Origin: Dictyostelium discoideum
Lineage: Eukaryota
DNA: 64,000 bases
Reading direction: 5' to 3'
Assembly: GCA_000004695.1 (NCBI GenBank)
Contig: CM000155.2
Location: forward strand, 2,592,001-2,656,000
The first letter of the stretch is position 1; each line of letters starts with the position of its first letter. This document shows positions 1 through 64,000 of this stretch, in pieces. Under the pieces are notes generated by a model, which searched no databases, was not told the origin of the DNA, and was given only the letters and a program-made list of their open reading frames with translations. The translations under genes and the position numbers were made by a program.

Positions 1-10132: not shown

Positions 10133-10163
10133 CCGGCTTTGGCGCAATGGTAGCGCGATTGAG
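10133..10163 (+). pseudogene. tRNA-Tyr 5'-half relic (A-box region only)
   Basis: 39/39 identity to the 8-bp leader plus the first 31 nt of the tRNA-Tyr at 5198-5279 (TCATCAAACCGGCTTTGGCGCAATGGTAGCGCGATTGA). It diverges at the anticodon loop. No T arm or 3' half follows within 300 bp. Confidence 0.6.
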
Positions 10164-10477
10164 GACTCGACAATTTAAATATGTAATAATTAAATAAATA
10201 AATATTAAATATTAAATTATTATTATATAAAATAAATATTTAAATAAATATTTAAAATAAATTAAATTAAATAAAATTCGAGTCCTTCCACTTCCATTAC
10301 ATTAATTTGTAAATATTAAAAATGATTTCAAAAAATTTAGAGCAAAAGAAGAAGAAAAAAAAAAAAATTATTAACTACTAATTTTATAAGTAAAATATTT
10401 AAATAAAATGAAATGCAAATGCAAGTATTTCTAATTATTTTAATTATTTTAATTATTTTAATTATTTATTATTAGTA

Positions 10478-10909
10478 TTAATTAAAAATTAATTGTGATT
10501 TCATAATATTATGTAAATGATTTTTCTTTACACAATTGATAGATTCTTTTAATTCTTTAATCCAATCTTCTTTATCAGCTTCAGTTGTACTAATTACCAT
10601 ACCATTTTCACTTTTATCTCCACTCCAATTAATTTGAAAACAATATAAACCAGTCTCTGTATTATTTGCAGATTGTGGAACTTCTAAAACCTTTAAATCA
10701 ATCAATGGTATAGTTTTATAAATACTATATTTGTTTTTCTTTTGTTTAGTAATAAATAATAAATCATTAAATAATATGAAATATCTATATTTTGAAACTT
10801 TCTTTTGTCTACTTTCCATCATTAATCCATCTTTAATTAATTGTCTATTAATTATATTTAAATTTGTTGTTGTTGTTGTTGTTACATTATTTGAACTACT
10901 TGTATTTAA

Positions 10910-10968
<59 letters not shown>

Positions 10969-11854
10969 TATTATTATTATTACTCATATTTAAACCATTA
11001 TTATTAATACTTGAATTTAAACTAATATTATTATTATTAATACTTGTATTTAAACTATTATTATTATTATTACTACTACTACCATTTATATAAATTATAC
11101 TATTACTACTACCATGATGACTACTACCAGCACTATTACTACTACCACTATTAATTATAGCATTTTCTTTATTTGCATAAATATTTGGAGAGAATAATAT
11201 TTCAGATAAACCTATAACCTTTTCTTGAAGTAATAAAGTTTTTGAAACATTTTCAGCTTTTCTCTTTGATTCATTTAATTGATCAGTGATTTGTTTTGTT
11301 CTTTTTAGGACATCTTGAATTGCAACTCTTTCCAAAGTATCAACTGTATGATTTAATAGATCAGTTAAGAGTAGAATGTAACGTGGTACTCTTTGAACGG
11401 GTCTAATTAAATAACTATCGATTGTTTCACTTTTACATTGTTCAGAGAATTGACATTTCTCTAGAAACTCTTTAAATTTTGGTAATTTTGCACGATTTTC
11501 ATGTACACAATCCATTGCTTTATTGAAATTGTTAATATAGGTACGAAGTTCTTCAATGGTATCTTTTTGATCCCAATACCATTGTAAACAATGAGCCAAC
11601 TCTAATACATCCTTCTTGTCTGACATTCCTCTTAACTTTTTTAAGAATTCACAACTAACTCTAAATACTTTATCAATATTTGAAAATATTGTCTCTACTA
11701 AATCTAAACTTATAATTGGTGGTATAGTTGGTGATACTACTAATGGATTATAATAGACTTTAATACAAACTGATAATGCATGTATATAAACTTGTTCTGT
11801 ATCAATTAATTCTTTAATAATTCTACCTCTTCTAAATAATTTATTTGGTTCATC

Positions 11855-11916
<62 letters not shown>

Positions 11917-12156
11917 GAGCTTGAAATTGTGGTTGTTCTTCAATAATATTTTGTTGTATTGTTTGTGATTGAATTTGTGGTGATTGTATTTGTTGTTGTT
12001 GTGCTTGTTGTTGTGCTTGTAATTGTGGTGTTGTTTGTGATTTAATTTGTGGTGATTGTTGTTCAATAGATAAGGATGGTAAATTATTAATTTGTTGGTG
12101 TTGTTGTACTACTTGTGGTGATTGTTGTGGTGATTGTAATGGAGTATTAATATAGA

Positions 12157-12224
<68 letters not shown>

Positions 12225-13710
12225 GGTGGTGGTGGTAATTGAGGTTGTGATTGATATATTGGTGATTGAAGTAAACTACTTGCACTATTACTTGTACTAT
12301 TATTAATACTATTTGATTTACTATTACTATTAGATGAATCAATAGAATTTGTTAAATTATTATTATTATTTGGTGGTGAAGTACTTTTTGAAAAACGAAA
12401 TATTGAACCTCTAAAACCAGGTGAATTGAGAGTATTTTGATTTGAACAAGTTGTTTGAAAACTTAAACTATCGAAAGGATCTAAATCAGACATATCCTCT
12501 ATCATTGCTAATTCATTTTGAGTTTCAAAAGAGATTGGTACTTTAATATTATCCAATGCATTTAAAATTGAATCTCTAACTTGACCATGTGGATAATTTA
12601 TTAACTCTATCAAATCACGGCCACAATCTGATTGAGAGATTTTAAATCTACAATGTTCATCAATGCATAGATTGGCAATGAGTAATGATATCGCCTCCAA
12701 TAGTTGACTTGTATGATTGGGTTTATCTTTTAACAATTCCGATAACCCATCGATGAGATAATTTGATCTCAACACTTTTCTAATATCAGCATTTGATGTT
12801 AAATTGGCTAAACAACTCACACACAATGATTTCAACTCTATCGTAGTGGAACTTATCGATACGACAATATCAACCAATGGCATGATCGCACCCGCTTGTA
12901 ATATTGGTCGTTCAGTTTCTTCGGTCAATGAAAGGTTGATTAGGATCTTTATGGTTTGCTCCTTGATTGGAAGAGGCGTTGAAGGGGATGATAGCAGGGT
13001 AACCAATTGGTTCAATATGCCTGATATGGCTAGAATCCTACGGATTAGGGGATGGTAGATGGTCAAAACATGTATCAACCCAATCAAGGACAATATCATC
13101 TGATTGGACGCCTGCTGCTCTCGTTGGGATGTCCTGTTAGTGGTGGCTATTAACATTTGATTTATAGTTTGAATGATACCTGAATGACAAAATATCTTTT
13201 GATTATCTAAATATTCTCCACATGAATCTTTATGTAATAAATTCCTAAGTATACCACATGATAATATAACCATACTATAATTATTACTCTTTCTCTTTAA
13301 AAACTCAATCAATATTTCAACTATACCATATTCTAATAATAAATGAGAATTATCATAATTCAATGTAATATTTAACATTAACCATAATACCTTTTCCGTT
13401 ATATCTTCATTCTCTCTTTCACTTTCTTTTAATAATTTTATTATAATTTCAATTAAATCCCATTTTAATATAATTTCACTATTTTCATCTATATATATAT
13501 ATATAATTTATTTTTTAAATTTTAAATTAATTATTTATTTATTATTATTTTATAATTATAATAATTATAATAACAAACATTTTAAACCTAAATGACTTAA
13601 TAACCAAGCTGAAAGCATTTGAATAACTTCATTATTTGATTGTATTAATTCTTTAAACCTTTTACTTCCAACTAATTTTAAAATTATATTATGATATTCA
13701 TCTATAATTT

Positions 13711-13746
<36 letters not shown>

Positions 13747-13900
13747 TATTTCTAAATTTTATTATTATTGTAATTATTATTTTCTATAAAAATATATATA
13801 TACTCTCTGTTGATATATTAATTAAAATTCTTAAACAATTTTCTTGAATTGAGACATCTGAAGAATGTAATCTTTCAATTGTATTCCTAATTTTCTCCAT
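10478..13900 (-). CDS. RhoGEF (DH-PH) protein with N-terminal armadillo-like repeats, poly-Q/poly-N linkers; ~1073 aa
   Basis: The DH domain has the hallmarks IKELIDTEQVYIHAL and LIRPVQRVPRYILLLTDLL, followed by a PH-like C-terminus. Model: join(13900..13804, 13701..13588, 13488..10478). Introns are GTATAT..TAG and GTTTAA..TAG, both phase-1 consistent. The second donor is non-canonical. Confidence 0.75.
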
Positions 13901-14570
13901 ATATATATTATATATAAATAAATTGGCGCTGGTGTGTTTAAATAATAATTTTTTTTTTTTTTTTTTTTTTTTTTTTCTGTCTAAATTTCCTTTTTTTTCT
14001 TTTTATATTTATTTTATTTTTTTTACTATAAAAGTAATTATTTTTTAAACCAAAAAAAAAAAAAAAATTAAAAAAATTATATATATATATAAATATTTTC
14101 AATTATTACTTTTTTATCCGATATCTTTTCTATTTTTTTTTATTTTTTTTATTTATTTTTTAAATTATTGTGATAATTTAATTATAAAGTTTAATTTATT
14201 TGATATATTTCGGGTGAATGTTGGGTAAAAGTGGGGTCTTATTGAATTTTGTTTGTGTGATAGTTTTTATTATTATTTTTATTATTTTTTTTTATTTTTT
14301 TAACTTTTTTTATTTTATTTTTTTTTTTTATTTTTTTTTTTTTTTTCAAGTAAATGATGAGGATTTTGTTTATTTTTTAATATAAACTTTTTTGAGTGAG
14401 AGTGGGTTTAAACAATTCTAAATATAGATTAATATAGATATATTAATCTATATTAATCTATTGGTAATGAAGAAAAAAATAAAAAAATAAAAAATTATGA
14501 AAACTTTTTTTTTTAATTTTTTATTTTTATTTTCTTTTTTTTTTGTTTTTTATTTTTTTTTTTAATTTTT

Positions 14571-14603
<33 letters not shown>

Positions 14604-15098
14604 TTTTTTTTTTTTTTGATATGATCTAAAATCGTTTAAATTTAATTAATTAATGAAATCGTTTTTTTTTTATTTTTTATTATTATTTTTTTTATTTTTT
14701 ATTTTAAATATATCTATTAAAAACTTTATTTTTAAAATGTAATATTACTTATTGTTATTTCCTATATGTAAGTATTAATTTTATTTTTAAAAATAAAAAA
14801 AAAAAAAATAAAAAAAAAAAATAAAAAAAAAAGATTTATAAATAAATAATTTGGAAACTAATCTGATTTTTATTTTTCAAAATTCAAATCCAATTTGGGA
14901 ATTGGGAAATTAAAATATGACGACAAAAAGGATTTGATTTTTTTTATTTTTTATTAATTTTTTTTTTTTTTTTTTTTAAAAAAATTATTTTTTCATTTTT
15001 TTTTTTTTTTTTTAATTTTATTTTTTATTTTTCCAAACAACTCACTCAATATACTAATACCAGATATAAGTTAATATTTGTGGGTAGTTTTTTAAAAA

Positions 15099-15116
15099 AT
15101 GGATAATGATGATATA

Positions 15117-15160
<44 letters not shown>

Positions 15161-15804
15161 TTCCCAAGAGTTAGATCAACAAGAGCAAACTCAAGAGGAA
15201 ATTACAAAACAAAGAATTCAAAAAAGAAAAGAAGAAGCCAAGAGAATAATGGAAGAAAGAAAAAAAAGAGAACAACAACCACCATCTCAAAGACAATATG
15301 AAGATGTTGAAGATGATCAACAACAACAACCAATTAGACCAATAAAACAATTACCTCAAAGACAACAACAATATGATGATAATGATGAACCACCACAACA
15401 ACAACAATATGAACCAAAAATTAGTCAAAGAAAAGTACCTTTACCACCAATGAAACAACCAACAACATCATCAACAGCATCAGCAGCAACAGGATCAATA
15501 TTATCTCCATCATCTAATTTTAGAGAGGATATGGTAAAGAAAGCAGTTTTATTTTTAAATAACCCAAATGTAAAAAACACAGCACTCGCTAGAAAAGTTG
15601 CATATCTTGAAAAGAAAGGTTTAACAAGTGATGAAGTTAAAGAAGCATTAAAAAGAGTTGAAACTGGTAATATTAATGGTAGTAGTACTAATAATTCAAA
15701 TATCACACAATCAAATTCTATTTCAAGAACAAGAAATGATAATTATGGTAATAATAATAATAATAGTAGTAATAATAATAATAATATACAACAACAACAA
15801 TATT

Positions 15805-15842
<38 letters not shown>

Positions 15843-16865
15843 ATGGCATTAACTCAAATTCAAAGTTACCAAAAGAGATTGGAAGCAGATGATCAAAGAA
15901 TTGCACAATTAATGATGAATAATAATCGTTTCTCTTGGAATAGTTTCTTATTTTCAGTAACAGCTATTGTCGGAGCAGCATCTGGTTTAGCTTATTTAAC
16001 ATCAAACTATATCATTCCATTCCTTAATGGTGGTAAAACCAATAAAGATGCATCAGCAAATATGGATAAAAAGATCACAAGTTTACAAGAAGAGATCATC
16101 AAATTACAATCAACAATCATTCAACAAGGTAATGATTTCAGAGAGTCCACAAAATCTTTGAAAACTTTAATTGAACAACAACAACAACAAATTTTACAAC
16201 AACAACAAATTAACTCTGTATCAACTACTACAAATTCTGCAACTTCTGCTTCAAATTCTTCTGAAATCGTTGAAATTAAAAAAGAATTAAAAAATTTAAT
16301 AAATTTAATTGGTAATAAAGAAAATAGTAATAATAGTAATAATAATAGCAATAATAGCAATAATAATAATGGATATAGTAAATATAATGGTTTTAATGGT
16401 GTTTATAATAAAAGTTCATATGACGATGTATCAACTAATAATAATAATAAAACTAATTCACCACCATCACCAAATAAACCAACTACAACAACTACAACTA
16501 CAGCAACATCAACACCAGGTTCAAATATAAGTAATACAAATAAAACTTTACCACCAATTATTAAAACAAATCCATATTCACATTTATCATGGAAATTACC
16601 AACAGATCAACCACCAGTAATTCCATCATGGCAACAAAAATCATCAAATCCACCATCAGATCTTTCAAATGCTAATGATAAATCATCACCTTCAAATTCA
16701 AATCCATCAACACCAACTAAACCTTATCAATCTTCATTCAATTATGGTGATGTTAATTCATTTGTTGGTGGTTCCAATACTTTGAATTTTGATGAAAAAC
16801 CAACTACCACCACCACAACATCTACTACTCCTTCTAATGAAAGACCATCCTCACCATCTGTTAAC

Positions 16866-16933
<68 letters not shown>

Positions 16934-17345
16934 AACAATTGCTTCAACTTCAAACGAAAGTAACAATTCAAAAGTTGAAACAACTTCAAATGATTCAGAT
17001 AAATCTACTTCACCATCTTCATCATCAAATAATACAACCTCAACCACCGCCACCACCACCACCATCACTAGTGCTTCAACAGAGGATAATAAACAACAAT
17101 CTGATGAAACACCATATTCATCAGACTTTTTGGATGTTATCAATCAATTGAAACAAGGTAAAACTCCACCAGGTATTAGAACTGATATTGATGATAAACC
17201 ATTAGAAAATTCAACCGTCACAAAGTCTGCAAAAGAAAGACCAAAGAAACCTTGGGAAAGAGATACTCTCACTTCAGTAACAAATAATTTATCAGTTGAA
17301 GAAACTCAAACAATTAATAATACTGATTCATCAGTTGAAAAATAA
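15099..17345 (+). CDS. pex14: peroxin-14 (PEX14) homologue, 748 aa
   Basis: Conserved PEX14 N-terminal domain FREDMVKKAVLFLNNPNVKNTALARKVAYLEKKGLTSDEVKEAL. A hydrophobic segment and a coiled coil follow. Single exon. Confidence 0.75.
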
Positions 17346-17478
17346 AATAAAAATAAAATAAAAAATAAAATAACATATTTTATTATTTATAATTTTTTTT
17401 TGAACACCAAAATAATAATAATAAAATTTATTTATTTATTAATTTATTTATTATTAATTTGAATAGAAAATTGATTTT

Positions 17479-17928
17479 TTATCCACTGTAAACATTAAAA
17501 GTTTTACCGGAATTTAAACTTTGTAACATGGCATTACGAACTTTTCTTTGAACTTCTTTTTGTTCATTAGTTTTAGAGGACATTACATTCTCACAAACAT
17601 TAACATGAGCAACAGTTGATGAACCAGAGATACCATTTACTTGAGCTTGTAAGTTATGCCATTTTTGACCATTTTGAGTGAAAACACCTTGCATATCAAT
17701 TCTTATGGTACCATGATTTCCAATAGTTCCTTGTTTGAGTTTAAAAATGCTTGCATAATCAATTTGAGAATTTGCTTCACTAACATCTTTTTTATTTTTA
17801 TCTGTTAATGATTGTTTAAACTTATTTGGAATATCACCACCTTTAGAAACTACAACACTTGCATAGGTATTACTAACAATTGAGAGTAATAAAATTCCTA
17901 ACAAAACTAATTGTTTTAAATTATTCAT
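17479..17928 (-). CDS. small secreted protein (149 aa, signal peptide), unknown family
   Basis: ATG in gaaATGaat context. N-terminal MNNLKQLVLLGILLLSIVSNTYA. Confidence 0.55.
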   Translation of the reverse strand: MNNLKQLVLLGILLLSIVSNTYASVVVSKGGDIPNKFKQSLTDKNKKDVSEANSQIDYASIFKLKQGTIGNHGTIRIDMQGVFTQNGQKWHNLQAQVNGISGSSTVAHVNVCENVMSSKTNEQKEVQRKVRNAMLQSLNSGKTFNVYSG

Positions 17929-18345
17929 TTCTTAATTAATAGTTTGTTTTGTTTTGTTTTTTTTTTTTTTTAAATATGATAAATTTTTTTTAATTTATAA
18001 TTTTTTTTTTTTTTTTTTTAAAAATAAATAAATAAAAAAAACAATAATATGGAGTTTTAAAAAAGATTGTTTTTCCTTCTTTTTTTATTTAAATGGGGGT
18101 ATTAAATTTTAAATTATTATAAAATTAATCATTTGTAAATTTTCATTGGTAAATTTGTTTAATAATTTTTTACAATAATAAAATGACGTATTTTTAGGAA
18201 AAAAAAAAAAAAAAANAAAAAAAAAAAAAAAAAAAAAAAAAAACAAAAAATTAATATTAATAAAAAATTATAATTTATTTTTTAATGTTTATTATTTGTT
18301 TTGTTAAATAATAAACTTGATGGATTAAATTATTATTGATATTAA

Positions 18346-18394
<49 letters not shown>

Positions 18395-18414
18395 ATTATT
18401 TTTTATTAATTTGA

Positions 18415-18912
18415 TTATTCAATAATTTCAATAAAAGATTTAAAATAAAGAAAACTTGCTTGTAAACCTTCAACAATTGTATGTTTAGCATATTGATAAA
18501 GTATATCATTTATTCTTGAAATTTTAATTGTTGAGAGTGATACATAAAAATTTGCAATGTTAACATTATCTTTTCGATCATTAAATCTTACAATTATATT
18601 ATAAAATGAAATATTATTTAATTTTTCATTTATGAATAACGCATCACTTATTACATCGATATTATCATATTGTGAAATTGGATTATCTTGACTTGATACA
18701 TAATAAAGGTTAATGAATTTAAGTGCTTTTAAAAAACAAATATTTTCTTTATCTGTTAATTCATTTGCATAATTATTTGGAATATTGAAAATTGGTTTAC
18801 TTTTTATTTTCCATACTTTACTTTCAACTTCTCCATTTATGTTATTAATACATATTATAATAATTACAAGTAATATGAAAAATAAAATTTTATTTAAATT
18901 TATATTTTTCAT
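18415..18912 (-). CDS. small secreted protein (165 aa, signal peptide), unknown family
   Basis: N-terminal MKNINLNKILFFILLVIIIICINNINGE. Clean ORF. Confidence 0.5.
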   Translation of the reverse strand: MKNINLNKILFFILLVIIIICINNINGEVESKVWKIKSKPIFNIPNNYANELTDKENICFLKALKFINLYYVSSQDNPISQYDNIDVISDALFINEKLNNISFYNIIVRFNDRKDNVNIANFYVSLSTIKISRINDILYQYAKHTIVEGLQASFLYFKSFIEIIE

Positions 18913-19895
18913 ATCTTTTTTCAGACCTTTTATTTCTTATTTAAAATTTTTTTTTTTTTTTTTTTTTTTGATTCAAAATTGTAATAATAATAATTATTAT
19001 TTTTATATTAATTTATTGTTTTATTTTTTAAAGGGTAAAATAAAAAAATTAAATATGCAAATAATTATTTAATTTAATTTAATTCTTTATTCATTAAAAA
19101 AAAAAAAAAAAAATTAAAAAAAAAAAAAAAAAAAAAAAATTATAATAACAAGGTTAAGGTAAAAAAAGACAAAATGATAAAAACTTTTATAACCAACAAA
19201 TTAAAAAATTATTACTTTTTGAATTTTAGTTTGTATAATCTTGGGTAATCATTTTTATAAAAAAAATAATAATTAATTTTGTTCTTTCTCTGTCTGCATT
19301 TAATAAATGAAAAAGCTAAGATTCATTAAAATATAAAAAAAAAAAAAAAACTGCCATACATTTATGGAAATATGGTACAAACTAAAGAAATAAAATCTCG
19401 GACATTAAAAAAAGTTACTATTTAATTTTCATATGTATGTTTTTTTTTTTTTTTTTTTTATTATTCCCATTTATTATTCATATGAAATAAAAATAAAAGG
19501 ATAGCTAACAATTAGTAATTGATTTTAATCCAAATAATATATCTATTAGTCCTAATTAAAAATTATAGGTGTTTTGATAATACACTTGAAAATCTAAACA
19601 ATTAAAGAATTTTCTTAAATCTTCCCCCTTTTTTATTTTTTTATTTTTTTTTTTTATTTAATTTCTTTTATCCTACTAAAAAAATTATATTTTTTCATTT
19701 TATTTTTTCTATTATTAAATCTGGAAATTTCCAATTATAAATTAATTTGACAATCTAACACTGATTGAGAAAAGGTGTTCGATCTTCTCCTTTTTATTAA
19801 TTTCATTACTCCAGTTAATTAACAAGGAACTAAATACCAACTTGAAAAATAGGTCAACATTCTGATTATAAAAAAATAGTTTTGTGGGTAGTTAG

Positions 19896-19926
<31 letters not shown>

Positions 19927-20160
19927 ATTGGGATTAAAAATAAATTAGGGGGTGGGAAAATAATTATTAATTAATATTAAAATTAAAAAAAATTAAAAAA
20001 AAAAAATAAACAAAACGGTGTTTTTGATCACCCATTAACAATCAAATTTGAAAATTTTTTTTTTTTTTTTTATTTTTTTTATTTTTTTATTTTTTTATTT
20101 TTTTTCTTTCTGATATTTTTAATTCAGATAATATTGGCACAAAAATAAAAACCAATTAAA

Positions 20161-21169
20161 ATGATAAGAACTGAAGAAAGAAATAAAAATAATTATAACA
20201 CCTTTAATGGTAACAATGATAATAATAATAATAATAATAATGAAATAATTAATAAAAATAATAAAAATGTTATTAATAATAATGGATCTTGGGTATCTTC
20301 AAATAAATGTATGTTAAAAAAAAAAAAAAATAAAATAAAAAATATCTGAAAAAATAAAAAATAAAAAATAAAAAATAAAAAATAAAAAATAAAAAATAAA
20401 AATAAAAATAAAAAAATAAATTAATATCTTTTATTAATACTTAAATTTATTTATTTATTTAAATTTATTTTATTTTATTTTATTTATTTATATAAAAAAA
20501 AAAAAAAAAGCATTTAAAAATCAATTTTATTTAAAGGAAACATTGGATTCATTTTCATCAAATCCAGTTAACGAGATAATTATATTACGTATATCAATAC
20601 CAGAGTTAAATGTTATTTCATTATTTAAAATTGATAGAGATTCAACAGTTAAGGAATTACTTTACCAAGTTATAAGTAAAAAAAGTTTACAAATGAATGT
20701 TTATAGTTTATATTTAATGCCAAATAAAAGAGTTGATTTTGGAATGTGGTTAGATGATTCAAAACCATTGTTTCTATATGAATTGAATGATAATGATTTA
20801 GTTGAATGTAAAAGAAGATTAATTACAGATTTCTCAAATCAATTTCATATTAAAGTTGTTTTTCCTGAACAAATGAAATCAAAAACAATTCATGTTGATG
20901 CAAAAATGTTAGTTAAAGATGCAATAAATTTAATAAATTCAAAAATGGATATTCAAACTCAAATTCCAAATCAAGATATTAATAATTATGGTTTATATTC
21001 TTTAATTTTAGATACAACAACAACTAATACACCATCAACAAATACACCATCAACTTCAATTTTAATGAAAGATGATGATTTATTATCAAGTTATTCAATG
21101 GGTAGTAATATGAATGTAATGGAATTTAGAAAAAAAGAAATTGTAGTTGTATCATTATTTAATTATCAA

Positions 21170-21201
<32 letters not shown>

Positions 21202-24005
21202 TAATAATAATAATAGTAGTGTTAGTGGTGGTAATGGATATCAAACATTAATATCATCAACATTATCAACATGTAAAACAACAACAACAACAACAACAAT
21301 AACAACAATAAATAGTAATAATATGACAAATAATAATAATAATAATAAATTACCACCACCACCAGTACCAAAAAGGTCTGATTTACAAAGTCAACAAGAA
21401 TCACCACCACCATCACCACAACTTCCACCACCACCACTACCACCATCACCACAACAAATTCCATCACCACCATCACCACCAACATTATCAATTCAAATTA
21501 AATCAAATGTTTATGATATTATAAATGAAATTAAAGAGTGGTTAAAATTAAATTTTAATATTGAAATTACAAATCAATATAAGATGATGTTATTACAATC
21601 AAGACAATTAAAATTATGGTTAATTGATAGTAAACCATTAAATTCTTATCATATTAGAAAGAATGATTCATTATATTTATTTCCAAAGATAACAGAAGAA
21701 GTTAATCTTGATGAAGGAATTTGTTTAAAAGTTAGATTCTCTGCATGTAATGTTGTAAATGATGTAAATAGTAGTAATACAAATAGTAGATTAACTACAA
21801 AAACTTTACCTGGTGAAGTATTAATTTTAAAAATTGAAAATGTTGTAATGTTAAATATAGTTTCAAGAAAACCATTATTTGGTGATATTTATATGACAAA
21901 TTTTCAATTAATTTTTATAACTAGAGAAGCTGTATGTATTATTATAGTTATAATATTAAATATATTAAATAAATATTAATATATAATTTTTATAGAATAA
22001 AGAATATAATATTCATTTAGGAGTAATTTCAAAAATTGATAAAGTTTCAAATAAATCAAAACAAACATTTTGTTTTTTAGATTTACATTGTAAAGATTTT
22101 AGATTTATTAGATTAGTATTTGTTTCTAAAGATAAATCTAGAAAGAAATTATATTTAACATTAAAACATCAATGTTTTCCTGGTATTCAAACTAAACTAT
22201 TTTCATTTTATAATAAAGAAGTATTTTATTATAAACAAAATAATATAAAAATTGGTGGTGGTGGTGGTGGTGGTGATTGTTTTATTAGTAAAATTGGTGA
22301 TAAAATTAATGGTTGGTTAATTTATAATTCAGAGAGAGAATATAAGAGAATGAATATTAAAGCTGGAAGTGGTTGGAGAATTTCAACAATTAATAATGAT
22401 TTTAAAAAGTGTGAGAGTTATCCAAAATTAATAGTTGTACCTGAAACAATCACTGATACTCAATTGGTTGATGTTTTCATATTTAGATCAAAAGGTCGTA
22501 TCCCTGTATTATCTTGGAAACATCCTTCAAATGGTACAACAATTACAAGATGTTCACAACCTTTAGTTGGTTTAACTGGTAGTAGATGTATTGATGATGA
22601 ATTATTAATTAAACAAATTTCATCACCAACAATAATTCAACAACCACAATCACAACAACAATCTTCATCACCTCCACCTTCATTTATTAATTATTCATCA
22701 ACAACATCAACAAACTCAACACCAAATTTAAATCAAATTAATAATATTAATGATAATTTTAAAAGTTTAAATAATTCAGGAAACAGTATAGTTTTTAATA
22801 AAAGGCAATCATACATTTCAAATTCATTATCAAATTTAGAATCATCATTAGTTAGTAATAATAATAATAATAATAGTAATATTAATAATAATAATAATAA
22901 TAATAATGTTGAAAAAATATTAAATTTATTAGATGCTAGACCAAAAGTTAATGCAATGAGTAATAAAGCATTTATGGGAGCAGGATTTGAAAATGTTTCA
23001 ACATTTTATTCATGTTGTAATATAGATTTCTTAAATATAGGTAATATTCATGTAATGCGTGATTCTTATGAAAAATTAAAATCAACTTGTATAGATTCAC
23101 TTGGTGGTATTAAAGAAATTAAAAATAGTAATAATACAAATCAAGATAATAATAATAATAATTTTAATTTAAATAATAGTAATAGTAATAATAATAATAA
23201 TAATACAAATGTAAATAGTGATAATAATAATAATAATAATATTGTAAGAAGTGAAAGTGAAGAAGAATTAAGTAGTTTTTTATTAGAGAATGAAACACCA
23301 ATTAGTAGTATTCATAGTAGTGATATAATTGATAATAATGAAGGATATAATGGTACAAATATTAAATGGTTTGAAGGTATTGAATCATCTAGATGGTTTG
23401 ATCATATTATTTTAATATTAAAAGGTTCAATTAGAATCGTTGAATCAATTCATAAACAATGTACATCTGTATTAATTCATTGTAGTGATGGTTGGGATAG
23501 AACACCTCAGCTATCCTCTATATCAATGATTATGTTAGACCCATACTATAGAACATTGGAGGGTTTCATTGTGTTGATTGAAAAGGAATGGTTGGAATTT
23601 GGTCATAAATTTAATGATCGTATTGGTCAGGGTGATTCAAAACATCTAGATGAAAGGTCACCTGTATTCGTTCAATTCATTGAATGCGTGTATCATATAA
23701 TGGAGCAATTTAAAAATTATTTCGAATTCAATAGTCAAGTCCTTGTTGAAATATTAGTTAATGGTTTATATTCAAATAGGTTCGGTACATTTTTATATAA
23801 TACTGTAAGAGAAAGAGAAATCAATAAAGTACAATTGGAAACTGCTTCAATTTGGTCTTTAATCTTATCAAATTACTCTTTTTATATTAATCAAAACTAT
23901 ACAAGAATGGATAAAGTTTTAATACCTTCAATTGCAATACCATATTTTAGTCTTTGGAAAGATTATTATTTAAAATATTTATTATCAACAACTTCAATAA
24001 ATTAA
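20161..24005 (+). CDS. myotubularin-related phosphoinositide 3-phosphatase (GRAM + PTP domains), ~1170 aa
   Basis: Active site VLIHCSDGWDRT (CX5R). GRAM motif GDIYMTNFQLIF. Signature SGWRISTINNDFKKCESYPKLIVVP. Model: join(20161..20292?, 20537..21931, 21996..24005). The 64-nt intron GTATGT..TATAG is firm and in frame. The track's M at 20543 is TTG, so the ATG exon at 20161 (donor GTATCT, acceptor AAAG at 20536) is tentative. Confidence 0.8.
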
Positions 24006-24109
24006 TAAATTAATAAATTAATAATTAAATAAATAATAATAGTTAATAATAAAAAATTAAAATTAAAATATGTGGTATTATAAATAATTTATTAAATAAT
24101 TTCCTTTTT

Positions 24110-24141
<32 letters not shown>

Positions 24142-24497
24142 TTTTTTTTCTTTATATATTATAATATATTCCAGCTAAGATTCCTTTATTTCCTAAATGT
24201 ATATTACCAATTATAGTTTGATGACGAAAATCAACATCAAGGTCTGAACATTTTAAATTATTATTATAAAAATTATTTTCATTTTTAAATTTATTAATTT
24301 GGTGTGTTTTTGAAATTTTATTTAAACTTATATTAATTATTGAATCTAATAAATTTTTAAAATTAGTTATAATTATTAAAAAAAAAAAATTAAATTAAAT
24401 TAAAAAAGTACTTACTAATCATTGTCATTTTATTATAAATCTTTTTTTTTTTTAAAGTTTTTTTTTAAATAAATAAATTAATTAATAAATTAAAAAA

Positions 24498-24539
<42 letters not shown>

Positions 24540-25514
24540 TTAGTATAATTAATTTTTAAGTAATGATTTTTTTATTTTTTTTTTTTTTATTTAAATATTT
24601 TTTTTTTTTTCAAAATTTATATATGAAATGAAATTTAAACACAATTAAAAAATAAAATAGAAAAAATACTATTATTACCTTTTTAAATAACTTATTATTT
24701 TCTTTGATTAATAGTAGTTTTGGTTTTGAAAGGGTGTGTGAAATATTGGTTTAAGTGTGTGTGTGTGTGTGGTGGTAGATCTATATGAATGGGGGGTAAT
24801 TGTAAATATTATTTTAAAAATTTATTTTTATCATTATCCTATTTAAATTTTAATTATCTAAATAAAAAAAGACACTTACACACACTATATAAAGGGTTTC
24901 TAAAAATAACTTTTTTTTTTTTTTTTTTTTAATTTTTTAAAAAAAAAAAAAAAAAATTTGTTGTTCATACCCAAAAAATTGAGAGAAAAAAATGGGAATT
25001 TTTTAATAAAATTTTTTAAATTTTTAAAAAAATTTTTTTAAACAAAAAAAAAAACTTAAATTTTTTAAAATAAAAAAAAAAAAATATAATTAATCATGGG
25101 TATTTAAAATTATTAAAGAAATTTTTTAATTTTTTTAATTTTTTTTTGGGGAAGGTTTGAAGAAAATTAAATTGTTGGCATGTTAATTCCCTAAATGTTT
25201 ATTACTACTTCATAATGTAGAGATTTATATTTTAACTTTAAGAAAAATAATTTTTTTTTTTTTTTTTTCAAACCTGATACCTTAAATTTCAAGAATTCAA
25301 AAAAGTTAATTATTTAACAGACATATCCCAGATTAATTTTTAAAAAATAAAATCTTTTTAAATTTCTTTTTTTTTTTTTTTTTTTTTTGATTAAATATTT
25401 TTTATTTTTTTTCCTTTTTTTTTTTCATTTTTTTTTTTTTTTTTTTTTTTTTTCTAAATTTTTTTTTATTTTTATAATTTTTTTTATTTTTTCATTTTTA
25501 AACTCTGATGAACA

Positions 25515-27683
25515 ATGGAATCGAAAATCAAATCTATTAAGAAAAAGATTGAAGAATCTAATCATTTTCAAATTCAAAGAGAATCAGTACTATTAATATA
25601 TCAATTATTACAAAATGAAAAATCAACACAAATATTTGATTCAAGTGTAATTTTATTCCTTCAATTAATTTATAATCCAAATACCCATGTTATCGAAACA
25701 ACCATCGAATGTGTAAGTAAATTATTATAATAATTATAAAAATATATTTTAATTTCTCAAAAAATAAAAACCAAACATCTACAATCAACCAACCATCTAC
25801 CCACCCACACAAATATGTGCAAAAAAAAAAAAAAAAAAAATTATATTATATTTTATTCATATATATGAATCTAACATATTTTTTTATTATTATAATTATT
25901 TTTATTTTAAAATTTTTTTTTTTTTTTTTAGATTATAAATTTAATTAAAGATAAAAAATTAAATAGAGAATTTGTATTGAATAAATTGATTGAATCTATA
26001 TCATCATTAGAGAGAGGAAATGTTGGAATAATTGTAAAAGTTATTATATTATTATCAATTGATATTGAATATATGTCAAAGATAATTAAAGAAACCAATA
26101 ATAAAGGATACTCAATATTTCCATTAAACACATTAACTAAACAACATGCACTTAGTAAACCTGAAATTTATGATTCATTCTCTATGGAGATTGAAGAATT
26201 ATTAAGTGATTCAAATATACCATCATCATTATTAGATCAAAGATTCGAATTTTTAAAACCTTTAGTTTCAAATTTATTATTAAATATTAATGAATTACCA
26301 TTAGAAACCTCATTATTACATAATAGTTTAATAAGAATAGCTCATAATATTTCAACATTATATCAACCAATTTTATCACATTTATCATCATTATTATATC
26401 TTTATAATAATAATAATAATAATAAAAATAATAAAAATAATAATGGTTCATATCAAAAAATTCAATATATTAGAGATTTAATTGATTTAATTAGATTCCC
26501 ACCACAATCATCAAATCAACTAAATCAATGTAATGAATTTCAGAAATCAATTTTATCAATAATTTATTATTTAATGAATGTTTTTATTAGTGGTTTTAAT
26601 GAAAAAGAGATATCAATTAGAAATATGGCATTAACTCAAATTCAAGATTTAATTGAATTATCACCAATTTCAACTACATTACTTTGGAATCAATCATCAT
26701 TGAATAGTAGTAGTCAAAATTTAAATACACCTGTATTGGTGGTTTTATTATTATACTTGCCATCATCATTGGTTTGTTTTCAAAAAAAGATTTTAAATAT
26801 TTTACAATCATCAATTGAATCATTATCATCAATTGATTTAAAACAAATTTTAAAATCTTCAGATAGTAATAAACAAGTTATATTACATACATTAAGATTA
26901 TCACTTTCACCAATAATTAGAATCATTTCAAATTTTAATCAACAACAACAACAACAAGAACAAGAACAACAATTACAAAATGAAAATTTAAAAAAACTAT
27001 TAAAACAAATTGAAACTTTAATTTTTACAATTTCAACAAATATTGAAAGAAATCAAGAAATCAATTCAAATCAAGATATTGATGATGAAGATATTGAAGA
27101 ATTAATTTTTAATCAATCATTACCAACATTAGATATTTATTTATTAGATAATTTTATACCAATTAATTTAGCATGGAATTTATTAATGATGAATAATAAT
27201 GATAGTAGTAGTAGAAGTAGTAATGGTGGTGATGGTGGTGATTATTTAAAATATGAAATTATACCAAGTTGGTTAGAAATTATTAAATTTAATATACTAA
27301 ATCAAAAAGAAATTATTGAAGAACAAGAAGAAGAAGAAAAAGAAAAAGAAAAAGAAAGAAAATCTTTAATTAATAAAAGTAATATTAATTTTTCAAATGA
27401 ATTTTTAATTTACTTTTTATCACCATTTTTATTTTATAAATTTAATCAACAAAATGAAATTGCAAGTGAAATTAGAATAAAAACAATTCATTTATTACCA
27501 TCAATTTGTAGAAATTCAATTGAATCAATTTCATTGATACCATTATTCTTTTTTTCAATTCAAAGAGAAGAATCTTCAAATGTAATCTTAGATTTATTAC
27601 AATCATTACCAGATTTAGCAAATAATAAAGAATGTTTAAATTCTGTTGTTAAAGTTTTATCAATTTTAGAACAACAAACAAAG

Positions 27684-27747
<64 letters not shown>

Positions 27748-29856
27748 CGTCATCAAATAGCAAGAGTAGTAGTAGTAGTATAATAATGCCATCATTTTTA
27801 TTAAGATTATATTGTAAATTATTAAAATCATCACCATTAATCTTTACAAAAATTGAAGAATTAATTTATTCAATTATTAAAGAAACAACGACAACGACAA
27901 CATTATCAACAATTGAAATTGAAAATAAAATTTCAGCAGCAATTACAATTAAAGAAATTTGTGAATTTGATTCAAATTTAGGACAAGAATTAATTCAACC
28001 ATTATCACAATTCCTTTGTAAAGATAATGATCCAACTATACTTTCAATTAGTTTAGAAGCATTGAGTAGTTTATGTGAAAATGAGATTCTATCATTTACA
28101 AGTGCTTGGAATGTAATTAAAAAGAATTTAGGTCAAGAGGAATCTTTTGAACAAGATAAAAGATCGCCAATGGTTTTATGCTCACTTTTAGATTTCTTTT
28201 CAAGAGGTGGTGTTTGTGATTTACGTGGTGAACAAAATTTAGAACAAAAAACAATTGATATTATCTCTGATATAATTCGTAGAATTTGGAATTTAACTTT
28301 TGTGAAAAATATTAATTTACAAGATAACAATCATCATGATGATTCAAATTTAAATGAAAATAATAATAATATTAATTTAAAAGTTCAATCAAAAGCATTT
28401 GAAACATTAGGAAACTTTATTAATGCACCATTATTAAATTTAGAATTATTTGAAAAAATTAAATCAAAAGTACCACATCTTTTAATAATTTTATCAAAAT
28501 ATCAAAAAAATCAAGAATCAATTGATGAAAATTTAATTTATTTATTAAATTCATTATTAAAAAATGAATTAACAGAAAAAAGATCTTTAAAAACTGCTCA
28601 TCAAAATTTAAAACAAACAAAATCAATTTCAATCTTTAGTAGTAGTAGTGGTAGCAATAATAATTGTAATAAAATATTTGAATTATTAAATAATGAATTA
28701 ATTAATGAATCAAGAACTGGTATTAAATCTGGTATTTTAGGTGGATTATTATGGTTTAATAATGATTATGATTCTCAAGTTACTACTCAACAACAACAAC
28801 AACAACAAGAAAATAATAATAATGAAATAAAGAAAAGAGTTGAAAGTAAAAAAGAAATTTTAATTAATTTTAAATTAAATAATCAAATTTTAAATGAATC
28901 AATTGAATATTTAGATCTATCAAGGGATTTATTAACAAAGTTAATGATTACATTAGGTGGTTGGAATAAATTTATGAATCAATGTTTTCAAGCTTTGAAA
29001 AAGAATGATTTAATGAGACAATCATTACCAAGTGGTACTAAATTATCAATTAAAGAAACTAATGAAAAAGTATTTAATGAAATTGAAACCATGCTATTAA
29101 AGAATATTAATGAAAATGGTTCTACAATGGTTAAAGGTGAGAATTCAGTTTATGCTTTAATTTCATTAGCAAAAACTCAATCTTCAATTTGTTATTCACA
29201 AATGGAATCAATTGTAAATCAATTAATTCAATGGATTACTAAACCAGAGGAACATTTTAAAAATGGTGAAAACTATCAGTTAATTCAATCGGCTTCTTAT
29301 TTAGGATTGGGTATTCTATTACCACATCTTTTACAAGATTCACCATTAATTAAAGAATCTATTAATATTTTAGAATTTGCTGCAACTTCATCAACAAGTA
29401 AATTAGATTCATCAATTAAATTCAATTGTTATTTATCATTAGCAATTTGTTCATTGAAATTATCATCAACAAAACATCAAAATGAAAAGAAAAGAATTAA
29501 TTTAATAATTTATAATAGTTTTTTAAATTATTTTGATAATTCAAACAATGATGTTCAACATGCTTTAAATGATCATGACCCAACATCATCAATGATATTT
29601 GGTGGATTATGTTTAGCTATTGGTTATTGTTCCGATAGTTTTGAACAACTTTCAATGTCAACACAACTCTCTAAAATTTATGAAATCATTGAAAAGAAAT
29701 TAATTAGAAATCAACAATTTTCAATTGAAAATAATTTAGCTCATAATTTACTTTTAATCTCATTTCCTTCAATTATTGGTAGTTGTTTTAAATTATCATT
29801 AATTAATTCAAATGAAATTTTAAATAATTTAATTCCAACAATTTATTTAAATCAAG

Positions 29857-29892
<36 letters not shown>

Positions 29893-30851
29893 CAATTTAT
29901 CAATGTATTGGTTATAATAATTTAATTCAAATTTTATTAAGTAAAGGTTTCACTGGTTTTGATTTATCAATGATTCAACAATTATTAATTTCAAATAATA
30001 AAATAATGAATGATGCAAATAATAACTATTCAACAAATGTAATAATTAATTCAGTTATTTCAACATCAATTTTAATTGGTTCACCAATTTTAACACAATC
30101 AAGTCAAGTTTTATTTGAATCAAGTTTAGAAAGTTCAGTTTTAAATTTTATAAATTCAAATCCAAATTCTAGAAAAGAATTTCAAAGTTTATTAAATGAA
30201 ATTATAATTTCAATGTCAAATTTATTTAAATCACCAAATACTGATAGTAAATTAATTAGATATATTTCAATTTGTTTAGGTTCAATAACTTTATCAACAA
30301 CATATAATAATAACAACAATGGTTTAAGTGGTGGCGAACCTGAAAATTTTGATCATTTATCAAATGACTTATTAATTAAAGCTTTATTTAATACTTTAAT
30401 TGATTCAACAACATCATCAACATTAAATGATTTAAATTTAACAACAGTTGAATCATGTTTAAGAATTTTAAATCAATTAAATCAAAATGATTCAATTAAA
30501 TTACCAATTGTAAATTGGAGTACAATTATAAAGAGAATTTATAGTAAATTTAGAGATAATATAAATATAAAGAAGCAATGTATTACTTTTGTATCCAAAA
30601 ATATTAAACTCTCAACATTATCAATTGTAATGTCTGAATGGTTAAGTCTTTCAAACTTTAATAGTGAATCTCAATCAATTCAATTGAAATTAATTAAATC
30701 ATTACCATTGGTTTTAAATCAATTATCACCAATACGTGTTAATTCAATCTTTGATGAAATCATTTCAAATATAATTTTAAATGATCCATTTTTAATTTGG
30801 AATAATGTTTTAAATAAATTATTTAATCAAAATGATCAAGATGATGATCAA

Positions 30852-30902
<51 letters not shown>

Positions 30903-31950
30903 CAAGATGATGATTATAAAGATTATAATAATAATAATGAAATTTTATTAAATGAAATTAAAGAAATTATTTCAAGATTTATGATTTTAAATGTAAAGAA
31001 TTTACCATCACCATTTATAAAAGAGAATGAACAATTATCAAGTGATAATATGAAATTATTAAAGATTGCAAGTAAATCATTGGTACATCTTTCAAAAGAA
31101 CAATTGCAACAATGTTTAGTTTTATTAAGTGGTATTGTTGATATTGACTCTGAAGCTAAAATTCAATATCTTTATGTTTTGGTATTAGCCAATGGTAATG
31201 GTCCATTTGGTAAGGTTACATTATCAAACTTTTACAAAATTAAGTCTTGGTGTTTCTCTTCAACTACCGCTGAACAACAAAGTAAAGTTTTATCAATTTT
31301 ACCCTATATCTTAACTAAACCATTAATTGAAAATCAAAATTCATTTACTTTTGATTCAATCTTAAATGATATCTTTGATTCAATCACACTAACTCAAAGA
31401 CAACATGTAATTGGTTTAGAATTACTTTCACAATTAATTTCAACTCAAATTAATAATTCAATCTTTGAATTTAATTCTTTCTTTAATTTATATTTTAATG
31501 TAAATATATATATTGTTTTTTTTTTATATTCTTATATATATTTTTCATATTTATTAATTTTTTTTTTTTTTTTAAATTTAATAGTTTGATAGTAATGAAA
31601 TAAAATATAATCAAATCAAATCAATTTGTAATACTTCAATATCATTTAGATATTTAGAATTGTTACCATACTATTTACAAGTATTTTATAATGGAAAATT
31701 AAATAATACAATCAATACCACTATTAAAGTTACTGATTTTATTGGAAAGTTATCTTCATTATTACAAAACAGATCATCAGTATTAGGTTTAAAAACTAAA
31801 TCAATTATTTTCTCTTCAATTTTAACATTAAATCAATTGAAATTTATTGATTCATCAGTAAATAGCGCAAATGATAATCAACTTCAACAATTGAATATCT
31901 TTAATCTTTATAAGATTTTAAAATCTTCCCCTTCAAATAATAGTAATTAA
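25515..31950 (+). CDS. very large (~2040 aa) alpha-helical repeat protein, poly-Q/poly-D tracts; family not identified
   Basis: Model: join(25515..25712, 25932..31499, 31585..31950). Introns are GTAAGT..TTTAG and GTAAAT..AATAG, both phase 0. The track's M at 25977 and 31660 are TTG codons inside exons. It contains D22 encoded by (GAT)n at 30841-30905. Confidence 0.7.
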
Positions 31951-32307
31951 TAAAATAAAAGAAATTCGATAATTCTATTTTTTATAAACTTTATATTTTT
32001 TTTTTAAAAGGTAATTGCTTATTATTTAATTTTTTTTTTTTTTTTTTAATGTTGACCAACATAATAAATATTGGTTGCCCCTAAAGGAAATAATCAACTA
32101 ATAGAGGTTTATTTATGAATTTTTAATTTTTTAAAATTATTATTTTGGTTTTGATTAAAATATACTAGATTAAAAAAGAATTTTGATTTTTAAAAAAGAT
32201 GTTATAACTATTATAATTTGTGTCTTTTTTTAATGCTTCTTTCGATGGGCCTGTCCAAGTTACTTTTTTAATTATTAAAATTAATCCAAATTGTGGTTTT
32301 CCTAATC

Positions 32308-32320
32308 GGGAATCGAACCT
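32308..32320 (-). promoter_or_regulatory. external B box for tRNA-Ala copy 1
   Basis: Minus strand GGTTCGATTCCC lies ~31 bp downstream of the tRNA 3' end. The internal T-loop (GGGATCGATACC) is a degenerate B box. Confidence 0.6.
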
Positions 32321-32350
32321 TTGATCCCATTTTTGATGATTAAAAATAAA

Positions 32351-32423
32351 TGGAGAAGAAGGGTATCGATCCCTTTACCTCTCGCATGCTAAGCGAGCGC
32401 TCTACCATCTGAGCTACATCCCC
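32351..32423 (-). tRNA. tRNA-Ala (anticodon AGC), copy 1
   Basis: GGGGATGTAGCTCAGATGGTAGAGCGCTCGCTTAGCATGCGAGAGGTAAAGGGATCGATACCCTTCTTCTCCA. The G3:U70 alanine identity pair is present. There is a U6-U67 mismatch in the acceptor stem. Confidence 0.85.
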
Positions 32424-32492
32424 TTTGATGATTTTCTTTTTTAAATACTCGAATAGGACGACATTTTTATTAATTACAATTAAAAAAACAAT

Positions 32493-32575
32493 TGCAAGAG
32501 GCGAGATTCGAACTCGCGAACCGAATGGATGAGATCTTAAGTCACACGGATTTAACCAGACTTTCCTACCCTTGC
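32493..32575 (-). tRNA. tRNA-Leu (anticodon TAA), long variable arm
   Basis: GCAAGGGTAGGAAAGTCTGGTTAAATCCGTGTGACTTAAGATCTCA + variable arm + GCGAGTTCGAATCTCGC + CTCTTGCA. Anticodon loop CTTAAGA. Confidence 0.75.
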
Positions 32576-33721
32576 TTTAGATGAAAACTTTATTTTTTAA
32601 GAAATTTTAGACCACCCTAAAATGAGATTGAAAACAACCATCTCTTTTTTTGATTATTTCATTTTTCATATAAAAAGACTAATATATTTCAATTATAATT
32701 TTATTAAAATAAGCAAACATTATACAAATTTAAATTAATATTTTCAAATAATTATTTTATTAATCATACCACTCATCTAACAATAAATATAAATTAATTT
32801 TCATTTCGGATTAATATTCTAATATTCTCATTGTTAAAACTATAAACAAATATACAAATTAAAAAAATTTAAATTATTTCCCCCTGATCTCAACACAAAA
32901 GTCAAATTTAAATGGTCATATGATTTTGTTCTTGAGAATGAGATCTCTGTATTACCATTTGAATTTGATTTTTGTGTTGAGATCGGGTTACAAAACCATG
33001 TTTTTTTATTGGCCCGTAAGAATTTCTTGCAGATTTGATTATCCAATTCAACAAAAAAAATTTGGAGTTAAAAGCGTGTAAGGCGTTGTGGTGGATGATA
33101 AATGAATGGAATATAACGAAAGCAAAAGTTCTTCGTTTTTACATCAATTATTAAATTAAAATATTAAAATATTAAAATTATTAAATTTTTTAACTCAATT
33201 CTTTTAATTATTTATTTCAAAATTTGTTTTAATAGAAATTATATATTCTTAAATTAGTATATTATTATAAATATTTTATTATAGTAAAAACTTTCAACTG
33301 ATTTTACATAGTATAAAATGTAAATTAAAAAATTGCTATTGTCAGTTTTAAAAGTATATTACTCAGCAATGAAAATTGTTATAAATAAATTAAATTTCTA
33401 TAAAAGGTAAGATTGAACTTGTTATGCAGTAGTCTTTTACAATTTCAATTTTAATATCTTTGATTTTTTTGTTGTAGTTGTTTTTATTACAAATTAGTAG
33501 AGATCTTTTGTTGATTGCAGTGTGAAGTTTTTAAACTTTGTTGATGTAGTCTAAGTTTACAGATTTTAACCATTTTTTGAGTATAATATAATAGTCTAAT
33601 GTTTCATTTTCAATTCTTCTTCATTAAATTTAATTTAAAAAAAACATATTGTATTAAAATGATTAAGTAAAATATATTAAATAAAGATATTGTTAAATTA
33701 AAGGATTAGGTGATACTTTAT

Positions 33722-33733
33722 AGAATCGAACCT
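33722..33733 (-). promoter_or_regulatory. external B box for tRNA-Ala copy 2
   Basis: Minus strand AGGTTCGATTC. Same spacing as copy 1. Confidence 0.55.
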
Positions 33734-33761
33734 TTGATCTAAATTTTGTGATTAAAATAAA

Positions 33762-33834
33762 TGGAGAAGAAGGGTATCGATCCCTTTACCTCTCGCATGC
33801 TAAGCGAGCGCTCTACCATCTGAGCTACATCCCC
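33762..33834 (-). tRNA. tRNA-Ala (anticodon AGC), copy 2
   Basis: Identical mature sequence to copy 1, with a conserved ~45-bp 3' flank. The two copies are ~1.4 kb apart. Confidence 0.85.
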
Positions 33835-34117
33835 TTCGATGAATATTTATTTTAAATACATAGAAATATACATAAAAATTTTAAAAAAAATTAATTCCAA
33901 ATTTTTCATAATAACAAAACAACAATTTTTGGTATTATAAAAAATTAATTCCAAATTTTTTATAATAACAAAACAACAATTTTTGGTATTAATTATAATA
34001 TAGTTTTTTTTAAAGTTTTATTTTTTTTTTTTTTTATTTTTTTTTTTTTAATTATTATTATTTTTTTTTTTATTTTTTTTTTTTTATTTTTTTAATCAAT
34101 TAATTTAAATAAATAAT

Positions 34118-34835
34118 TTAATTACTTAAAGAGTGACTAATTTTAGTGGCAACAGCTAATTGAGAACGAGTTAGAGAGGATAAATAAACGATCATCAATA
34201 AATCTTTGACACTATTGTTGATAACTTTATCCATGACTTGAGCATTTGCTTTTGGTAAGGCTTGAATAGTTTTAGCGAGGAAACGACCAAGACGTGGATC
34301 ACCTTGAATTTCACCTTTTTCAACAGACTCTATATAGGAGGTGATGGATTCGAGCATTTCGTCGAGTTTTGTTAAAGAACCTTGAAGTGATTCCAATTCA
34401 GAGAGTAAACTAGTTGATTGTTGATCGTATTTAGTTTGAGCGATTGATTCGAGACCAGCATTCTCTGCTTCAAATGTTAATATCTCTAATGGAAGTTGTG
34501 AAAAGTATGAACCCAATGATGATTCTGGATTCAAACTGAGATTATGTGCCATATAGGCATGAATACCCATAGTATCATTTGTAAGTCCAGTATCAACAGT
34601 CAAATGAATTGGTGTGCTATTACCCATTTCATCACGATAGAAATTATTAATATGAACTGAATTTTCATTAATATCATTACCAGTTGCATACCACCCAATA
34701 ATTGGTTCTCTTGGTGATGATTTCAAATGTAAATCTAACATTTTTCTTTGATATTCCATTTCAACTGCAATCTAAAATAAATAAATAAATAAATAAATAT
34801 TGTTAATTATTTTATAATAAATCATTTAATAAAAT

Positions 34836-34888
<53 letters not shown>

Positions 34889-35304
34889 AAAGTTTTTTTT
34901 TTTTTTTTTTTTTTGGGTATTATTTGTTTTTTTCCTTTTTTTTGGGTATTATATGTTTTAATTCCTGTAAAAGTAAAAAAAAAAAAAAAAAACCCAAAAA
35001 TAGGTATGATCTTTTTTTTTTTTTTTTAATTTTTTAATTTTTTTTTTTTTTTTTGAAAGTATTTCATAATTCTTTTTTTAATTTTATTATAGTTGAAACT
35101 TACTTGTTCAGTTTCAGAGTGAACAACTGGAAAACAATTTCTAATTTCTAAAACACCATCATTATTAAAACCTAAAAGTGTACCAATGACACGATCTTGA
35201 CCAACATTTCTTCTAATGTAATGATCTAATATATTGAAAATTACAACTGGATGTACTTTTACTGTAACTTGTGATGGTAAAAAGATTGATGTTTCTTTTT
35301 GCAT
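34118..35304 (-). CDS. eif3F: eukaryotic translation initiation factor 3 subunit F (MPN domain), 284 aa
   Basis: Model: join(35304..35104, 34771..34118), intron GTAAGT..TTTTAG in phase 0. Alignable to human eIF3f by recall: IIGWYATGNDINENSVHINNFY..PIHLTVDT and DLLMIVYLSSLTRSQLA. Confidence 0.85.
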
Positions 35305-35600
35305 TATTTATATATGTGTATATATGCTGTGTGTGGATGAGTGGTGTTTTTGTGAAGTCTGTGGTGTGTTGATCACTGATCTTTTTTTTTTTATTCAAAT
35401 TTGTGAATTTATTTATTTTCAAAAAAAAAATTAAAAAAATTAAAAAAAAAAAAAAAAAATAAAAAATTGAAAAAAATAAAAAAAACGAGCCTCTGAAAAA
35501 AAAAAAAAAAAAAAAAAAAATTAAAAAATGAAAAAAATAATAAAAAAAAAAAAAAAAATTTGGGAGAAATTAATTGAAAATAATTTATAAATGGGGGGTG

Positions 35601-35633
<33 letters not shown>

Positions 35634-35688
35634 TCTATTTATTTTTAGATATATTAAAAATATATATCGAAATTACAATTGTTTAATC

Positions 35689-36554
35689 ATGAATACATTC
35701 ACAAATGATGGTAGTTTTATGGAACAATTTCTAAAAAGACAAGTATGGTCACAAAAATAAAAATTAAAACAATAATTATTTTTTATTTTTTTTTATTTTT
35801 ATTTTTTTTTTTTTTTGTGTGTGGTTTCCTTCTTTTATTAATTTTATTTTAATTTTTATTATTATTAGAGATTAGCAAATGAAGACTCAGAGGATCAACA
35901 ACAACAACAACAGCAGCAACAACAAAGTGGATATGACCAAAATAATTCATATTATGGTGGATCATATGATCAAAATTCATACTATGGACAACAACAACAA
36001 CAACAACAACAACAGCAACAACAACCACCACCACCACCACCTCCACCAGGTGAAGAACAGTGGGGTCAGAATCCATATGGTGGTGGATTTTCACAACAAC
36101 AACAACCACCACCACCACCACATCATCATCACCAACAACAACAATATCACCACCAACAACAGCATCAACAACATCAACAACAACAACAACAAGGTGGATA
36201 CATGGGAGGAAATGGACCAAATCAAATGGCGCCACACTATCAAAATAAAGGTGCAGGTGGACAATTGGAACCAACAAAAATCGTTTGGGCAGGTAATATT
36301 AATCCAGAATCAACAGAAGAAGAAGTACGTCATTTATTTTCACAATTTGGATACCTTCAAGCTATTAAAATCATACCAAATAAACAATGTGCTTTCATTA
36401 CTTTTGCAGATGTAAATTGTGCAATTCAAGCTCAATTTAATTTAAATGGTACAATATTTAGAGGTTTACCTTTAAAACTTGGTTTTGGTAAAGTAAGTAA
36501 AAAATTAAAATTAAAATTAAAATTAAAATTAAAATAATTTTCTAAATTTTTAAT

Positions 36555-36611
<57 letters not shown>

Positions 36612-37954
36612 CTCAAATAAAGGTTGAAAATGCACCACAAGCAAATTTTGGAGGTGGTAGATTTGATCAATATAATAAACCACATCAAGAAGAAACACCA
36701 ACTAAAAATTTATGGTTAGGTAATGTAAATTCAAATGTTTCATACGAATTATTAAAACAAATTTTTGATCAATTTGGAAATGTAGATACAATTCGTATTT
36801 TACATGGTAGAGGTTGTGCATTTGTAAATTTCTTTACAGTTGAATCTGCTGCAGCCGCAAGAAATGGTTTAAATGGTACAATGGTATGTGGAATGCCATT
36901 GAAAATTAATTTTAGAAAAGAGGAAGATTCTAGACATATAAGTGGATTTAGAGGTGGTGATAGAGATAGTAGTGGTAATGAAGGTGGATTTAGAGGTGGT
37001 CCTCCAGGTAATATTGGTGGTGGTGGTAGTGGAGAAGGTGGATATAGAGGTGATATGAATAATAGAGATAGTAGAGAAAGAGGTGGAGGTGGAGGTGGTG
37101 GTGGTGGTGGTAGTAGTGATGGTAGACCACCAAGACCATTCAGAGAAAATCAAATCCCATTACCAGCACCACCACCACAATCACCACAAGAACAACAAAT
37201 CATTGATAAACTTGCGGAATATGTAGCAAGAACAGGACCACGTTTTGAAACTTTTACATTTGAAAAACAAAGAAATAATCCATTATTTTCATTCTTAAAA
37301 CCACGTTCACCCGCAAATGATTATTATAAATGGAAACTATGGACAATTAGAAATCCTGATACTCATTCATCAAATAATGATACAAATAATGAGACTCAAT
37401 CACCATCAAATCAACAAGAAAATCAACAACAACAACAACAACAACAACCACAACAACCACCACAACAAGAAAATCAACAACAACAACAACAAATTAATTA
37501 CCCATCATCATTTTTAAATGAAAATGAAGTTAAAGAATTTAAAGATATTTTAGAAAAATTAACACCAAGTAAACCATCAGTTACAAATTGTAAGAATTGG
37601 ATAATGTCACATACAGAGAATTCGTTAGAGATAATATCGATAATAGTTGTAAACTTTCAAACGATATCATTAACATTTGCACAGAAATTGAATATACTAC
37701 ATGTGTTAAATGATTGTTTACATAATAGTGTCACCAAAAGAAGTTCTCCAAATGATTGGATGTCTGATGATTTCGCTAGATCAATTAAAGATTATTTACC
37801 ATTTATCATTGGTAGTACAGGTAGTGGTGAATCACCTGATAATCAAGAGAAAGTTTTAAAAGTTTTATCAATTTGGGATAATCAAAAATTTTATCCAAAA
37901 GATTTCATTGAATCTTTAAGAAGTGATGTAACTGATAATGAAGATTCTCAATAA
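35689..37954 (+). CDS. RNA-binding protein with two RRMs, RGG-rich region, SURP/SWAP module and C-terminal CID/RPR domain (U2SURP/SR140-like), ~669 aa
   Basis: Model: join(35689..35742?, 35869..36492, 36623..37954). Exon 2/3 introns are GTAAGT..AATAAAG; the second contains a T70 tract. RRM1 is KIVWAGNINPESTEEEVRHLFSQFGYLQAIKII. RRM2 is NLWLGNVNSNVSYELLKQIFDQFGNVDTIRIL. SURP is IIDKLAEYVARTGPRFETFTFEKQRNNPLFSFL. The 18-aa ATG first exon is tentative. Confidence 0.75.
36541..36612. repeat. poly(T) ~70 nt inside intron of the RRM/SURP/CID gene
   Basis: Read directly from the sequence. Confidence 0.9.
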
Positions 37955-38266
37955 AATAAAATTAAATAAAATAAAATAATTAATATTTAATTAATTATTA
38001 ATTAATTATTAAAATAAAAGATAAAATAAAAATAAAAATAAAAAAATAAAAAAAAAAAAAATAATAAATTATTATTATTATTATTTTTATATTTAAATAA
38101 CTATTTTTATTATAATTATTTTTTAAATTTAAATTTTGCGAGAGTGTTTGTACAATTTTAATTCCTCCATATGTTACTTTTGAGACTTGATATATATATA
38201 TGTAAATAGATTTTTTTTTTTTTTTTTTTTTTTTTTTCAATTTTTGTTTTCAATTTTTGTTTTGCT

Positions 38267-39132
<866 letters not shown>

Positions 39133-39683
39133 TTTTTAAAAATTTTTTAAATACTTATTATATTTTATTCAATATAAATTTTAATAAGAATAAAGTTTTT
39201 TATTTTTTTTTTTTTTTTTTAAACAAATAAGACTTTTTTTCTTTTTTTTTTTTTGGATTTTATTTTATGAAAATAAAATAAAAAAAAAAAAACAAACAGC
39301 AAGAATAAAATTATAAGGTGTAAATTATGAAAACTATTTAATAGTCTGGTGAAATGAAAAAAAAAAAAAAAAAAAAAAAAAAAACCAAAAAAAAATTTAA
39401 TTAAAAAAAAAAAAAAAAAGAATTCAAATTGTTTTCAAATAAACATAATATTAAGGCTGGTAACTGAATTCAAAAATTTTTTTTTTTATTTTTTAATTTT
39501 TTTTTTTTATTTTTTTTTATTTTTTTTTCAATTTTTTTTTAATTTTTTTTTTAATTTTAATTTTTAATATTAATTAAAATTTAAAGATTGTTGTGATCTT
39601 TCAAAATATATATATCAATTACAAATTTAATTAAATTTATATACATACATTTTATGTATATATATTATTAAATATAAGATTAG

Positions 39684-40667
39684 ATGGGACAACAACAATC
39701 ACAAAGTCAACAAATATTTGAAAATAATCCATATAATAAGAATGGATATCATGTTTTACAAGTTCATCCAAATTCACCAAGTACAGGTAAATTAGTACCA
39801 TTTTTTGATTTTATAGTTGCAGCCAATCAGGTTATATTTGAAAAAGAGGATAGCAGATTCTCTGATACATTCAAGAGTAATATTGGCAAATCTGTGCAAT
39901 TAATAGTATATAATATAAAGAGTGATACAACTAGGGAGGTTTCAATTACACCAAGTACAACTTGGGGTGGTCAGGGGTTAGCAGGTATTTCAATTCGTTA
40001 TTGTAGTTGGGAGAAAACCCTTGAAAATGTATGGCATGTTTTAGATGTTTATTTAAATTCACCAGCACATGAAGCAGAACTTCAAACTAGATTAGATTAC
40101 ATAGTGGGTACACCAGATTTAATTTTAAATGAACAAGAAGATTTCTTTACATTAATTAATAATAATATGTATCGTCCAATTCAATTATACGTTTATTCTT
40201 CTCTAACTGAACAAATTAGATTAGTAACAATTACTCCAAATAAAAATTGGGGTGGTTCTGGTAGTTTAGGTTGTGATATTGGTTTTGGTTTATTACATCG
40301 TATACCTACTAAACAAATGTTAACTTCACCAATGATAAATCATAATTCACAACAACAACAACCTCAACAACAACAACCACCACAAATACAACAACAACAA
40401 CAATCACCTCAACCACCACAAATACAACAACAACAACAACAACAACAACAAATAAATGCGCAACAACCAATACATCCTTCACCAATACATATACAGCAAC
40501 AAGTCCAACAACAAAACCAATTTTTAACACCACAAAAGGAAGATACCAATCCAATTACTAAGAATGAAGAACAGCAACCAATAAAATTCGATTTATCCGA
40601 ACAATTATTAAATGCACCAACTGTTGTTACTTCAAATGATAACCAGTTTAGTAAAGTTCAATTGTAA
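39684..40667 (+). CDS. Golgi reassembly-stacking protein (GRASP55/65 homologue), 327 aa
   Basis: N-terminal MGQQQS (myristoylation Gly2). Two GRASP PDZ-like domains, e.g. TPSTTWGGQGLAGISIRYCS and ITPNKNWGGSGSLGCDIGFGLLHRIP. Q/P-rich tail. Confidence 0.85.
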   Translation: MGQQQSQSQQIFENNPYNKNGYHVLQVHPNSPSTGKLVPFFDFIVAANQVIFEKEDSRFSDTFKSNIGKSVQLIVYNIKSDTTREVSITPSTTWGGQGLAGISIRYCSWEKTLENVWHVLDVYLNSPAHEAELQTRLDYIVGTPDLILNEQEDFFTLINNNMYRPIQLYVYSSLTEQIRLVTITPNKNWGGSGSLGCDIGFGLLHRIPTKQMLTSPMINHNSQQQQPQQQQPPQIQQQQQSPQPPQIQQQQQQQQQINAQQPIHPSPIHIQQQVQQQNQFLTPQKEDTNPITKNEEQQPIKFDLSEQLLNAPTVVTSNDNQFSKVQL

Positions 40668-40685
40668 ATAATAATAGTAATAATA

Positions 40686-40772
<87 letters not shown>

Positions 40773-40963
40773 CGTACATACTGTATTAGTGGTATTTTTA
40801 TATTATAATAAAATTCATGCCTTTATAAAAATTCATACTTTTTTATTTTTTTTATTTTGTTTTTTTTTAAACATGGAAAACTTTATTATTTTTTTTTTTA
40901 GTAACTAAATAATAATACCTATTATTAATGTCAGACAAATAATTAAACTTTAATTGTTGTAAT

Positions 40964-41009
<46 letters not shown>

Positions 41010-41194
41010 TATTTAAATTTAATAAAACTCTATCTTTATTAATAATTTCGCCATGGTTTTAATTTTTAAAAAATTTAACTCTCAGGAATGATTATTTTTA
41101 TCATCAAAGTATAATAAGTTCACACTGGTATACTATATTTTTTTTTCATTTTTATTTTTATTTTTTTAATTTATTTATTTTTTAATTGTGTTTT

Positions 41195-41873
41195 TTAAAT
41201 TTCCATATCATATTTACAAAGTGTATTAATTTCGCTATTTAATAATTGTCTAAGTGGAGTACCATCTCTATTATCTACCCATCTCTTTTCAACAGAGTCA
41301 TAGTCGAATCTTTTTGGACCACTCAATGGTGATGACCACCAAATTTGTCTGTTTGGAGTTTGTTTATTAATTACATAGGTTCCTTTATTTCCAACAATAA
41401 TTGTTAAAACACCATCCTAATATTTAATTAAAAATAATAAAAATAATAAATAAATATAATTTTTTTTTTTATTTTTTATTTTTTTTTTATTTTTTTTTTT
41501 TATAAATATTTACATTTCCTTCAACTTCAAAACCTTCGCATGTATTTGCTTCTGATAAAATCTCCAATCTGTCAACAAATAATTCAAATTCTTCATCTAC
41601 AATATCATGAAATAAATTAACATCACTTATTGGTTTAGTATTATTATTAATTGTACTAAATGATTTTGATAATTGTTGTTGTTGTTTATTGTGAGTGGTG
41701 ATAATGAAGATATTTGTTTTTGATACTGATGATTGTTTGTTGTTGTTGTTTATTGATGACCATTTAGAAGTTGAACTAATATTATTAATTAAAATTCTAT
41801 TTCTAATTGATGAGAATAATAATAATTTAGTATGTGTTTTATTTGATGCTTTGTTTAAAAAGTTGAAAATCAT
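41195..41873 (-). CDS. frataxin homologue (mitochondrial), 193 aa
   Basis: Model: join(41873..41514, 41416..41195), intron GTAAAT..TATTAG in phase 0. Conserved GVLTIIVGNKGTYVINKQTPNRQIWWSSPLSGPKRFDY. Confidence 0.85.
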
Positions 41874-41964
41874 TTTTTATTTTTTTTATTTTTTCCCAAA
41901 TAATGGAATTCGTGTAATTATGAAATTAAAAAAAAATAAAAAAAAAAAAAATAAAAAAAAAAAA

Positions 41965-42014
<50 letters not shown>

Positions 42015-42574
42015 ATATTAAATACATTGGGATTTGTTTTTCAAAATATCTTTCGGTGGATTTCCCAAAATATTCTTTAATATCAATATTTACATTTTTA
42101 AAAATAAAATAAAATAAAATAAAACGAAAAAAAAAAAAATTAAAATGAAATAAAAAAAAAAAAAAATTATATATATAATTATTATATTATTCAAGAAAAT
42201 TATTTTAAAATGTTATTAAAATTAGAAAAATAAAAAATAAAAAAATTTTATTTCACCATTAAGATAAAAATGCAATCCATCAAATAAAAAATTAGAAACA
42301 AAAATTTTTAAAATAGTAAAAAATATTACCAGAGCCAGTTTTACTATATTTAGACGTCTTTAAAAAGATTCTGGTGACGGATCTATTAAGATCTACCACA
42401 AAAAAAAAAAAAAATTAATTTTTTTTTAAAATTTTATTTTTTTTTACTAAAATTTAACGAATACTAACACAAAAAAACAAAAAATAAAAAAAAATACAAA
42501 AAAAAATAAAAATACAAAAAAAAATAAAATAATAATATTAGTCAAAAAAAAAAAATCGACTAAAATTCGTTTAC

Positions 42575-42611
<37 letters not shown>

Positions 42612-42710
42612 TTTTTTCTTAATCCAAAAAGGTTGGACCTAGAAAATAATAATAATAATAATAATAGTTTGGAAAATAATTTTTTTGAAAATTTTGAAAC
42701 CCCAGGGTAA

Positions 42711-42750
<40 letters not shown>

Positions 42751-43153
42751 ATTAAACTAATTTATTATTATTTTTATAATATTTATATTTTAATTATTAT
42801 TATTATTATTACTTCTTTTTTATTTAATTATTTCTTTTTTCTTTTTTTTTTTAAAAAAAAAAAAAAGATTATTTTTTAAAGTTTTTAGAAATGTTTATTT
42901 AAAATATTTAATTTTTTCATATTTATATAGATCAGAATTATTAATTGATAATAAAGTTACTAGAGGTGTACCAACATTTCCAAAATTATTAAATAATGTT
43001 ACCATTTCAAAAGGTTCAGGATTTTGTAACTTTTTTTGTAAAAATTTATTTTTAGGAAATTCAGAAGAGAATAAACAAATTAAACAATTATTAAAAAAGG
43101 AAGGTTTAGATAAATTCTCATTTTTATCAAATTTTTATATTAATAGTTTTGTT

Positions 43154-44470
43154 GTGGATAATTTATCGTTATCAGTGTTTCAAGATTATGGTAGTTTTGT
43201 TAAAACACCAATACCAATTTTAAAAGATTTAAAAATTATTTGGAAAAAAGAACATGATGATACTCAACAACCAACAAAAGAAATTGAATTTTTAAAACAA
43301 TATGTTAATTTAAAAAGTGATTATTTACAAATTCAAAAATTATCAATGTTAAAAATTAATGATACCGCTGTCACCATATCAACCATTAAACATTTAGAAA
43401 TTAGAAATTTAAATAATATTAAATTAAATAATATTGAAACCCCATTACCAAATAGTTTAACAAAGTTAACGATAGGGGAGGGGTATGAGTATCCATTATC
43501 TACCGATATGGTACATGGTGGTATTAAATGTTTAAACGTTGGTTACAAATGGAATTTTAATTTATCAAATAATACAACACCAACAAATTTAACACAATTA
43601 ACATTAGGTGATTGTTATAATCAGTCATTTACTAATGAAAGTTTCCCAAATAATATTAAGATTTTAAAATTGGGTAGAGATTTCAATCAATTTTCATCAC
43701 TTGAAAATTTAAATCCAAATATTCATACATTGAAATTTAATAATAATTTTAATAATCCAATATTCTGTGAATTAAAATTACCAAATTCAATTACAACATT
43801 AGAATTTGGTGATCATTTTAACCAAGAAATTAATGAAAATACCTTTACAAACTGTCATGGTTTAAAGAATTTAAAATTTGGTAAATCATTTTCAAAAATT
43901 TTATCTTTAAATAATGTTCCACATTTTATTGAAAAATTAATAATACCATTTAAAACTAAACTTTTAATTACTGATCAACAATTATTTAATAAATTCTATT
44001 CAATTGAAAATCAATTAAAATTAAATAATAATCATTTAAGAATTAATTGTAAACATATTTTAAATAATAATGATAATAATAATAATATCAGTGAATTTAA
44101 ATTTCCAATTAATTGTAATTCAGTAACATTTGAAGATAATTCTTATATTGAATATGTTAATAGAATTTTACCAAATTCTATTAAATATTTAGAATTTGGT
44201 GAAAATTTTAGAAATGAAAAATCACCAGATCAATTTAATAAGAGATTAACAATTAGAGCAAGAGATATACCAAGAAGAACAACTCATTTATCAATTCAAT
44301 CTAAAGATGTAATTTTGGATTATATTCCATCAAATATTACTCATTTAAAAACTTGTTCAAATTATTCTCATCCAATTAATATTTTACCTTTTAATCATTT
44401 AGTTTCACTTAAAACAAGTTTATCAAATGTTTCTTATTTAAAAAAAACCAATTTTAATGATTTAGTTTAA
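43154..44470 (+). CDS. FNIP-repeat-containing protein (5' end unresolved)
   Basis: Tandem FNIP repeats (LP.SIT.LEFG..FNQ.I). The track's start at 43154 is GTG. The frame is open back to a stop at 42791 with no in-frame ATG before codon ~64 of the listed ORF. Confidence 0.6.
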   Translation: MDNLSLSVFQDYGSFVKTPIPILKDLKIIWKKEHDDTQQPTKEIEFLKQYVNLKSDYLQIQKLSMLKINDTAVTISTIKHLEIRNLNNIKLNNIETPLPNSLTKLTIGEGYEYPLSTDMVHGGIKCLNVGYKWNFNLSNNTTPTNLTQLTLGDCYNQSFTNESFPNNIKILKLGRDFNQFSSLENLNPNIHTLKFNNNFNNPIFCELKLPNSITTLEFGDHFNQEINENTFTNCHGLKNLKFGKSFSKILSLNNVPHFIEKLIIPFKTKLLITDQQLFNKFYSIENQLKLNNNHLRINCKHILNNNDNNNNISEFKFPINCNSVTFEDNSYIEYVNRILPNSIKYLEFGENFRNEKSPDQFNKRLTIRARDIPRRTTHLSIQSKDVILDYIPSNITHLKTCSNYSHPINILPFNHLVSLKTSLSNVSYLKKTNFNDLV

Positions 44471-44769
44471 ATTAAAAAAATAAAGAAAATTTATGATTAT
44501 TATTGTGAGTTAAATAAATTAAAAAAAAATTTTTTATTTCTTAAATCATAATAATCAAAAATCATTTTGTGTGTTAAATAAATTAAAAAAATGTTTTTAT
44601 TTCTTTTTTTATTAATTAATTCAAAAATCATAATGGTTACATTAATTTTTTTTATATTTAATATCATTTAGTGTATTTTCGAGTTTTCTATTTATTTAAA
44701 TTAAATCCATAATAAATAAAATTAAATAATTGTTTTAAAAAATAAAAAAAAATAAAAAAAAAAAAAAAA

Positions 44770-44804
<35 letters not shown>

Positions 44805-44825
44805 CCCAAACCAAATCGGAATTGG

Positions 44826-44869
<44 letters not shown>

Positions 44870-44917
44870 CATTTAATTTTTTTTAAAAAACGAACGAAAA
44901 AAAAAAAAAAAAAAAAA

Positions 44918-46502
44918 ATGACCCCAAGTTTAAAAGATTTAGGTAATCAATTTTATACAAAAGGTGATTATGATAAAGCTATTGAATTATATAAACAAGG
45001 TATTCAAGAGATATTAGATGATAATAATATAGTAAATGAAGATAGTAATAATCAATTATCATTAATAACAAGTAATTTATCAATTTCATATTATCAATTA
45101 AAAAGATATCAAGAATCATTAGAATGGGCATTAAAATCAATAGAATATAATCCAAAATCAGCAAAACCATATTTAAGAGCTGGTGATGCATATATTGAAT
45201 TATCAAATTATAAAGATGCAAAAGAGAAATATTTATTATGTATTAAAAATATAAATACAAATGATGAAACCGCTAAAAATTTATTAAATCAAGCTTCAAA
45301 CTCTTTACAAAATGCAAAGATGAAACAATTTTATCAACCAATTCTAGAAGGTTCACCAGCATTATATGATCGTGTTGAAATTAAATATTTAGATTCCATT
45401 AGAGAGAAAGCATTATTTGCAAAAGTACCAATTCAAAAAGGTGAAATCATTTTCTCTGATTTACCATTCATTCATCAATTAAGTGTTGATAGTTTTAAAT
45501 TACATCATAATGATATTTGTAATCATTGTATTAAATTCATTGATTCATCAGCAGCAATAATAAAATGTAATAATACAAATGGTTGTAAATATCAATATTG
45601 TAGTGAAAAATGTAAATTAGAATCATTTAGTTATCATAATCAATCATGTATGAATAATTCAGATTTGGTTTTATCCTCAAATCATCCAATTTCAAAATAT
45701 AGAGCAATGGTTGAAAATGTACCAACTTCAACTCAATTACTTTTGGTTGAATCTTTAATTTCAATGATTAGTCATTTATTAAAAACAAAACAAGCAAAAA
45801 ATTGTAATTTAGCACTTGGTACTATCACTCATTTAAAAAGAGGTCCATTAATGGCTCAACAATCTTCTTTTAATGGAAAGAATCTTGAAGATTTACAAAA
45901 ACAATATCAACCTTTACTTTCACTTTTAGAAGATGCCTATGGTTTAAAATTAAAAGAACATTTAGATGATCAATTATTAAAAAATGAATTTAAAAAATGT
46001 AAGATCATTTAAAAAAATAATATAAATTATTAATTAATTAATAATAATAATAATAGATACTAATTTTAAAATTATAGTATTTAGTGTTGATTTTTATGAT
46101 AATTTATTAGGTATGATTAATTTTAATTCAACATCAACAGTTGTTAAATCTGGAAAAAAAATTGAAATTCAAGTACCAGTTACAACAACAGGTAAGGGAA
46201 AGAAATCTAATAATCAAGTAAAAACTACAACTAAAACAATTGAAAATTCTTGTTGGGGTGTTGGTTTATTCCCAATTTTCTCATGTATGAATCATTCTTG
46301 TTTTCCAAATGTTGAAATTTCAAATGAAATAATTGATGGTGTTACTTCTGTTAGAATGGTTGTAAAAGCTAAAAAGAATATACCTGCTGGTTCTGAAATA
46401 CTTCATTCCTATTGTGATGAAACTTTATCAAATAAAGAGAGAAAAGATATTTTATTCTCTCAATATGGTTTTAAATGTACATGTAATAAATGTTCAAAAT
46501 AA
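44918..46502 (+). CDS. SET and MYND domain protein (SMYD-like lysine methyltransferase) with N-terminal TPR, ~490 aa
   Basis: Model: join(44918..45998, 46111..46502), intron GTAAGA..TTATTAG in phase 1. MYND-type C-x2-C...C-x2-C cluster. SET C-terminus NHSCFPN, ILHSYCD, and post-SET FKCTCNKC. Confidence 0.75.
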
Positions 46503-46703
46503 AAAAAATTTAAAATAAAAGTAAAAAAACGATATTAAAGTGTTTGTGGTTTTCGATTTTTTATTTTTATTTTTATTTTTATTTTTTATTTTTTATTTTT
46601 TTTTTTCATTCGTTTTTTAAAAATTTTTTATTTTTTTTCATTTTTTTTTTTTTTTTTTTTTTTTCATTTGGTAATTTTCTTTTAGAAATAAATAAAATAA
46701 ATA

Positions 46704-48881
<2,178 letters not shown>

Positions 48882-49913
48882 TTTAATTAATAAAATCATT
48901 TAACTTTGATTTATTTTTTTTTTTTTAAAAAAAATTATTTAAATAGATTTATTTATTGAATTGAAAAATTTATTTGTTTAGAAAAAAAAAATCATTAAAA
49001 CCCACCCATTTACTTCTTTTAATTTCAAGATTAAAATAGTTCTTGGTGGTAGGGTTATTAAAAATAAATTTAAGAATTTTTTCAAACTTTATAAATAATT
49101 GATTACTTTTAGAATTCTTAATACTTTTTTTTTTTTTTTTTGGATATTTTGTTGATATTTTTATTTTATTTTTTTTATTTTTATTTTTTTTATTGAAAAG
49201 AAGATATTATAAACTCTTATAAATGGTGAATCATATTTATCCAATTTACAATTTTTAAATCAGTTGAAAGAATAAAATTATTTCGATTGTACCATTTAGT
49301 TATGTAGAATTTTTAATTCATTGAAACTTTAAAATCTTAAAAAAAAAATATTCTGCGACCCGTTAAGTTTTTAATATAAAATATTAAATGAAAAGCCCCA
49401 ACATAAAATGTAGAATGAATTATTTTGATTTACGGTGATTAATTAATTTTTTTTTTTTTTTTTTCTCGCTATGACCCAACGAGATTTTCTGAAAAAAAAT
49501 ATAAACATGGATCCATTAAAAAAAAAAAATTCTCCAAAAGCAAAGAAAAATTTTTTTGTTTGCTTTAAGCGAATATCATTTGTTAACAATTTTAATTTTC
49601 TAAACAATTATTTTAAAATAACACCAATGTTTTTTTTTTTAAATAATTTTTTTTTCTGTAAAATAAACCAGATCAACTTTATATTTTTTTTTTAAAAAAA
49701 AAATCTTCAAAAACTAATAAAAATTTAAAGCGAAATATCGTTCGTAAACAATTTTAATTGTCTAAAAATTTTTTTTTTTTCTAAACACCCAACCATTTTT
49801 TTTTTTTTTTTTTTTTTTCTTATTGATTTTATTAAAATAATATTCTTGAAAGACAAAAAAAACGTGAATATTGGGGCTTAATTTGTCATACAGACACACA
49901 AGAGAAAGATTGG

Positions 49914-49968
<55 letters not shown>

Positions 49969-50030
49969 CTTATTTAAACCAAAAATTATTCTTACATTTT
50001 GTTCATTATCATTCTAAACTAATATTAAAA

Positions 50031-51476
50031 ATGATTAAATTATCAAATTTTATTTTATTATTCTTTATTTATATAACCATTTTGCTTGTAAATTCTCAAG
50101 ATATTTACGTTAATTACAACGTTCCAAAAGGTTACAGTACTTTCGATGAATGTGGTGATTGGAATACTCCTTGTGTTTCCATAGAAGATGCCGGTAAAAG
50201 AGCCATTTCAAATTCAATTGCTTCTGGTGTAGATCAATTTATCACTATTGTTGGAAATGTCGATGGAACCACATCAGCCTCATTTAGTAACTTGTACAAG
50301 TATTGTGGTACTTTAAATATCAGATCATATAATAACGTACCTGTTACAATTGATGGATCATCTTCAACTACTCCATTTATTACTATTGAAGAGAATGAAG
50401 TTGTGAGTTGTAACAAAAAAAGAAGATATATATTTAGATTCTTACAATTTGAAAACTGGGATCAAACTTTAGCAAAAATTAACATTAATCAAGAAACAAA
50501 CCTTGCCTCTATTGAAGACTCAAAGAATGTTGCTATTGCATTTTTTAACTCTAAATTGACTTCAATAAGTAGTCTTTCTCTTATATATCCAAAGAATATT
50601 GGATATGAATATAATCAGATTGCAACCTCAATTACCTTTAATACTTTAGTAGCTGAAAAATTAACATCATCTTCAACTCTCTTTGCACCAAATTCAATTA
50701 CCAACTATTTACCCCCAGTTTACATAGTTGGTGGTACAACTAGTTTCTACTCTGCCACCTTTAATGATAATAACTTTACTACCACTCCCTTCATTTATAC
50801 TGTTGGCGGAGAGTCAAGATTTACTTCAAGCATAGTTTTTAATAATAGTATCTTTTGTACTCCATTTTCATTTGCAAATGCAGCTATTGGAACTTATAGA
50901 AATTTAGTTTTCAACGACTATAAACTTACAACTTTAGTTCAAGCTACCGGAACACCAGTTTTATCTTATTCTTTAATGAATATTCATGTAACTTTAAATA
51001 CAGCCCAAGATGTCCCATCTGGTTTCTGTTCTATCAATCAATATTTGGGTTATACTTTTAGTGACTCATTCATTGTTGTAAAGGATAGTGGTAGCTCACC
51101 TATCTATTCAAATGTTTACCCATCATCATCTTCAAATCGTATTCCTGTATTAATTGATAATTCTAATGTTTCCTTTTGGCCTTACCTTAATTTAGTTGAA
51201 ACTAGTTTTGATTTTAATTTTGTCAATAGCCAGATAAGCTTGTATTATCCAATAGGTGATTCAAATGGTATTATTAGAGGAAGTAATTCAACTATAATGT
51301 TACATTCAGTAGAAGATAATAGCGTTGCTTGTGGTTGTTCAAATTGTCATTTCGATAGCATGATCGGTACAATAGAATGCCCAATAGTCACACCAACTCC
51401 ATCAACCTGTATGTGTTCTTGTCCATGTGTATCATCCTCATCATCCTCATTATCATCTTCATCATTTTCATTATAG
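50031..51476 (+). CDS. secreted Cys-rich/Ser-tailed protein (481 aa, signal peptide), unknown family
   Basis: N-terminal MIKLSNFILLFFIYITILLVNSQD. C-terminal CGCSNCHF..CPIVTPTPSTCMCSCPC followed by poly-Ser. Confidence 0.6.
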   Translation: MIKLSNFILLFFIYITILLVNSQDIYVNYNVPKGYSTFDECGDWNTPCVSIEDAGKRAISNSIASGVDQFITIVGNVDGTTSASFSNLYKYCGTLNIRSYNNVPVTIDGSSSTTPFITIEENEVVSCNKKRRYIFRFLQFENWDQTLAKININQETNLASIEDSKNVAIAFFNSKLTSISSLSLIYPKNIGYEYNQIATSITFNTLVAEKLTSSSTLFAPNSITNYLPPVYIVGGTTSFYSATFNDNNFTTTPFIYTVGGESRFTSSIVFNNSIFCTPFSFANAAIGTYRNLVFNDYKLTTLVQATGTPVLSYSLMNIHVTLNTAQDVPSGFCSINQYLGYTFSDSFIVVKDSGSSPIYSNVYPSSSSNRIPVLIDNSNVSFWPYLNLVETSFDFNFVNSQISLYYPIGDSNGIIRGSNSTIMLHSVEDNSVACGCSNCHFDSMIGTIECPIVTPTPSTCMCSCPCVSSSSSSLSSSSFSL

Positions 51477-51747
51477 AAATTAATAATCAATACAGCCAAT
51501 AGTAGATTTTAAAATAATACAAGTAAATTTTTTTTTTCAATTATTTATAAAAAATAATATCGTTTTTTAATAATAATATTGTTCTTTATTTAATTTATAA
51601 ATAATAATATTGTTCTTTATTTACAATTTTTTTTTTTTAAATTTCAATAAGCATTTGTTCAATTTTTATATGGCAAAAAAAGAATTTATTTTTGGTTTTT
51701 TTTTTTTTTTTTTTTTTTTTTTATTTTTAAATTTTAATATTTTAAAA

Positions 51748-52329
51748 ATGAATGATAACATCGATATTGTTTTTTTTAAATGTTGGAGAAATATTGTAAT
51801 TAATAGGGAGATTTTTTATTATGTATCACTATATAGACATCAAATTGAGTATTGCGTTGAAGGAGTAAGCGAACTAGGAGAAGTTGATTTAGAGATAAAG
51901 AATAAAATAATAAATTTAACTTATATGGGTCACGAAATGATTAAATATTGTTCAAGTTTTAATGATTATACATCATTAAAAAGAATAAAATTTACAAATA
52001 ATTCAATGGCTTCAATTAATGGATCTGTATTTCCTGATACAGTTGAAGAGGTTATTTATCCATGGGGTAATAATAGTGTAAATACATATCTTTCAAACCT
52101 TCCAAAATCAGTTACTTCAGTTAAAAATGTATTTTATAAATTTAGTTTAAAACCAGAATATCTTGCAGTTAATCAATATAAACCAACATTGCCACAAAAA
52201 TTATCAATTCCAAATTCAATTAAATCAATGAGTTTTAGTAAATTTTCAAAATTTAATCAAACTTTAAAACCATCGCAACAAAATGAACGAAATAATAATA
52301 ATAATAACAATAATAATAATAATAATAAT

Positions 52330-52373
<44 letters not shown>

Positions 52374-53364
52374 TGGTGATGATAAAATTAAAATACCAAA
52401 ATCAATTACATCACTTGACCTTGGAATTAATTTTATGAATGGTGGTAAAATATTAGAAGTTGGATCAATACCAAATTCAATTAAAATATTAGATTTAGGT
52501 TATTATAATTTAGAGTTATTAGAAAATGTAATACCAGATTCAGTAACATATTTAAAAGTTTATCATCCAAATAAAAATCAATTAATTTTACCAAAGAATT
52601 CAATTAAATCATTGTTAATAAGATATAATAGTATAATACCTGATAATAAAACTAGTATCAATATCCAATCAATACCATCAAGTGTAACAAAATTAGATTT
52701 AGAAACTGGTGTATTTCCAATTGATTCAAATTCAATACCATCAAGTGTAACACATTTAGAATTTAGAGAGAATTTTAATATACCAATTACAAAATCATTA
52801 CTTGAATCATGTAAAGATAGTTTAAAAATAATAAAAATACCAAACTCTTTTAATTTAATTATTGAAAATGATTCATTAAATCAATGTTTAAATTTAAAAA
52901 CTTTGGAATTTTATGAAAAGGTCAATTTAGGTTATTTCAATAGAAATGAAATTGGTTGGAATAAGGATAATTTACCATTGGATTTCTTTCCGATTTCTTT
53001 AACTTCTTTATCATTGGGTAATGGGTTTGATCAATTATTAAAACCTGGTTTATTACCACAATCATTACGTTCTCTTTATTTAGGTTCTTCTTTTAATAAA
53101 CCTTTGTTATTAAATTCTTTACCAAATGGTTTATTAGTTTTAAAGTTTAACCAAGATTCAAGATTTAATCATCCAATTGAGGTTGGAGTTTTACCAGTTA
53201 CATTAATTACTTTAGAATTTGGTTATGCATTTTCTTTTAAAATTACTGACCCAAATATTCTTCCAAAATCTTTACAATATCTAGTTTTACCAAGTGAAAC
53301 ATCTTCAATTTCAAAGAATGCAATTCCTAAATCAATTAAAGATTTAAGATATCTTTATTTTTAA
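51748..53364 (+). CDS. FNIP-repeat-containing protein, 538 aa
   Basis: True ATG is at 51748 (aaaATGaat); the track's 51610 start lies in a poly-T leader. N-terminal IVFFKCWRNIVINREIFYYV is typical of the family. Tandem FNIP repeats follow. Confidence 0.7.
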
Positions 53365-53692
53365 TAAAATAAAAAAAAATTAAAGAATTAACATCTAATT
53401 CCTTATTATAAAATCTTACAAGGATTCGGAAAAATGAGAAAGATATTTATTTCCTCCCATGGGATTTTTTTTTTTTTTTTGATTCTTAGATTATAAATAA
53501 CTTTCACATAATAATAAAATGTAGAAAGTTACAAAAAAAAAAAAAAAAAAATGAAAGAGAGCACATGTGCCCAAAAAAAGTTATTATCAAATAAAAATGA
53601 ATTAATAAATCCAATACAATTTACCAACCAACCAATTAATTTATAATAATTATATAATTAAATTAATAGTTTATTTTGTTTGTTGTCTTTAA

Positions 53693-53728
<36 letters not shown>

Positions 53729-54199
53729 AAATAAATAAATAAATAAATAAATAAAAATAAAAATAAATATAAAAAATTAAAATAAATCAATATAATGGTA
53801 TCAAAGTTAAATCAATCATGAGAATAATATTAAATCAATATTAACAAAAAAAAGTGCCACTCAAAAAAATAAAAAAACACAAATCCAAAACACCTAAATT
53901 TTAATTATTCACATTTATTATTTATTTAAAAATAATAAAAATAAATAATTTATTAAGGTGCAATTGAAGATATTGCAATTAGTTAGTGTGGTTTTAAAAA
54001 TAAAAAAAAAAAAAAAATAAAAAATTATTTTTATTCTCAAAACCCTAAGACTTACCCTCTGAATTTAAAAAATTTGCAACAAAAAATATTTTGAAAAAGG
54101 GGTTAACAAAAAAAAAAAAACCACACTTCATTTATAAATGGAGCATCACACCCAAGCTCATTTCTCCAGATCCTCTATATTTATAATTTTATGGTTTTT

Positions 54200-54285
<86 letters not shown>

Positions 54286-54589
54286 TTTATATTTTATTTT
54301 ATTTTTTTTTTTTTTTTTTTTTATTTTTTAAATTTTTTTTTTTTTTTTCTTTATTAAAAATTATTTTTATTAATTTTTTATTTTATCTTTTTTTTTTTTA
54401 TCTATTTATTTATTAAAAATTATATTTTCCAGTAATAATTAAATTTCTCTTTTTATATTTATCTAAATTATTAATAAAGCCAAATTCAAAAAAGTAAAAT
54501 TTAAATAAAAATGGAATAAACAATGTCTCTTATCACCAATAACTAAACTACAATTAAAATAATTTGATGCCATTTCAAATCTGAGTGTT

Positions 54590-55170
54590 GTTTGTCATAT
54601 ATGGTATAATAAATAAAGATAATAAAGCACTTGCTTGTCGAGGTCTTATCACAGTTTCTGGTAACAAATTATTGACAAGTGACAATGAATTCAAAGTTAA
54701 AGTATTAGCAAATAATTAAAATACTACAGTAATTGTTTAAAATGAAAAGATATTAATAGTTAGAGCTGATAACATGGAGCGTCCACTCTTTGTTTCAACA
54801 TTTATTGGGAATAAACTCGGACCATATTCAATTTTGACATATTGAGATCCAAGGATTACAGTTATTAGATCGATTAAAAATAAAAGAGATGGTATTTCAA
54901 TAAGAGTGGGTGGTATTAGTTTACAAAGTATTTATTTTCAAGATTAGGACTTGAATCAGTTTCTCTTTCATGTAATTTACAATGTGGTTCTTCACCAAAT
55001 GAAACATTTTATTATAGTAATTCAAAATTAAGTTCAAGTGAAACTGATATTACAAATAGTACTGATTATTTATCATGCTATTCAAATTTAATTGTTGATG
55101 AAACATCAGGACTTTTATATCTCCAATTAGGCTCAACATCATTTAATTGTGTAAAAAACTCTTTCAAATA
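54590..55170 (+). pseudogene. degenerate remnant of a Cys-rich secreted-protein gene
   Basis: One long reading frame carries four in-frame stops plus a +1 shift near 54940 into a clean Cys-rich tail ([67 protein letters not shown]). The track has no ORF of 60 aa or more here. Confidence 0.45.

Positions 55171-64000: not shown

Follow-up and report, generated by a model that had tools for sequence, protein, structure and literature searches.

Few high-confidence miRNA loci are known in Dictyostelium discoideum, and their origin is an open question in the Amoebozoa. While 27 miRNAs have been reported in D. discoideum, seven were re-confirmed in a 2024 re-annotation (PMC11014262). The seven bona fide D. 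discoideum pre-miRNAs are intergenic, measure 83-133 nt and have folding energies of -56 to -88 kcal/mol (PMC11014262, Supplementary Table 4). Amoebozoan miRNAs undergo fast turnover and are mostly species-specific, and the young ones are said to stem from hairpins of unusual length that have at most one mismatch (PMC11014262). The pri-miRNAs of D. discoideum are capped Pol II transcripts (PMC6161686) that start at a G which follows a T-rich tract and lies 116-281 nt before the 5p sequence (PMC6161686, section 2.8).

Long terminal inverted repeats that fold into hairpins are also a property of MITEs and of the thug-S elements of Dictyostelium, which are multicopy and from which miRNA-like small RNAs are known in D. 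discoideum. Among plants, Allen et al. (2004) reportedly described young MIRNA genes that arose when a target gene underwent inverted duplication. Template switching, finally, gives rise to perfect hairpins and to miRNA-like loci de novo, and the arms of inverted repeats are homogenised or expanded by it (PMC10710096, PMC13100816). The hairpin described below is previously unreported within the literature that we searched, and most likely represents a lineage-specific locus of the inverted-duplication or proto-miRNA type.

Structure and setting of the hairpin

The hairpin lies in a window of 64 kb (the whole stretch of D. discoideum DNA that was analysed), which has a GC content of about 22% and contains ORFs with long poly-Q and poly-N tracts; intergenic DNA of this genome is 86% AT. 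It is located in a spacer bordered by a DUF3730-family gene and the gene for eIF3 subunit F (eIF3f). The last exon of the latter is the ORF at 34118-34759(-), with 100% identity to the D. discoideum protein. Three tRNA genes are found at most 1.5 kb from the hairpin. Two of these, tRNA-Leu(UAA) and the second copy of tRNA-Ala(AGC), flank it and are both encoded on the minus strand, and their ARAGORN coordinates bear out the originally predicted placement of the hairpin between them. The features of the spacer are as follows, with position 1 as the first letter of the window:

ending at 31589, plus strand: DUF3730-family gene, left border of the spacer
32351-32423, minus strand: tRNA-Ala(AGC), from ARAGORN/Rfam
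32493-32575, minus strand: tRNA-Leu(UAA), from ARAGORN/Rfam
32883-32987, plus strand: full hairpin, 105 nt and 48 bp, top fold of the window
32883-32920, no strand: left arm of the DNA inverted repeat, 38 nt, from an inverted-repeat search
32921-32949, plus strand: apical part, a small imperfect inverted repeat that pairs only via G:U on the plus strand
32950-32987, no strand: right arm of the DNA inverted repeat, 38 nt, from an inverted-repeat search
33762-33834, minus strand: tRNA-Ala(AGC) copy 2, from ARAGORN/Rfam
ending at 34118, minus strand: eIF3f (eIF3 subunit F), right border of the spacer, convergent with the DUF3730-family gene

The prediction of a near-perfect 32-bp inverted repeat with three mismatches held up, as both 32-mers were found and no such pair occurred in 100 shuffles. 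Its right arm is located at 32955-32986 as predicted, but the left arm occupies 32884-32915, one base below the start that had been given for it. The description as two separate 32-bp arms around a 38-nt loop was correct as far as the arms are concerned, but these are longer than proposed and most of the loop bases pair as RNA. The DNA arms are 89% complementary and 29 nt apart. As plus-strand RNA, the sequence forms an unbranched stem of 48 pairs (29 A:U, 12 G:C and 7 G:U), interrupted by a C.U 1x1 mismatch (32917/32953), a 3-nt bulge (32946-32948) and a 4-nt loop (32932-32935).

The free energy of this structure is far beyond that of shuffled sequence. The plus-strand RNA folds at -60.3 kcal/mol (z = -11.5, with none of 200 shuffles as good), the minus-strand RNA at -43.5 kcal/mol (z = -8.2) and the single-stranded DNA at -30.1 kcal/mol (z = -9.0). 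Among 12,780 sliding 110-nt folds on both strands of the 64-kb window (mean -11.3, sd 5.8), the hairpin ranked first, and it was also the strongest fold across 86 kb of related Dictyostelium loci. The hairpin is real and far beyond chance. The runner-up (-46.1 kcal/mol at 37081-37190(+)) lies in coding repeats of 51% GC and the third fold (-39.7 kcal/mol at 36021-36130(-)) in repetitive coding sequence, likewise of 51% GC. The coding sequence underlying these two folds consists of glycine-rich and valine/asparagine-rich repeats, and both folds are probably a product of composition and repetitiveness and not of RNA structure.

The identical hairpin is present in an independent assembly, L003 (GCA_054883475.1), which rules out an assembly artefact. 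Identity between this contig and the window is 99.3% over 9.2 kb and reaches 100% over 31500-34200. Unlike this near-identical contig, the assembly of the window is gapped, with a 100-N run at 2700-2799 and a single N at 18216.

Several observations concern the tRNA genes of the window. The two tRNA-Ala copies have about 139 nt in common at 93% identity (32310-32448 versus 33723-33859), which identifies the pair as a local duplication that brackets tRNA-Leu and the hairpin. A B-box-like motif is found 30-42 nt downstream of both tRNA-Ala(AGC) genes (32309-32319 and 33722-33732; GGAATCGAACC and AGAATCGAACC on the plus strand), which we take to be the 'external B box' typical of Dictyostelium tRNA genes. 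At 5197-5279(-), ARAGORN called a 'tRNA-???' with a four-base anticodon (gtag), where the Rfam tRNA score was 57.8 bits. This may be a mis-parsed tRNA with an intron or a long variable arm.

Distribution and decay among related lineages

Orthologous spacers were reached through eIF3f in nine assemblies (L001-L009). The tRNA-Ala and tRNA-Leu genes in the spacer are kept in all nine, and sequence homologous to the hairpin was identified in only four of them (L001-L004), both by blastn and with an nhmmer profile. These searches found no hairpin homolog in the assemblies of D. firmibasis, of two 'D. cf. discoideum' and of two D. citrinum. Profile matches in the eIF3f exon of the outgroups had E-values of 0.6-3 and were judged to be due to chance.

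A neighbour-joining analysis of 4025 ungapped columns beside the spacer resulted in the local tree (L006,(L001,(L003=window,(L002,L004)))), with 200 of 200 bootstraps for each node. Any two assemblies of L001-L004 diverge by 0.8-4.5% in mostly genic DNA, a large value for one nominal species that suggests the presence of cryptic lineages. At least one of these four assemblies is labelled D. discoideum. All four have the same eIF3f protein as AX4, and their tRNA spacers show length differences of 2.1-2.7 kb.

An intact hairpin is limited to the window lineage and L003. In L002 and L004, the left arm and the loop are found at about 93-94% identity to the window, and the right arm is almost wholly deleted, with a short 'GATT' remnant in its place. 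L001, the outgroup to the other three, has a right arm with six differences and a degenerate left arm that contains insertions and lacks the first ~12 nt. The apical part is present in all four lineages. None of the orthologs in L001, L002 and L004 has a fold better than shuffled sequence (z of +0.4 to +0.8). Considering that the right arm is common to L001 and the window, and the left arm to the window, L002 and L004, both arms are ancestral to the clade, and the palindrome was consequently damaged twice independently. The loss of the structure in the three closest lineages further indicates that the hairpin is dispensable.

A larger change was observed at 6150-6889 of L001, which corresponds to approximately 32530-32905 of the window. 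Here, tRNA-Leu is cut after 45 nt, and the spacer as far as the middle of the left arm has given way, by insertion or rearrangement, to about 700 bp of unrelated DNA that is richer in GC. Beyond the replaced spacer lies a gene call of 391 aa.

Directly to the right of the hairpin is a GC-richer island (33000-33135) that is 72% column-identical over the four lineages. Its conserved blocks are CATGTTTTTT, ATTCAACAAAAAAAATTTGGA and GTGGATGAyAwATGAATGGAAT, and the island had neither an Rfam nor a protein match.

Origin of the palindrome and competing explanations

On balance, we favour the explanation that the hairpin is a non-mobile, single-copy DNA palindrome that arose by inverted duplication in the D. 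discoideum clade, probably through template switching during replication, and that is dispensable and decaying. A small pre-existing inverted repeat, still visible as the apical part, may have been the seed from which template switching would have extended the long arms. This event would have taken place in the common ancestor of L001-L004, within the tRNA-rich and fast-evolving spacer that is bordered by eIF3f and the DUF3730-family gene. Afterwards, one sister lineage deleted most of the right arm and another scrambled the left arm. Any transcript across the locus would form the 48-bp stem, better on the plus strand, with the size and stability of the substrates of the DrnB/RbdB Dicer complex. 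The locus would then most likely represent raw material for small RNAs (a proto-miRNA or hairpin-siRNA) and not an established gene.

The arms are in reverse-complement relation, as a model of template switching or inverted duplication requires. At three right-arm G:U sites of the window, the base found in L001 would form a Watson-Crick pair with the left arm, which is consistent with an originally perfect palindrome. Like template-switch hairpins (PMC10710096; PMC13100816), the locus is a near-perfect local inverted copy beside its source, is lineage-specific and shows no hallmarks of a mobile element, and a small older inverted repeat sits at its apex. Unlike in those cases, the event is not recent, as it predates the split of L001-L004, and its switch points are unmappable. 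The pre-duplication state was found in none of the genomes compared, with the outgroups L005-L009 having no alignable spacer, and a template-switch origin is undemonstrable for this reason.

As in young plant MIRNA genes, a long near-perfect foldback would be the presumed start of a miRNA gene. Those genes differ from the hairpin in that no similarity to protein-coding sequence was detected for it, the eIF3f exon matches mentioned above being chance. Four of the six frames at 32830-33145, a GC-richer stretch, are open for 66-76 codons. A concatenated search of 5.8 billion proteins (E <= 10) identified no protein homolog for these frames, and the idea that a coding gene gave rise to the palindrome by inverted duplication is therefore unsupported.

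The stem is asymmetric between the strands. All seven transition-type mismatches are G:U on the plus strand and would be A.C on the minus strand, which is why the plus-strand RNA folds better than its counterpart. Over the whole RNA stem, G:U accounts for seven of the eight non-Watson-Crick positions on the plus strand and A.C for none. Given a transition fraction of 0.41-0.49 in the clade, a random substitution in a Watson-Crick pair results in a plus-strand wobble in about 25% of cases. Seven wobbles out of eight thus correspond to p ~4e-4, although the true significance is uncertain because it was the folding program that selected the pairing of the four inner wobbles. For the DNA-defined arms alone, the fraction is three of four (p ~0.05, one strand). 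Moreover, a derived G-to-T change at 32927 in the window lineage turned a G.G mismatch into a U:G pair, and the left arm and loop are 93-94% identical between lineages, compared to 71-80% for the surrounding spacer. The wobble pattern hints at selection for the plus-strand RNA stem, which pure neutral decay would not predict, and is suggestive of plus-strand RNA as the relevant molecule, if any RNA is. A potential compensatory change at G32886:C32984 (A:T in L002/L004) was not counted, as it hinges on the alignment of the 'GATT' remnant, which is moved by affine-gap alignment.

The wobble pattern, the change at 32927 and the conservation of the left arm and loop would fit a young, genuine miRNA or hairpin-siRNA gene, which is the main rival but a rather doubtful explanation. 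Such a gene would be transcribed by Pol II on the plus strand from a T-rich promoter about 230 nt upstream, and its 48-bp stem would be cut by DrnB/RbdB into RNAs of ~21 nt, which would enter an Argonaute and repress targets elsewhere in the genome. The 'miRNA-precursor size' originally ascribed to the hairpin holds in D. discoideum, since its 105 nt and -60.3 kcal/mol are within the ranges of the seven bona fide pre-miRNAs given above. We further compared it to the miRBase, Axtell and MirGeneDB criteria, as used in PMC6161686 and PMC11014262. Folding energy was -0.50 to -0.57 kcal/mol/nt over 105-121 nt (threshold < -0.2 kcal/mol/nt), and the whole stem contains one mismatch and one bulge, where a 21-nt duplex may contain up to five mismatches and three bulges with at least 60% of bases paired. 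Like the DrnB/RbdB-dependent ddi-mir-1176, -1177, -7097 and others, it is a single unbranched hairpin of ~100 nt with about -0.57 kcal/mol/nt, intergenic as are most D. discoideum miRNAs, and it is restricted to one lineage, as are most amoebozoan miRNAs. Long near-perfect hairpins are, in addition, described as the signature of newly evolved amoebozoan miRNAs (PMC11014262). Conversely, its stem is longer and more perfect than is typical for D. discoideum miRNA precursors, with one true mismatch, and was destroyed in the sister lineages.

Three T runs near the hairpin are relevant to its possible transcription:

32645-32652, plus strand: T7 run then G, 231 nt upstream of the hairpin base, candidate start-site motif
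33003-33009, plus strand: T7 run, 16 nt past the right end of the hairpin and conserved in each of the four lineages (CATGTTTTTT)
33052-33060, minus strand: T8 run then G, ~65 nt upstream in minus orientation, candidate minus-strand start site

The T7-G at 32645-32652 is compatible with the published start-site motif and would support a miRNA gene, but the motif is unspecific in AT-rich DNA. An equally good T8-G site is found on the minus strand, in a block conserved in all four lineages (ATTCAACAAAAAAAATTTGGA), and because a T-run-G occurs on both strands, the motif cannot discriminate between them. A scan for bacterial-type promoters and terminators was uninformative, as the host is a eukaryote.

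Published small-RNA data argue against a miRNA gene. The hairpin is absent from the D. discoideum miRNA and candidate lists that we searched (PMC6161686, PMC4894637, PMC11014262). Its sequence had no match in Liao 2018, Meyer 2016, Edelbroek 2024 and Hinas 2007, or among the 17 miRNAs of Avesson 2012 as given in later papers, and tiles of the hairpin sequence had no match in a full-text literature search. Its absence from deep small-RNA-seq tables covering growth and development makes an abundant, precisely processed miRNA less likely, while being still compatible with low-level or imprecise hairpin-siRNAs. Only tRNAs passed the Rfam gathering thresholds, and at E <= 10 the spacer matched generic miRNA-shaped models only (15.6-26.6 bits versus thresholds of 44-100). 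No 21-mer of the hairpin matched elsewhere in the 64 kb with two or fewer mismatches. The original reading as an RNA gene therefore stands for the shape of the hairpin but not for its status as a gene, considering the missing list and Rfam matches and the loss of the structure in three relatives.

Inverted duplication and RNA function could also be combined. The locus would then be a miRNA or hairpin-siRNA gene in its birth-and-death phase, which arose by inverted duplication in the D. discoideum clade and came under incipient selection for the plus-strand stem in the laboratory-strain lineage. We consider this combination unlikely. If true, the sister lineages would be natural knock-outs, with the right arm deleted in L002 and L004 and the left arm scrambled in L001.

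It is very unlikely that the hairpin represents a MITE, an alternative named in the original prediction, or a decayed DNA transposon (e.g., thug-like) that inserted near tRNA genes and whose terminal inverted repeats have fused. Nearly the whole element is an inverted repeat, as would be expected of such an element, and thug-S provides a precedent for miRNA-like small RNAs. However, the bases flanking 32883 and 32987 (TTTCC and TTACA) do not form a target-site duplication, and the hairpin flanks, ending in ...TTATTTCC on the left and beginning with TTACAAAA... on the right, contain no TA, TTA, TTAA or 8-bp direct repeat. The search for further copies, proposed to tell a MITE from an RNA gene, identified the hairpin as single-copy in ~150 kb of Dictyostelium DNA (86 kb from related loci in addition to the 64-kb window). 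When contigs from metagenomes and prokaryotes were scanned with 20-mers, nine matches resulted, all of which were 20-21-nt chance matches in unrelated, GC-richer contigs. Unlike MITEs and thug-S, the hairpin shows no presence/absence polymorphism of a whole element: the relatives lack one arm or the other, which were lost separately, and have neither a clean empty site nor a full element. Their flanks are co-linear, and the neighbouring island is co-linear and homologous in all four lineages.

Less probable still is a DNA-level cis element, in which a cruciform could bind proteins, pause replication or form a barrier that keeps transcription of the convergent genes and of the tRNA cluster apart. 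The stable fold of the single-stranded DNA and the position between convergent Pol II genes and three Pol III genes would agree with such a role, but the structure was lost in sister lineages with the same gene and tRNA arrangement, and mismatches are tolerated only as G:U in RNA and not as DNA pairs. To our knowledge, no such cis element has been described in Dictyostelium.

The Pol III small ncRNA genes of Dictyostelium have a DUSE (consensus [A/T]CCCA[C/T]AA) about 60 nt upstream or internal A/B boxes, and lack an internal T-run terminator. Despite the three tRNA genes within 1.5 kb and the downstream T7 run, it is highly improbable that the hairpin is a tRNA-derived element or a small RNA transcribed by Pol III, as ARAGORN and Rfam identified no tRNA-like or other known RNA at the hairpin, A/B boxes matched only at tRNA genes and external B boxes, the closest match to a DUSE lies over 6 kb from the hairpin, a Class I RNA motif was not found near the locus, and the plus-strand stem contains T4 (32924-32927) and T5 (32969-32973) runs that would truncate Pol III transcripts without read-through, with a T7 run also following the minus strand. 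The Pol III-rich neighbourhood that had been pointed out is thus real in its tRNA genes, but it is context and not mechanism.

Meaning for small-RNA loci in Dictyostelium

Under the favoured explanation of a decaying inverted duplication, the locus is a datable case of a Dicer-substrate-type hairpin arising and vanishing in AT-rich intergenic DNA. Four related genomes display its intact, right-arm-deleted and left-arm-degenerate states. If small-RNA reads are lacking, the hairpin would be a clean neutral palindrome and a false positive for structure-based miRNA predictors. If DrnB-dependent reads map to it, the locus would be a new miRNA restricted to particular strains, and natural null alleles of it would already be at hand.
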